A stretch of DNA of 54,871 nucleotides from contig JALWZB010000087.1 of the NCBI GenBank assembly GCA_027002995.1, positions 1 through 54,871 of the forward strand. The letters are read 5' to 3'. The stretch's first letter is position 1, and the number at the start of each line of letters is the position of its first letter. Positions 1 through 54,871 of the stretch are shown here, piece after piece. Position numbers and translations under genes: made by a program. The stretch is from Desulfurococcales archaeon (lineage in GTDB: Archaea > Thermoproteota > Thermoprotei_A > Sulfolobales > NBVN01). The notes beneath the pieces are model-generated. The model did no database searches, was not told the origin of the DNA, and was given only the letters and a program-made list of their open reading frames with translations.

Positions 1-247
1 GATTAGCCCTGGTTAGTTCGGCAAAGTAGCCTATCCCGTGCTTGAGTAAATGATCCGCTATCCAGTACTCCGAGTATGGGTCCAACTCTTGGAGGGTGGG
101 GCCGTAACCCCAGCGTTCAGCGTTTATTACTGGGTAGTACCTCAGGTAAGAGCCTATGATCAGAGCTATTATGAGGACGGTAACCGAAACTATCAGTGTC
201 CATCGCGATCTGATAAATGCCTTCACGCTTGGCTTGCCGGGCATCAT
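1..247 (-). CDS. N-terminal fragment of an STT3/AglB-like (GT-C) membrane glycosyltransferase; continues beyond the left edge of the window
   Basis: The reverse strand opens with ATGATG at 247-242. It reads MMPGKPSVKAFIRSRWTLIVSVTVLIIALIIGSYLRYYPVINAERWGYGPTLQELDPYSEYWIADHLLKHG. This is a signal-anchor helix followed by an E-x-DPY..YW loop typical of GT-C enzymes. The listed 50..250(+) ORF is its antisense shadow. Confidence 0.5.
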   Translation of the reverse strand, partial: MMPGKPSVKAFIRSRWTLIVSVTVLIIALIIGSYLRYYPVINAERWGYGPTLQELDPYSEYWIADHLLKHGIGYFAELTRAN

Positions 248-278
248 TAAACCCAAAGGGTAAGTAAGGGCCGTTATT

Positions 279-1511
279 TTAAGTTTTTGAGTAAATGATT
301 TTCTCCTCACTAAACAGCTTCACCGCTAGGGCGAGTAGTACCCCTATCTCAGCTATTATCACTAACGCGTGGATCGCTGCCTGATTCACCTCACCGAGCA
401 CAGACCGCTTTATCATCCCGACAGCGTGGCTGTAGGGTATGACATATAATGTATATCTCAACGGCGCGGTTAGCGCGTTTATGTCCGCGTAGAGGGATAT
501 GAAGAACACTACCGAGGCAACGCTAATTATGGCGAGCGAGAAGGCTTGGGCGACCCTGTAGCTACCAGACCTTATGACTATCGGGAGTATTAGGGCTAGA
601 GATGCAAGTACCGATAAATACACGGCGCTTACGTGAGCTATCATTAGACCTGGTGTTAGTAGAGAGAATAAGTTAACGCCGTATGTCATTGAAGGTAAGG
701 CGAAGAAGAGTAGCAGACCCACGGCGTCCGCCAAGCCGGTGATGAGGCCTATGACTGACGCCGATAAGGTCTTACCGATCACGAGCGACCACCTAGGTAC
801 GGGTGTTGCTAGGAGGGCTTCGAAGGTTTTTCTCTCTTTCTCGCCTACGACGGAGTCCGTTATGTAGGCTATTGATGGCGTGGTAACGAATACCAGCGAG
901 AATGCGAGGATACGGCCCAGCATTACGCGGAAGCTCTCCTCGACACTGACAGTAGTACCCGAGGGACCTACTAATACCGTAGTATATACTATGGGGTTCA
1001 GGACGGAATCAGGGGTCACGGGCTTCTTAGCAAGAGTCCCCAAGTACTTTACCTTTGCTTCAGCCACCTTACGCGCGAAGCTACCTAGAACAGACTGAAC
1101 AGTGTTCTCTCCTTCATTACTCTTAGCTGAGCCAACGGACTTCACGATCCTAATGAGTGCTACCCTAGTGAGGGAAGAGAGGTTCGCCCTAAATCCCTTA
1201 GGTATGATGATCATTATGTCGTAGGACTTGACGCTATGGTTTAACACTCTGAAGCCCTTAGACTTAAGCGCAGCTACGATGCTGTTCGCGAGGTCGTTTG
1301 TGGAGAAGGTAGCATTACCTATGGTAAGCGTTCCTGGATCCTCGTTAATCACCACGGCGACACCCTGCTGTAGGGTTTGAACATAGATTGAGGTGATCCC
1401 CATTAATGGCATCATGAGTAGCGGGAGGAGAGAGATAGCGACTAACGTCTTAATATCCCTAGCCATATCCCGTAACTCCTTCCAGACGACCGGGTATAAC
1501 GACCTTCTCAA
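279..1511 (-). CDS. ABC-2 type transporter permease (NatB-like)
   Basis: 410 aa with one N-terminal TM helix, a large extracytoplasmic loop and a C-terminal cluster of TM helices. It overlaps the upstream ATPase gene by 4 nt (ATGA). Confidence 0.7.
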   Translation of the reverse strand: MRRSLYPVVWKELRDMARDIKTLVAISLLPLLMMPLMGITSIYVQTLQQGVAVVINEDPGTLTIGNATFSTNDLANSIVAALKSKGFRVLNHSVKSYDIMIIIPKGFRANLSSLTRVALIRIVKSVGSAKSNEGENTVQSVLGSFARKVAEAKVKYLGTLAKKPVTPDSVLNPIVYTTVLVGPSGTTVSVEESFRVMLGRILAFSLVFVTTPSIAYITDSVVGEKERKTFEALLATPVPRWSLVIGKTLSASVIGLITGLADAVGLLLFFALPSMTYGVNLFSLLTPGLMIAHVSAVYLSVLASLALILPIVIRSGSYRVAQAFSLAIISVASVVFFISLYADINALTAPLRYTLYVIPYSHAVGMIKRSVLGEVNQAAIHALVIIAEIGVLLALAVKLFSEEKIIYSKT

Positions 1512-2272
1512 TCGAACTCACCCACTAACTTAATGAATGCCTCCTCAAGATTGGAGGCATTAGCCCTATGCTTAAGCTCCTTCGGCTCTCCCTCAGCAAC
1601 GATGGTTCCTTTATTAATTAAGATGACCCTATCGCATAGTTCCTCAACCTCAAGCATGTTATGAGATGACATGAGTACGGTCGTCCCTGAACGCTTAGCG
1701 AATTCCTTTATGGTCTTCCTTATGGTGTAGGCCGAGAAGACATCGAGCCCGGAGGTAGGCTCGTCAAGTAATACCAGGTCAGCGCCGACCATCAAGGCTC
1801 TTGCCAGCGCCACCCTCCTACTCATACCCTTACTGTACTCAGATGCCTTACGATGTAAATCCTTCTCGGATAACCCCGCAAGCTCGGCTCCGCGAGCAGC
1901 CATCTCCTTGGCTGACTCCATATCGTCAGCATAGATCATCGCGAAGTACAGCAGGTTTTCCCACCCAGTTAACCTATGGTACAGGCCCGCGTCCTCTGGA
2001 AGGTAGGAAATCCGCTCCCGCACTTCTGCCCTCTCCTCAGGTAATCTATGACCTAGGACCTCAACCACACCCCTATCGTGCCGAACAAGCGTGGCGATTA
2101 TCCTTAAGGTCGTTGTTTTACCGGCCCCGTTAGGTCCCAGGATGCCGTAAATAACACCCTTAGGTACCGTGAAAGATATCCCCTTCAGAGCCTGCACTTT
2201 CTTCCCGAAGGTTTTCACGACCCCCTCAAGCCTAATGGCGTAACCGTTACTGGACATGCCCTTCCTCGCCAC
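1508..2272 (-). CDS. ABC transporter ATP-binding protein
   Basis: Walker A GPNGAGKTT, signature-like YSKGMSRRV, Walker B LVLLDEPTSGLD and an H-loop SSHNM. Confidence 0.9.
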   Translation of the reverse strand: MARKGMSSNGYAIRLEGVVKTFGKKVQALKGISFTVPKGVIYGILGPNGAGKTTTLRIIATLVRHDRGVVEVLGHRLPEERAEVRERISYLPEDAGLYHRLTGWENLLYFAMIYADDMESAKEMAARGAELAGLSEKDLHRKASEYSKGMSRRVALARALMVGADLVLLDEPTSGLDVFSAYTIRKTIKEFAKRSGTTVLMSSHNMLEVEELCDRVILINKGTIVAEGEPKELKHRANASNLEEAFIKLVGEFD

Positions 2273-2436
2273 TAAAAGAGGTGTTTAACCAATATATTAG
2301 GTCTGGTGAGGCAGGCGCGAGCATGAGGTGATAGCGGTAATACCGCATTAATACCCGTTCACAGGGCTTTGTAACATCCTTCATTATACCCGATTTTATT
2401 AGACGTAGAGACGAGTAGGAGGGAAGGGAGGGGGTA

Positions 2437-3144
2437 GTGGTATCGATTACTGAGTCATTAGTGCAGGAAGTCCTGCTGAAGTATGGTGACAGGGCCTACT
2501 ACGTTCTCAGGGCGGCGCTTGAAGCTGCTGACGAGTACCGTGCCGAAGGAAGGAGATACCCTGGGGATTTCGACTTCAGAGGCTTAGTGGTGAAGCTCCG
2601 TGAATGGGGTTTCAGATACAACCCAAATCAGTTACTTCGAATACTGGAGCGTGAGTACGGCATCATCGAAACCTCCTACAAGTCGGCGGCTCAGCACTGG
2701 TACGTGTTCACTGATCGTGAGGCTGTGGAGGCGGTCCTTAGTGACTACGGGTCAAACGAGGGTGTTATTAACGAGATAGATGATCCTGAGACCTACGTTC
2801 TCGAACTTCAGATGGAGGCCGTGAGCATAGATTCCCTATTATCAAAGGTTAAGGCCCTATGCAGGAAGGTCAAGCTAAGCAGTGCGGACAGGGAAATGCT
2901 TAGGGAGATAATTATGAATGAGTTGCCGATAGTCGCTAAAGTTATGAAGGAGGCCAGCAAGTATGGGAACAAGTATTCGGACTTCATAAGCAAGGCAACC
3001 ACGCTCATGAAGCTAGCGAGGCAGGCCCTCACACTATCACGGGTTACGGAACGTGGTGTTAGCAGTGCTGGGGTCAGCGGAGTAAAGCCTAGTAAGGAGT
3101 TGAGGAGAGTAAGCATAGGTATAGAGGAAATTGACCGCACGTGA
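2437..3144 (+). CDS. hypothetical protein
   Basis: 235-aa ORF with a GTG start. Its codon pattern matches neighbouring plus-strand genes. I recognise no motif. Confidence 0.45.
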   Translation: MVSITESLVQEVLLKYGDRAYYVLRAALEAADEYRAEGRRYPGDFDFRGLVVKLREWGFRYNPNQLLRILEREYGIIETSYKSAAQHWYVFTDREAVEAVLSDYGSNEGVINEIDDPETYVLELQMEAVSIDSLLSKVKALCRKVKLSSADREMLREIIMNELPIVAKVMKEASKYGNKYSDFISKATTLMKLARQALTLSRVTERGVSSAGVSGVKPSKELRRVSIGIEEIDRT

Positions 3145-4096
3145 CTTAATTAAGGGTAGCGTCGCCGTTATTGGGGTAGGTGCTGTAGGTTCTGTCATTA
3201 CCTACGCGTTAAATGAAGTAGGCATTAAGCCAGTATTAATCCACAGGAATGCCCAAGTAGCTGAGCTCTATAGGGAGCATGGAATTAAGGTGGAGGTACT
3301 GGGTGAAGGAGAGAGAATTATTGAGGGTCTACACACAACGTACAGTAATGTTCAGCCAGGTTCGATAGGGCTTGCCTTCATCTGCGTTAAAGCATATGAC
3401 GTTAAGAACGTGTTAAGCAAGCTCCCCAGACTGCTTAACAGGGATTCTATCCTGATCATGTGCCAGAACGGTTTAGGCTCCACGGAACTCGCCGAGGAGA
3501 TCGTGGGTCCGAATAACGTTTTGCAAGCCATTATCGGGTTCGGAGCTAACCGCGTTAATAGGCATGAGGTTCGCCTCACCGGTATTGGCCCAAGCTACAT
3601 TGGCCCAAAACGTAGGAGGGCCCCCTCAACACTTCACGCAGTCGCAAGACACGTGTCGGAATTATTGCGCGTGATTAACTTCATCTACGTTGACGAGAGT
3701 GAGGGCTACAGATGGGTCAAGCTAGGCATTAACGCCGGGATTAACCCAGTGACGACAATACTCGGCGTTAAGAACGGGATTGTGAACGAGGATGTTTACG
3801 CCAGGAACGTTGCGTTAGCTGCTGCCAATGAGGTTAAGGAGGTGGCGGTCGCTAAGGGTGTGTCCTTACCTAAGGATCCGGCGGATGCGTTACTTAGCGT
3901 TGCCAGAAACACTGCCGAAAACTACTCATCCATGCTTCAAGACATAAGGTCAAGGAAGCGGACCGAGGTCGACTACATAAATGGTTCCGTGTACTTAGAG
4001 GGTCTTAAGGTTGGTAGAGTGTGTCTAGTTAATTACACTCTTTGGAACATCGTGAAGTTCTTGGAGAGAATTCGGCTTCGTGGCGTGTCACGGTAA
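3131..4096 (+). CDS. panE: 2-dehydropantoate 2-reductase (ketopantoate reductase)
   Basis: N-terminal Rossmann motif VIGVGAVGS, central NGLG, and C-terminal SSMLQDIRSRKRTEVDYINGSV typical of the ApbA/PanE family. It lies next to panB. Confidence 0.8.
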   Translation: MTARDLIKGSVAVIGVGAVGSVITYALNEVGIKPVLIHRNAQVAELYREHGIKVEVLGEGERIIEGLHTTYSNVQPGSIGLAFICVKAYDVKNVLSKLPRLLNRDSILIMCQNGLGSTELAEEIVGPNNVLQAIIGFGANRVNRHEVRLTGIGPSYIGPKRRRAPSTLHAVARHVSELLRVINFIYVDESEGYRWVKLGINAGINPVTTILGVKNGIVNEDVYARNVALAAANEVKEVAVAKGVSLPKDPADALLSVARNTAENYSSMLQDIRSRKRTEVDYINGSVYLEGLKVGRVCLVNYTLWNIVKFLERIRLRGVSR

Positions 4097-4123
4097 CATT
4101 AATTTAGCGTTACCCCCAGTATA

Positions 4124-4999
4124 TTGGCGATGGCTACGATGGGTGATAAGATACTTCCTCATTACTTCATTAAAATGAAGAAGAAAGGCAAGAAAATAGT
4201 CATGGTTACTGCGTACACTTACTACCAAGCTAAGGTGGTGGATGAGGCAGGTATTGATGGGATCTTAGTGGGTGACTCCTTAGGGATGGTGGTGCTAGGG
4301 TATTCCTCAACCTTGCCCGTGACTATGGATGACATCATGCATCACCTTAGGGCAGTAGTTAATGCGTCACCAAGAGCCTTAGTTGTTGCTGACATGCCGT
4401 TCCTAAGTTACGAGGTCAGCCGGGAGGAGGCTGTGCGTAACGCTGGCAAACTACTGAAGGCAGGGGCAGACGCGGTTAAGGTTGAGGGTGGTGAGGAGAT
4501 CTTAGATAAGGTTGAGGCGATGGTCAAGGCAGGAATACCGGTGATGGGGCACGTTGGTCTTAACCCTCAACGCTATCTAGTCCTAGGGGGCTACAAGCTT
4601 AGGGGTAAGAAAGCCGAGGATGCCATGGAGGTGATCGAAGCCGCTAAGGCTCTGGAGGATGTCGGTGCTTTCTCGGTGGTGATTGAGAATACCGTTGCTG
4701 AGGTAGCGGCGCAGGTGACCAAGGAACTACGCATACCTACGATATGCATTGGTGCAGGCCCTGACTGTGACGGGCAGATACTCGTGATTCATGATGTGTT
4801 AGGCTTAAACCCCACTCCCCCACCATTCGCCCGTAAGTATGCTGACCTGTATAACGTAATGATTGATGCCCTCAGGAGGTACGCTGAGGACGTGCGTAAA
4901 GGTGCTTTCCCCGCGGAGGGTGAGTACTGGAGCATGAGTGAGGAGGAGCTCAGCAAGCTCCGTGAGAAACTGGCTGTGAGGAAAGATGTTAAGGAGTGA
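4124..4999 (+). CDS. panB: 3-methyl-2-oxobutanoate hydroxymethyltransferase
   Basis: [48 protein letters not shown] and KVEGG are classic PanB blocks. Confidence 0.9.
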
Positions 5000-5009
5000 T
5001 GTGGGATGG

Positions 5010-5789
5010 TTAGAAGTTAAGGATGAGTTTCCCCTTAGCTAATTCCTCTAGTCTTTTGACAATGTGCCTCAGTACGTCCTGCAGGACGGCGTTGTTGTCG
5101 TAGCCCCTTAATATGCTCTCCAGTTCCTCTTTCCCACTCTCTCGGAGCCTTGATGCTTCCTCAACGAGTTTAGGCATAGCCCTAACAACATTATCCACTA
5201 TAGTTATGTTCGCCGCCCTAGCTGTGCGTGATAGTGGGTTAAGGTCTATAGCGATCACTGTCTTGCCTAGTCTCCGTAGGGCTTCCGTCCTATCACCGTC
5301 CTCCAGAGGTACGAGGACAACATCGGCTATTAGGATGCCTTCAGGGCTAACCCTCCTCCTTTCACTTTCTAGTTCAGGGATCGTGGCTGTGGCGTCATCA
5401 ACCCCTAACACTTCCTTAGCGCCGGCCTTCCTCAGCACTTCAGCGATCTTACGCGCCCGCTCTTCGGTTCTGTAAAATAGGTTCACCTCGATCTTCGCTC
5501 CCGTGACTTCCGCTAACCTAACGACATCCTCAGGTACCAGCGCAGCTACGTTCCCGTTAACTGAGATTACTGGGCGTTTAGCTAGGAGTAAGGCGGCAGC
5601 AGCCGCCCGTATGGCCTTAATAGCTGGTTCTATAGTGTGTTCACCCATTAGGTAGTCGAAACACTCTCCCCTACCGTGGGCTATGAGTCCAGCCACCGCC
5701 ACGTAGCCTTCCTCAAAGCCTTGGATGAGTTTCTCCCGCGTGATTAGGGACTCGTATCTCGGATGGCTCTTGGGTACCCAGTGAGTCAA
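5010..5789 (-). CDS. archaeal phosphopantothenate synthetase (4-phosphopantoate--beta-alanine ligase)
   Basis: [13 protein letters not shown]...[14 protein letters not shown] resembles the COG1701/PPS family. It is co-oriented and 4-nt overlapped with the pantoate kinase-like gene. Confidence 0.75.
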
Positions 5790-6682
5790 GCCCCACGCAC
5801 CGACGTCCCTTCCTCTGCGATACTTAATAACCTAACCCTGCCGAGCGTACTCAACTCGCGTGCGACCTCATCCACGCACTCTGACCCGTGGATCACGACG
5901 AGTAAGGACTTCTTAACAAAGAAGTTAATCACGCACCCATTCCTCAAGGTCTGCCTAAGAATATCGCTAACCCTACCCTCTACCTCGGGACTCATCATGC
6001 CTGTAAGCCTGCTGAAGAGCCGGGCATTATCGGCAAACACCTCTAATCCCGGGTTCCTCAGGAACCTAGTCATAGCTTCCCTCCCATAGAGACTTATTCG
6101 CCCGGCTAAGTCCTTAAGCATCTCTGGGGTGGTTGTCCTCCCTATGAGGACGGTGCTCACATTGATCCTGTCTCTTACCTTAATGCTGAAGGCTTCCCCT
6201 AAGCCTGGAGGGCCGGGCTTGACACGCACTACGAGACCGCCTCCCAACGCCTCGGCAATCACGTCGCCCAAGCCTGTGAGGTTCTCGACCTCAGCGATGT
6301 GTGCGTGTCGAAGCGCCTCCTCTAAACGTAGCTCGCGCTGGGATGCTAGCTGTGCTGAGATAGCCATAGCTATGGCTAAGGCGGCGCTCAACCCGAAACC
6401 CTCCCCTAGCCCGGCGGGGGCCTCCGCAACTACGCCGAAACGCTCAACACCCGTTAGCCTAACTATAGAGTTCCTTAACCCTCCTTGAATCTCAACGTTG
6501 TTTAGCAAGACCACGTCATCAGCGCCAGTAACCCTGGCCGTGAGGTAAGGCTTCAACGTCAGCCCAACACCGACGGACCCTGTCAGCGTTGGTGCCGGGC
6601 CGTAATAAGGCACCCAGAACCCGCTAACGTGGAGCGGAACTTGGAGCGTGACCTCCCGCATAAACCTCATCCCGGACAGCAT
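5786..6682 (-). CDS. archaeal pantoate kinase (GHMP kinase fold)
   Basis: GHMP-type glycine-rich motif [17 protein letters not shown]. Its position between PPS and coaBC supports the call. The 5' end overlaps the coaBC 3' end by 59 nt, so the true start may be an internal Met (MRFMREV). Confidence 0.7.
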
Positions 6683-7916
6683 CTATTATTCTGCGAGCTA
6701 CCTCCGACTTCAACGTTAACTTGACGTGCTCAGGCTCCTTACCCTTCACTATTATCAGCACTTCATTAGTTTCCGTTGCGAAGCCAGAGCCCTCAGCACA
6801 CACGTCATTAGCCACAATGATATCGAAGCCCCTCTCCAGCATCTTGTGGCGGGCTGCCTCCGCTAAGGTGTTCAGGTCGCCGACAACGCACTCAGCCGCG
6901 AAGCCCACTAGGAGACCCTTGAAGCGTTTCCTAACTTCGATGGCGATCTTGGGCGTGGGCTCTAGCGTGATGGTGATGGGGCCTGACCCAGTTCTTACCT
7001 TCCCGCTAAACCTTCTGCTGAATCTGAAGTCTGTGGGGGCGGCAGCCATTACGATGACATCGTATTCGCTCCCGGATAATTCCTTGATGATTGCCTGGAG
7101 CATTTCCTCGGTTGTCTCAACGCCTATGCTTCTTATATAATGGGGTTTACTGACGCTTAAGGGACCGTGCACAAGGGTCACCCGCGCTCCCCTGAAGAAC
7201 GCTTCACGCGCTATGGCGATACCCATCCTCCCCGAGCTGGGGTTACTTATGAACCGCACATTATCGAGGTACTCGCGAGTGGGTCCGGCAGTAACAAGCA
7301 CTCTAAGTCCCCTAAGGTCCCTACCCCTTAACGTTACGGCCTCCACAGCAGCGACAACGTCCTCTGTTGAGGGGTACTTCGCCTTACCCTCGAGATCCAC
7401 TGGTGGTATTATCGTGACGCCGAACCCCTCAAGTTTCTTGATAGCCTCTACTACTGGTGGGGACCTCCAGAGACCACGGTGCATAGCTGGCGCAACTATT
7501 AGTGGCTTACCCAGCCCAAGCATGTCCACTGCAGTCAGTGAGACGGGATTGTCGCATATTCCATGCGCTATCTTAGAGAGTATGTCTGCCGTGGCTGGCG
7601 CGATCACCATAGAGTCACAGATTTTGCCTAGGGCAACATGACCGGTCTCGCCAGCGAAGCCTGTGAATGTTTTGGAGCCCGTGGCCCACTCAATCAATGC
7701 AGGCCCCACGAGTTCGGCCGCCGCCTTACTCAGTACGGTGTAGACCTCAGCACCTCTCCGGATTAACTCCCTCATAACGTCGATGGTTCTGTAGATGGCT
7801 ACCGAACCCGTTAATCCGAACGCGATCCTCCTCCCTGATAGCACGGATGCCTTAGTTCCCTCTATTTCCTGGATCGGGTGGTAAGGTGGTTCCTTCAGCG
7901 GCATGCATGCCCACAC
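6624..7916 (-). CDS. coaBC: bifunctional phosphopantothenoylcysteine decarboxylase / phosphopantothenate-cysteine ligase
   Basis: N-terminal flavoprotein block RIAFGLTGSVAIYRTIDVMRELIRRGAEV, PAMH, and C-terminal CoaB block ISNPSSGRMG. Confidence 0.9.
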   Translation of the reverse strand: MWACMPLKEPPYHPIQEIEGTKASVLSGRRIAFGLTGSVAIYRTIDVMRELIRRGAEVYTVLSKAAAELVGPALIEWATGSKTFTGFAGETGHVALGKICDSMVIAPATADILSKIAHGICDNPVSLTAVDMLGLGKPLIVAPAMHRGLWRSPPVVEAIKKLEGFGVTIIPPVDLEGKAKYPSTEDVVAAVEAVTLRGRDLRGLRVLVTAGPTREYLDNVRFISNPSSGRMGIAIAREAFFRGARVTLVHGPLSVSKPHYIRSIGVETTEEMLQAIIKELSGSEYDVIVMAAAPTDFRFSRRFSGKVRTGSGPITITLEPTPKIAIEVRKRFKGLLVGFAAECVVGDLNTLAEAARHKMLERGFDIIVANDVCAEGSGFATETNEVLIIVKGKEPEHVKLTLKSEVARRIIDAVRDEVYAGGHAPSSAPR

Positions 7917-7957
7917 TAAACTAAAGTTATTATGACGCCGTAATAAACTAAATCAAG

Positions 7958-8458
7958 GTGCGGTTGTTGAGTAGCGAGGAAAGCGGTAAGGTAACTATTA
8001 GGGAAGCTAGGGAGGAAGACCTTCCCGAAATAATCCGTATCAACCTCCAAACACTCCCCGAGCATTACCCAGACTACTTCTGGAGGGATCACCTGCGTTT
8101 GTGGGGTAAGGCGTTCCTAGTTGCAGAGGTTGATGGGAGGATAGTCGGGTACGTTATGACGAGAGTGGATCGCGGTTTAGGGTACGTATACTGGAAGCCT
8201 TTCAAGAAACTCGGGCACATAGTAAGTATCGCGGTGCTTCCGGAGTTCAGGAGGCGTGGCATAGGCATGAGGCTCATGATTGAAGCCATGAGGAGGCTTA
8301 AGGAGGTCTATGGAGCAAGCGAGGTTTATCTGGAGGTCCGCGTTAGTAATGACGCAGCGATAAGGCTCTACGAGAAGCTTGGTTTCCGGAAAGTGAAGCA
8401 ATTGAGGAAGTACTACCTGGACGGTGAGGATGCGTGGTTAATGGCGAGGGAACTTTAA
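7958..8458 (+). CDS. ard1: GNAT N-alpha-acetyltransferase (Ard1/RimI type)
   Basis: GNAT motif A SIAVLPEFRRRGIGMRLM. Size (166 aa) and the N-terminal IREAREEDLPEI fit the family. Confidence 0.75.
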   Translation: MRLLSSEESGKVTIREAREEDLPEIIRINLQTLPEHYPDYFWRDHLRLWGKAFLVAEVDGRIVGYVMTRVDRGLGYVYWKPFKKLGHIVSIAVLPEFRRRGIGMRLMIEAMRRLKEVYGASEVYLEVRVSNDAAIRLYEKLGFRKVKQLRKYYLDGEDAWLMAREL

Positions 8459-9069
8459 GGGTTGCGCCAATGCCTTAATGGTAATATTCTGGAAGTAACG
8501 GATTTGCGATCCTTCCTAATCAAGGCGCATGCTTCGCCTTTACCTAACACATACGTTTTTGTGTTGTTAATTAAGCACGTGTCAACGTACTCACCACCAC
8601 ATATGTGGAGTGAGGGACGTATCTTCTCGATAAAGGTTCTAAGCTCGTCAAGTCCCCTACGTACTTTAAGGGTTCCTATGAGGTCTCCGCAACCCCTAGG
8701 CGGGTGATAAGATAGGGTAATGTCAATCCTCTTACCCAATGTACCTGCATCTACTAGCTTTAACACGCGCTCCATGTTTTGGTGGGGATCTATACCACCC
8801 ACACCAGCTACTACTACATTATTTATTTCGACGACATTACCATCCAGTAGCGCGTTGAGCTTCCTTGCCTGCTTAGTGACTCGGATGTCGTCTTCAGCAC
8901 CGCTTAGGAAGTAGGGGTTGGGTAGGAGCCCAGCATATTCTTCCGGGTCTAACCCTAAGTTGCCTATCACTATGGTTGCGGCGATTTTCACGTCCCGGAG
9001 CTCCTGTGCGAGCCTTAGTAACTCGTTTCTGGTTTTAACGCGTGGATTAGCTACTATCGCTATAAACAA
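8455..9069 (-). CDS. hypothetical protein (possibly a degenerate metallophosphoesterase fold)
   Basis: 204-aa ORF, 4-nt overlapped with ard1 (convergent). There is only weak resemblance to calcineurin-like phosphoesterases (HPPRGCGD, ICGGEY). Confidence 0.35.
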   Translation of the reverse strand: MFIAIVANPRVKTRNELLRLAQELRDVKIAATIVIGNLGLDPEEYAGLLPNPYFLSGAEDDIRVTKQARKLNALLDGNVVEINNVVVAGVGGIDPHQNMERVLKLVDAGTLGKRIDITLSYHPPRGCGDLIGTLKVRRGLDELRTFIEKIRPSLHICGGEYVDTCLINNTKTYVLGKGEACALIRKDRKSVTSRILPLRHWRNP

Positions 9070-9793
9070 TGTTGCTCACCAAGTAAAGCGCTATTGCAGC
9101 ACTCATAATGTCTGAGGTGCTCCCAGGGTTTACGCCTACATCCCTGAGCGCCTTACTCACGGCATTCCATTCATTTGTACCGGGTCTTAGTGAGGATGCT
9201 GCGTTGCTTAGGAGTAATGCGGTGGGTAGGCCCCACGCCTTAAGCACTAACGTGTCAGGCATCTTTGAGAGTATGTATGCTTGGAGGTAGGGTATAGCTT
9301 TCAGTAATTCGGTTGGTTTCTTAGCTAGAGCTAACAACTTGTTTAGTGCGAGTAGCGTAATGCGGAATCCATGTGTGATGTCGTAGGCTATCATGTCGTA
9401 GTACGCTGAGCACGTTAGCGCGTCCCACACGCTAACCTTTGTTGATGCAACGTCGTCCTTCACGCTGGGTACTGTCCCGACGAACTTTCCTAAGTGTCCT
9501 TCGCTGGCGGTCTTTATGGCGGCGTAGAAGTGTTTGATGTTCTCCTTCTTGAGTTGCTCTTCTATGATTGAGTAGTGTCGCGTGATGATAGCAATCATGT
9601 CCTTCAGGTCGTCCTTGCTTCCTCTTAGCGCCAGTCCCACAGCGTATGATAGTGGCACGCTCAGCATTAAGTAGCCTAGGGCAGTGTTTGTTCTGATTAG
9701 GGGGTTACGCATGATTTTCCTAATGCCGTGAAGCACGAGCTTACCTAAGCTAAGGGGTTTCCCCCTTAACGCATTATTTACGCTGCGTATCAC
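9047..9793 (-). CDS. triphosphoribosyl-dephospho-CoA synthase (CitG/MdcB)-like protein; the frame is open up to 9976
   Basis: C-terminal GVNPGSTSDIMSAAIALYL resembles the CitG NPG(T/S)(T/S)AD block. The in-frame upstream extension reads ...AALIIEAATPGKLSTVSG..., resembling the CitG N-terminal E-x-TPKPGLV block (see finding). Confidence 0.5.
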   Translation of the reverse strand: MIRSVNNALRGKPLSLGKLVLHGIRKIMRNPLIRTNTALGYLMLSVPLSYAVGLALRGSKDDLKDMIAIITRHYSIIEEQLKKENIKHFYAAIKTASEGHLGKFVGTVPSVKDDVASTKVSVWDALTCSAYYDMIAYDITHGFRITLLALNKLLALAKKPTELLKAIPYLQAYILSKMPDTLVLKAWGLPTALLLSNAASSLRPGTNEWNAVSKALRDVGVNPGSTSDIMSAAIALYLVSNIVYSDSS

Positions 9794-9966
9794 TACGTCA
9801 CGTACTGTCGGCGCGCTTAGAGCGAATTTAGTGAGGTTTAGATCCTTGATTTCCTCCGTGCCGCTAACCGTGCTTAGCTTCCCGGGTGTGGCGGCCTCAA
9901 TGATAAGCGCGGCTGAGAAAGCGTCGGCGACCGCGTGTTTCAGCCTGTTTTGCCTGCTACGCGCTC

Positions 9967-10689
9967 TCAGACTAACTCACGCTCACCGGGGAGTTGCTTT
10001 ACAACGTAGATCTTTTCTAACTCCCCCTCAATGAGTTGGCGCCAGCGGTCCGAGACCGCCACTATCGAGAATAGCCCTATAGGTGTCGCTCCAGCCATCT
10101 TAATCAGCTTTATCAGAGCCTTGGAAGTCCTGCCCGTGTTTAGGAGGTCGTCAACTATGAGTACCCTGTCACTCACGCTTAGAAATGAGGCAGGCAGGAA
10201 CAGGTTCACGACGGCTGGCGGGTCCCTTGCTAAGTAACTTGTCTGGTAGTACTCCTTAATGCCGAACTCAGGCTTCTTTCTCGCTATCACTAGGCTAGTG
10301 TCAAGCACGCTCGCTACCTTAACCGCTATGGGGATACCGTCCACCTCAACTGTGGCGACAGCCGTTATGTTATACTTGTGGAATTCTCTGTAGGCTAGGT
10401 ACGCGAATATCTTGAGCAGTGAGGGATTATATATTACTTTCGAGAGATTGTAGATGTTATCCCCGACCTCTATGATGTTATCTCTGAGCACCCGATCTAT
10501 TACCTGGGGCTGTGTTAACTTTTTAACAAGCTCCTGTGCCCTCTCCGTGCTCGGCATGATCTTCATGTTAATGTACCTCCATAGTGCGGGTGCTGGGAGG
10601 CCTGTGATTGCCTCTAGGTCCTTATACTTAAACACCTTCTTGTAGGATCGGAGTAGCTCGATAGCGAATATCCTTATGTCTGTGAGCAT
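9967..10689 (-). CDS. phosphoribosyltransferase-domain protein with an N-terminal winged-helix domain (PurR/GfcR-like)
   Basis: PRPP-binding motif VLIVDDLLNTGRT in the C-terminal half. The N-terminal ~60 aa look like an HTH (YKDLEAITGLPAPALWRYIN). Confidence 0.6.
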   Translation of the reverse strand: MLTDIRIFAIELLRSYKKVFKYKDLEAITGLPAPALWRYINMKIMPSTERAQELVKKLTQPQVIDRVLRDNIIEVGDNIYNLSKVIYNPSLLKIFAYLAYREFHKYNITAVATVEVDGIPIAVKVASVLDTSLVIARKKPEFGIKEYYQTSYLARDPPAVVNLFLPASFLSVSDRVLIVDDLLNTGRTSKALIKLIKMAGATPIGLFSIVAVSDRWRQLIEGELEKIYVVKQLPGERELV

Positions 10690-10844
10690 TTAGCCCACCT
10701 CAGTCTCAAGTTCATGTTAAAGTACGACTTATAAGTTTATATCAGTTAAGTAAAACAGTGAGGACAGGTGGTGGTGTTCTGTTACCTTAAACTGTCAATA
10801 GGGGGTTAAACGGTGGAATACTTATTCATATGTTAACACAGTCT

Positions 10845-11144
10845 CTACTCCTCAACCATTAGCCCGGCAGCAACCTTATCCAAGAACTTAGGGTCGCTGA
10901 CATCAGATGCTAGCTTTGAGGTGATCTTGTATATTAGAGTCGCTAGGTCTTCACTTAATTCCATGACCTCACCCATCGCTATGATCTTCGGCTTGCCCTT
11001 ACCTGTCGTTACAACTAAGTGAACATTTAGGCCGACTTCATCCCTTAGGTACGATTTAATTAACTGGATCTTCTTGAGTACCTCAGGCTTGCTTCCAAAG
11101 GGTATTGAAGCTATCAGCGTTATGTCCCGCATAAATGCCCTCAC
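10845..11144 (-). CDS. hypothetical protein
   Basis: 99-aa ORF with no recognisable motif. Confidence 0.35.
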   Translation of the reverse strand: MRAFMRDITLIASIPFGSKPEVLKKIQLIKSYLRDEVGLNVHLVVTTGKGKPKIIAMGEVMELSEDLATLIYKITSKLASDVSDPKFLDKVAAGLMVEE

Positions 11145-11321
11145 CAGTACCTTAGTTAGTGGCGATACAGCTTAAAAGGCTGGTACCGTTTACTTAGTGT
11201 CGCCTGGAATTAGATGGTGTGATGATCGGCGTGCTTGGTTGTGCTTGCTTTAGTTAGTTTGCTTTATATCAAACATTTATATAGAACGACGCAATATTAT
11301 ACTTTAATGGGGTGATAGGAA

Positions 11322-11753
11322 ATGGCAGTTAAAACAAAACCAAAGGAGCTGGAGGTTGTTTACGAGGACGAGGACGTGTTAGTGGTTAGGGCACCCGACG
11401 ACGAGGAGCTGGAGAGGCTAGTTGTTGATATAATAAGGAGGAAGGGAAGGCCCGTTACCTGGAAGGAGCTGAGGAAGGAGCTGAGCGGATTAGCTGGTGA
11501 GGACAGGCTCAGGAAGGTACTGGTGCGACTGATTGAGCGTGACGTAGTGATCGAGATGATTGACGGCACGTTCGGTCTAAAGGGCATGGAAGCTACTTAC
11601 GTACCTAGGAGAATTAAGAAGCGTGTCAGGCCGTTAGTGCCGACGAAGTTCAGGGAGAGGTGGGGAGCCATAGTCGGTAGTAGGGGCAGTATCGCCGCAG
11701 CCATACAGTACCTTCGCGAGATTAAGCTAAGGGAGAAACGCGCCGTGAATTGA
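11322..11753 (+). CDS. hypothetical protein, probable winged-helix domain
   Basis: 143 aa. VVDIIRRKGRPVTWKELRKELSGLAGEDRLRKVLVRLIERDVVIE is wHTH-like. An AT-rich promoter-like tract lies upstream. Confidence 0.45.
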   Translation: MAVKTKPKELEVVYEDEDVLVVRAPDDEELERLVVDIIRRKGRPVTWKELRKELSGLAGEDRLRKVLVRLIERDVVIEMIDGTFGLKGMEATYVPRRIKKRVRPLVPTKFRERWGAIVGSRGSIAAAIQYLREIKLREKRAVN

Positions 11754-11889
11754 GGTTGCTGCATGCCCGCGTAGCGTTCGTGGCTTGAGCGTTGATTCTC
11801 GTTGCGCGTGTTGACTTTAAGTTCTTTTTTACTTGAAGCTCCCTGCGTGATTTACTTAACCTCCTCTCATTTAAAGAGTATTGTAGTTT

Positions 11890-12105
11890 ATGATGTGGGG
11901 GTGCTTTGTAGTGGGTTCGCCTTTAAGTGCCGAGGATTTGGGTGAGTGTGAGGAAGCTGTTGAGATTAGGTTGGTTGGTAGGTCTTACTTCGTTAGGTTG
12001 AAGTCAGGCGGTTCAGCCTTTATTCCTGTTGACAAGATATGCGAGGCTCTCAAGAGGTACGGCATCTGTGTTCCGGAGGAGCTTAAGGGTAAGTGTAAGG
12101 GGTGA
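11890..12105 (+). CDS. small hypothetical protein
   Basis: 71 aa. Its G/T-ending codon usage matches other plus-strand genes in this segment. Confidence 0.3.
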   Translation: MMWGCFVVGSPLSAEDLGECEEAVEIRLVGRSYFVRLKSGGSAFIPVDKICEALKRYGICVPEELKGKCKG

Positions 12106-12110
12106 TTGCC

Positions 12111-12986
12111 CTATGCTACGCGCCGCGGTTTTGGCTTGCTCCTTAGTATTTTATGCCACGCGTCCCTAATTTTCAGCGCGTCATCCTCTAGCGAGGGAGA
12201 TTCGCAGATCAGGACACCCTTAACGTTAAAGTCTTTGAGGGCCTTCAGCACGTTCTCCCACTGGAACTCAGATTCGTGGAAGTTCAGGTGCTTCCTTTCC
12301 CCACGAGGACCGTACTCCATGCCGGACATGTGTATGTGCATGTTCTTCAAGGCTTCATTGCCGAGCCTCTTCTCTATTAATTCTAGTGCTTCAGAGAATT
12401 TCTCGTAGGTGTTGAATTCCCCTAGGCTTCTGGCGTAGAGGTGTGCGAAGTCTATAGCTATTGATGCGTTGTCTATTCCGTCCACCATGTCTATGACTTC
12501 CTCTAGGGAACCTATCTCAGCTAGTCCCCCCATGGTTTCGGGGCGAATCCAGATTTCTATTCCTTCGTTCTTGAGTTGTTTGATTATCTTCTTGAGTGCT
12601 TCTCTGACCCTTCTGACTCCTTGTTCAGAGGGTGTTTTACCGTAATACCCTGGGTGAAAGACGACAGACCATGCGCCTGCTTTATAGCCTGCCCTTGCTG
12701 AGTCGAGTATCCTCTTTATTGATGCTTCAACCTTGGCTGGGTCGTTTGAGAGGAGGTTGACGTAGTATGGGGCGTGCACGGTTAGTATGACGCCGCTTTC
12801 CTCTGCGGCCCTTCTCGTTTCCTCGGCTAGCTTATCGCTCATCCTTACTCCTCTGACAAACTCTATTTCCATTGCGTCGAGACCTAGCTCAGCTACCCTC
12901 CTGACGCCTTCGGGCGTTGATTTCTTCTTCGTTGAGTGAGGTATTCCTGCCGGACCTATGTGGAGACCGCTTGGTTTCCTACTCAA
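12111..12986 (-). CDS. nfo: endonuclease IV-like AP endonuclease (xylose-isomerase-like TIM barrel)
   Basis: Blocks HAPYYVNL, VVFHPGYYG, RPETMGG and IDFAHLYA match the Nfo/AP endonuclease 2 family metal-ligand pattern. Confidence 0.7.
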   Translation of the reverse strand: MSRKPSGLHIGPAGIPHSTKKKSTPEGVRRVAELGLDAMEIEFVRGVRMSDKLAEETRRAAEESGVILTVHAPYYVNLLSNDPAKVEASIKRILDSARAGYKAGAWSVVFHPGYYGKTPSEQGVRRVREALKKIIKQLKNEGIEIWIRPETMGGLAEIGSLEEVIDMVDGIDNASIAIDFAHLYARSLGEFNTYEKFSEALELIEKRLGNEALKNMHIHMSGMEYGPRGERKHLNFHESEFQWENVLKALKDFNVKGVLICESPSLEDDALKIRDAWHKILRSKPKPRRVA

Positions 12987-13070
12987 GAAAGTTCACCCCC
13001 ACTATCATACTTTGCGGGTGAGGCTTAAACGTGCTTTCCGGTGTGGGAAGCGCATAATAGTGTTTAAGTC

Positions 13071-13412
13071 GTGTGTTATGATTGGTGGGAGAGCCTGCCC
13101 GAGCTCGTCACGCCTCCGGAGCCGAAGGAACTCAAGGAGCTTGCTAGGAGCCTCGAATCCTCGGGTATTAGCGCTAGGTACGTCTTATGGCTTGGTAATA
13201 GGTTACCTAAGTATGTGTGGGGTTATTGGGGGAAGGAGTTGAGGAGGTTGGGTGTTAGGTGGCAGGACTTCCTCTCCCTGTTCTCTGAGCTCGGAGAGGA
13301 GGTCGATGCTTGGATCTCAGGCGAGTTAAGTTGGGAGGGATTCATTGCATCCCTTAAAACCAAGTTACCTAGCAGGGGTGAGGGTCCGGTAGGCCTGCTT
13401 AAGTGGGTTTAG
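13071..13412 (+). CDS. hypothetical protein
   Basis: 113-aa ORF with no motif recognised. Confidence 0.35.
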   Translation: MCYDWWESLPELVTPPEPKELKELARSLESSGISARYVLWLGNRLPKYVWGYWGKELRRLGVRWQDFLSLFSELGEEVDAWISGELSWEGFIASLKTKLPSRGEGPVGLLKWV

Positions 13413-13512
13413 GGGTTGTGAGGTTAATATAAGAGTGACTACTTTTAGCTAGTAATCGATCATGGTCAGAAGTTTAAATATCTCTGTGAGCAAGGATTAG
13501 GTTGGTGGGAGT

Positions 13513-14406
13513 TTGTCTGATGTTACTTCGGGGCTCTACCCCAGCTTCGCTGACCTGCTGTGGCTCTTCTTCTTGATATGGATCTTCCTAACCTTCATAT
13601 CGCCTCAGCTGAAGTACCAGTCCCTTAAGAACGCGAGGGCCGCACTAATAAGGGAGATTGAGGCGAAACTCGGCGCGAAGGTAATAACCATGATTCACAG
13701 GCAGGAGAGGATAAGTCTCTTCGGCATACCCATATACAAGTTCATAGACATAGAGGACTCCGAGCAAGTACTTAGGGCGATAAGGTCAACACCACCCGAC
13801 CAGCCAATAGCGATGATACTGCACACGCCAGGCGGCCTAATGCTGGCAGCATCACAAATAGCTATGGCGCTGAGGCGGCACCCAGCGAAGAAGATAGTCA
13901 TAGTACCCCACTACGCCATGAGCGGAGGCACGCTAATAGCCCTAGCGGCAGACGAAATATGGATGGATCCAGACGCAGTACTAGGTCCGGTAGACCCACA
14001 ACTAACAACACAAACAGGACAATACCCAGCACCATCGATAATAAGGGTAGTCAAGGAGAAAGGCATCGACAAGGTCAGCGACCAAACACTCATCATGGCA
14101 GACATGGCAGAAAAAGCACTCAACCAAACGAAGAAACTAGTAACGAAGCTACTGGAAGGAAAACTACCCCCGCAACAAATAGAGAAGGTAATCGAAAAAC
14201 TAGTCATGGGCACATACACCCACGACTGGCCAATAACACCCGAAGACCTACAAGAACTAGGACTAAACATCAAAACACAACTACCACCCGAAATATACGA
14301 ACTCATGGAACTATACCCGCAAGAAAAACCAACACGCCCAACAGTAGAATACATACCAGGCCCAATACCACCAACCCACCCAACAAAACACACAAAACAA
14401 AAATAA
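13513..14406 (+). CDS. membrane-anchored ClpP-fold serine protease (SDH / NfeD-SppA-like family)
   Basis: N-terminal TM helix, then ILHTPGGLMLAASQIAMALR...VPHYAMSGGTLIALAADEIWM, typical of serine dehydrogenase proteinase / ClpP-class peptidases. It ends in a Pro/Thr/Lys-rich tail. Confidence 0.7.
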   Translation: MSDVTSGLYPSFADLLWLFFLIWIFLTFISPQLKYQSLKNARAALIREIEAKLGAKVITMIHRQERISLFGIPIYKFIDIEDSEQVLRAIRSTPPDQPIAMILHTPGGLMLAASQIAMALRRHPAKKIVIVPHYAMSGGTLIALAADEIWMDPDAVLGPVDPQLTTQTGQYPAPSIIRVVKEKGIDKVSDQTLIMADMAEKALNQTKKLVTKLLEGKLPPQQIEKVIEKLVMGTYTHDWPITPEDLQELGLNIKTQLPPEIYELMELYPQEKPTRPTVEYIPGPIPPTHPTKHTKQK

Positions 14407-14607
14407 AGAACCCGCAAACCACACGCAACCCCCCCACTCCTAGCTAAGAACGAAGTAAAGGTTTTGGTTCACCTAACCGATTAATCGCTAAATCCGCATT
14501 ACTAGATACTTATTCCCTAACCTAATCAAAGTATAAAACATATGCTCTTCTCATCGTGAGGTTAAGAAGTGGTGGGGGGCACCCACACACTGGTAGCGGG
14601 GGGTGGA

Positions 14608-14640
14608 CTCTCACGGGCTGGCTTCCAATCACCAGCCCGA
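14608..14640 (-). other. tRNA intron 3 at position 59/60 in the T-loop (33 nt)
   Basis: Textbook hBHBh' motif. The T-stem GGUGG/CCACC is the outer helix. The central helix is UUCA/UGAG (4 bp). The bulges are AA|U and AG|U. The inner helix is 8 bp, CGGGCUGG/CCAGCCCG. Confidence 0.8.
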
Positions 14641-14660
14641 TTTGAACCACCGACCTCGGG

Positions 14661-14680
14661 CTCGACCCCCTTATAGGGGC
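14661..14680 (-). other. tRNA intron 2 at position 39/40 (20 nt)
   Basis: Compact BHB. Outer helix CGG (14689-14687)/CCG (14659-14657). Central helix AGAC/GUCG (3 bp plus a mismatch). Bulges AC|G and AG|C. Hairpin CCCCU-AUA-AGGGG. Confidence 0.7.
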
Positions 14681-14682
14681 GT

Positions 14683-16045
14683 GTCTCCGAGGCGGGCGGC
14701 CCGGCCATCTTGTAACTCGTATAGTCAGCTTATATACTTTCTGTGAATTCTATTAATTCGGAAACTAATTCTGCAACTTTAACTAAGCACCTAAAACTAA
14801 TTATAAATAAACTTTACGATTTTGTCAATCACAGCAACTTTCTCTAAATTACGAGAGCGTGTGAGAATGTCTATTGCTTCCCTTAATGAATCCCTGCACT
14901 TTTCTGTGATTTTAACCATCACCCTCTTATGGCTCACTATAGGTTTGGGCTTCAATTCGCTGTGCTCGCCAAGCCAGAGAGTTCTTACCCTATCAAAGGC
15001 TTCACGTTGCAGGTATAATACCAATACCTTACTCCTCCGAGGCTCCTTTCTTCGCTGAATATACGCTGAGCTTGCAGCTGTTATCAAACGCTGAAGTTCT
15101 CCCACCGTAAATCCGCATTCATAGTTCTTAGCCCAGTTAAGCAAGTATCTCTGTAGCCGCGCCCTTCTGATAGGATGGAATACTAATTCTAAACAGTTTC
15201 TAGCGAAATCCATTTTCAGGAACCTGAAGGAGACTTCATAATTCGGTCTCCCACGATATGTTCCAAGTACGATATATCCTCTTTGTTCGGCGTGTGTCAG
15301 GATGGAGTAAATCGTCCTCCCCTTTACGCTCCCTCCTTTAGCCACAGATACTGCAAGGTACTTTCCCTCCTTACCCACATATCCGTCTCCATCAATTAGA
15401 CCCGCAAGTAAGGCAGAGATGTAGGTACTGTCAAGACCATGTAGGTCGAACTGCCGGGACATCAGTACGTGAAGTAATTGAAGCAGGCTATCACGTTGTT
15501 TACGAAAAGTACCTTTGCTTAGGACGCTGATGCTAAAGTATCTTTTCTTCCCTCTGCTTTGAGGATAGATTCTCACTCTCAAGTAGGCGCGTAAGGGAAG
15601 GAAGGTCATTATCACCGCTATAGAGGTCTCCTTCGTGACACCCCTGAAAGTTATTGTTTTATATCCGCCGATCAGTGCAGAGAGATTCCCATCACATAAG
15701 ATTAGGCCAATGCTCTTCCATAGATACCTAGCCATAAGGTGAGGGCTGAGTTTATGATCATCATCATAATAAAACAGAGTTAGAGCATTATTTTTCTGAA
15801 TGGACTCAAGGATATCACCAATCAGTTCTTTATCAAGGTTCCGAAGTCTAACGACCCTCTCCATACTTCCTAACGCTCCCAGTCTTATAGGTAGCTTAAT
15901 AAAGTGAGTGTCTTTACTGATGACTATGTTCGGTTTACAATTAATATTGTGCGCTCTGACTAAATGTCTCAAACTTAAGCAACTTGAGAGCCAGGAGAAC
16001 GAAGTTAAAGGATGCGTGGGTGGTGCCGGGCCGCCCGGGGCCTCT
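14683..16045 (-). other. tRNA intron 1 at canonical position 37/38 (1,363 nt), carrying the homing endonuclease ORF
   Basis: The BHB has three helices. The anticodon stem is CGGGG/CCCCG. The central helix pairs CUCA (16051-16048) with GGAG (14688-14685): 3 bp plus one A.G mismatch. The bulges are UA|A and AC|A. The inner helix is GAGG (16044-16041)/CCUC (14692-14689). A CCC bulge follows, then a 13-bp all-GC helix, 16037-16025 with 14705-14693. Confidence 0.8.
14797..15972 (-). CDS. LAGLIDADG homing endonuclease, two-motif monomeric type, intron-encoded
   Basis: 391 aa from TTG, or 355 aa from the ATG at 15864. The first motif is KSIGLILCDGNL. The second is ISALLAGLIDGDGYVGK, about 100 aa downstream. 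The ORF is AT-rich with T-ending codons, unlike the GC-rich tRNA exons and the neighbouring genes. Confidence 0.85.
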   Translation of the reverse strand: MRHLVRAHNINCKPNIVISKDTHFIKLPIRLGALGSMERVVRLRNLDKELIGDILESIQKNNALTLFYYDDDHKLSPHLMARYLWKSIGLILCDGNLSALIGGYKTITFRGVTKETSIAVIMTFLPLRAYLRVRIYPQSRGKKRYFSISVLSKGTFRKQRDSLLQLLHVLMSRQFDLHGLDSTYISALLAGLIDGDGYVGKEGKYLAVSVAKGGSVKGRTIYSILTHAEQRGYIVLGTYRGRPNYEVSFRFLKMDFARNCLELVFHPIRRARLQRYLLNWAKNYECGFTVGELQRLITAASSAYIQRRKEPRRSKVLVLYLQREAFDRVRTLWLGEHSELKPKPIVSHKRVMVKITEKCRDSLREAIDILTRSRNLEKVAVIDKIVKFIYN

Positions 16046-16117
16046 TATGAGCCCCGCGGGCTGCCTGGCTACCCCACCCCGCTGCTTTGGCCCCCCGTTC
16101 TTTGTGGGGTTGTTTGG

Positions 16118-16124
16118 TTTTTAA
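16118..16124 (-). promoter_or_regulatory. candidate TATA box for the tRNA-iMet gene
   Basis: Minus-strand TTAAAAA lies 35-41 nt upstream of tRNA position 1, consistent with a short leader. It overlaps the stop codon of the upstream gene. Confidence 0.3.
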
Positions 16125-17164
16125 GTTTTGGTGTCTTGCTCTATTGTGTGAATTACTGTTTTACGTGCTTCTTGCTTGGCTTTTAGCCAGTCTGGTTTTG
16201 CTTGGGGTCCTGTGCCGTATAGTTTCGCGATTGTTAGTTCTAGGTCGAGTTCCGTTACTATGCCTGCTTTGTGTGCGGCGTTAAGCATCTCGTTCAGCGT
16301 TTTAGTGTGTTTTATTGTTTGGGGTAGTACGGTGACCTCCATTACGGTGTCTGTTTTGAGTACGTAGGTTATGGGTGTGTGGGGACCTATCCTGACGGTT
16401 CGGCTTCTTTCCCTTATGGCCACCTCGCCTACCTCCCCTCTTAACGCGTGGTACGCTGCCTTACCTGCCTCGGTGGTTGCTTTGGGTAGGATTTCCTCGT
16501 ATATTCTTAGGTGATCGCGCCAGAGCCCGACCGCGCCCAAGTACCCTCCCCGCTTCATGATCTCCTCAATTCTCCTGAGGACGTAGTCAGCCGGGAGCTC
16601 CCCGTCAGCCCCCGGAGCCAGGACAGCCACCGAGGAGTCGCTGAAGTGGGAGACAGCAGCGACGCTAACCGCGTCAGCCAGCGGGGACCAGAGGGAGGGC
16701 TCCCACCCCCTAGCTAGGACATCGCCGCCAACATCCAGTGCCATCAAGTGCGAGTACCCAGCCTCCCTGACCTCCTCCAGGCACTCAACAACGCCTAAGA
16801 CACCGCCCTCCAGGGTGAAGGCGGGGATCTCACCACCGAAAACCTCCGCAACGACGGAGGCGTTAGGGCGGAAAACGTAGTCCCCAGGCCTCTCAACGTA
16901 AGTGTCCTTAGACACCCATACGCACTTACCCACCCTAGCACCCCTAACGGCGTCCTTAGGCACAGGCCCGGGGAACGGGTCCTTAACCCATCGCTCCCAA
17001 AGCAGCGCCACAGGAACGCAGGACTCAACCCCAAAGAGGTCCTCGAGAACCCTACACATAACGTAAGCAGAGATAATATCCCCAGCACCACCCGCACCCA
17101 ACACAGCCACGCCCGAATCCCGAATCCTTGAAATGAATTCAGCCACACTCAAGCACCACGCCAA
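16121..17164 (-). CDS. conserved archaeal hypothetical protein (DUF1152-like)
   Basis: 347 aa. The N-terminal VAVLGAGGAGDIISA glycine-rich motif resembles the DUF1152 family. There is a sharp codon-composition switch near 16512 (see findings). Confidence 0.5.
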   Translation of the reverse strand: MAWCLSVAEFISRIRDSGVAVLGAGGAGDIISAYVMCRVLEDLFGVESCVPVALLWERWVKDPFPGPVPKDAVRGARVGKCVWVSKDTYVERPGDYVFRPNASVVAEVFGGEIPAFTLEGGVLGVVECLEEVREAGYSHLMALDVGGDVLARGWEPSLWSPLADAVSVAAVSHFSDSSVAVLAPGADGELPADYVLRRIEEIMKRGGYLGAVGLWRDHLRIYEEILPKATTEAGKAAYHALRGEVGEVAIRERSRTVRIGPHTPITYVLKTDTVMEVTVLPQTIKHTKTLNEMLNAAHKAGIVTELDLELTIAKLYGTGPQAKPDWLKAKQEARKTVIHTIEQDTKT

Positions 17165-17253
17165 GGAGGGTTTTGGGCCGGCCCCATTTAAGTTTATATT
17201 TCTTCATTAACAGTGCTAGGAGGGTAAGAGGATTGACGTTTGGACCACCTGCA

Positions 17254-17964
17254 ATGGGTTACGATAGAGCAATAACTGTGTTCTCACCGGATGGCAAGCT
17301 TTACCAAGTTGAGTACGCCGCCGAAAACATCAAGAAGGGATGGACCACCGTAGCGGTCAAGATAAGGGACGCCGCACTAATCGCGGCCGAGAAGAGGCGC
17401 ATAGCCCCACTCATAGACATGAAGGACATAGTCAAGATCTACATAATAGACACGCACATAGGCTCCTCCTTCGCAGGACTAGCCGCTGACGGCAGGATAC
17501 TCATCGACTACGCTAGGAAAGTAGCGATGAACTACAGGTTCATCTACGACGAACCCGCCGACGTGGAGTACGTCGTAAGGAACGTGTGCGACATCAAGCA
17601 AATATACACGCAGCACGCCGGAGTAAGACCCTTCGGCGTATCCCTAGTCTTCGCAGGGTACGACAAGAAAGGACCGCAATTATTTAAGACCGAAATTAAC
17701 GGGTACTACTTCTCCTACAAGGCCCTAGCCCTAGGCTCGGGAGACCAGGCAGCCACGGAGTACCTAGAGAAGCACTACAGGGACGACATGGACAGGGAGG
17801 AAGCCGTGAAGCTAGCGCTAAGCGCGCTGAGAGCCTCCACGGGCTCACCGCTATCACCAGACCTCGTAGAGCTAGGGATAATCACCGAGGACGACAAGAC
17901 CTTCAGGAAGCTCACCATGGAGGAGATAACTAAATACATCAGGGCAGCCGGTGTTGATAAATGA
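17254..17964 (+). CDS. psmA: proteasome subunit alpha
   Basis: [22 protein letters not shown] hallmark. I prefer the ATG at 17254 over the track start at 17173, which adds 27 non-homologous residues. Confidence 0.95.
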
Positions 17965-18653
17965 CCCACGAATACGTGATAGCCAGGTACGAGAAGGGAA
18001 AGCATAAGTTCGAGATACTGGTGGATCCGGACAAGGCCTTCAAGTACAGGGAAGGCGAGAAGATACCGATAGATGATGTACTGGTTGGGGACTACATATA
18101 CAAGGATGCGAGGAAAGGAGATAGGGCATCGCCGGAGGAGGTCAAGAAAGTATTCGGCACAACAGACATCAAGAAGGTTGCGGACACCATACTGAGGAAG
18201 GGCGAACTACAGTTAACCACCGCCCAGAGAAGGAAGCTACTGGAGGCTAAGAGGAGGTTAATCATTAACTACATAGCCCGCTCAGCAATAGATCCGAGAA
18301 CCAAGACACCCATACCGCCTCAGAGGATCGAGAAGGCTATGGAGGAAGCTAAGGTAGCTGTGGATCTCTACAAGAGCGTTGAGGAGCAAGCAGCCAAGAT
18401 AGTTAAGGCAATAGCAAGGCACCTCCCCATAAAGATAGCTAGGGCTTTAATCACTGTGAGGGTGCCGCCAGCTGTCGCTGGGAGGGCGTACTCCGAACTA
18501 AGGAGGTTGGGGGAAGTCAAGAACGAGAGGTGGTTAAACGATGGCTCACTCCTAATTGAGATAGAGATACCCGCAGGAATGCAGGGAGAGGTAATGGACT
18601 CCATAAGCCGCGCCACCCGCGGCATGGCTGAAGTTAAGGTCAAGGTGATGTGA
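17961..18653 (+). CDS. sdo1: SBDS-family ribosome maturation protein
   Basis: [25 protein letters not shown] is the SBDS N-terminal FYSH block. It overlaps psmA by ATGA. Confidence 0.9.
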
Positions 18654-18654
18654 G

Positions 18655-19386
18655 TTGCCAGGCACCGTAAAGGTAGGTCAGAGAGAGTTAGTCGCGCCAG
18701 GAGACCTCATCGCTGAAGGTGACTTCAAGATACTATCCCCCTCCACCATCTACAAGGTAGGGAGGAAATACTACTCAGCCGTCGTCGGGTTGGTGCAGTA
18801 CGACGAATCAAGCAACACCCTAAAGATAATACCCCTAGAAGGCTACTACTACCCACAACCAGAGGACATCGTGGTTGGCGTAATCAGGTCCGTAGGCCTA
18901 ACAAGCTGGGAAGTAGACATAAGGGCGCCCTTCCCAGGAATACTTTATGCTTCCGACTTCCTTGGGAGACCGATAAACCCCGCTCGAGAGGAACTCACGG
19001 ACTACCTAGACGTCGGGGACGTAATCGTCGCCAAGATAGAGGTATTCGACCGCACAAGGGATCCACTACTCAGCACTAAGGGCAAGGGGCTAGGGAAGGT
19101 AACGAAGGGAGCTATCGTCGAGATAAACCCCGCGAAAGTGCCTAGAGTCATAGGGAAGAAAGGCTCCATGCAGTCAACCCTTGAGAACGAAACGGGGTGC
19201 AAGCTCGTTGTCGGACGCAACGGAAGGATAGTCATCGACTGCCCCAACCGGGACCTTAAGGACATACTTGTTTTGGCCATAAGGAAGATAGAGAGGGAGG
19301 CCCACATACCCGGGCTGACGGACCGTATAAAGGAGTTCATTGCGAAGGAAAAAGTTAGGAGGGGATTAATAGGTGGGAGGAGCTAA
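18655..19386 (+). CDS. rrp4: exosome complex RNA-binding protein Rrp4 (S1 + KH)
   Basis: S1-like central region, a KH GxxG block [12 protein letters not shown], and its position upstream of rrp41. Confidence 0.9.
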
Positions 19387-20113
19387 AGGAGAGAAACCGA
19401 AGCTGATCCTCGAAAACGGCTTGCGGCACGATGGGCGCAGGCCCGATGAACTACGCCCGATAAAAATGCAGGTAGGCGTGCTTAAGAACGCCAACGGTTC
19501 AGCCTACGTGGAATTCGGCAAGACAAGAGTAATAGCGGCGGTGTACGGACCTAGGGAGGCGCAGCCGAAGCACATAGCGATACCGTACCGCGCAGTACTC
19601 AGGTGCAGGTACCACATGGCACCCTTCTCAACCGATGACAGGAAATCACCAGCGCCTACGAGGAGGGAGATAGAGTTATCGAAGGTGATAAGGGAGGCGC
19701 TCGAACCTGTGGTGCTCACCGAGATGTTCCCTAGGGCAGCCATAGACGTGTTCATAGAGGTAATAAGCGCCGACGGCGGCACGAGGACCACCTCATTAAC
19801 AGCGGCATCACTAGCTCTAGCCGACGCCGGAATACCCATGAGGGACCTGGTGGCGGCAGTAGCTGTGGGCAAGGTTGACGGCGTCCTAGTCCTCGACATC
19901 GACCAGGTAGAGGATAACTTCGGCGAAGCCGACATGCCGGTAGCGGCAGCGCCCGCCCTAGGTGAAATAACGCTACTCCAGCTGAACGGCGTCCTAACCA
20001 GGGAGGAGTTTGAGGAAGCCCTAGACTTAGCCCTCAAAGGCATAGAGCAGATCTACAGGATGCAGAAGGAGACCCTCAAGAGGAAGTACCTAGAAGTGGA
20101 GGTGGAGGTGTAA
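19373..20113 (+). CDS. rrp41: exosome complex exonuclease Rrp41 (RNase PH fold)
   Basis: [43 protein letters not shown] and ADGGTRT. Confidence 0.95.
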
Positions 20114-20117
20114 CGCA

Positions 20118-21416
20118 ATGTCAGTAACCCCATCATCGCCGGACTACATAATCCCCAAACTCAAGGCAGAAACGATAGCGTCGCTAGTCAAGAGAGGAAC
20201 CAGGCTAGACGGGCGTGGACTCCACGACATAAGGCAGGTGGAGATCATACCTAACTACCTACCCAAAGCAGACGGCTCAGCCCTAGTGAAGCTAGGGAAC
20301 ACGCAGGTACTAGTAGGTGTGAAGCTAGAGGTAGGAACACCGTACCCCGATGCCCCAGACCAAGGCGTAATAATAGTTTCCGCGGAGTTCGTACCCATGG
20401 CATCGCCAGTATTCGAGCCAGGGCCGCCCGACGAGAACGCCATCGAGCTAGCGAGGGTTATAGACAGGTCAATAAGGGAGCTAGGCGCCATAGACCTAAG
20501 CAAGCTAGTCCTAATCCCGGGTAAGAAGGTGTGGGTTGTGTGGATAGACATCTACGTCCTAGACCATGACGGGAACCTTGTAGATGCGTCATCAATAGCG
20601 ACACTAGCCGCCCTACTAACCGCGAAGATACCTAAGGCAGTGATAAGCGAGGAAGACGAACAAATAGTCGTCGACAAAACAACGCACGTAGCGCAACTCC
20701 CCTTACTGAAGAAAGTGGTCACAGTAACTGTAGGGAAGCTAGGGAAAGCACTCATTGTGGACCCAGACCTGGAAGAGGAAAGTGTGCTGGATACTAAGAT
20801 AATATTCGCGATATCGGAGGACGGGAGGATAGCAGGGATCCAGAAGAGCGGTCCCTCCTCAATAACCAAGGACGAAGTCCTAAGAGCCACAGACGTAGCA
20901 ATAAAGAAAGGACAAGAACTAATCAAGATCATTGAACAAGCAGTCGAGGCCGCGGTAAAGCAAGCTGAAGCCAAGGAGGAAAAGAAGGTAGAGGAAGTGA
21001 AGGAGGAGAAGGAGGAAGCACTCGAGGCGAAGGAAAGTGCTGTCGAAGAAGTGACGGAGGGTGAGGAAGTAGAGGAAACATCCGAAACCATCGAAGCCGC
21101 CGAAGAGGAAGAGGAGGGTAAGGAAGAGGAAGTAACCGAGGAGAGGGAGGCTGAGGAACCAGTCAAGAAGCTAGAGGAGGAAGTGGAAGAAGAGCCAGCA
21201 AAAAAAGAAGCCGCCCCAGCCGCTCGAGAGGAAAGGGAAGGACAACCGACAGAAGCAGAGCGGGAGGAAAAGGAAGAGGAAGCAAGGGAGGCAAAAGGGA
21301 AGGAGGTAGAGGGAGAAGCAGGGGAAAAGGTAGGAGCCGAGGAAGCGGTGGGCGAAGAGGAAAGCAGTAAGGAGAAGAAGACTGGCGATGAGGAAAGCTT
21401 AAATTCAACTCAATAA
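20118..21416 (+). CDS. rrp42: exosome complex subunit Rrp42 with a ~160-aa acidic C-terminal extension
   Basis: RNase PH-like core RLDGRGLHDIRQVEI...ADGSALVKLGNTQVLVGVK. From about residue 275 the sequence becomes an E/K/A-rich low-complexity tail. Confidence 0.9.
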   Translation: MSVTPSSPDYIIPKLKAETIASLVKRGTRLDGRGLHDIRQVEIIPNYLPKADGSALVKLGNTQVLVGVKLEVGTPYPDAPDQGVIIVSAEFVPMASPVFEPGPPDENAIELARVIDRSIRELGAIDLSKLVLIPGKKVWVVWIDIYVLDHDGNLVDASSIATLAALLTAKIPKAVISEEDEQIVVDKTTHVAQLPLLKKVVTVTVGKLGKALIVDPDLEEESVLDTKIIFAISEDGRIAGIQKSGPSSITKDEVLRATDVAIKKGQELIKIIEQAVEAAVKQAEAKEEKKVEEVKEEKEEALEAKESAVEEVTEGEEVEETSETIEAAEEEEEGKEEEVTEEREAEEPVKKLEEEVEEEPAKKEAAPAAREEREGQPTEAEREEKEEEAREAKGKEVEGEAGEKVGAEEAVGEEESSKEKKTGDEESLNSTQ

Positions 21417-21439
21417 ACGAATGAGGCAGGTGCGGCAGA

Positions 21440-21706
21440 ATGGGCAAGAGAACTAAGGTAGTAGGTATCGCGGGGCGGTTCGGGGCTAGGTACGGCTCAA
21501 CGCTGAGGAAACGATGGAAGAGGGTCATGGAACGCAGGTACGCCCCCTATGAATGCCCCCACTGTGGAACAAAGACCGTTATGAAGAGAATAGCCGTCGG
21601 CCTGTGGAAGTGCCCTAAGTGCGGAACGGTGTTTGCGGGAGGCGCGTACCAACCCACAACAGAGCTCAGTAAGACCGTAATAGGGCGTCAAACAAGGCAA
21701 TGGTAG
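21440..21706 (+). CDS. rpl37ae: 50S ribosomal protein L37Ae (eL43)
   Basis: Zinc ribbon CPHCG...CPKCG and GIAGRFGARYGSTLRKR. Confidence 0.95.
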   Translation: MGKRTKVVGIAGRFGARYGSTLRKRWKRVMERRYAPYECPHCGTKTVMKRIAVGLWKCPKCGTVFAGGAYQPTTELSKTVIGRQTRQW

Positions 21707-21720
21707 CGTGTTAGCAGACG

Positions 21721-22296
21721 ATGAGCGTAGGAAGACACGAAAATAAATTATTGATAACCACATCCCGCGAACCCTCTAGGAGAACACGGTCTTTTATCAA
21801 GGACTTAGTCACCACGATACCCCACGCAATAAAGTTTAACCGAGGTAAAGCCACGCTACTAGACCTCTCCTCAATAGCCCGCAGAACAGGAGCATATGGT
21901 GTACTGATAGTCCTCGAGAAAAAGGCAAACCCCTCAGCACTCACTTTCCACACACCCGAGCCAGACGGGCTCAAGAGGGTCTCGCTACTGAAGATAACAT
22001 CGGTTAAGTTAATGAGGGAAATGCTGGACTCGCAGAAGCCCCTAGGAATAAATAAGATCATCATGAACCTCAAAGGAACCGAGAAGGACGAGTTACTCGC
22101 CGAGACAGCCGAGGAACTCATAAGGGCCTTACGGCCGGAAGTAGCTCAATACGAGGGGGAGACTGAGCCAGCCGTAGAGGTAATCCTCGGGAGAAGAGAG
22201 GACGGCGTGGTGGTGAACTTCGTATGCACCTCCACAGGCAGGCCCTGCGGTCCTCGCTTCGTAGTGACTAAGGTGATAAGGTATGACCAGCGATGA
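21721..22296 (+). CDS. Brix-domain ribosome biogenesis protein (Imp4 superfamily)
   Basis: LLITTSREPSRRTRSFIKDLVTTIPHAIKFNRGK is typical of the archaeal Brix family. The position after rpl37ae is conserved in the exosome superoperon. Confidence 0.8.
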   Translation: MSVGRHENKLLITTSREPSRRTRSFIKDLVTTIPHAIKFNRGKATLLDLSSIARRTGAYGVLIVLEKKANPSALTFHTPEPDGLKRVSLLKITSVKLMREMLDSQKPLGINKIIMNLKGTEKDELLAETAEELIRALRPEVAQYEGETEPAVEVILGRREDGVVVNFVCTSTGRPCGPRFVVTKVIRYDQR

Positions 22297-22558
22297 GGTC
22301 AAACACATATCACTAAGCATACTACTGGACGACATCCCCGAAGACCTAAGTGAAACACTGGTCAAGTCACTTAAGCCGGAAATGGAAAGTGAGATGCGTG
22401 GAGTTAGAGCCAATATAAGCTTAGATGAGGAGGGCGTGAAGATCGAGATACGCGCACCCAACCACTCAGCATTCAGGGCGGCTCTCAACAGCGTTCTACG
22501 CCTATCTAGCACCGTGCTGAACCTCATAGACGAACTAAGGAGGAGGAACCTAGCTTAA
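22283..22558 (+). CDS. pcc1: KEOPS subunit Pcc1-like protein
   Basis: 91 aa. IEIRAPNHSAFRAALNSVLRLSSTVLNLIDEL resembles the Pcc1 C-terminal helix. The position before prefoldin beta is conserved. Confidence 0.55.
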   Translation: MTSDEVKHISLSILLDDIPEDLSETLVKSLKPEMESEMRGVRANISLDEEGVKIEIRAPNHSAFRAALNSVLRLSSTVLNLIDELRRRNLA

Positions 22559-22611
22559 CCACCAGCAATATTTAAAGTCCTCCCCATCTATGGTGAGAGG
22601 GTGAGGATTAA

Positions 22612-22983
22612 GTGGCGCAAAGAATACCCCCCGAGCTAGAGCAGGCAGTGATAAAGTACCAGCAAGTGGAATCCCAGCTCGCTTCAATAATCGCGCAGAA
22701 ATCCGTCATAACCTCAGAGATCAGCGAGATCGACAGGACCCTAAACATTCTGAAGTCCGTTAGCGAGGACACACCGGTGTACAAGAACACGGGCTTCGTC
22801 CTAATTAAGGTTCCTAAGGATGAAGTAATCAAGGAGCTAGAGGAGAAGAAAGAGGAGCTAGAAATCAGACTCAACAGTTTCTCGAAAATGGAGGAAACCC
22901 TGAAAAAGCAGTTAGAGGAGCTAAAGAAGAAGCTCGAGAAATTCAGCTTAGGCAGACCTACGGGGGCTCCCAAAGCTGGTTAA
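22612..22983 (+). CDS. pfdB: prefoldin subunit beta
   Basis: 123-aa coiled coil / beta hairpin / coiled coil: YQQVESQLASI...VYKNTGFVLIKV...LEELKKKLE. Confidence 0.9.
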   Translation: MAQRIPPELEQAVIKYQQVESQLASIIAQKSVITSEISEIDRTLNILKSVSEDTPVYKNTGFVLIKVPKDEVIKELEEKKEELEIRLNSFSKMEETLKKQLEELKKKLEKFSLGRPTGAPKAG

Positions 22984-23314
22984 GCGCAAGGTCCCCATCG
23001 AGAAGATAGGTATAAACGCGAGCTCATTAAGCACAGATGAGTTAGAGGAAATAGCGTTAAGGGCATCAGAAGAACTTCTTTCATCACTAAAGCAACTCAT
23101 CCCAAGACGCGATGACTACCTAGCCCACATATCAATTCAACGTGAAGGAGAGGCCGTGAACGTCTTAGTAAATGTGGAGGTGGAGGGGACAGCACCGCTA
23201 ACCCCTCAACTCGAGGCGCTAATAGATGAGGCCATAGACAAGGCGCTCAAGGTGGTAAGGGATGAACTTAAGCGTAGAGCCAGCAGACGCGGAGAGGCTG
23301 AGGAAGTGGGTTGA
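22976..23314 (+). CDS. DUF3194-like small protein, absent from the ORF track; start codon uncertain (no ATG/GTG/TTG)
   Basis: The frame is open from 22952 to the stop at 23312-23314. It reads ...VKRKVPIEKIGINASSLSTDELEEIALRASEELLSSLKQLIPRRDDYLAHISIQREGEAVNVLVNVEVEGTAPLTPQLEALIDEAIDKALKVVRDEL.... It shares the A/C-ending codon usage of its neighbours and fills an otherwise 278-nt gap in a tightly packed operon. Confidence 0.45.
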   Translation: MVKRKVPIEKIGINASSLSTDELEEIALRASEELLSSLKQLIPRRDDYLAHISIQREGEAVNVLVNVEVEGTAPLTPQLEALIDEAIDKALKVVRDELKRRASRRGEAEEVG

Positions 23315-24320
23315 GGGTCTAGGAGAGGGTACCGTATGCATAGCGATGCACAGGAACGCCGACCCAGACGCCCTAGCCTCAGCCTTGGGGGTTAAGGAGA
23401 TACTTCAGAGCCTAGCCATTAAGAAAAACATACTCGTACTAACGTCTGAGGGTCTAGAACAGGTATCGAAGAAACTCCTAGAGGCCCTAGCACCGAGGGC
23501 CGAGGTAATTAATGATAACCCAAGTAAGTGTGACGCGGCCGTAATCGTTGATACCTCAACACCGCAGCAGCTGAATAAGTTGTCCTCGTTGCTGAGCAAG
23601 CCCTACGTCGTGATAGACCATCACGAGGTAAATGACCTAGTTGAGGGGGCAGACGTGAGCATTCATAGACCCTCAGCCGCGTCAACCAGCGAGCTAGTGG
23701 CTGAGTTAATGATGTACCTCAAAGTAAGACCTGATTCCAGAATCCTCACGTTCCTCATAGCTGGTGTGCTCTACGACACCAGGATACTCAGGTTAGCCAG
23801 CCCAGAAACCTTCGCCGTAATGGCGTGGCTAACCGAGAACGGAGGCGATTACAGGCAAGCTCTTAACATCCTCACACTACGGGAGGTAAGCCGCTCAGAA
23901 GTAATAGCCAGGTTGAAGGGCCTCTCAAGGACTGGGCTATACAGGCTAAACAAAGAAGTAATACTTGCGGTGACGTGCATCGGCGCACATGAATCGGCCG
24001 TGCTTAAAGCCCTCATCGACGCTGGTGCCGACGTAGCCATCGCCGTAGCGAAAAGACCTAACGCAACACGGATAACTATCCGCATATCACAGTCATTCCT
24101 CAAGAAGTTCGGGGGCGAACCCATAGCCTCAAACCTAGCACTACACTTCGCAAAAGAACTCGGTGGCTCGGGCGGAGGGCACGCGGGTGCTGCGGGAGCA
24201 CTAATAAACTCTCGCGTAAGCCCTAAGCAGATCCTGAAAACCATAGCACGTTTCTTCGCGAGAAAAGGGTATAGCATAGGGATACTTGAGGAGGGTCGTT
24301 GGATGGAGGAGTGTGAGTAG
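23262..24320 (+). CDS. DHH/DHHA1 family phosphoesterase (NrnA/RecJ-like)
   Basis: Motif I MHRNADPDALAS, motif II VIVDTS, motif III VVIDHH and DHHA1 motif GGSGGGHAGAAGA. Confidence 0.8.
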   Translation: MNLSVEPADAERLRKWVEGLGEGTVCIAMHRNADPDALASALGVKEILQSLAIKKNILVLTSEGLEQVSKKLLEALAPRAEVINDNPSKCDAAVIVDTSTPQQLNKLSSLLSKPYVVIDHHEVNDLVEGADVSIHRPSAASTSELVAELMMYLKVRPDSRILTFLIAGVLYDTRILRLASPETFAVMAWLTENGGDYRQALNILTLREVSRSEVIARLKGLSRTGLYRLNKEVILAVTCIGAHESAVLKALIDAGADVAIAVAKRPNATRITIRISQSFLKKFGGEPIASNLALHFAKELGGSGGGHAGAAGALINSRVSPKQILKTIARFFARKGYSIGILEEGRWMEECE

Positions 24321-24322
24321 GG

Positions 24323-25054
24323 TTGGTGAAGGTTTACGTCGACCTCAGAGAGAAAGCCTCCCACGTACCGAAGTACCTCACCGAGATGGGCGTATCAGTG
24401 ATCTACAAGCAGCTAGAGGTAGGTGATTACATGGTTACCGAGGACACGGTCATCGAGAGAAAAAGGGTCGACGACTTAGCCCACTCGGTTTTCGAGGGAA
24501 GGTTCTTCGACCAGGTGCGTCGCCTAAAGGCATCCGGCCTAAGGACGTTCATCTTAGTTGAAGGCGACCTAATGTACTTACGCCGCATAACCAACAAGTA
24601 CAAAGCCGTCGAGGCAGCGCTAGTAACGGCAGTAATATACAACAACATCCCAGTAATTTACACGAGAAACTCAAAACACACGGCTGAAACAATAAAGCTG
24701 ATTGCTGAGAAGCTCCAAACAACTAGGAAACCCTCCGCCACGGCACTCTTTCCAACGTACAGGAAACAGCAGAAGCCTAAGGAACAGGACCTAAGCGAAT
24801 GGCAACTTTACGTCCTTGCATCCTTCCCAGGCATAGGGCCGACACTAGCTGACAGATTACTAAGGAAGTTCGGTAGTCTGAGGGCGGTGCTCGAGGCTTC
24901 CCCTGTGGAGCTCTCGCGTGTAGAAGGTATTAGTGAGGAGAAGGCCCAGTTAATTAAACGCATACTTGACTACCCATATAGCAAGAAACATGAAGGAGTA
25001 GGTGGGGGTCTAGAGCGGTTCTACAGCAAGGAACACGAGAGGAAGCAGGAGTGA
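24323..25054 (+). CDS. xpf: short crenarchaeal XPF (ERCC4 nuclease + HhH2)
   Basis: ERCC4 block GDYMVTEDTVIERKRVDDLAHSVFEGRFFDQ, followed by helix-hairpin-helix FPGIGPTLADRLLRKFGSL. Confidence 0.85.
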   Translation: MVKVYVDLREKASHVPKYLTEMGVSVIYKQLEVGDYMVTEDTVIERKRVDDLAHSVFEGRFFDQVRRLKASGLRTFILVEGDLMYLRRITNKYKAVEAALVTAVIYNNIPVIYTRNSKHTAETIKLIAEKLQTTRKPSATALFPTYRKQQKPKEQDLSEWQLYVLASFPGIGPTLADRLLRKFGSLRAVLEASPVELSRVEGISEEKAQLIKRILDYPYSKKHEGVGGGLERFYSKEHERKQE

Positions 25055-25110
25055 GTGCCTTACTGCTAAGCTTTTAAATTCCAATGCTTCTATCCCCTAG
25101 GTTAGGAATC

Positions 25111-27327
25111 ATGCCCAGATACAAGACTGTGGAACAGATACAGAAGCTAATGTCTAACCTAGAGCGCGTCAGGAACATAGGAATAATCGCGCACGTAGAC
25201 CACGGCAAGACTACGACATCGGACCTGCTGCTAGCAGCGGCAGGAATAATTTCAGTCAAGGTCGCTGGTGAGGCGCTGGCCCTAGACTACCTCGACGTCG
25301 AGCAGAAGAGAGGCGTCACCGTAAAGTCGGCCAACATTAGCCTCTACCACGAAATGGGTGGTAAAGGCTACGTAATCAACCTAATCGACACGCCCGGACA
25401 CGTGGACTTCTCAGGTAAAGTCACAAGGTCCCTAAGAGTACTTGACGGTGCCATCGTTGTCGTAGACGCCGTTGAAGGCGTGATGACACAGACTGAGACC
25501 GTACTAAGGCAGGCACTTGAGGAGAGGGTAAGGCCACTCCTATACATCAACAAGGTCGACAGGCTCATAAAGGAACTCAAGCTATCACCTCAGGAAATAC
25601 AGAAGAGATTCATAACGATCATTAAGGAAGTGAACAGCCTCATCAAGGAATACGCCGAACCAGGGTTCAGGGACAAGTGGTTACTAGATCCCGCCAAAGG
25701 CCAGGTAGCGTTCGGTTCAGCGAGGGATAAGATAGGCCTGACGGTACCTTACGCCAAGAGGAAAGGAATAACGATCATGGACATGATGAACGCTTACGCC
25801 AAAGGAAAGCAAGCCGTGGAGGAATTACAGAAAGCTATACCACTTCACGAAGCCCTACTGGAAATGGTCATTAACCACGTGCCCAACCCGAAGGAAGCCC
25901 AGAAGTACAGGATACCTAAGATATGGAAGGGCGACATAAACTCCGAGTTAGGGCAAGCCATGATGAACGCCGACCCCAACGGCCCGACGGTCTTCCTAGT
26001 GAGTGACATGAGGATAGACCCACACGCAGGCATGGTAGCGACCGGCAGGGTATTCTCAGGAACGCTAAGGCCCGGCCAGGAACTGTGGCTCGTCATGGCA
26101 AGAACGAAACAGAGGGCACTACAGGTTAGCCTCTACATGGGTCCGATTAGGGAGCAAGTGAATGCGGTACTCGCCGGAAACATAGGTGCAGTGCTAGGCC
26201 TAGACAAAGCTAGGGCAGGTGAAACCGCGGTCGAGGTTGCCTTCAAGGATCAGGCAGCCCCGTTCGAAAAGCTACACTACGTATCCGAGCCTGTCGTGAC
26301 GATGGCTATAGAGCCGAAGCGCATGCAGGACTTGACAAAGCTAATCGACGCGTTAAGGAAGATGTCGATCGAGGACCCGAACCTAGTCGTGAAGATAAAT
26401 GAGGAGACAGGCGAGTACCTAATATCTGGTATGGGCCCACTCCACTTAGAGATCGTCCTAACGCTCCTTAAGGAGAACTACGGGCTTGAAGTAGAAACAT
26501 CACCACCTATCGTAGTTTACAGGGAAACCGTCAGGGCAGCCTCAAGAGTGCTTGAGGGTAAGTCACCGAACAAGCACAACAAGCTCTACATAAGTGTCGA
26601 GCCACTAAATAACGAGACAATCCAGCTAATTCAGCAGGGCGTCATCTCCGAGGACATGGACGCTAGGGAGAGAGCCAAGATACTCAGAGACAAGGCTGGA
26701 TGGGACTACGACGAAGCCCGCCGCATATGGGCGATTGACGAGAACTTCAACATATTCGTGGATAGGACCGTTGGTGTGCAGCACCTAAGGGAAGTCAAGG
26801 ACACGATAATCCAGGGCTTCAGGTTAGCAATGGCTGAAGGTCCACTAGCTAAGGAACCGGTGAGGGGTGTTAAGGTAATACTGCATGACGCCATAGTGCA
26901 CGAGGACCCAGCCCACAGAGGTCCAGCCCAGCTATTTCCGGCCGTCAGGAACCCGATATACGCTGGAATGCTCATGGCGCGTCCAACACTCCTAGAGCCC
27001 ATACAGAAGCTGGACATTAAGACCCCGATGGAAACAATGAGCGCGGTCATCTCAGTCATAACAAGGAAGAGAGGCAAGGTACTGGACGTTATTCAGCTAA
27101 GCCCAACCCAAGTGAGGATAATAGCCGAAATACCCGTGGCAGAGTCAATGAACCTAGCGAATGAGTTAAGATCAGCCACAGCCGGCAGGGCCTTCTGGGG
27201 CACTGAATTCAGTAGGTGGGCTCCGGTACCTGACTCACTTCTAATGGACATAGTGAAGAAGATCAGGCAGAGGAAGGGACTAAAGCCAGAACCGCCAAAG
27301 CCAGAGGACTTCATATCCCCCTACTAA
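25111..27327 (+). CDS. fusA: translation elongation factor 2 (aEF-2)
   Basis: G1 [10 protein letters not shown]3 DTPGH, NKVD, and the diphthamide-loop region [11 protein letters not shown]. The ATG at 25111 ([10 protein letters not shown]) is preferred over 25084. Confidence 0.97.
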
Positions 27328-27335
27328 CCCTAGGC

Positions 27336-27340
27336 TTTTT
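27336..27340 (+). terminator. oligo-T tract downstream of EF-2
   Basis: TTTTT lies 9 nt after the stop codon, the usual archaeal terminator form. Weak evidence. Confidence 0.25.
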
Positions 27341-27346
27341 AGCAAC

Positions 27347-28192
27347 CTACATAACCCTAGGAGTGAACGAAACCCAAACACGCCTGCCAATTAACTCATA
27401 ACCAATTCTCCTATACGCCCTTATCGCCGGGTAGTTATCCTCACGCACATGAAGCAATGCGTAAGCCCCCGAAAGAAGCGCCTCCCTAGTAACCGCCGCA
27501 GTAACGGCCTTAGCAAACCCTCTTCCCCTAAAGTCAGGATGCGTGAACACTCCACCCACGACCCACACGTTAGGTGTCCTCACGTAAGTCCTCGCAACCG
27601 ACACTAGCTTACCGTCAATGAACACTCCGTAGCACACGTGATCATTAAGCGCCTCCAGTAGAACCTCCCTCGAAATCTTCACACCCACGGAGTCCCAGAA
27701 CTCCTGTAGGGCGTCTATATCGCTGGGCTTTAATTTAACACACTCAGCCATGTAAGTAACGCCCCAAGGGAATGTATCCGGCGTCGCAACCATGTCAAGC
27801 ATGACGCGCTCATCACTCACGCTACCATACTTCAGTAACTCACGCTTGACGCTGGGGTACTCATTAAAGGGTACCCAAACAAGCGACTTAAGCCTCAGCA
27901 CCTCATACAAGGGCACACCACTTAACTCTCCATACAGTATTACTGTCTGTGGCTCAAACCTAAACCAGGCGAGAGCATATCCAACAATAACGTCATCCTC
28001 AACCCTAAGCAGGGCCTTGGACACGTCAGGGTAGACCGCGATGTCGTAGAGCAAGTAAGCATAATTTACGGGGTCATCAAGGTAGTTCCTCCCTACAAGC
28101 CTGATGAGCTCTGGATCACCGCCCTGAACCCTAAGTAATTTCTCAGTACTACTCAAGGAAGTGACCACCAATAAATAATAAAGAAGCAACAA
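27347..28192 (-). CDS. GNAT family acetyltransferase
   Basis: The C-terminal domain carries motif A THPDFRGRGFAKAVTAAV. Confidence 0.65.
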   Translation of the reverse strand: MLLLYYLLVVTSLSSTEKLLRVQGGDPELIRLVGRNYLDDPVNYAYLLYDIAVYPDVSKALLRVEDDVIVGYALAWFRFEPQTVILYGELSGVPLYEVLRLKSLVWVPFNEYPSVKRELLKYGSVSDERVMLDMVATPDTFPWGVTYMAECVKLKPSDIDALQEFWDSVGVKISREVLLEALNDHVCYGVFIDGKLVSVARTYVRTPNVWVVGGVFTHPDFRGRGFAKAVTAAVTREALLSGAYALLHVREDNYPAIRAYRRIGYELIGRRVWVSFTPRVM

Positions 28193-28198
28193 AAACCC

Positions 28199-29236
28199 TT
28201 ACCCGCGTAGCTCTATGCCCCAGAACCTTTCCAGCACTGACATTACATCCCTTGCCCAAACACCCTTAATGGGCATCGGCACACGTTTCTTAACGGCCCT
28301 CTGTGAGAAACCCCTTAAGAAGCTCCTCAGGCCAGCAGGTAATGCATTACCGTAGCCACCCTCCAACACTATCACCGCACCCTTAACACGGTGCTGAACC
28401 AGCTCAGCAACGAATGACCCAAGCGCCATGAACACCTCATCAGAAGCCCTTAGGGTGGACATGGGGTCAAGGACGTGCGAGTCAAACCCCGCAGAAACAA
28501 CTAAGGCATCCGGTTTGAAAGCCTCTGCAAGCCTCGGTAACACCTCGTGAATTACCCACATGAACTCCTTATCGCTGGCGCTGTGGGGTAAAGGTATGTT
28601 TATCTTAGTGCCCTCAGCACCCTCCCCACCAACATCGTTGACACTCCCCGTGCCGGGGTATATTCCATACTCGTGCATGTCAATGTGAAGTACTCTCGGC
28701 TCGTGCCAGAATATTTCCTGTGTGCCGTTCCCGTGGTGTGCATCAAAGTCTAGCACCATGACCTTCAAGCCCTTACCTAGGAAATTCCGTATAGCTATGG
28801 CGGCGTTATTGAATATGCAGAAACCATTAGATAAAGCTCCCATCGCGGGCCCAGACCTTCCGGCATGGTGACCTGGTGGTCTAACCAATGCAAGCGTAGG
28901 GGCATGTACCTCTAGGGAAACGTCAGCAGCGTTCCATGCCGCGCTAGCAGCTAGGAGCGCTACCTTGAACGTGTGTTCGTTAACGTACGTGTCAGCGTCT
29001 ATGTAATGAAGCCCCTTCTTACTCTCGCTCTCTATGTACTCAACATACTTTTTCTCGTGGATTAGCTCAATGATTCTCCTCGAGGGTGGCGGGGGCTCAA
29101 TTACCCTAAGTTCCTCCTTAGGAACAACCTCCTTAACGATTGAGAAAGCCATTAACACACGTTCAGGACTCTCAGGATGTGGGTTAATGGGATCCTCATG
29201 CAACGTGAAGGTTCTCGAAAAGTAAGTTATTAACAA
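28199..29236 (-). CDS. histone deacetylase / acetoin utilisation (AcuC) / acetylpolyamine amidohydrolase family protein
   Basis: RPPGHHA, DFDAHHGNGTQ and EGGYG catalytic blocks. Confidence 0.85.
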   Translation of the reverse strand: MLITYFSRTFTLHEDPINPHPESPERVLMAFSIVKEVVPKEELRVIEPPPPSRRIIELIHEKKYVEYIESESKKGLHYIDADTYVNEHTFKVALLAASAAWNAADVSLEVHAPTLALVRPPGHHAGRSGPAMGALSNGFCIFNNAAIAIRNFLGKGLKVMVLDFDAHHGNGTQEIFWHEPRVLHIDMHEYGIYPGTGSVNDVGGEGAEGTKINIPLPHSASDKEFMWVIHEVLPRLAEAFKPDALVVSAGFDSHVLDPMSTLRASDEVFMALGSFVAELVQHRVKGAVIVLEGGYGNALPAGLRSFLRGFSQRAVKKRVPMPIKGVWARDVMSVLERFWGIELRG

Positions 29237-29253
29237 CCCGCAACACCGGGTGA

Positions 29254-30225
29254 TTAACTACTCAGTGCTGCACGGATAGCGTCCCTCAAGGCTTCCTCAG
29301 AATTCATTGAGGGCCTCCAACCATGTGCCTTTATTTTACTTATGTCGAGAAGCATGAACTTAACATCGCCTTTCCAACCCCTGCCATCGGGTGTAGCGGG
29401 CTTATAGCGGAACTCAACATCCTTTAAGCCCATCTCCTCAATAACTAACTCAGCTATTCTCTTGACGGTAACCCAGTCTTCATTTCCAAGATTAAACACC
29501 TCGTATGGCCTCCCACTGCTCCTTAACGCCTCCAACGCCACGTTAATACCTGAAATTAAGTCCTTAACGTGAAGGTAAGATTTTCTCTGCGTCCCGTCCC
29601 CAAGGATCTCAAGAACAGTCGGGTTTGACCGGAGCTTACGTATAAAGTCAATGATTACGCCATGGCTTTGCCGAGGTCCAACGATGTTAGCAAACCGCAG
29701 TATGAGGGACCTCACCCCGTATGCGATACTGTAAGTCACTATCAGGTTCTCAGACGCTAGCTTAGCCGCCCCGTAAACGGAAATCGGCTCCTTAGGTTCA
29801 TAATCCTCGGGTGTCGGGAACTTCTTCGCATCACCGTAAACCGTGGAGGAACTGGCAAACACTAACTCCTTCACACCATTAACGCGGCATGCCTCCAAAA
29901 CATTAAACGTCACTAAGACGTTCTCGTCAAAGTGAATTCTCGGGTTAGTCATGGAGACACGCACTTCCGGGTTGGCTGCGAAGTGGTAAACAATATCCAC
30001 GTCCTTAAATTCCTGAACCCACCTGCCGTTAGGGACCTTAAGGTCGTCGAGAACAAGCTTTACTCTTCCGCTCCTCATCGCTTCCCTCAGAAAGTCCCTC
30101 CGTCCAGAGCTGAGATTATCAATCACCACTACGTCGTAACCCTCATCAATTAGGGAATCAACCATATGTGAACCTATAAATCCCGCACCACCCGTCACCA
30201 CAGCCTTAACCAAGGATTTAATCAC
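29254..30225 (-). CDS. NAD-dependent epimerase/dehydratase (UDP-sugar 4-epimerase-like SDR)
   Basis: VTGGAGFIGSH Rossmann motif, YGAAK catalytic YxxxK, and SSSTVYG. Confidence 0.85.
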   Translation of the reverse strand: MIKSLVKAVVTGGAGFIGSHMVDSLIDEGYDVVVIDNLSSGRRDFLREAMRSGRVKLVLDDLKVPNGRWVQEFKDVDIVYHFAANPEVRVSMTNPRIHFDENVLVTFNVLEACRVNGVKELVFASSSTVYGDAKKFPTPEDYEPKEPISVYGAAKLASENLIVTYSIAYGVRSLILRFANIVGPRQSHGVIIDFIRKLRSNPTVLEILGDGTQRKSYLHVKDLISGINVALEALRSSGRPYEVFNLGNEDWVTVKRIAELVIEEMGLKDVEFRYKPATPDGRGWKGDVKFMLLDISKIKAHGWRPSMNSEEALRDAIRAALSS

Positions 30226-31244
30226 CTCTTACGAGGCTTACGCTGCTGCTCAACCGCCCTCAGCTGGGTGACTATGGCGTTAGCAATGACGTCAACCACG
30301 TCAAGCACATTATCAAGAGTGCTTTCCTGCGGGTTCCGGAACTTAATTATTATGTGGTTTCCCCTTAAGATTATACTGAGTTTCTCACTCATTTCCTTAG
30401 GTATTGCCGATATGACCTTCACGAAGCTGACGTCCCTCCTGTAGAGGCAGACCCTTACCGTGTGGCCTAACTCAGTCTCTTGCACGAGTATAGCCACACC
30501 ATCCTTCTTACAGACCTTCATTAGGATGTCGTAAGTTACGGGTTTCAGTAGCGGGTAGTTCCTCTTGATTAAATCCCTGTTGAACTTGCTTGAAATCACA
30601 ATTACCTTGAGCTTATCATACTGGATGTATTCCCTGCTCTCAAGGATTTTCTCCGCTAGTTCCATAGCCTTATCGTACTTCTCATTCTCCTTCAGTAACT
30701 CCTCCGAGGGCTTCAGAGTCTTCGTCCTCAGTACTTCCATCATGAACGTGTACATTAGTTGCCGAAATTCCTTGGAGCTGTAGTTAACCTTGAGGGCCCT
30801 AAGCATTACCCTGCCGAGCTTTGATACCCTATCGTATTCACCAGCATTAATTGCCTCGATGTCACGGAGAACCTGCTCGGGTATGTCTACGCGCTCGTTT
30901 AGGGTTTCCACGTACTCCAACATCGTGGCCGATAGTGATCCGACATTAGAGAACCTCATTATTAGGTCACTCTTCCCTGTTGAGTCATACTTCAGCACCA
31001 CCCCTAGCCTCTTCTCTGGGATGTACTGTATTGATACGGAGTCTTGCAACATGGCACCATCCTTGTGACTAATACCCACGGCGTATGACTTAGTTATTGC
31101 CAAGCCCTTACGTTCGCTTGGGGATGGGAACTCCACGTATATCCTATACCCCTTACGTAGGAGGGCTGTCGCGAGTATTGCGGAGGCCGTGACCTCGTCC
31201 CAACCCCATCCCGAATATATTGTGGTGCTTCTAGGCATTGCCAC
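30222..31244 (-). CDS. hypothetical protein
   Basis: 340-aa ORF, 4-nt overlapped with the epimerase gene. There is only a vague resemblance to an inactivated DHH fold (see finding). Confidence 0.4.
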   Translation of the reverse strand: MAMPRSTTIYSGWGWDEVTASAILATALLRKGYRIYVEFPSPSERKGLAITKSYAVGISHKDGAMLQDSVSIQYIPEKRLGVVLKYDSTGKSDLIMRFSNVGSLSATMLEYVETLNERVDIPEQVLRDIEAINAGEYDRVSKLGRVMLRALKVNYSSKEFRQLMYTFMMEVLRTKTLKPSEELLKENEKYDKAMELAEKILESREYIQYDKLKVIVISSKFNRDLIKRNYPLLKPVTYDILMKVCKKDGVAILVQETELGHTVRVCLYRRDVSFVKVISAIPKEMSEKLSIILRGNHIIIKFRNPQESTLDNVLDVVDVIANAIVTQLRAVEQQRKPRKR

Positions 31245-31500
31245 TCACCTTCAGACAAGGACTTCAAGCCCGTATCCCAGCACTGTAAAGCCTTCCACGC
31301 GCATCACGTGATCCTCACACTCGATTACGTAGTGGTTACTCTGCTTCTAACACCTTAAAACTAAAATAAAATCTTTTGTTCCCGTAGAAGCCAGAAGAGT
31401 GCAGAGGATTATCTCGTGGTGACGACGTTGAAATTACGTAAGAAGGTTTTCTCAGAAAGCACTTTTAGGAGGGCTTTGAGAATTAAGCGGGTGCCTAAAA

Positions 31501-33585
31501 GTGATCCCGATAACGGCACTAGCAATAGTAGCCGGTGTCGTCGCGATAATATATGCTTTCACCCTCGCATTCCTTATTCTGAGGAAGCCAGCTGGCTCGG
31601 GAAGAATGGTTGAGATCCATAACTTCATCAAGGAAGGTGCGAAGGCCTACTTGAAGAAGCAGTACACGGTCATCCTAACAATTGCATTCATAATCACTGC
31701 CGTACTAGCGTTCATCAACCCACTAATGTCCTTAAGCTACATCCTAGGAGCGTTCTCGTCGGTAATAGCAGGATACGTAGGAATGTGGGTCGCGGTAAAC
31801 TCCAACGTCAGAACAACCTACGCTGCGAAGGAGCACGGCCTAAGTAAGGCGCTCAGGGTGGCATTCAGCGGAGGTATGGTGCTGGGCCTAATGGATGTCG
31901 GTGTAGGTGTCCTCCTAGTAGCCCTCCAGTACATATTCTACGGCGGGACACCCGCAGCGGTGAGGGCCATGATAGGCTACAGCTTCGGAGCCTCCACAGT
32001 AGCCCTATTCGCTAGGGTAGGCGGCGGAATCTACACTAAAGCAGCAGACATAGGTGCTGACCTAGTAGGTAAGGTGGAGGAAGGAATACCTGAGGACGAC
32101 CCAAGAAATCCCGGAGTAATTGCTGACAACGTCGGCGATAACGTCGGCGACGTTGCCGGTATGGGAGCCGACCTATTCGAGTCATACGTCGAGTCCATAA
32201 TCTCAGCAATGATCATAGCCGCCACGGCAATCCTGGCGACCGCTGGCTCAAGGTGGGTTGACTGGGCCTTACTTCCCATGGCGGTCGCGGCAGCAGGAGT
32301 ATTCTCCGCAATAATAACTTCATTCTTCGTGCGCGTCAAAGAGGGAGGCGATCCATCCAAACCGCTGACGTTCTCAACAATACTTGCTGGAGTACTGATC
32401 GCAGTGTTCACGTACCCGCTAGCCACGATGACTCTGGGGGCTAACGCGGGATTAAGGGCTTTCATAGTTGTCGTGGCCGGCATAATCGCCGGGATCATAG
32501 TTGGCCTCACGAGCGATTACTTCACGAACCCCGGCAAGAAGCCCGTGAGGAAGGTAGCGTTCATGTCTCAGACAGGCCCAGCACTAACAATACTCACCGG
32601 TATGGCCTACGGTTTCCTAAGCGTATTAATCCCCGCAATAGGCATAGCGGTTGCTGAGCTAATCGCCTACCTAGTGCTCTCACCCTATGGCTTCTGGTAT
32701 GGAATATACGGAGTAGCACTAGCGGCGGTCGGCATGCTCTCCCTAACGGGGATAGTAGTCAGCGCGGACGCCTACGGACCAATAACGGATAACGCAGCCG
32801 GAATAGCCGAGCAGGCAGGGCTAGGCGAGGACGTCAGAGCAATAACCGATAGGCTAGATGCTGCGGGCAACACCATGAAGTCCGTATCCAAAGGTTTCGC
32901 CATAGGGTCAGCCGCCTTAACAGCCCTAGCACTCATAGCAGCATACTCCAGCACAATAATGAACATAACAGGATACAGCCTAGAGAAGATGAAGGAATTA
33001 ATGAGCATTCTCGACGCTAAAGTAATCAGCGGTGCCCTAATAGGCATGGCACTACCGGCAGCATTCACAACGCTAGTCATACTGGCCGTCAGCGACGCGG
33101 CTTTCGTCCTGATTGAGGAGATCAGAAGGCAATTCAGAGAGAAGCCAGGAATACTAGAGTTCAAGGAGAAGCCAGACTATGGCAGGGCAGTATCCATAGT
33201 AACTACCTACGCCATTAAGAGGTTAGTCCAGCCAGGTGTGTTAGCGATAGCGTCACCACTAATCATAGGGTTCATACTAGGGCCCTACAGCCTGGGCGGC
33301 GCTCTGTTAGCCGCGACACTCTCAGGACTCCTGCTAGGCCTCTTCCAGGGTAACGTAGGGAACACTTGGGATAACGCCAAGAAATACGTTGAGGAAGGTC
33401 ACTACGGAGGTAAGGGAAGTGAAACCCACAAAGCAGCGGTAATAGGCGACACTGTTGGTGACCCATTAAAAGACGCTTCAGGACCTTCGCTGAATATCCT
33501 GATAAAGCTTATGAGCGTAGTGTCCTTAGTGTTCGCACAACTAATAATGACACACAACCTGCTGTCCTTCCTAGGCATTCACTGA
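31501..33585 (+). CDS. hppA: membrane-bound proton/sodium-translocating pyrophosphatase
   Basis: [29 protein letters not shown] and [10 protein letters not shown] are the signature V-PPase motifs. There are about 16 TM segments. Confidence 0.95.
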
Positions 33586-33832
33586 CGAACTAAACAATAT
33601 GCGAGCTTTGTTTCCTCTACTAACTTAAAACTAGGACAGCTTTCAGTGGTGGCTCTCATCACATAGTCTCAAGAACCTTTAGTATCCTGATCTTCGCGTA
33701 ATATTAAAGTGAGTAAAGTGCGGAACCTCGGTTTTCTCGCGGCCTCCACATCATCGGAGCCTCAGGTGTCCCAGCCTTAACCCCATCGGTTAGGCCGCCA
33801 TTAAAATCCATTGTGAGGGACGTATTAAGGGT

Positions 33833-34372
33833 TTAATAGTCAATACCCTCCAGCGAAACAACTCCCCTCCTGAAGTAATGCTTAACTTCACGAACCTCAC
33901 TCACGAGGTCGGCGGCATCCCTTATGGTGCTTGGGACGTAGCGCCCCGTCACGATAGCGTGCTTCTCTCGGTTACCTATAAATGTTTGGAGAGTTTCAAG
34001 CACACTCCACTCATCCACGAGGCCTAGATGTGCGGCTATGCCTAACTCGTCAAGCACCACCAGCTTGGGCTGGAACTCCTCAAGTAGCTTCGGCAGGATA
34101 TGGCGGATGAATCCATATATCAACGCGGTGTTCACTAACGCAGTATCGCTTGTTAAGTCCCCAGGCCTAACGAATTCTTTCGTCCCGAGCAGGAACCACT
34201 TTAGCAAATCCTTGTAGCCACCTGACCGATAGAACATTGTTTCCCCGCTGGGCGTAGCCTTCATGAATTGAGCCACGACTACTCGGTAGCCTCTCCCTAA
34301 GGCCCTAGCAACAACCCCCATAGCGGCCGTGGTCTTACCCTTGCCGGTACCGAAGTACACGAGCAACATCAC
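33833..34372 (-). CDS. cobO: cob(I)yrinic acid a,c-diamide adenosyltransferase (CobA/CobO/BtuR type)
   Basis: P-loop GTGKGKTTAAMG, VAQFMK, VVLDELG, and C-terminal VKHYFRRGVVSLEGIDY. Confidence 0.85.
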   Translation of the reverse strand: MMLLVYFGTGKGKTTAAMGVVARALGRGYRVVVAQFMKATPSGETMFYRSGGYKDLLKWFLLGTKEFVRPGDLTSDTALVNTALIYGFIRHILPKLLEEFQPKLVVLDELGIAAHLGLVDEWSVLETLQTFIGNREKHAIVTGRYVPSTIRDAADLVSEVREVKHYFRRGVVSLEGIDY

Positions 34373-36087
34373 TAATCACCTAGGCTTAACGCGTTAATGC
34401 TGAGTAGCCCCGTTATGATTAGGTTAAACGCGCTTATACTGACTCGAGTGCCCAGCTCTGCCTGAAGTGCCTTCCTTAAACCCTCTCCAGTGAGTCCCTT
34501 CCGGACAAGCATGACGGTCAATGTAAGAGCCGCTCTAAACCAAGGCATGGAGGCATAACTATCCCTTAACATGGTGGCTTCCTCGGGAGGCAACGAACGC
34601 CTGACCCGCCTTAAATTAGGCACGCCGTGCCCGACCGCCATAAGCGGAGGACCCTCGCTCCTGAAGGCGCTTAGCCCATCCCTGTACAGGGACGAACGCA
34701 GCTCGCTGAGTAGGTCATCGTCAATTACATTAAGGACGTCCATACCAGCCACTAAATTCCGGTACGCATTAAGTACCCTCTCAGCATTGCTGGTACTCAG
34801 CACGTTAAGTGCTGCCGCAAGAGAGAAGTACGCGGTCCTCAGAGCTAAGTCCTGATCGAGCTTATCAAAGGTATCTAAGCTGGTGTGGTAGTACCTGTCC
34901 GGCCAGCTTATTAGGGCGACGGCCGGCACACCATAAGCAACGTATGACTCATGATCACTCCCGGGCTCGAAGTTAATGACCTTACTCCGTATCCCTGTCA
35001 ACCTCTTGTGCGGCAGGAAACCCCTAGCACCAGCGAACACCTCCCTAAACACTCGGTATGTCACTGCCTCCTGAGACGACAGCATGTGGATCGGCGGCCT
35101 AACGAAAAGAAGCGTAGAGCCAGTCACGCTCTGCCTCTCACCAACCATGTCTAAGTTAATCGCGTGCATAACCCTGCGTATCTCGCCCTCCGAACTCAAG
35201 TATCTGAGGAAATGCAGGGAACCTATGTACTCAGGAACCCAAACAAGCCTAATTCGCCCAACCCTCAACACTTGGTCGGCGTTGGGTATCGAGCCAAGAG
35301 CCAAGGCTAGCTCAGCCAGTGCGGTAGCCCCACTAACGTTATCATTAATCATTCCAGCAGGGTGGCAGTAGTGAGCAACTAAGTGCACCTCAGTATCCCC
35401 AGAGCCGAATGACGCGGTGACGACGATGCCTTCGGCTTGGTCAACATAGCCTGCCTTGATGAAGCCCTTAACGACGACGCGTCCATATTGCCTCATCAAC
35501 CGCTCAAGCTCCTCAACACTCCTTAAACTCACGGAAAACGCGGGTGCCTTCATAAGCTCAACATCGCTCGGCGTTGGAAAGAGGCTGAAATACGGGACGG
35601 CGTTTCTCGGCGCGTCATCCCTATAAAACAGGACAGCCCGTGCACCCCTCTGGCAAATTTCCAGGTATTTCTCTAAGCCGCCCCACCTCGTGAGAACAAC
35701 GCCATCTAGCGCATCAGGTAAGTCGTCACCCCTAACTACGATTAACTCTCCCTCGAACTCACCGCCGGGGCTATGAGCCACCACGCTAGTGGGTACCGTT
35801 TCAAAGGAAGAGACTAGGTAGTTAACGGGTTCAATAACGGTTAACTCTGAGGACTCAACCCACCATCCCGTAAGCGGCTCGAACCAGTTCGGTGGATCAC
35901 TATAGCTAAACCTAAACAACTTAATCTCAGCACCCGCGTCGGAGGCAACATCCCTCAAGTAGCGGGCAGCCTCATTAATTTCTTTCGAACCCTGGATCCT
36001 ATGGAATGAGGATAGCTCAGCCGCAACGCGTGTGAACCTAACCCAAGATAGGCGCCGCCTTAAGTCCTGAAGTAAGTTGCTTAACAT
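34372..36087 (-). CDS. M28-like metallopeptidase with a PA domain
   Basis: HLVAHYCHPAGMINDNVSGATALAELALAL resembles the M28 H-x-D/DN-x-SG metal-ligand region. NLDMVGE is the second ligand block. An N-terminal PA-like insertion is present. Confidence 0.55.
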   Translation of the reverse strand: MLSNLLQDLRRRLSWVRFTRVAAELSSFHRIQGSKEINEAARYLRDVASDAGAEIKLFRFSYSDPPNWFEPLTGWWVESSELTVIEPVNYLVSSFETVPTSVVAHSPGGEFEGELIVVRGDDLPDALDGVVLTRWGGLEKYLEICQRGARAVLFYRDDAPRNAVPYFSLFPTPSDVELMKAPAFSVSLRSVEELERLMRQYGRVVVKGFIKAGYVDQAEGIVVTASFGSGDTEVHLVAHYCHPAGMINDNVSGATALAELALALGSIPNADQVLRVGRIRLVWVPEYIGSLHFLRYLSSEGEIRRVMHAINLDMVGERQSVTGSTLLFVRPPIHMLSSQEAVTYRVFREVFAGARGFLPHKRLTGIRSKVINFEPGSDHESYVAYGVPAVALISWPDRYYHTSLDTFDKLDQDLALRTAYFSLAAALNVLSTSNAERVLNAYRNLVAGMDVLNVIDDDLLSELRSSLYRDGLSAFRSEGPPLMAVGHGVPNLRRVRRSLPPEEATMLRDSYASMPWFRAALTLTVMLVRKGLTGEGLRKALQAELGTRVSISAFNLIITGLLSINALSLGD

Positions 36088-36169
36088 GGCGTCAGCACCG
36101 TACCGTAGCTACAATACCTTCGTTAATGGAAGGTAAAAATTGTTTCTAGGGTTAAGGCATGATATTAAG

Positions 36170-36388
36170 TCATTCTAGCCCGACACGTTTAGCGAAGTCA
36201 AATACCGTTAACGACACGACCTTACCGTTCTTGATCCGCACAGCTATGTCGTTCTCTGTTAAGAAAGATTCATCAGCGTCCTCTATGTCGTACCCGAAGT
36301 TTATGTAGAGGATGTCATTCTGCTTGTCGTACTCGAACCAAATGTTGTTTAGGTCCCCTATCCTTAACTCCTTAAGTTCTTCCCCCAT
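36170..36388 (-). CDS. DUF2283-family small protein
   Basis: MGEELKELRIGDLNNIWFEYDKQNDILYINFGY...GKVVSLTVFDF matches the DUF2283 pattern. The upstream 44 codons of the track ORF look non-coding. Confidence 0.55.
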   Translation of the reverse strand: MGEELKELRIGDLNNIWFEYDKQNDILYINFGYDIEDADESFLTENDIAVRIKNGKVVSLTVFDFAKRVGLE

Positions 36389-36610
36389 GCTTAACCCCTT
36401 ATTCTCCGTACGTGCATTAAGTTTTAAATTCCTACCATTGAACACCCTATGGTGTGGCGTGGGTGGTGGTGAAATCAAAGTTACTGAAATGCGAGGAAAT
36501 ATGTTCAGATTTCTGCTCATCTAAGTCCGGAGACGAATATTCAGCATGCATAACGGAATGCTTTAAGCAATGCATAGCATCTGATAAGAGTTAACATGGG
36601 AAAAAGCAGG

Positions 36611-37870
36611 TCATGTTCCAAGGTTCCAGCTTGATAAGTACCTTTTCTGCTCCTCCGTCAGCATATCTATCTCGATACTCATTGACTTAAGCTTCAACCT
36701 TGCTATGTCTTCATCTATCCTCCTTGGGAGTGTGTACACGCGGCGCTGAAGGCTATCCTTATTCTCTGCTATGTACTTGACAGCGTATGCTTGGTTAGAG
36801 AAGCTCATATCCATGACCTCGCTTGGGTGACCCTCAGCAGCAACTAAGTTGACTAGGCGCCCCTCAGCCAGTAGGTATAGGCGCCTTCCGTCCCTTAGCG
36901 TGTACTCAGTAACGTACTTCCTTATGATCCTCTTTCTTACTGCGATCTCCTCCAGATCCTTTACGCTGACCTCAACATTGAAGTGTCCGGCATTAGCTAG
37001 TATAGCTCCGTCCTTCATCTTAAGCATGTGTTCCTTGACGATAACGTCCTTATCGCCCGTTGCAGTAACGAAGATGTCCCCGAGTTCGGCAGCTTTACTC
37101 ATCGGCATGACCTCGAAGCCATCCATGACTGCCTCTAACGCACGTATCGGGTCAACCTCAGTAACGACGACGCGCGCCCCCATACCGCGAGCCCTTAGGG
37201 CTATGCCTCTACCAACCCACCCGTAACCGGCGACGACAAATACTTTACCAGCGATCAGTATGTTTGTTGCCCTTAAGATTCCGTCGATCGTGGACTGTCC
37301 CGTCCCGTAGCGATTATCGAATAGGTACTTCGTTAGAGAGTCGTTAACGGCTATGACGGGGTACTGTAGCTTTCCTTCCCTCTCCAGCGCCCTTAACCTT
37401 ATTACACCCGTAGTCGTTTCCTCAGTCCCTCCCCACACTTTCCTCCCTATCTCAGTACCCTCCGAGTGTAGGTACGCGTGAAGGTCGGCGCCGTCATCCA
37501 GAATGATGTGGGGACCCACGCTAGCAACCTGCTTAATGCACCAGTAATACTCCTCGGGCTTCTGCCCTCTCCACGCGTACACGTGTATGCCATCCTCAGC
37601 TAAGGCAGCGGCAACGTCATCCTGCGTTGAAAGCGGGTTACTGCCAGCAAGCCATACCTCCGCACCGCCAGCCTTGAGGGTCCTCACGAGTGCCGCGGTC
37701 TCCTTAGTGACGTGGAGCACGGCAGACACCCTTAACCCCTTTAGAGGCTTACTCCTGCTGAATTCCTCACGAATACTCATTAGGACCGGCATATGATGCT
37801 CAGCCCATTCTATTTGAACCCAGCCATCCTTAGCTAGGTCAGGGTATGCGATCCTGTATCCTCCTGACAT
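36611..37870 (-). CDS. ahcY: adenosylhomocysteinase
   Basis: [41 protein letters not shown] (NAD site) and [16 protein letters not shown]. Confidence 0.95.
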
Positions 37871-38061
37871 CGTGTTCGCCAGGTCTTAATGAGATTCAAC
37901 TGTTTAAAGGAATACCCCACGTTCAGGTGCGATTCTAGGAAATAACTTAGTTCATTGCACGAATGTATATCCTTAGAACAATGATTAAGTTGCCACGAAT
38001 GCATGAGGTAGATAGTTTTTAATATCACGAATCCGTAACTATAGAATGAGGGTGCATAACT

Positions 38062-38214
38062 ATGGTCAAGGGCTTCTGTGTCAAATGCAGGAAGAAAGTT
38101 GAGATTAAGAACCCCAAGGAAGTTACACTAAAGAACGGCAGGAAAGCAATAAAGGGTAAGTGCCCTATCTGTGGCACCACAGTCTACGTCTTCGTTCCCA
38201 GTAAGAAGAAGTAG
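38062..38214 (+). CDS. small zinc-ribbon protein (DUF5679-like), below the ORF-track size cutoff
   Basis: MVKGFCVKCRKKVEIKNPKEVTLKNGRKAIKGKCPICGTTVYVFVPSKKK has CxxC...CxxC. A Shine-Dalgarno-like GAGGGTG lies 8 nt upstream, and TTTTTAATAT about 40 nt upstream. Confidence 0.55.
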   Translation: MVKGFCVKCRKKVEIKNPKEVTLKNGRKAIKGKCPICGTTVYVFVPSKKK

Positions 38215-38532
38215 GCCAGGCAATTCATAAGTAATCATGTCCCACTAAACGATTGACTTTTTCACTCAAATTAATATCAATCAACACACCAAAGGACTTA
38301 TCTTAACTCCACGCATATTGAGCATTAACATCACGTTTATGCGTCCCTTAAGACGAACTAAAGTAGGGCCTATGAACGCAACTACCGACGCTGATAATCG
38401 AATAATTCCCATAATATGTGATGAGGTCCTGCGATGGTGAGGCCCTGCATCATGATTAAGGTTCTTCAATAAGTATTGGGTCTAAACGAAAGAAATTAAG
38501 TTATGGCCACAAAAAATTAGAGGCGATTAGAA

Positions 38533-39387
38533 TTGCGTGTGAGCATAATTCAGATGCGAGTAATTGACGGGGATGTGCAAACAAACATTGCACGCGGACT
38601 GAAGTTAATCAGGGAAGCCGCCGAGAACTCTGATTTCATAGTCCTTCCTGAACTTTGGACTACAGGCTACGACTTCAGTGCGATAACGAAGTACGCGGAA
38701 GGCGAGGGTAAGGGGTGGTCCAACGAGTTGCTTAGAGCCGTCGCTGAGGAGTACGGGGTGTACATAGTCTCGTCGGTACCTCTTAAGGAGAACGGTAAGC
38801 TATATGACGCAGCCTTCCTAATAGGGCCTGACGGCATCATAGGTGCTTACAAGAAGATACACCTTTTTAGACCATACGGAGAGGACAAGATGTTCACGGC
38901 TGGGGATGAGTTAGGGTACTTCAACACGTCCTTCGGTAGTGTGGGTGTAGCAATATGCTATGACTTAAGGTTCCCTGAACTCTTCAGGTTACTCGCCATG
39001 AAAGGCGCTAAGGTAATATTCGTTCCCGCGTCCTGGGGAGCGCCCCGCGCCCTGCAGTGGAAAACATTGCTCAGGGCGCGGGCCGCGGAAAACCAAGTAT
39101 TCATGGTTGGGGTCAATAAGGTAGGGGAGAGTAAAGCCACAGGTGAGCACTACTCAGGTAACTCCGCTGTTTACGACCCCTTCGGCTTCGAGCTAACACA
39201 CTCGGAGGAAAGCGAACAAGTATTAACCGTAAACGTAGATCTGAGGACAGTAGACAAGATAAGGGAGATGCTCCCAATATGGCATGATAGGAGGATTGAC
39301 CTCTATGGCGTCGGAAGCACGTGGGGAGTCCGAGACCCAGGATGGGGAAAGGGAGCCTCAGAAACCTCAAACACCGAGCCAACGTAA
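38533..39387 (+). CDS. carbon-nitrogen hydrolase (nitrilase superfamily, omega-amidase-like)
   Basis: Catalytic E in LPELW, K in YKKIHLF and C in AICYDLRFPE. Confidence 0.85.
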   Translation: MRVSIIQMRVIDGDVQTNIARGLKLIREAAENSDFIVLPELWTTGYDFSAITKYAEGEGKGWSNELLRAVAEEYGVYIVSSVPLKENGKLYDAAFLIGPDGIIGAYKKIHLFRPYGEDKMFTAGDELGYFNTSFGSVGVAICYDLRFPELFRLLAMKGAKVIFVPASWGAPRALQWKTLLRARAAENQVFMVGVNKVGESKATGEHYSGNSAVYDPFGFELTHSEESEQVLTVNVDLRTVDKIREMLPIWHDRRIDLYGVGSTWGVRDPGWGKGASETSNTEPT

Positions 39388-40993
39388 GCGACTAGCCATA
39401 ATCGTGATAACAGCGATTATGGCGGCAAGCATAGTAATCGCTTTCGCCTACTACGAATACAGCTACGAGTCCCACATCATAGACTACATCTCAGACGAAT
39501 GCTGGTATGTGAGCGCAGCAAGAAATATCCTTAGGGTATACTTTGGCCTCACCCCCCACGGCCCATGGAGCGGCGTTATGGCCACGGTCGAGTTAGAGAA
39601 TCCACCATCATCGAGCACCTACGATGAGTGGGTGAATCAAGCCACACGTTACATCGAAAGCATTGGCGGAAAGGTAGTAAAAAGTAACGATTACTACGCC
39701 TTCAAAGATGACGGGAACTTCCTCCCCGCCGTGTGCGTTGTAGTGCCTCCGCAGAACACGTCGTTACTTAAGGACGTCCCTCACAGCGTTAAGTACGCGA
39801 TAGGTTACTGCTATCCTAACGCCAGGGGAATACTTGACTACATGAATTTCGAGCACCCACCCTTCGTCAAGTACCTTATCGGATTAGCTATGATTACCAT
39901 AGGTGACTACCCTTCCTACTGGCGAGTACCCTCAATTATTGCGGGCTGCTTAATACTTGTGATGATTTTCCTAGCCCTAAGGAAAATATGCGGTGAGGTA
40001 GTTGGCGCGGCTCTAGGCCTGGTGGCGATGATCCTAACGGCGTTTGACATAACCTTCAGATCCTTAAGCATGGTGGCGATGCTCGACATATTCGTGGCGT
40101 TATTCACCTACATGACCTACTATATGACTGTAAGGGGAACTCTAGGCGGGTCAGCAACGGCTTTAGGACTAGGATTCGTAAGTAAGTTCAGCGGTGCCTT
40201 CCCAGGATTACCTGCCCTAGTGGCGTGGCTCAAGAGCAAGGAGAAGCCTGCCAGGACACTGCTCTACCTCATATACGTCCCCGTAATCATATTACTCATA
40301 CTGTCCATACCCTTCATAGTTCATGATGGTTTCATGCAGTGGTGGGACTCATCCATAGCTGGCGCAATACGCTGGCACCTAAGCGTTAAAACCACGGGTG
40401 GTCCTCCTCAAGCAATGCCATGGGACTGGATCATAGGGAGGAACCCATTCCCACTCCACTACACATGGGACGCCAAAGCCAACAGGTGGGTCGCTGACCT
40501 AATTGCTAGGGGGAACCCAATACTCTACACGGCACTCGTGGTGTTGTCAGTGTACATAATACCTAAGATCAAGGAGCTACCGGATAGAGGCCTTACGTAC
40601 GGCTTCACTTGGGGCACGTTCTTCATGTACATATTAATATGGTTCCTAGGATCCAAGACGCAGTACAGCTTCTACTCGGTGCAGGTAGTGCCCCTTTTCT
40701 ACACACTGCTGGTCCTGGAGGTGTACTACCTACTCAACACGCCTAAGAACATAGTGAAGGTTGCTAAGGGCTGGAAAGAATGGATCTTGACCGCCTGGGA
40801 CTGGCTAGCAGGATACGTCGAGATAAAGATCTCAGTAACTATTAGGAGAGTGAAGCCCAGGAAGGAGGAGGAAGAAAAGGAGATGAAGGAAGAAGGAGAA
40901 GTCCAGAGCACGGAAGGGGCCGCCAACGAGGATGCCCAGGGTAATAAGGAGGGTGGATTAGGGTCTAATGAGGAAAGCGTGGCTGAAAGTTAA
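39284..40993 (+). CDS. GT-C family membrane glycosyltransferase (PMT/ArnT, GT39-like) with an acidic C-terminal tail
   Basis: The first-loop motif EHPPFVKYLIGLAM and about 10 further TM helices. It overlaps the upstream gene by 104 nt, so an internal start (e.g. MASEARG at 39305) is possible. Confidence 0.6.
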   Translation: MIGGLTSMASEARGESETQDGEREPQKPQTPSQRKRLAIIVITAIMAASIVIAFAYYEYSYESHIIDYISDECWYVSAARNILRVYFGLTPHGPWSGVMATVELENPPSSSTYDEWVNQATRYIESIGGKVVKSNDYYAFKDDGNFLPAVCVVVPPQNTSLLKDVPHSVKYAIGYCYPNARGILDYMNFEHPPFVKYLIGLAMITIGDYPSYWRVPSIIAGCLILVMIFLALRKICGEVVGAALGLVAMILTAFDITFRSLSMVAMLDIFVALFTYMTYYMTVRGTLGGSATALGLGFVSKFSGAFPGLPALVAWLKSKEKPARTLLYLIYVPVIILLILSIPFIVHDGFMQWWDSSIAGAIRWHLSVKTTGGPPQAMPWDWIIGRNPFPLHYTWDAKANRWVADLIARGNPILYTALVVLSVYIIPKIKELPDRGLTYGFTWGTFFMYILIWFLGSKTQYSFYSVQVVPLFYTLLVLEVYYLLNTPKNIVKVAKGWKEWILTAWDWLAGYVEIKISVTIRRVKPRKEEEEKEMKEEGEVQSTEGAANEDAQGNKEGGLGSNEESVAES

Positions 40994-41127
40994 TTAATGA
41001 AGTTCCACTCATTTGATGGTATCATTCGGCAGTAATTCAGAGGTATTATTTGCCTGTTTAACACTCACACGTGTGTCCTTAAACAACGCTTTTTAATGCA
41101 TGCCCAATATGGGTTCGGTGGTCATAG

Positions 41128-44040
41128 GTGACTAGGAGATACGTGTTCGCATTCGAGGAGGGCGACTGGAAGAACAAGAAACTACTCGGAGGCAAGGGAG
41201 CCTCACTAGCGCAGATGACGCAACTAGGCCTTCCAGTCCCTCCAGGATTCACCATCACTACTGAAGCATGCCGCGACTTCTACGCACCTAGGAAGGAGGA
41301 GATCGACAAGATCGTGAAGGAACTCGAGCGCAACCCGCCACCCCAGGTCAGGGACGAGTTAATCAAGAGGATCTGGGACATAATCAACTCACTAGACCTC
41401 CCAGAGGGCTTAATGGACCAGGTTAAGGAGTACATGAGGAAGCTTGAGGAGAAGACAGGCAAGAAGTTCGGCTCCCCAGACAACCCGCTCCTCGTGTCGG
41501 TGAGGTCTGGCGCCGCGGTCTCGATGCCTGGCATGATGGACACCGTGCTTAACCTAGGCCTCAACGACACAGTCACACCCGGCCTAGCTAAGCTAGCGGG
41601 GAACGAGTGGTTCGCCTACGACGCGTACCGCAGGTTCCTAGCGATGTTCGGCAGGATCGTGCTCGAGATACCCGAGGAGATCTTCGACAAGGAGTTCGAC
41701 AAGCTTGATGAGGAGTTCAGGAAGGAGGCTGAGGAGAAGTTCAAGGACGAGATCGAGGCCGTGAAGAAGCAGTTCCCGAAGTATACCTTAAGGCTTGACG
41801 CGCAGCCCCCGAAGGAGATAGCCCCTAAGACCTGGGAGCTTGCTGTCAAGTACCTCAAGAAGCTGGTGGAGATATACAAGGACGTGATTCAGAAGCACTG
41901 GGGTACCTTCCCGCAGGACCCGTGGAAGCAGTTAGAGCTAGCGATTAAGGCAGTGTTTAGGTCATGGATGAACCCCAGAGCGATCTACTACAGGATAGCC
42001 AACAACATAACCCCCGACATCGCGGACTGCACCGCCGTCAACATAGTGACGATGGTCTTCGGCAACATGGGATGGGACTCAGGAACGGGCGTGTACTTCA
42101 CTAGGGACCCTGCGACCGGCGAGAACAAGCCCTACGGTGAGTTCCTGCCCAACGCCCAGGGCGAGGACGTAGTTGCCGGAATTAGGACCCCGCTACACCT
42201 AGATGAACTTAGGGCTAGGATGCCTGAGGTTTACGATCAGTTAATCGAGGCAGGGAAGAAGCTAGAGAAGCTGAACAAGGACGTAATGGACATTGAGTTC
42301 ACCATCGAGAGGGGTAAGCTCTACTTCCTGCAGAACAGAAAGGCTAAGATGACCCCCGTTGCTAGGGTGAAGACCGCCGTAGACATGGCTAAGGAGGGCA
42401 TTATAACTAAGGAGGAGGCGATTCTCAAGGTATCCCCTGACGTCGTACTGAAGCTCCTCTACCCGAGGATCGACCCGAAGGCCAAGGTTGAGCCCATAGC
42501 TAAGGGTCTACCGGCATCGCCTGGCGCCGTGAGCGGTCAGGCAGTCTTCCACCCAGACGATGCTGTGGAGTGGGCCAGGAAGGGCAAGAAGGTCATCCTA
42601 GTCAGAGTCGAGACCAAGCCCGACGACGTACACGGATTCTACGCGGCAGTCGGTATACTGACGTCAAGAGGCGGCATGACCTCTCACGCCGCAGTGGTTG
42701 CTAGAGGTATCGGTAAGCCCGCAGTCGTCGGTGCTGAGGCCATAAAGATCGACTACGAGAAGAAGGAGTTCAGAGTAGGTGACGTGGTCGTCAAGGAGGG
42801 TGACTGGGTAACCATCGACGGCAACACCGGTAACGTGTACGTAGGGAAGGTACCGACGGTAGAGCCTGAGCTAATACCTGAACTGCAGGAGCTCCTAGCT
42901 TGGGCAGACAGTGTCAGGAAGCTGGGTGTGAGGGCTAACGCTGACGTGCCGGAGGACGCACGCATCGCAAGGAAGTTCGGTGCTGAGGGCATAGGTCTGC
43001 TTAGGATCGAAAGGATGTTCAGAAAGCCCGAGAGGCTTGAGGCACTCAGGAAAGTCATCCTCTCGGAGACAAAGGAGGAGAGGGTCGAGCACCTGAAGAA
43101 GCTAGCAGCGATGATTAAGCCAGACTTCAAGGAAATGCTCAAGATAATGGACGGGCTACCAGTAGTTATCAGGCTAATTGACCCGCCACTACACGAGTTC
43201 CTACCAGCACCTGAAGAGCTACTCAAGGAGATCTATGAGGCTAAGGTAGCTTACTACACGCTAAAGTCATCGGAGGCTGTGAAAGGTATAGCGCCCGACA
43301 TGCTCAAGGAGTACGAGAAGAAGATCGCCGAGCTAGAAGAGCTGTACAGGAGGGTAATGGTACTCAAGGAGCACAACCCAATGATGGGTCACAGAGGCGT
43401 CAGGGTAGGAGTGACGTACCCAGAGATCTACTACTACCTAACGAGGGCCATGGTTGAGGCGGCTGCTGAGCTACTGAAGGAGGGCTACCACCCGAAGCTA
43501 GAGATAATGATACCGCAGGTAAGCGAGGTCAATGAAATAAGGTACGTGAAGCAGAACGCCGTGCTACCAGCCATCCGGGATGTGGAGAAGGAATACGGCA
43601 TCAAGGTGCCGGTGAAGATCGGCACTATGGTCGAGACTGTTAGGGCGTGCCTAACTGCTGACGAGCTAGCCAAGGAGATGGACTTCTTCAGCTTCGGTAC
43701 GAACGACCTAACACAGGCAACCTTCAGCTTCAGCAGGGACGACGTCGAGAATAAGTTCCTGCCGCAGTACCTGGAGCTAGAGATACTCAAGGCAAACCCG
43801 TTCCAGACCCTAGACACTAAGGGTGTAGGCAAGCTAGTAGCCATGGCGACGAAGGCAGGCAAGCAGGTCAATCCAGAGCTAGAGGTCGGCATATGTGGCG
43901 AGCACGGCGGTGATCCAGCATCAATAGAGTTCCTGCACCGGGCTGGCCTAGACTACGTGAGTGCCTCACCGTTCAGAATAGTGGTCGCTAGGCTGGCAGC
44001 GGCTCACGCCGCAATAAAGTACGGTGGAAAGAAAGAGTAA
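41128..44040 (+). CDS. ppdK: pyruvate, phosphate dikinase
   Basis: GGKGASLAQM, the phosphohistidine loop TSRGGMTSHAAVVARG, and C-terminal GICGEHGGDP. Confidence 0.95.
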   Translation: MTRRYVFAFEEGDWKNKKLLGGKGASLAQMTQLGLPVPPGFTITTEACRDFYAPRKEEIDKIVKELERNPPPQVRDELIKRIWDIINSLDLPEGLMDQVKEYMRKLEEKTGKKFGSPDNPLLVSVRSGAAVSMPGMMDTVLNLGLNDTVTPGLAKLAGNEWFAYDAYRRFLAMFGRIVLEIPEEIFDKEFDKLDEEFRKEAEEKFKDEIEAVKKQFPKYTLRLDAQPPKEIAPKTWELAVKYLKKLVEIYKDVIQKHWGTFPQDPWKQLELAIKAVFRSWMNPRAIYYRIANNITPDIADCTAVNIVTMVFGNMGWDSGTGVYFTRDPATGENKPYGEFLPNAQGEDVVAGIRTPLHLDELRARMPEVYDQLIEAGKKLEKLNKDVMDIEFTIERGKLYFLQNRKAKMTPVARVKTAVDMAKEGIITKEEAILKVSPDVVLKLLYPRIDPKAKVEPIAKGLPASPGAVSGQAVFHPDDAVEWARKGKKVILVRVETKPDDVHGFYAAVGILTSRGGMTSHAAVVARGIGKPAVVGAEAIKIDYEKKEFRVGDVVVKEGDWVTIDGNTGNVYVGKVPTVEPELIPELQELLAWADSVRKLGVRANADVPEDARIARKFGAEGIGLLRIERMFRKPERLEALRKVILSETKEERVEHLKKLAAMIKPDFKEMLKIMDGLPVVIRLIDPPLHEFLPAPEELLKEIYEAKVAYYTLKSSEAVKGIAPDMLKEYEKKIAELEELYRRVMVLKEHNPMMGHRGVRVGVTYPEIYYYLTRAMVEAAAELLKEGYHPKLEIMIPQVSEVNEIRYVKQNAVLPAIRDVEKEYGIKVPVKIGTMVETVRACLTADELAKEMDFFSFGTNDLTQATFSFSRDDVENKFLPQYLELEILKANPFQTLDTKGVGKLVAMATKAGKQVNPELEVGICGEHGGDPASIEFLHRAGLDYVSASPFRIVVARLAAAHAAIKYGGKKE

Positions 44041-44089
44041 AACCCAATAAGTTTTAACCGCAGACATCACCCAATTATTTCCCCTAAAC

Positions 44090-44569
44090 TCACTCAACAG
44101 ACCTAAGGAACTCCTCCACATGCGGCGTATCTTTAATCACTCGAAAAATTAAGCTGGTCATACTCCTCTTGATGTGTGGATTCCTAATGAGTGACTTTAT
44201 GAACTTATCGAGGTCAGGCACGCTCTTGAAGCTAAGGATTAACGCTATATCGTACTCGCCCGTTATGTCGAATACCGCCCTAACGTTCGGTTTCTTAGCT
44301 AACTCACGTTCTACTTGCTCTATATATGCTCCATCGACCTGAAGTAACGTCACAGCGTTCACTTGGTAACCGAGCTTAGCGTAGTTTATCAGTGCAGTAT
44401 AACCCGAGACGTATCCGCGTTCCTCAAGCTTCTTAATCCTCTCGGTGATGGTTGAGGGCGACTTGCCTAGCTCCCGTGCGAGCTTTCTAATACCCTCCTT
44501 CCCCCTCAACGCTAATGCTTTGAGTATTCGTAGATCTAAATCGTCCAGTTCACGAGGCACTGCATCCAC
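44090..44569 (-). CDS. Lrp/AsnC family transcriptional regulator
   Basis: HTH LDDLDLRILKALALRGKEGIRKLARELGKSPSTITERIKKLEERGYV plus a C-terminal RAM domain. It is divergent from glnA. Confidence 0.9.
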   Translation of the reverse strand: MDAVPRELDDLDLRILKALALRGKEGIRKLARELGKSPSTITERIKKLEERGYVSGYTALINYAKLGYQVNAVTLLQVDGAYIEQVERELAKKPNVRAVFDITGEYDIALILSFKSVPDLDKFIKSLIRNPHIKRSMTSLIFRVIKDTPHVEEFLRSVE

Positions 44570-44623
44570 CTCTTGTTCGGTTCATCAATGAGTTTTCTGT
44601 GTTTAATCATTTAAATGTTCGCT

Positions 44624-44634
44624 TTCTTCAAGAA
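44624..44634. promoter_or_regulatory. candidate operator palindrome in the lrp-glnA divergent intergenic region
   Basis: TTCTT-C-AAGAA is a perfect 5+1+5 palindrome. A related half-site ATTTCTTG lies at 44641-44648, TTCGAA at 44649-44654, and a TTTAAAT TATA-like box at 44610-44616. Confidence 0.25.
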
Positions 44635-44677
44635 ATCCTTATTTCTTGTTCGAATAATAACGTTAATTCTGTGAACA

Positions 44678-46012
44678 GTGATGGAGGGTGTACACGAAGA
44701 CATACCGGACGGTATTGAATGGGTTGATGTGCACTACGTTGACCTGCGTGGAAGACTACATTCGGTCTCAGTAACTTATGAGAGGGCTTCCAAGGGAGAC
44801 GTCTTCTTCGACGGATCATCGGTCGACTTAGTAGACATAAGTGACAGTGACTTACACCTAGTACCAGACATGTCAACCTTAGCCAAGATACCGTGGGGCG
44901 AGGGAAGGGCAAGAGTGCATGCAGACATATGGGTCAACGGGAAACCCTTCTGGGGTAACTCAAGGGGGGTAGCCCGAAACGCATCACGCTACGTCCAAGA
45001 ACATGGCTTCAGAGAACTAATGGGTGCGGAAGTTGAGTTCTTCATTCATAAAGTTGAATTCAAGGTTGGTAAGGGGGAGTTAATAGCTAGGGTAATCAAC
45101 GACGAGGAACCCCCGACATGGTCGCTACCAACGAAGAGGGCATATGAAGTAACTGACAGTGACAGCCCCGTAGCTGGTGTGAGGTGGGAGATCATCAGAG
45201 CATTACGGAAGATGGGCATTAAGGCATCAATACATCATCACGAGGTAGCTCCAAACCAGGCTGAGATATCGACCGCGTCCCGTGATGCGGTAGGTTTAGG
45301 AGATGATATCCTCACGATAAAGTTCGTGGCTAGGCACATAGCTAGGATGTGGGGATACGTCGCGAACTTTATGCCGAAACCGATCTTCGGCGATAATGGC
45401 TCAGGCATGCATATCCACGCTAGCCTCTGGAAGGACGGTATCAACGTATTCAGCGATGACTCCGACCCGCACGGCATAAGCCAGTACTGCAGGTACTTCA
45501 TAGGGGGGCTACTAGATCATGGGTGTGCACTGGCGGCAATAGTGTCGCCGACAACCAACTCATACAAGAGGCTGGTGCCTGGGTATGAAGCCCCCATATA
45601 CCTAGCGTGGGGAGTTGCAAACAGATCCGCGGCAGTCAGAGTCCCTAGAACCCCATCACCCAAGAAGCGCAGGGTAGAGTTCAGGCCCCCCGACCCACTA
45701 GCAAACCCGTACTTAGCGTCAGCAGCGATACTTGCTGCAGGTTTGGATGGGATAAGGAAGAAGATAGACCCAGGAGACCCAATACAGCGAAACATCTACC
45801 ACATGAGTGAAAGGGAAGTCAAGGAGCTAGGCATAAAGACGCTACCGAAAAGCCTAGATGAAGCACTAGAGGAACTCGAGTCCGACTCAGAGTTCCTGCG
45901 ACCAATATTCCCGCGAGAACTCATCGAGAAGTATATTGAGTTAAAGAAACAGGAGATACGGAGAGTAAACCTCTACCCATCACCAGCCGAGTTCATGGAG
46001 TACATGTGGTGA
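44678..46012 (+). CDS. glnA: glutamine synthetase, type I
   Basis: HHHEVAPNQAEI, MPKPIFGDNGSGMHIHASLW, NSYKRLVPGYEAP and RVEFRPPD. Confidence 0.95.
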   Translation: MMEGVHEDIPDGIEWVDVHYVDLRGRLHSVSVTYERASKGDVFFDGSSVDLVDISDSDLHLVPDMSTLAKIPWGEGRARVHADIWVNGKPFWGNSRGVARNASRYVQEHGFRELMGAEVEFFIHKVEFKVGKGELIARVINDEEPPTWSLPTKRAYEVTDSDSPVAGVRWEIIRALRKMGIKASIHHHEVAPNQAEISTASRDAVGLGDDILTIKFVARHIARMWGYVANFMPKPIFGDNGSGMHIHASLWKDGINVFSDDSDPHGISQYCRYFIGGLLDHGCALAAIVSPTTNSYKRLVPGYEAPIYLAWGVANRSAAVRVPRTPSPKKRRVEFRPPDPLANPYLASAAILAAGLDGIRKKIDPGDPIQRNIYHMSEREVKELGIKTLPKSLDEALEELESDSEFLRPIFPRELIEKYIELKKQEIRRVNLYPSPAEFMEYMW

Positions 46013-46025
46013 AGAGGAGGAAGAG

Positions 46026-46373
46026 TTAACAGATCTTAGTACCTGGCTTCACAGGTTTCTCAACGGTTAATATCACGGGCGTTTCACCCTCACCGCAACC
46101 CGCCGCAAGCAACATCCCCTGAGATTCTAGGCCCATCATACGTTTAGGCTTAAGGTTAGCCACCACGATAATGTACTTACCCTGAAGATCCTCGGGAGCG
46201 TACCACTTAGCTAGGCCAGCCAGGATCTGCCTCTCGCCTAACTCACCTAGGTCAACTATTAAGCGTATCAACTTACGTGAACCCGGTACGCGTTCCGCAT
46301 GCTTCACATAGCCAACCCTTAAGTCCACCTTGGCAAACTCAGAATACTCGATCATGTTAGGTGCTTCAGGCAT
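46026..46373 (-). CDS. tRNA-binding domain protein (CsaA/Trbp111-like)
   Basis: FAKVDLRVGYVKHAERVPGSRKLIRLIVDLGE...IIVVANLKPKRMMGLESQGMLLAA is an OB-fold tRNA-binding domain. Confidence 0.85.
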   Translation of the reverse strand: MPEAPNMIEYSEFAKVDLRVGYVKHAERVPGSRKLIRLIVDLGELGERQILAGLAKWYAPEDLQGKYIIVVANLKPKRMMGLESQGMLLAAGCGEGETPVILTVEKPVKPGTKIC

Positions 46374-46464
46374 CCGAAATCACCAAAGCCCAGAGCAAAA
46401 CATCAAATATAAATGTGCCTCCTACTTGACCCTCTAAGTTAAGTTGGGACTAAAGATTGGTCCC

Positions 46465-46911
46465 CTAAGCTGTCAAGGCTTCCGCTTCTCTTTCTTTCAG
46501 GCTAGCTTCTTCGCCTCTAACGGGTTTAAACTTAACTACGTAAGGCACCACGCCGTCTAAGGTAGGCGCTGTTCTCCTGATAGTGGCTTGCACTTTCATA
46601 CCTACCCGTACTTCCTCTGGCTTCACATCCGTTAGTTGTGCCAGGACCTTCGCTTCCCCTAACTTTATAATCGCTATTATTAAGGGTGCGTACTGCTCGA
46701 ATCCCTTAATAGGCACGTTAAGCACCGTGTAAGTCAGTACCTCACCCTCACGCGGTAACTCTATCTCGATGAGGTTCCTGGAACCGCACTTCGGGCACGC
46801 AGCCTTAGGTGGGTAGGTGACGAGACCGCAGTCCTGGCACTTGGTGCCTGAGAGCCTTATCAGGCGGTTCCTTAAACGCCATATTCTCTGGATCGTGGTC
46901 ACGCGTATCAC
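46465..46911 (-). CDS. DUF35 OB-fold / zinc-ribbon protein (thiolase-associated scaffold)
   Basis: Zinc ribbon CQDCGLVTYPPKAACPKCGS followed by an OB fold. It is 4-nt overlapped with the thiolase gene. Confidence 0.85.
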   Translation of the reverse strand: MIRVTTIQRIWRLRNRLIRLSGTKCQDCGLVTYPPKAACPKCGSRNLIEIELPREGEVLTYTVLNVPIKGFEQYAPLIIAIIKLGEAKVLAQLTDVKPEEVRVGMKVQATIRRTAPTLDGVVPYVVKFKPVRGEEASLKEREAEALTA

Positions 46912-48059
46912 CTCCTCAAAACAACGGTGGTGACGTTCGAACCAACGCCACCTATGTTCTGCGCTAACCCAACTTCGCCACCCACCTTCAAGCCTGGGAA
47001 GTCACCGCGTAACTGCATGGCTATCTCAGCGACCTGGTACACACCAGTCGCACCTACTGGGTGACCCCTAGCCTTAAGACCTCCTGAAGGGTTGAGTACG
47101 GGCTTATCTCCAGGCCTGAATCTGCCTTCTGCCCAGAGCTTTGGGGCCTTACCCCTCTCGGCGAACCCTATTTCCTCGATGCTTATTGCTGCGACTATGC
47201 TGTACGCGTCATGTATCTCAGCGACGTCAACGTCGTTAATACTCACGTTGGCCATCCTGAGGGCCCTCTCCGTTGAGAGTTTAGCTGCTATGAACCTGTC
47301 CAGCTCGAACCTTGACGAGAGGTCGGGGCTGTCGAGGGCGTTACCTATACCGGCAACCTTCACTGGTGTATCATTTAGTTTCCGATACTTCTCGGAAACA
47401 AGCATGATTGCAGCTGCCCCATCGCTGAGCGGGCACGAGTCAAACAGCCTCACAGGATCAGCTATTACTGGGGAATTAATCACTGTCTCCAGCGTTATCT
47501 TCTTCCTTAGCTGAGCGTATGGGTTGTGGTAGGCATTCTCATGCATCATTACCGCCCAGTGAGCCATCTCCTCACGCGTGACATTATGTTTGTCCATGTA
47601 GTACCGCATCACCAGGGCGTTTAAGCCAGCGAAGCTTATTCCGTAGATGAGTTCGTAGTCCGCGTCCGCAGCATATGCTAAGCCACGAGCAGTGTCAGGG
47701 GTGGGGCGCTCATGAAGCTTCTCTATACCCACTACCAAAACCTTATCAAACAAACCAGAGGATACTAGGGAGTAGCCAGCCAGTAGTGCGGCTCCTCCAG
47801 AACCGCACGCTCCCTCTGCCTTAAAGCCGCTGACCCCTCTTAACCCTGTATGGTCAGCTATTAGGGCTGCGAGGTTTTCTTGCTCTACTAAGCTACTAAG
47901 CATGTTCCCGACGACGATCGCTTCAGGCTTCTCGTTGCCAGCGTCTTCCATTGCCTTTACCACGGCCTCCGCAGCCAGATCCCTTAACGCAACATCTACT
48001 CTCTTACCTACCTCAGTTAGACCCACACCAACTATGAAGACATCACGCAATGCATGCAC
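46908..48059 (-). CDS. thiolase (acetyl-CoA acetyltransferase, archaeal/SCP-x type)
   Basis: Catalytic Cys in KAEGACGSGGAALL, NPSGGLKARGHPVGATG, and GLAQNIGGVGS. Confidence 0.9.
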   Translation of the reverse strand: MHALRDVFIVGVGLTEVGKRVDVALRDLAAEAVVKAMEDAGNEKPEAIVVGNMLSSLVEQENLAALIADHTGLRGVSGFKAEGACGSGGAALLAGYSLVSSGLFDKVLVVGIEKLHERPTPDTARGLAYAADADYELIYGISFAGLNALVMRYYMDKHNVTREEMAHWAVMMHENAYHNPYAQLRKKITLETVINSPVIADPVRLFDSCPLSDGAAAIMLVSEKYRKLNDTPVKVAGIGNALDSPDLSSRFELDRFIAAKLSTERALRMANVSINDVDVAEIHDAYSIVAAISIEEIGFAERGKAPKLWAEGRFRPGDKPVLNPSGGLKARGHPVGATGVYQVAEIAMQLRGDFPGLKVGGEVGLAQNIGGVGSNVTTVVLRR

Positions 48060-48062
48060 CTC

Positions 48063-48842
48063 CTACTTAGACTTACACCTCATAACAACTACGTAGACTC
48101 CCCCGCCTGTAGCCTCACCTATAAATAGCATTTTAGTCCTCCCTATGCTACAACACTTCTCCAATCCCTTGACTAAGGAGAGAGCCGCAGCTATGTGCCC
48201 CTTGAAGCCTGCCTTTAAAACCTCCTTAACAGGGCTTAGGTCAGCCGACTTGAGTTTAAGAGAGGCTATGGTCTTCTCAAGAATTTTAGGCTTACTCATG
48301 TACCCGCTAACAACCTTAATGCTGGACATCTTGCTCCGGCCCCTAAATAATTTCTTAATTATCCTTGGGAGGTTAGATAGAGTTATCTCTGAGAGAAGGT
48401 CTGAGAGTGCCCTTTCATCAGTGAGGGAAGTCCTCATGAAGCCCATGAATTCCTTACGTACCTCATGTTTTAGGACATCAACTTTACCCTTCTTATGGAA
48501 CTCTATAGCGACTGAGGCCGCGGGCGGTTCTCTCCTAACGACGACCATTACTGAGGGAATGCTTCGGATTGCCTGCTCTATGCCGTCATCAAGGGAGTTA
48601 AGCACGGTTACCTTTAGCCCGCCCATACCCAGTAGCTCAGGAACGACGTGGAAGTCGGGAGGGTGATTGTTGGTGTCCGCCACGAAGATGAGGTGAGTGT
48701 TAGGGGTTAAGTTAACCCTGCTAAGAACCTCGTAAGCCATGGTGATTTCATCCTCATCTATCGCGGGGGATGGCACCTTCCTGCCATCGACCTCGGCAGT
48801 ATTGGAGGGTGTGTACGTCACCCAGTCTCTGATTGATGCCAT
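48063..48842 (-). CDS. short thiolase-fold / HMG-CoA synthase-like protein without an evident catalytic cysteine
   Basis: From MASIRDW (ATG at 48842). AIDEDEITMAYEVLSRV resembles the HMGCS/KAS-III N-terminal block. LNSLDDG lies where the A-C-x-G nucleophile motif is expected. It is about 90 aa shorter than archaeal HMGCS. Confidence 0.4.
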   Translation of the reverse strand: MASIRDWVTYTPSNTAEVDGRKVPSPAIDEDEITMAYEVLSRVNLTPNTHLIFVADTNNHPPDFHVVPELLGMGGLKVTVLNSLDDGIEQAIRSIPSVMVVVRREPPAASVAIEFHKKGKVDVLKHEVRKEFMGFMRTSLTDERALSDLLSEITLSNLPRIIKKLFRGRSKMSSIKVVSGYMSKPKILEKTIASLKLKSADLSPVKEVLKAGFKGHIAAALSLVKGLEKCCSIGRTKMLFIGEATGGGVYVVVMRCKSK

Positions 48843-49053
48843 GAATCCCAAACCTAAGTCGAATATGGGAGCCCCCTTTTTATTGTTTAGGTTTTTGTTG
48901 AAGGTCAGTATAAACAATTGTCTATAATTCCCTACCCGGGGAAGGGTCAGATAACTAACGTTCATTGTTAGTAGAGTGCGCCTTGAGAGTAATTAACGTA
49001 GCGGTCATACTTTTAACGAAATACTTTACTCAGAGTACAGGTAGGGTCGGTCA

Positions 49054-50085
49054 TTGAGTAAAGTGGAGTACTCGAAGCGACTGACAGTGATGGGCATTAT
49101 TATAGGGATAATTGCGTACGCCGTAATATTCCTCTACATATACAAGGGGCACTTCCTAAAATTTTTCTACATAATCTCCAGGGGAGACATTGAAGATGCT
49201 GTAGTCGCTTACGTAGCTAGGGTTGCTGCAATAACATGCCATGCTCTAACGTGGTGGATAATAATTAGAACTTTCAGGAAAGTCAACCCCCTGAAGATAC
49301 TCGAGATAACTTTCGCTGCAATATTCGTTGAGTTCATAGTACCTGTTGGCGGCGCAACGGAAGTTGCTAAGTTATTCCTCGTACTTAAATTAGGGTCACT
49401 AAATAGAGAAGAAGGTATAGCGTCCATACTGATGCATAGGCTCGTTGTATCCCTAACAATCTTTGTAACAACCCTCATATCCCTCATACTCATCAGTGCT
49501 CCACCAATACTCTTTATAATCCTGGGTCTCCCAGCCTTAGCTCTTCTCCTCATTAACATGGGTGTCTATGTACTACCTAAATCCAAGAGAGTTGAGCACC
49601 TTGCTGATAGGTTCTTCTCTAGGTTCGGTATCAGTGTCACGGGTTTTGCCGAGAACTATAAGTTATGCATGGCGAAGATAAAAAAGTACAAAAAGCTCCT
49701 CATATTGGCTACCCTAATGGCTTTTGGTGAGAGGTTATCTAACGCTGTGTTCGGGATGGCCGTAGCGGGGATTGCGGGCACTCATCTAAGCATGCCGCAA
49801 GCTTTTCTAACGTTTGACTCGCTCTACACGGTAATCTGGTTGTTGCCGGCCATAACGCCTGGAGGTATCGGGATATTCGAGTTCATCCAGATGCTCCTCT
49901 TAAGCTACATAGGTGTTGGGGTACAGGAGGCAGCGACAATGAGCATAGTGTCGAGGATATACTACGTTGTCGGCGAGTATCCGTTGTTCATAGCGTCAGT
50001 AGCGGCTCTGGGGTACAGTGTTAAGTCCTTCATACGTCAAGCCTTTAGTAACAGCAATCAGCGAAAACATCGCGCAAAGACCTAG
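49054..50085 (+). CDS. polytopic membrane protein (UPF0104 / flippase-like family)
   Basis: 343 aa with about 8 TM helices. The organisation is as in lysyl-PG-synthase TM-region homologues. Family assignment is weak. Confidence 0.45.
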   Translation: MSKVEYSKRLTVMGIIIGIIAYAVIFLYIYKGHFLKFFYIISRGDIEDAVVAYVARVAAITCHALTWWIIIRTFRKVNPLKILEITFAAIFVEFIVPVGGATEVAKLFLVLKLGSLNREEGIASILMHRLVVSLTIFVTTLISLILISAPPILFIILGLPALALLLINMGVYVLPKSKRVEHLADRFFSRFGISVTGFAENYKLCMAKIKKYKKLLILATLMAFGERLSNAVFGMAVAGIAGTHLSMPQAFLTFDSLYTVIWLLPAITPGGIGIFEFIQMLLLSYIGVGVQEAATMSIVSRIYYVVGEYPLFIASVAALGYSVKSFIRQAFSNSNQRKHRAKT

Positions 50086-50158
50086 CACGGAGCTTAGTGC
50101 GAGGCACCGCATTGTCCTTATTAGGGCGTTTGACCAAGTTCTTTAGGTGCGTTAAAGG

Positions 50159-50527
50159 TTGGCTGTGAACAAGGAGGAAATACGGAAAAGGGTCATAGAG
50201 GCCCTGAAGCAGGTTTACGACCCGGAAATACCGATCAATGTGTGGGACCTAGGGTTAATTTACGATATCAACGTCACTGATGATGGAGTCGTGAATATTA
50301 AGATGACGCTCACAGCACCCGGTTGTCCCCTTGCAAACATGATAGTTTACAGGGTTTACTTAGCGATCCAAAATGTTGAAGGCGTTAAGGACGTGAATGT
50401 GGATGTAGTGTTCGATCCTCCCTGGGATCCAACTAAGATGACACCTGAAGGGCGCCGGAAGTTCAAGGAGTTAATGGGATACGACATCGTTGAAACGTAT
50501 GAGAGTAGCAAGAGGGGAGGAAGTTGA
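50159..50527 (+). CDS. DUF59 / MIP18-family Fe-S assembly protein (SufT/PaaD-like)
   Basis: VYDPEIPINVWDLGLIYDI...MTLTAPGCPLA. Confidence 0.85.
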   Translation: MAVNKEEIRKRVIEALKQVYDPEIPINVWDLGLIYDINVTDDGVVNIKMTLTAPGCPLANMIVYRVYLAIQNVEGVKDVNVDVVFDPPWDPTKMTPEGRRKFKELMGYDIVETYESSKRGGS

Positions 50528-51036
50528 GCCCTGTTGAAGAACACAGGAAAGCCGCAGAAAGCTTAGTGGTTCGCTTCTGTGCTGTCGTAACCAGCGACGC
50601 TGTTTACGAGGGGCGGCGACGAGATGAGGTAACGCCACTCGTGGCTTCCTTAGTGACTGACGCTGGACACATACTCGTTAATGCTGTCATCGTTCCGAAT
50701 AAGCGTGAGGAGATAAGGAAAGCTATTACTGTGGCAGCAAAGGAATGTGATGTGGTCATAGTCACAGGAGGTACGGGGATAAGCCGGAAGGACTTGTCTG
50801 TGGATGTCGCGAAGGAATTATGTGTTAAGGACTTACCTGGGTTTGGAGAGCTCTTCAGATACTTAACGTTCACGAAGCATGGTACGGCGGCAATAGCTAC
50901 TCGTGCGTTCGCCTGTGTTACTGACTCTGCATTAATCTTCGTTACGCCGGGCTCCAAGGACGCCGTTAGGATGGCGCTTAACGAGTTAATTCTGCCTGAA
51001 GTCAAGCACCTCGTGTACGAGACCAGGAAGTCCTAG
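50524..51036 (+). CDS. moaB: molybdenum cofactor biosynthesis protein MoaB/MogA family
   Basis: VVIVTGGTGISRKDLSVDV and PGSKDAV blocks. It is 4-nt overlapped with the upstream gene. Confidence 0.8.
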   Translation: MSPVEEHRKAAESLVVRFCAVVTSDAVYEGRRRDEVTPLVASLVTDAGHILVNAVIVPNKREEIRKAITVAAKECDVVIVTGGTGISRKDLSVDVAKELCVKDLPGFGELFRYLTFTKHGTAAIATRAFACVTDSALIFVTPGSKDAVRMALNELILPEVKHLVYETRKS

Positions 51037-51454
51037 CAATCCGCGACGTAGTTAATTATTTTCCCTAGCCACAGCATATTCTCAGAGGAGCTAGGGATTG
51101 AGTAGTCATTAACTCGTGACGTTGTCCCTTCAATAACGTTGCCGTTATAGTTTTCACTATTGCCTTGACATCGCTATCTCTATCATTGTTCTGGTTGCGG
51201 TTTTAGCCTCTACCATCACCACGATCCTAGCCATTATTCCTGCCACGGTCCTTGAAAGCTGTCTAGGTAGCAATCTCGCTACCTGTACTCGCTAATGGGT
51301 ACTAGCCTAAACATGGGCTTCACTATTAAGATTAAGGCAGGACTATGCAGGATGGCCAACTCATGTCTGGCGAAAATAACCCTGTTCCTCGAGATACTGA
51401 GGTATTAACTCGCATCTAATGTATTGGGTAGAAGACAAGGTTCAACGGCCTTAA

Positions 51455-52051
51455 ATGTGGGGCGTGTTGGAGGTTCTTCCTAAACCTTTAAAGCCTCTAC
51501 CGCAGGATAGTATTCATGGCGCTCGGGCCTTGACTCTATTAGAGGTTATCCGCCTACCTCGTAGCATCGCTCAACGCCTCCGCACGGAAGCCGAGAGGCA
51601 GGGTATGGGGCTGGAAGAGTACCTCGTGGAGCTTGCTACGCAGGACCTAGACCCGCCAGAGAGGGCGCGAGAATACGTTGAAGCGGCGCGAGAACTCTTA
51701 GAGCAGGCCCGCGAAGAGCTGGGAGAGGGTGATGTAAGGCAGGCTGCGGAGAAGGTCTGGGGCGCTACGGCACTGGCGGTCAAAGCATACGCAGCCTGGA
51801 GGGAGGGGAGGAGGCTTACCAGCCACGGGGAGCTGTGGAGGTACACTCTAGTACTACGTAGAGAGCTTGGGAAATGGGTTAGCAATGCATGGAATGCTGG
51901 AAACAGCATGCACACCTGCTTCTACGAAGGGTGGTGTAGCAGGGAACACGTAGAAGACGCAATTGAGGAAATAGAGAGGCTAGTAAAAATCATCGAAGAG
52001 AAGATTAAAAAAGCCGCACGAAACCACAACCGGAACAGCCCCGAGGCATAA
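51455..52051 (+). CDS. PaREP1-family protein (HEPN-like helical domain) with an RHH-like N-terminal segment
   Basis: RLRTEAERQGMGLEEYLVELATQDLDPPERAREYVEAARELLEQAREELGEGDVRQAAEKVWGATALAVKAYA...NSMHTCFYEGW matches the PaREP1 pattern common in Thermoproteales and Sulfolobales. Confidence 0.7.
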   Translation: MWGVLEVLPKPLKPLPQDSIHGARALTLLEVIRLPRSIAQRLRTEAERQGMGLEEYLVELATQDLDPPERAREYVEAARELLEQAREELGEGDVRQAAEKVWGATALAVKAYAAWREGRRLTSHGELWRYTLVLRRELGKWVSNAWNAGNSMHTCFYEGWCSREHVEDAIEEIERLVKIIEEKIKKAARNHNRNSPEA

Positions 52052-52159
52052 AATCTCATCAAAGACCATTGATGGAGGCTTAATAGGGGTAGCTCCCTAG
52101 CACTTAAGAAAACACAATCTTGGTCTCAAAAATGTGTGGTAAAGGGGCTAGTCGCATGT

Positions 52160-52442
52160 TATGCGTCTGAGAATCAATGAGTTGGCGAGGGCACTGGTAA
52201 AGCTCGATGATCTGCTGGATAAACACCGTATTGGATACGCTGTCGTTGGTGGCTAGGCATACCGTCTCCTAGGCGTGCCCACGGTCGAGCCGAGTGACAT
52301 CGACATCCTCGTGAGCGGAGAGGATATGATGAAGCTGAACGCCATAATCCGTCGGAAGCGAAATATTACCGTGCCTGAACCGATAAGGTGGCGAGAGGAG
52401 GGTGTGGTTAAAGGGTTGAATGGAGGCAGAAACTTTTATTAG
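52160..52442 (+). pseudogene. decayed minimal nucleotidyltransferase (MNT-like) gene
   Basis: Reads MRLRINELARALVK, then a frameshift near 52200, then KLDDLLDKHRIGYAVVGG*AYRLLGVPTVEPSDIDILVSGEDMMKL. The GG-x-A...DIDIL pattern indicates a Pol-beta-type NTase. An in-frame TAG sits at 52254-52256. The frame ends 6 nt before tnpA. Confidence 0.4.
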
Positions 52443-52448
52443 GGTCAG

Positions 52449-53093
52449 ATGATGTCTTCAGAGAGGTTGTTGAAGCCTAGGGAGTTTTGTGGGTTTCTCG
52501 GTATTAGTTATAGGACTTTTAAGCGGTGGGTTTCTGAGGGGAGGATACGGGTTGTTAGAACACCCACGGGGAGAATAAGAGTGCCGTATTCTGAAGTTGA
52601 GCGTATTCTTGGAGGAAAACTGGAAGCTAAAGAGATTAGAGCCTTAATCTATGCCCGTGTAAGCTATAGTGACCAGAAGAGCGACCTTGAGAGACAAATA
52701 CAGTACCTAACACAGTACCGCTCGGCTAAGGGATACAGGGTTATAGATGTTTTAAGCGATGTTGCTAGTGGTCTTAGGACTAACCGTAAAGGCTTGCTAA
52801 AGCTCTTCAACTACGTGGTCAATAGGCAAGCAGACGTGGTGGTAATCACTTACAAGGATAGGCTCACTAGGTCCGGCTTCGAGTACCTTGAGTACTTCTT
52901 CAAACAACATGGTGTAAAGATCGAAGTTGTCTATGGTGATGAGCCTAAGGATGCTTACCAAGAGCTTGTAGAGGATTTGATAGCAATTGTGACATCTTTT
53001 GCTAGTAAGCTCTACGGGTTGAGAAGCCGTAAGAAAAAGAAGCTTGTGCAAGGCTCCAAGAATCTCCTAGAACAGGATGAGAAGAATGACTAG
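52449..53093 (+). CDS. tnpA: IS607-family serine recombinase TnpA (MerR-like HTH + resolvase catalytic domain)
   Basis: N-terminal HTH LKPREFCGFLGISYRTFKRWVSEGRI, then ALIYARVSYSDQKSDLERQ containing the catalytic serine block, and VVVITYKDRLTR. Confidence 0.85.
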   Translation: MMSSERLLKPREFCGFLGISYRTFKRWVSEGRIRVVRTPTGRIRVPYSEVERILGGKLEAKEIRALIYARVSYSDQKSDLERQIQYLTQYRSAKGYRVIDVLSDVASGLRTNRKGLLKLFNYVVNRQADVVVITYKDRLTRSGFEYLEYFFKQHGVKIEVVYGDEPKDAYQELVEDLIAIVTSFASKLYGLRSRKKKKLVQGSKNLLEQDEKND

Positions 53094-54378
53094 AGTTGCA
53101 CGGACAGTTATTGTTAAGAGTATTAAGCTTCCGAGGAAGGTGTTTAGGGTTTTCGTTGAGCTTGAGGGTATGTACCGCAACATGGTCGAGCAACTAGTGA
53201 TGTATGCTGTTAGGAATAGTGTTAAGAGCTTTATTAGGCTCAAGGCATTGAAGTACCGTGAGATAAGAAACCTCTATCCACAACTACCTTCACATTACGT
53301 TTATACTGCATGTCAGGACGCTAGTACTAGGGCTAAAAGCTTTCTAAGGCTAAAGAAGCTGGGCATAGCTAAGAGGGAGTACCCAGAGGTTAGGAAGGTT
53401 AGTATATGGCTTGACGACCACCTATGGAAGCCCGATGGGTATACATTCGTTAGAATAGCTACTCACAAGGGATGGGTAGCAGTAGAGCTTGAACTACATA
53501 AACAGTATTGGAGGTATGTTAATCGTGGATGGAGGCTAGCTAGTGAAGCCAAGATGAAGCTTGACAAAAAGAACAAGCAACTCATAATCTGCCTGACCTT
53601 CGTTAAAGAAGTAAAAGAGTATAAGCCTAAAGGATACTTGACTGTTGATGTTAATGAGAACAATATTACGATACTAGTTGATGGCGTGGCTTACCTCTTC
53701 GAGACCGATACCACGAAGCTTGTCCTCGGATACTATTATTGTAGAAAGAGGATTCAAGAGAGATACGATAAACTCTACGGTAAGAAATCAAGGATTAAAA
53801 GGAAAACTATGAGGAAGCTCAAGGAGAGGAAGAAAAAGAATGATATCAAGTGGAAGATAGCGAACATTATAGTTAAGACTGCTTACGAGAGAGGATATGC
53901 TGTTGTTCTTGAGAAACTGGGCAAGAAACCAGCTAGCAATATGATTGAGAGGGTGAGGGATAAGCAGCTGCGTCACAGGATATTCCAGGCGTCCTTCAAA
54001 GGTATCCAGAAAGCTATTGAGGAGAAGGCTAGGGAATATGGTGTTCCGATAATCTACGAGCCGCCGAAAGATACATCAGTCAGGTGCCCAATACACAATG
54101 CCCCGATAATCTACAGTAACGGGTCTAGAATCGGGAAATGCAGCAAAGGCGGAGAACCATGGCATCGTGACGTAGTAGCTTGCTGGAATCTCCTCCTCAA
54201 AACCCTACGGGGCAATGGGAGCAACGCTCCAAGCCCCGCAGGGCATACCCCCGTAGATGTGAGGCTCGTGCCGTTAGCCTCGAATGCCACCCATGACCCC
54301 ATAACCCTACCAAAAAGGTTATGGGCGAGGTGGAACTCCCTAGAAACGACACGAACTAACATAAAACGAATGGAATGA
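53077..54378 (+). CDS. tnpB: TnpB (OrfB_IS605) RuvC-like RNA-guided nuclease
   Basis: RuvC-I LTVDVNENN, RuvC-II AVVLEKLG, zinc ribbon CPIH...KCSKGG, and RuvC-III WHRDVVACWNL. All three acidic catalytic positions appear intact. Confidence 0.9.
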   Translation: MRRMTRVARTVIVKSIKLPRKVFRVFVELEGMYRNMVEQLVMYAVRNSVKSFIRLKALKYREIRNLYPQLPSHYVYTACQDASTRAKSFLRLKKLGIAKREYPEVRKVSIWLDDHLWKPDGYTFVRIATHKGWVAVELELHKQYWRYVNRGWRLASEAKMKLDKKNKQLIICLTFVKEVKEYKPKGYLTVDVNENNITILVDGVAYLFETDTTKLVLGYYYCRKRIQERYDKLYGKKSRIKRKTMRKLKERKKKNDIKWKIANIIVKTAYERGYAVVLEKLGKKPASNMIERVRDKQLRHRIFQASFKGIQKAIEEKAREYGVPIIYEPPKDTSVRCPIHNAPIIYSNGSRIGKCSKGGEPWHRDVVACWNLLLKTLRGNGSNAPSPAGHTPVDVRLVPLASNATHDPITLPKRLWARWNSLETTRTNIKRME

Positions 54379-54386
54379 ACACTTAG

Positions 54387-54871
54387 GGAGAAACGGACGC
54401 GAGAAAGTTAATTACTTTAATCGTGGATTCGGTTGCTGAGGAACTCTATAATTATGGGTTCGAGCATGTGGTCATAGCTGATAGTCACGGATACATGACT
54501 AACGTTATCTACACGGAACTCAAAACTAGTGCTTGGCTCCTTCAGGGATTCCCAAGGCCTTTCTCGATGGTGCATGGTTTAGAGAAGGAGAAGTATGATG
54601 CCGTCCTCTTCATCGGTTACCATGCCCCAGCAGGTTCAAGCGAAGCGTACCTTAGCCACACGATGAGTTCATCCACTATTCAGAGGGTCTACGTGAATGG
54701 GGAACTGGCGAGTGAGTACTACCTTAATGCTCTGTATGCGGGCGAGTACGGCGTGCCCGTAGTGATGGTTGCTGGCGACGAGGCGTTAAGGGAGCACGTG
54801 AAGAAGCACACGCCGTGGGCGGTGTTCATTCCGCTAAAGAAGGGTGTGGCGTGGTCAGCCTCCCTTAATCC
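54387..54871 (+). pseudogene. dppA: 5'-truncated D-aminopeptidase DppA (peptidase M55) gene; continues beyond the right edge
   Basis: The frame opens after a TAG at 54384-54386. It reads ETDARKLITLIVDSVAEELYNYGFEHVVIADSHGYM...FIGYHAPAGS...VPVVMVAGDEA, matching M55 DppA from about residue 28 onward. The N-terminal MK.Y.S.DMEG metal-ligand block is missing. Confidence 0.7.

Follow-up and report, generated by a model that had tools for sequence, protein, structure and literature searches.

An 'agent' has been postulated for the recent splitting of tRNA genes in the Desulfurococcales, and the introns of archaeal tRNA genes are recorded as being 11–129 nt long, the median length being 15 nt (Chan et al., 2011; PMC3218864), in agreement with the original prediction for the locus described here, which had called such introns short. 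No published report of a homing endonuclease in an archaeal tRNA intron was found. To our knowledge, homing-endonuclease genes have previously been reported only in the bulge-helix-bulge (BHB) introns of rRNA genes. Both rules, that tRNA introns are short and non-coding and that endonuclease genes are confined to rRNA, appear to be broken here, in a tRNA that is essential to all protein synthesis. It is very probable that the locus is a working initiator tRNA-Met (tRNA-iMet) gene of an uncultivated, heat-loving archaeon of the Desulfurococcales, interrupted at 37/38, the canonical position, by a BHB element with a gene for an I-DmoI-like LAGLIDADG protein.

The window (the whole 54.9-kb stretch of DNA that was analysed) carries this gene on the minus strand, as it does all other features located below. 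Four exons of 38, 2, 20 and 17 nt, spanning 16083-14591, give a tRNA of 77 nt when joined. Exon 1 (16046..16083) supplies tRNA positions 1–37, with a D-loop one nucleotide longer; exon 2 (14681..14682) consists of A38 and C39 and is required by the G31:C39 pair; exon 3 (14641..14660), which is the same in every locus examined, supplies positions 40–59; and exon 4 (14591..14607) supplies positions 60–76, with the CCA encoded. Archaeal initiator tRNA is defined by an A1:U72 pair and three G:C pairs at 29–31:39–41. The spliced sequence has A1:U72, G29-31:C39-41 and the encoded CCA, and both the A1:U72 pair and the three G:C pairs are kept in all relatives. A flawless 77-nt tRNA with the anticodon CAU and the initiator signature had been predicted, and this was confirmed on the spliced sequence, which is called tRNA-Met(CAT) by ARAGORN with a flawless cloverleaf; there is one G.U pair in the D stem and all other stems are perfect. 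The ARAGORN search that had been suggested succeeded only for this spliced 77-mer, the unspliced gene being undetected by ARAGORN and likewise by Rfam. Because neither calls a tRNA here, MAGs with such a locus would be counted among those without an initiator tRNA, which is a blind spot of annotation. Within the 54.9-kb window there is no second iMet copy. Written without introns, the iMet gene has the sequence GCGGGGCTCATAACCCCGAGG.

Exon 2 was accepted at 14682-81 because this placement yields a BHB. Placing it at 14684-83, with an intron of 1,361 nt, was rejected, as C34 then faces a C in the central helix, and a single composite intron from 37/38 to 39/40 was rejected, as A38 and C39 are lost and the anticodon loop is destroyed. 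The AC of exon 2 is kept at the equivalent place in all 12 sequences of the alignment of the locus (A2), and in one locus (L004) it is joined directly to exon 3, without the 39/40 intron. Exon 1 is the same in loci L001 and L012 and differs by no more than 3 nt, at D-arm positions, in distant relatives, and the exon segments searched in the more distant L010 (20, 20 and 17 nt) match the window exactly. Exon junctions in the relatives were assigned by inspection of the junction regions and by covariation counts; automated spliced alignment mis-assigned the micro-exons and produced spurious introns.

The introns of the tRNA-iMet gene are at 37/38, 39/40 and 59/60. The first, a BHB-type intron of 1,363 nt (14683..16045), exceeds every archaeal tRNA intron so far recorded about 10-fold in length; its G+C content is 44 %, compared with 69 % in the exons. 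Its motif is a relaxed hBHBh′, in which U36-A37|A and A-C|A38 form the bulges, C32:G, U33:A, C34:G and A35.G the central helix, and GAGG (16044-41) with CCUC (14692-89) the outer helix h′. Immediately inside the BHB, the intron is closed by a 13-bp helix made entirely of G/C pairs, the 5′ strand of which (16025..16037) pairs with 14705-14693; the 3′ strand (14693..14705) is the predicted 5′ leader of a 3′-half transcript. Both the GAGG/CCUC helix and the 13-bp helix had been predicted and were found at their expected sites on this strand, and each of the six junctions of the three introns follows, as had also been predicted, the second of the three nucleotides in a bulge. The 4-bp central helix is perfect at 59/60 and consists of 3 bp and an A.G mismatch at 37/38 and 39/40, the motifs of which are relaxed BHBs owing to this mismatch. 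In A2, the aligned pairs of the closing helix are 100 % paired (12/12), with compensatory changes at five pairs; for the 37/38 structure, 92 % of the cells are paired, against 31–53 % when the partners are slid. The covariation score of the flanking helices was reached by none of 500 shuffles. Outside the terminal helices, the non-coding parts of the intron are short and unconserved. A chance origin of the exon arrangement is excluded, because more than 25 independent contigs have the same exon set on either side of homologous ORFs. In the absence of RNA data, splicing, its order and the boundaries of transcripts are all inferred.

The 39/40 intron is 20 nt long (14661..14680), and its BHB conformer is supported by covariation, with 95 % pairing and compensatory changes at nine pairs; the H and h′ helices of this mini-intron have four compensatory pairs. 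Its central helix is AGAU/AUCG in L014 and a perfect GGAU/AUCC in L015. The motif forms only while the 3′ end of the big intron is still attached, and the 39/40 intron must therefore leave first. Common to two mutually exclusive BHB folds is a switch segment, CCUCGGAGAC (14683..14692), that is almost invariant in 12 distinct sequences. In one fold, CCUC is paired with GAGG as h′ of the big intron, and GAG with C32-C34 (with G.A35 in addition); in the other, CCUCGG is paired with C41-G46 as h of the mini-intron, and GAC with the GUC of the mini-intron. Both conformers are given by MFE folds, and the MFE fold of the 3′-half RNA recovers the h and h′ helices. It is inferred that EndA, the tRNA splicing endonuclease, would cleave at the bulges and RtcB would ligate. 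The 39/40 intron, whose BHB draws on the final 10 nt of the big element, would be excised first, the anticodon stem and the 37/38 BHB would be able to form only after its removal, and this obligatory order would guard the 2-nt exon against release; the 59/60 intron would be spliced independently. The splicing order would, in effect, be built into the RNA and imposed by the switch segment.

The 59/60 intron (14608..14640; 33 nt) has a perfect hBHBh′ and no ORF. Its 8-bp helix base, CGGGCUGG/CCAGCCCG, and its UGAGAG 3′ end are shared with the 59/60 intron of L001, which is 778 nt long and contains a 202-aa ORF matching LAGLIDADG_3 (Pfam E=6.5e-14). Judged by this resemblance, the intron of the window is what is left, without its ORF, of a second LAGLIDADG intron, and close relatives still have that intron intact. 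At 59/60, full, remnant and empty states are found across the loci. The ORF-bearing relative of this intron, the forced splicing order and the internal promoter discussed below are absent from the original prediction.

The ORF of the 37/38 intron (14797..15864; 355 codons and a stop) has two canonical LAGLIDADG motifs and a third, motif-degenerate LAGLIDADG-like domain, which is C-terminal and without a catalytic motif. A 391-codon ORF had been predicted; the open frame has this length, with GLILCDGNL at its residue 89 and LAGLIDGDGY at residue 189, but the homologues, for example P0001 beginning MERVV, point to a later start, and therefore the ATG at 15864 was chosen, giving 355 aa. Two TATA-like boxes, CTTTATTAAGC and CCTATAAGA (15883..15904), are upstream of the ORF, their function being inferred. 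Boxes of the CTTTATAA type were noticed by eye ahead of the ORF in some relatives and were not quantified.

Both motifs, GLILCDG and LAGLIDGDG, have an acidic residue followed by Gly at their end, as LAGLIDADG helices do, and they are about 100 residues apart; the two Asp residues are invariant in the family members (n=13). In the AlphaFold2 model of the protein (pLDDT 88, pTM 0.81), the best matches in the PDB by Foldseek, about 37 of them, have the LAGLIDADG fold and include homing endonucleases, the bI3 maturase and WhiA. They are led by PI-PfuI, PI-SceI, I-AniI and I-DmoI, with probabilities of 0.97–1.0 but E values of only about 1e-3, and the TM score on I-DmoI is about 0.55. According to the model, the fold is an I-DmoI-like LAGLIDADG double domain of alpha-beta-beta-alpha-beta-beta-alpha type; cleavage activity is inferred only. 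The predicted fold and the invariant motif acids support the earlier claim that the 37/38 intron encodes a LAGLIDADG protein. Failure of the ORF to match LAGLIDADG profiles had been named as a refutation, and technically this was met, as the protein of the window scores 15.9 bits (E=0.016), below the Pfam LAGLIDADG cut-off of 22.5. However, LAGLIDADG_3 is matched by six of the 13 family members at E<=0.01, the best at 1e-5, and the fold is unambiguous. Against the PDB, a single-sequence search returned only noise, and a profile search returned marginal matches to an I-DmoI/I-CreI chimera and to 2dch; in a set of 5.8 billion proteins, a profile search found no relatives beyond the family. With dN/dS of 0.22–0.26, the ORF is, on the evidence of substitution patterns, under purifying selection. 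Presumably the protein once drove homing into intron-less iMet genes, in which the DNA of the anticodon stem-loop is a pseudo-palindrome.

There are 12 homologues of the ORF protein, with identities of 35–96 %. The ORFs of the family are labelled merely 'hypothetical protein' in their sources where named, and are mostly without a name. Every homologue with readable flanks is at 37/38 of a tRNA-iMet gene. Comparison with related genomes, which had been proposed as a check, revealed the same iMet 37/38 arrangement in 10 species-representative MAGs, eight titled Desulfurococcales or Desulfurococcaceae and two Thermoprotei or Thermoproteota, and in about 16 metagenome contigs with complete upstream sequence, in which an intron of 1.0–1.3 kb has a motif-bearing ORF. 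Eleven of the 30 matches in the scan of metagenome DNA were due to chance, with no tRNA exon nearby. The exons are constant or near-constant while ORF identity drops to about 35 %. Where ORF and host protein identities were paired, these were 96/98, 91/93 and 54/61 %, the last pair being from the split with the L010 lineage, where the neighbouring host protein is a DUF1152 protein. Divergence follows the host and therefore inheritance looks vertical; from these comparisons the element appears to be vertically inherited now, and present mobility is unproven. No intron-less or ORF-less 37/38 allele was seen among the relatives, and none of the 37/38 introns in about 26 loci was without the ORF, although the ORF or the end of the intron served as the search key and the searches are hence biased to intron-bearing loci. 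In L021, the ORF is frameshifted, or there is a sequencing error, yet exons, helix and promoter box are all retained.

Upstream of the gene, a BRE/TATA-like box, AAAACTTAAAAAC (16117..16129), is the putative promoter, a function inferred from sequence. It starts 46 nt and ends 33 nt 5′ of the mature tRNA end, and both box and spacing are kept in all of the 13 loci, among 14 listed, that have enough upstream DNA. The 5′ leader has a G/C strand, GGGGGGC (16090..16096), complementary to GCCCCCC (14574..14580) in the 3′ trailer. A perfect complement of 7–10 nt between leader (-13/-14) and trailer is present in 19 of 20 distinct loci, and the pairs are of two covarying types, GGGGGGC/GCCCCCC and GGCGGGG/CCCCGCC. 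A BHB formed by leader and trailer at the tRNA termini was rejected by hand, as the 4-bp helix fails to form.

A similar box is found inside the big intron. This internal BRE/TATA-like box, AAAGTATATAAGC (14728..14740), resembles the upstream box of the gene and is 35 nt 5′ of the 3′ helix strand; counted from the helix anchor, the motif is at -37 to -32 in all 15 distinct loci (chance 0.019 per locus), and it has no other match across the whole intron of the window. Its distance from the ORF stop varies between 0 and 85 nt. The same box layout is present in L001 within the 59/60 intron. A pyrimidine-rich tract (15995..16024) follows the 5′ helix strand and is a possible terminator of a 5′-half transcript; pyrimidine content is 73 % here and 53–87 % in 21 distinct loci, compared with 40–47 % in the remaining intron. 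The T runs are merely 2–5 nt, and the terminator role is uncertain. Taken on sequence signals alone, the chances are about equal for and against the element being three transcription units with the tRNA halves at least partly joined in trans. The first unit would be the 5′ half, terminating at the pyrimidine tract, the second the endonuclease mRNA, with a TATA box of its own, and the third the 3′ half, transcribed from the conserved BRE/TATA box and beginning with the base that opens the G/C stem. Judged by its internal promoter signals, the big intron may perhaps be a stage toward a split tRNA gene.

Pure cis-splicing is a credible alternative, to which we give somewhat less than an even chance. 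A single 1.5-kb precursor would come from the upstream promoter, the endonuclease would be translated from the intron after its excision, as has been proposed for the rRNA introns of crenarchaea, and the TATA-like boxes within it would serve the endonuclease mRNA only or be functionless. The tRNA halves are indeed on one strand, 1.4 kb apart, and no strong oligo-T terminator separates them; splicing in cis is documented for crenarchaeal rRNA introns that hold LAGLIDADG ORFs (PMC4496867), and a rare read-through precursor is made even from the split tRNA-Asp of A. pernix (PMC3218864). The distance from the box to the 3′ helix is, however, fixed in 15 of 15 distinct loci, although the distance to the stop varies and the interval between box and helix is unconserved. 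This pattern is hard to explain unless the box sets the start of transcription at the helix. Whether its halves are joined in cis or in trans, a working iMet gene is also what separates the favoured explanation from a disrupted pseudogene whose role is filled by a normal iMet gene elsewhere. The blindness of standard tRNA finders to the locus would suit a pseudogene, and a second iMet gene outside the 54.9-kb window is not excluded, but near-identical exons and the cloverleaf persist where the ORF is only 35–54 % identical, the splice-motif helices have compensatory changes, and the promoter and leader-trailer elements are conserved, making this very improbable.

The role of the protein is a separate question. 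It is unlikely, though not to be dismissed, that the ORF has been domesticated and is kept for a host or intron function, as a maturase-like helper in folding or splicing or as a DNA-binding factor. Its identity follows that of the host protein, its dN/dS is about 0.25, no 37/38 intron in the approximately 26 loci is without it, the third LAGLIDADG-like domain lacking a catalytic motif is an extra, and the Foldseek matches include the bI3 maturase and WhiA. Both catalytic acids are nevertheless invariant, and the ORF is dispensable in L021, barring sequencing error; moreover, we know of no protein-assisted splicing of BHB introns. As for the intron itself, a self-splicing group I or group II intron can be ruled out almost completely. 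Group I introns, often with LAGLIDADG ORFs, do occur in bacterial initiator tRNA genes, as in cyanobacterial tRNA-fMet, and in archaeal rRNA genes (PMC6125680). Against this, no Rfam group I or group II covariance model matched the window at the gathering threshold or positions 14300-16300 even at E<=10, the ends form a BHB with 3-nt bulges exactly at the junctions, and the non-coding parts outside the terminal helices are short and lack conservation.

Among known systems, this element is like the crenarchaeal rRNA BHB introns (I-DmoI in the 23S gene of Desulfurococcus mobilis, and the I-PorI and I-ApeI types) in being protein-spliced, in its stable closing helix, in having within it a double-motif LAGLIDADG ORF with an I-DmoI-like fold, and in its hyperthermophilic crenarchaeal host and highly conserved RNA gene as target. 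It differs in its tRNA host gene, in a sequence family found only in tRNA-iMet, in a protein of about 355 aa with a third LAGLIDADG-like domain, compared with about 190–220 aa for the rRNA-intron proteins, and in the conserved internal promoter-like box before the 3′ helix strand. Of the original idea of a mobile rRNA-type intron resident in a tRNA, the BHB intron with its LAGLIDADG ORF is supported, mobility is unproven, and nothing points to an rRNA origin. In the multi-intron tRNA genes of Thermoproteales and Asgard archaea a single tRNA can likewise have as many as three BHB introns, with relaxed motifs and at non-canonical sites, 59/60 among them; however, the introns known there are 11–129 nt and none has an ORF, and unlike these, the motif of one intron is here built from the 3′ end of its neighbour, leaving a 2-nt exon.

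The adjacent split tRNA-Asp of Aeropyrum pernix is likewise from the Desulfurococcales, has its junction at 37/38, and has an hBHBh′ followed by a G/C stem of 13–14 bp. It also has a same-strand internal BRE/TATA resembling the upstream promoter (PMC3218864), with a predicted start about 20–25 nt before the end of the 'intron'. Its spacer is 121 nt and non-coding, whereas here it is 1,363 nt with a LAGLIDADG gene, and there are two further introns in the 3′ half; separate transcripts were seen by northern blot in A. pernix and are merely inferred here. The present family is a concrete candidate for the 'agent' of Chan et al., with which the debate on whether split tRNAs are early or late becomes directly testable. 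That endonuclease-bearing BHB elements created the split and permuted tRNA genes, with this family as the missing intermediate, is a tentative and rather doubtful proposal; such an intermediate would have collinear iMet halves, with their own promoters and complementary G/C leaders, separated by a homing-endonuclease gene. The same tRNA species, tRNA-iMet, is split at 37/38 in Nanoarchaeum equitans and permuted, with breaks at 59/60 and 37/38, in Thermofilum pendens (Table 1, PMC3218864). There the pieces are physically separated or permuted, without any endonuclease gene, whereas here they are collinear, but the two sites of ORF-bearing insertion, 37/38 and 59/60, coincide exactly with those at which the iMet genes of N. 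equitans and T. pendens are broken.

The four minus-strand exons of the initiator tRNA-Met (iMet) gene (16083-16046, 38 nt; AC at 14682-14681; 14660-14641, 20 nt; 14607-14591, 17 nt) join into a 77-nt tRNA that ARAGORN identifies as tRNA-Met(CAT) with a perfect cloverleaf, as in the original prediction, and the expected initiator signature of CAU anticodon, A1:U72, G29-31:C39-41, and encoded CCA is present in the spliced sequence. Run on the unspliced genomic sequence, ARAGORN reported no tRNA anywhere in the window, even when long introns were permitted. Checks of tRNA complement or genome completeness on such MAGs would wrongly score the initiator tRNA as missing. In one relative (locus L014, 3565-3626), CCA is not encoded and GCUA is followed by UUUCCCCGG; here a naive aligner suggested a peculiar 25-nt gap following position 73.

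Splice motifs were judged by the standard archaeal bulge-helix-bulge (BHB) geometry of two 3-nt bulges with 4 bp between, cut after the second bulge nucleotide. A BHB had been claimed at each junction, and at 59/60 the 33-nt intron does form a perfect hBHBh'. At the 37/38 intron (16045-14683, minus strand, 1,363 nt) the bulges are U36-A37|A and A-C|A38, but the central helix (C32:G, U33:A, C34:G) includes an A35.G mismatch. The two helices said to close this intron were both located: the inner GAGG/CCUC helix and, after a CCC bulge, the 13-bp all-G/C stem (16037-25 paired with 14705-693, minus strand). For the 20-nt 39/40 intron, no BHB arises when the anticodon loop is already spliced, but a good one does with the unspliced 37/38 intron. 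Its outer helix pairs CCUCGG, the last nucleotides of the 37/38 intron, with C41-G46; the central helix is (A.G)GAC/GUC and the inner one CCCC/GGGG. Since this BHB needs the 3′ end of the unspliced 37/38 intron, the CCUCGGAGAC segment serves two mutually exclusive folds, both recovered in outline by MFE folding. From this it is inferred, without RNA data, that the 39/40 intron has to go before the 37/38 intron. It would be removed while folded with the 3′ end of the larger intron, and only then would the anticodon stem and 37/38 motif be able to form; this order would also guard the 2-nt exon against loss.

Other identities for the locus were considered. No Rfam family reached the gathering threshold in the whole 54.9-kb window and nothing real was found at E<=10 around the iMet locus, which makes an intron of group I or II unlikely. 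Were the gene instead a disrupted pseudogene, constant exons and compensatory pairing would not be expected. At L010, a relative's locus, the exon segments searched for match the window exactly, while the intron ORF is 54 % and the neighbouring DUF1152 protein 61 % identical. In more distant loci exon 1 differs by 1-3 nt, with D-arm changes that keep pairing (e.g. U13.G22 to C13:G22). In A2, an alignment of 12 sequences, 12/12 pairs of the G/C stem are 100 % paired, five of them with changes in both partners. Pairing reaches 92 % for the 37/38 structure, versus 31-53 % with partners slid, and 95 % for the 39/40 conformer, which has nine compensatory pairs; for example, AGAC/GUCG becomes AGAU/AUCG in L014 and a perfect GGAU/AUCC in L015. 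With exons constant and pairings compensated, the locus behaves unlike a pseudogene. The G/C strands of the leader and trailer (16096-16090 and 14580-14574, minus strand) are perfectly complementary over 7-10 nt in 19 of 20 distinct loci, in two covarying types (GGGGGGC/GCCCCCC and GGCGGGG/CCCCGCC). The leader strand begins the 5′ leader, about at the predicted transcription start. These strands, of unknown role, give no BHB at the ends of the tRNA; they might clamp the precursor, help to join the halves, or belong to a terminator hairpin.

The 391-codon double-motif ORF reported in the 37/38 intron is present; homologues begin MERVV, placing the predicted start at ATG 15864 (355 aa) rather than TTG 15972. 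The terminal acidic residues of both motifs, GLILCDG and LAGLIDGDG, are invariant in the family. The window protein scores only 15.9 bits against LAGLIDADG_3 (cut-off 22.5) and all its Pfam matches are sub-threshold, but 6 of 13 family members match Pfam (best E = 1e-5); the family profile made only marginal contact with an I-DmoI/I-CreI chimera and 2dch. AlphaFold2 with the family alignment gave pLDDT 88 and pTM 0.81, and roughly the top 37 Foldseek PDB matches were LAGLIDADG-fold proteins, including PI-PfuI, PI-SceI, I-AniI, I-DmoI (TM about 0.55 on target), bI3 maturase, and WhiA. Sequence evidence for the window protein is weak, while the modelled structure is clear. The C-terminal 143 residues (14800-15228, minus strand) have no Pfam match; modelled alone (pLDDT 89.6), they are alpha-beta-beta-alpha-beta-beta-alpha, with I-DmoI as best Foldseek match (probability 0.99) and a degenerate 'AASSAYIDxR' helix. 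On this model there seem to be three domains of LAGLIDADG type, the last of them without a catalytic role, an unusual number for one protein. The sole family member with a source name is a 'hypothetical protein'.

The ORF has 12 homologues (35-96 % identity). Wherever the DNA around a homologue was readable, it lies at 37/38 of a tRNA-iMet gene. This holds for six further genomic contexts from contigs encoding homologues and for ten GTDB species representatives, all MAGs (eight titled Desulfurococcales or Desulfurococcaceae, two Thermoprotei/Thermoproteota); Guaymas appears in the name of at least one, and several bear similar sample codes. The site is also occupied in 16 JGI metagenome contigs whose upstream sequence is complete, by introns of 1,022-1,275 nt with an ORF that has a LAGLIDADG motif. 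Intron-less alleles would be missed, because searches were keyed on the ORF or intron 3′ end. The closest relative is JALVVU010000114 (GCA_027023255.1), and the common synteny is DUF1152, tRNA, SDH-type protease. At L007 a neighbouring T2SSE-type ATPase gene (4669-6936) has an intein bearing a LAGLIDADG_3 domain (precomputed Pfam hits), a further homing-type element near the tRNA locus. The dN/dS of the ORF against close relatives is 0.22-0.26, and ORF identity tracks host identity (ORF/DUF1152 pairs 96/98, 91/93, and 54/61 %), which fits vertical inheritance over a long time better than a recent spread. At L021 (2501-3222) the ORF is split over two frames, by either a frameshift or a sequencing error, with closing helix, promoter-like box, and exons intact.

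Short introns also occur near 30/31 in L004 (2782-2816), which lacks the 39/40 and 59/60 introns, and at 64/65 in L006 (4184-4214), L015 (1567-1595), and L016, which makes the iMet gene of this clade an intron hotspot, with no fewer than five positions. In the closest relatives the 59/60 intron is much longer, 778 nt in L001 (4190-4967) and 801 nt in L013 (3722-4522). The L001 intron has its own ORF (4271-4879, 202 aa) that passes Pfam LAGLIDADG_3 (E=6.5e-14) and is unrelated to the 37/38 protein, giving two predicted endonuclease genes in one tRNA gene. The window's 33-nt form shares with it the helix base CGGGCUGG/CCAGCCCG and 3′ UGAGAG; a comparable form of 32 nt occurs in L008, and the intron is absent from many lineages. 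These are the full, remnant, and empty states that a homing cycle would predict.

A promoter-like box upstream of exon 1, AAAACTTAAAAAC, is kept in relatives and stops 33 nt short of the mature 5′ end. Within the 37/38 intron, AAAGTATATAAGC (14740-14728, minus strand) closely resembles it, starting 35 nt ahead of the 3′ strand of the G/C stem. Counted from the helix anchor, 15/15 distinct loci have a match of BRE/TATA type at -37 to -32, against 0.0017 per nucleotide (0.019 per 11-nt window) elsewhere in these introns, and the window's 37/38 intron has no second match. The internal box varies from overlapping the ORF stop (L006) to lying 85 nt from it, and no conservation is seen in the DNA that separates box from helix. 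Given usual archaeal spacing, and in the absence of RNA data, the predicted transcription start falls on the first nucleotide of that stem strand. The 30 nt after the 5′ stem strand are 53-87 % pyrimidine, against 40-47 % in the rest of the intron, with short T runs. The ORF is preceded by TATA-like boxes of its own, and the L001 59/60 intron has the same three-part layout.

The original observation is real and its reading essentially right. Archaeal tRNA introns are indeed short (11-129 nt, median 15; PMC3218864), and where reviews and surveys describe homing endonucleases, these are confined to BHB introns of rRNA; full-text literature searches turned up no archaeal tRNA intron with an endonuclease ORF, and nothing that connects split tRNAs to homing endonucleases. 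The element is best classed with the BHB introns that contain a LAGLIDADG gene, here placed in a tRNA and showing split-tRNA features. Its architecture resembles that of the adjacent split tRNA-Asp of Aeropyrum pernix, whose halves are separate transcripts on northern blots (Chan, Cozen and Lowe; PMC3218864): both have the 37/38 junction, hBHBh', a G/C stem (14 bp there, 13 bp here), and an internal BRE/TATA, in A. pernix 20-25 nt before the 3′ end. By this analogy, and without RNA data, there is roughly an even chance that the iMet halves are transcribed separately and joined in trans; read-through in cis is also possible. In a suggestive match, though not a test, the two ORF-bearing positions of the family, 37/38 and 59/60, coincide with the points at which iMet is broken in N. 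equitans, where it is split, and in T. pendens, where it is permuted (Table 1, PMC3218864).

Follow-up and report, generated by a model that had tools for sequence, protein, structure and literature searches.

Overlapping splice motifs around a two-nucleotide exon point to ordered intron removal from the initiator tRNA of a Desulfurococcales archaeon

The minus strand of a 54,871-nt stretch of DNA from an uncultured Desulfurococcales archaeon of hot-spring type, here called the window, was read from its sequence as carrying at 16083-14591 a tRNA-iMet(CAU) gene with three introns. Introns 1 and 2 are separated by an exon of two nucleotides, and the splice motif of intron 2 (motif X) takes the 5' strand of its central and outer helices from the final 10 nt of intron 1, so that intron 2 would have to leave first. 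Removal of intron 2 and then of intron 1 is, on sequence and folding models, well supported as the productive order. The dependence appears to run in both directions: intron 2 would need intron 1 to be present, and intron 1 would need intron 2 to be gone. The complete reading, to which we give a probability of about 0.75, is that the splicing endonuclease EndA removes the introns at BHB motifs, with motif X forming first and hiding the motif of intron 1 (motif Y), intron 2 being excised, the shared bases re-pairing to Y and intron 1 being excised thereafter.

Results

Exon 1 comprises tRNA positions 1-37 (16083-16046; AGCGGGG...GGGGCUCAUA) and is followed by intron 1, which is inserted at 37/38, has a length of 1363 nt (16045-14683), holds an open reading frame (ORF) and ends in the strand that is common to both splice motifs. 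The 2-nt exon A38-C39 (14682-14681) separates it from intron 2, a 20-nt intron at 39/40 (14680-14661) which consists of the inner hairpin CCCC(U)AUA(A)GGGG, the central-helix strand GUCG (14666-63) and the AG of the 3' bulge. Exon 3 (14660-14641) provides tRNA positions 40-59, intron 3 is located at 59/60 with a length of 33 nt (14640-14608), and exon 4 (14607-14591) provides positions 60-76 with an encoded CCA; all features are on the minus strand. The coordinates and base assignments given in the earlier note, including A38-C39 as an exon of its own, were borne out by the gene parse.

The joined exons give a 77-nt tRNA-Met(CAU), which is accepted by ARAGORN and called tRNA-Met(cat). The spliced tRNA has A1:U72 and G29-31:C39-41, i.e. 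three G-C pairs at the base of the anticodon stem, and its only differences from an uninterrupted gene in a genome of the same family (L014) lie in the D-loop. The AC dinucleotide is required to restore the sequence ...CUCAUAACCCCG... as found in L014; it is therefore needed, since without it this match would be lost and the anticodon stem would lack C39. For the same reason a reading in which AC is merged with its two neighbours into a single intron was rejected, as its product has no C39 and hence no G31-C39 pair as seen in L014. A second parse, in which A38 is base 16045 and the small exon is a single C, was also rejected because both bulges set the cuts at 16046/16045 and 14683/14682. When the unspliced DNA was searched with ARAGORN and Rfam, no tRNA was reported at the locus, which is attributed to the introns and not to absence of the gene. 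No second initiator-type tRNA gene was found in the source genome (97.8% complete, 155 contigs).

For the splice motifs, a BHB was taken as a 4-bp central helix that separates two bulges of 3 nt, one on each strand, with further helices on either side and with the cut falling after the second bulge base. All three introns fit this motif, and all their cuts fall at this point of the bulges. In motif X the outer helix is formed by CCUCGG (14692-87) with CCGAGG (14659-54) and the central helix by AGAC (14686-83) with GUCG (14666-63), the latter with 3 bp and an A.G mismatch; the bulges are A-C-G (14682-80) and A-G-C (14662-60), and the inner helix is CCCC/GGGG. The earlier note had given CGG-AGAC-AC as the 5' strand of this motif, and its bases are correct, but the outer helix extends over 6 bp (CCUCGG) instead of 3. 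On the 3' side (14660-14654), C40 is the third base of the intron-2 3' bulge and C41-G46 pairs with CCUCGG, while C40-G43 forms the 3' strand of the anticodon stem in the mature tRNA. The 5' strand of the outer and central helices of X lies wholly inside intron 1, at its 3' end (14692-14683).

The 5' side of motif Y (16051-16040), a layout that recurs in relatives, consists of C32-A35 (16051-48), a bulge (16047-45) and GAGGC (16044-40). C32-U33-C34(-A35) pairs with GGAG (14688-85) as the central helix, with 3 bp and an A.G mismatch, the bulges are U36-A37-A (16047-45) and A-C-A (14684-82), and GAGGC pairs with GCCUC (14693-89) as the inner helix; the assignment of GGAG-ACA (14688-82) to the central helix and bulge, made previously, matches this motif. 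The outer helix of Y is the anticodon stem itself, which intron 2 splits between C39 and C40. Within the shared strand (14693-14683), Y therefore uses GCCUC, GGAG and the AC of the bulge, and X uses CCUCGG (14692-87) and AGAC (14686-83). As bases 14692-14683 are used in both motifs with different partners, X and Y are mutually exclusive, in agreement with the overlap described in the earlier note. Both are compatible with a 12-bp G+C-rich stem that closes intron 1 (5' strand 16025-16036, pairing with 14694-14705) and has a pair probability of 0.95-0.99 in all folds. Intron 3 has an independent canonical BHB motif with a 4-bp UUCA/UGAG central helix, the T-stem as outer helix and CGGGCUGG/CCAGCCCG as inner helix, and this motif likewise forms in all folds.

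BHB-like geometry alone was found at 24 sites in the window compared with 20.6 in shuffles. Because sites of strict geometry are as common as in shuffled sequence, the motif match alone was dropped as evidence, and fixed position, restoration of the tRNA and conservation were relied on instead. The chance of such a motif at one fixed site and intron length is about 8e-6.

Folding of the full 1493-nt transcript and of mini-precursors gave a probability of the outer helix of X of about 1.0 at 37°C and of 0.68 at 80°C. With intron 2 present in these RNAs, the central helix of Y and the anticodon stem had probabilities of at most 0.02, and the Y central helix by itself of at most 0.01. When the exact motifs were forced with intron 2 present, Y was less stable than X by 14.1 kcal/mol at 37°C, 9.7 kcal/mol at 60°C and 5.7 kcal/mol at 80°C, and deletion of intron 2 reduced this gap to 9.0, 5.5 and 2.4 kcal/mol at the same temperatures. 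Deletion of introns 2 and 3 raised the probability of the anticodon stem at 80°C from 0.02 to 0.69 and that of the Y inner helix from 0.21 to 0.71. After removal of intron 2 a residual CCUCGG/CCGAGG hairpin is still favoured over the exact motif Y, and at 37°C this hairpin is dominant even without intron 2. In the energy model, removal of intron 2 would thus make Y possible and likelier, not dominant. The nearest-neighbour model takes no account of the tertiary structure of the tRNA, of bound protein or of the temperature at which the organism really grows, and the dominance of the hairpin at 37°C, which is not a physiological temperature here, was put down to the limits of the model and not counted against the pathway. 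A fold of the pre-tRNA against its intron-2-less form had been suggested in the earlier note as a check; X was favoured in the precursor and the balance shifted towards Y after removal, but Y did not become the dominant structure.

The same shift was obtained in arm constructs of 32 distinct relatives at 80°C, in which removal of intron 2 raised the probability of the Y central helix in all 32 and that of the anticodon stem in 31, part of this modelled rise being expected merely from closing a split stem.

For the reverse order, the RNA without intron 1 was folded. GGGCUC then pairs with GAG|CCC, a stretch that spans the intron-2 3' splice site, and no BHB motif forms. A search of exon 1 for a 4-nt partner of the GUCG of intron 2 found none. 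If intron 1 left first, intron 2 would thus be stranded without the 5' half of its motif, and the pathway would end there.

For comparison, 40 relatives were searched at the DNA level, and a pattern was run across the order (325 genomes). The arrangement of intron 1, 2-nt exon and intron 2 was found in 29 of the 325 genomes and in five families, and a reversed control pattern had no match in the same genomes. In the public genome collection, all 33 matches were MAGs labelled Desulfurococcales, Acidilobaceae or Sulfolobales. Among 37 distinct genes, intron 1 has a length of 20 to 1366 nt, with site and ends as in the window gene and with 20-22-nt forms in, for example, L048 and L007, and intron 2 a length of 12 to 31 nt; in many relatives intron 2 is very short (12-15 nt) and its inner helix is reduced to 1-2 bp. 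Intron 1 always ends in CUCGG(A/G)GA(C/U) in these genes, which is so by construction since this ending was the search pattern.

The pattern fixed part of the shared strand, and only the intron-2 columns and the first outer-helix base were free to vary. Of the 37 distinct genes, 33 form three or more pairs in the central helix of X. In an alignment of 32 distinct sequences, X is 90.4% paired, compared with 29-65% in slid controls; six of its pairs show changes in both partners, and none of 500 shuffles reached its covariation score. The helix of C41-G46 with CCUCGG is 99% paired in the 32 relatives. The fourth central pair in this alignment is C-G, U-G or U-A and never C-A, the first central base, when it is G, always has C or U as its partner, and the position of the A.G mismatch in intron 2 becomes G-C, G-U or A-U in relatives. 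The exon bases CAUA, which would take the place of the intron-1 strand after early removal of intron 1, pair with the central strand of intron 2 at no more than one of four positions in every one of the 37 genes.

A pattern for intron 2 without intron 1 (CTCATAAC followed by 8-40 nt and CCCGAGGTCGGTGG) matched none of the 325 genomes, many of which are incomplete, and related genomes are not independent samples. The opposite state, intron 1 without intron 2, exists: L019/G008 keeps an intron-1 3' end of the window type, and L011 and L016 have the 37/38 intron only. Intron 1 accompanies intron 2 in all 37 genes, even though it is reduced to 20 nt in the shortest case. The absence of intron 2 alone offers supporting evidence, at the level of sequence, that intron 2 depends on intron 1.

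The ORF of intron 1 (14797-15972, minus strand) has its first ATG at 15864 and carries a LLAGLIDGDGYV motif together with a degenerate first motif. It scored 15.6 bits against Pfam LAGLIDADG_3 (PF14528), under the cut-off of 22.5 bits, and a PDB sequence search gave no relative. Homologues with 27-50% identity are located in intron 1 of other families, and one of them, from L004 and 39% identical to the window ORF, passes the LAGLIDADG_3 cut-off with 23.6 bits. With weak Pfam support, the motif present and clear homologues in intron 1 elsewhere, the ORF may tentatively be assigned to the LAGLIDADG type. The literature searched contained no description of a LAGLIDADG-type ORF in an archaeal tRNA intron. 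The group I and group II covariance models of Rfam gave no match at the gathering score or at an E-value up to 1.

Two matches to PF01974 (EndA) were found in the genome with 93.1 and 40.4 bits, and the two genes lie at C155:104862-105092 and C151:1268-1501. The presence of two paralogues is consistent with the catalytic and structural subunits of an endonuclease of the (alpha-beta)2 heterotetramer type. Such enzymes have been reported to cut relaxed motifs and to have a broad substrate range (PMC6379350, PMC4033280), the relaxed motifs including ones without an outer helix.

Discussion

Before any splicing, the ten bases that close intron 1 at its 3' end (CCUCGGAGAC) would form motif X by pairing with C41-G46 in the exon and with GUC in intron 2, and motif Y would thereby be hidden. 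EndA would then excise intron 2, and the 6-bp CCUCGG/CCGAGG helix could hold both ends for ligation; in this tethering role of the outer helix of X, the 2-nt exon would stay attached to the upstream RNA throughout. Once C39 and C40 are joined, the anticodon stem could form and the ten shared bases could re-pair, as CUC/GAG with the anticodon loop and as GAGGC/GCCUC with the start of intron 1, to give Y. The large ORF-bearing intron 1 would be removed next, and intron 3 in the T-loop would be independent of these steps. Since only one of X and Y can exist at a time, cuts on both sides would presumably never set the dinucleotide exon free.

The earlier note had claimed that intron 2 must be excised first. 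The order itself is upheld by the folding models, by the lack of a central helix for intron 2 without intron 1 and by conservation, and it is almost certainly the productive one, but 'must' is firmer than these sequence and model data allow. The reason that had been put forward, that intron 1 needs a contiguous C39-G43 strand, holds in so far as the stem is split by intron 2, but it is a weak one, as this type of endonuclease is credited with cutting motifs without an outer helix. The stronger reason, only implied at that time, is that intron 1 lends intron 2, through its 3' end, the 5' strand of the outer and central helices.

The relaxed specificity of the enzyme also opens an alternative in which there is no fixed order: an endonuclease of broad specificity would cut whichever motif forms, a bulge-helix-loop included, and both orders would lead to mature tRNA. 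Besides the two paralogues in the genome and the reports on this enzyme type (PMC6379350, PMC4033280), the relatives with a 12-15-nt intron 2 and an inner helix of 1-2 bp speak for it, since the enzyme would already accept relaxed forms there, as does the 80°C model, in which the inner helix of Y is populated alongside X. Against it stands the fate of intron 2 once intron 1 is gone, when exon 1 offers no 4-nt partner for its central-helix strand and the model buries its 3' splice site in a continuous helix. The retention of intron 2 alone in 0 of 325 genomes and a probability of the Y central helix of at most 0.01 while intron 2 is present also argue against it. We consider this alternative unlikely, although early cutting at intron 1 might occur in a fraction of the transcripts given the relaxed specificity.

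Much less probable still is a regulatory gate, by which the cell or the intron-encoded endonuclease would use the switch from X to Y to adjust how much initiator tRNA is available or how the ORF-bearing intron is released; the gating of initiator tRNA maturation that the earlier note raised is speculative. That this is the sole initiator tRNA gene and that the X/Y balance is temperature-sensitive in the model would fit such a role, both being circumstantial. The interlock is, however, also carried by intron-1 versions of 20-46 nt without an ORF, so that it is not tied to the endonuclease gene; Rfam found no ligand- or protein-binding element, and the geometry fully explains an ordered pathway. 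A misparsed or decayed gene, with the 2-nt exon as an artefact of a pseudogene or of a self-splicing (group I) intron, would account for the failure of ARAGORN and Rfam to report a tRNA in the unspliced DNA but is scarcely credible, as the joined exons form a perfect initiator tRNA near-identical to the uninterrupted orthologue in L014, no other initiator gene was found in the genome, the exon layout is conserved in five families, no group I or II match appears even at E-values up to 1, and an intron 1 of only 20 nt with unchanged ends, as in some relatives, could not be a ribozyme.

With removal of intron 2 before intron 1 as the preferred reading, the interlock could tentatively be regarded as an evolutionary lock, a view that we hold to be somewhat doubtful. 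A clean loss of intron 1 would leave intron 2 unspliceable and would be lethal, and the 2-nt exon would be survivable through the mutual exclusion of the two motifs. If this were true, intron 1 could lose its endonuclease gene and shrink but could not vanish as long as intron 2 is present. The persistence of the 37/38 intron in five families at lengths of 20 to 1366 nt with its last ten bases kept would then be explained, as would the fact that intron 2 never occurs alone, and the homing-endonuclease site would stay open to re-invasion.

With this locus, stepwise tRNA splicing would reach into uncultured archaea of the Desulfurococcales type and would take in the initiator tRNA, which is essential. 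The relatives provide a natural substrate set for the heterotetrameric endonuclease and the ligase, with intron 1 of 20-1366 nt, with or without intron 2, and with split gene versions. For annotation the gene is a warning: it is missed by ARAGORN and Rfam, and genomes of this group will appear to be without an initiator tRNA.

Three known systems bear comparison with this gene. BHB introns of archaeal rRNA carry genes for LAGLIDADG homing endonucleases (PMC4496867, PMC6125680), and intron 1 resembles them in its BHB motif, in its long closing stem and in having an internal ORF, putatively of the LAGLIDADG type, that is present in some relatives and absent from others. The host of those introns is an rRNA, whereas here it is a tRNA gene interrupted at the canonical 37/38 site.

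In Cyanidioschyzon merolae, multi-intron and permuted pre-tRNAs are processed in order, as was found by RT-PCR of intermediates (Soma et al. 2013, PMC3728597). Several BHB motifs per pre-tRNA, a reproducible order and a motif of the anticodon arm that is processed last are features of the alga (PMC3728597) that the present gene would share. However, the motifs of C. merolae fold independently and their order follows motif stability, whereas in the archaeal gene nucleotides are shared and the order would be set by structure.

The third likeness is to the nested multiple-intron pre-tRNAs of Crenarchaeota, which are reportedly the subject of work by Sugahara et al. in 2007 (RNA 13:671) and 2008 (MBE 25:2709) and by Tocchini-Valentini et al. 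in 2009 (PNAS 106:20246). In those pre-tRNAs the motif of one intron is said to be interrupted by another, so that cutting and ligation proceed stepwise. Two or three BHB introns per pre-tRNA, an interrupted motif and an enzyme of the heterotetramer type are shared with the gene described here. The crenarchaeal cases come from isolates of Thermoproteales, whereas the present ones are uncultured MAGs of the Desulfurococcales/Acidilobaceae type. The present gene also appears to differ in that the two introns are only 2 nt apart, that the dependence would be two-way and that the intron removed last can carry an ORF putatively of the LAGLIDADG type. Stepwise splicing of nested tRNA introns is thus already known in Crenarchaeota and no new mechanism is proposed; what is particular to this gene is the combination of a probable two-way dependence, a 2-nt exon, an initiator tRNA and an ORF-bearing outer intron.

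A putative helix around the initiator tRNA precursor

The leader of the three-intron initiator tRNA (iMet) gene contains the G+C-rich 7-mer GGGGGGC at positions -13 to -7 (16096-16090, minus strand of the window), and its exact reverse complement GCCCCCC is located in the trailer (14580-14570, minus strand). When 36 distinct interrupted iMet genes were compared (from the window and loci L002-L079 of related genomes), 34 showed a leader 7-mer with an exact trailer complement, located 4-20 nt past the tRNA 3' end, and in 32 of these 34 the complement was followed by ACCA or GCCA. The two strands were found to covary, giving three helix types: GGGGGGC/GCCCCCC, GGGAGGC/GCCTCCC and GGCGGGG/CCCCGCC. 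The helix was absent from L014, the uninterrupted iMet gene of a same-family genome, and among 25 other tRNAs of the window's genome (G000) any 7-nt leader/trailer match was detected once. The pairing looks like a putative second acceptor-like helix, which would act as a clamp on the whole iMet precursor.

Intron ORFs and introns that vary among relatives

Homologues of the intron-1 ORF (14797-15972, minus strand) with 27-50% identity were identified inside the 37/38 iMet introns of other families (loci L004, L023, L028, L030, L033, L049, L055, L058, L062, L069 and L076). Because these homologues occupy the same intron, the ORF-bearing intron at the 37/38 site is old or mobile. No description of an archaeal tRNA intron with such an ORF was found in the literature searched. 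The 59/60 intron, with only 33 nt in the window, has about 780 nt in two sister species (L002 and L003), where it carries the gene for a clear LAGLIDADG_3 protein scoring 52 bits (L002:821-1477, minus strand, and the corresponding segment of L003). The sister species and the window thus differ in whether this tRNA gene contains a second endonuclease gene.

In one related gene (L019/L086; G008:C98:14343-14364) intron 1 is kept with the same CCTCGGAGAC end and intron 2 is absent. The CCUCGG/CCGAGG hairpin, the outer helix of the intron-2 BHB, can still form. This gene represents either the state preceding the arrival of intron 2 or the loss of intron 2 alone.

Apparent split genes and genes with additional introns

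At L006 (G004, same genus as the window's archaeon), L008 (G007), L009 (G014) and L013 (G024), the iMet gene appears to be split. At all four loci the 5' half ends with position 30, the 3' half opens with position 31, and about 1 kb separates the halves, which lie on opposite strands, the junction being bordered by complementary tails, e.g. CCCACCGTCCC with GGGACGGTGGG.

Across the whole 97.8%-complete genome G000, ARAGORN called no more than 25 tRNA genes, none of them for any type of tRNA-Met; many tRNA genes are probably concealed from the program by introns or splits.

An additional intron near 64/65 was found in the iMet genes L029, L048, L049 and L050. The initiator tRNA genes L012, L015, L017 and L020 each contain four introns (30/31, 37/38, 39/40 and 59/60) and therefore five exons; a 2014 review puts the maximum at three introns (PMC4033280).
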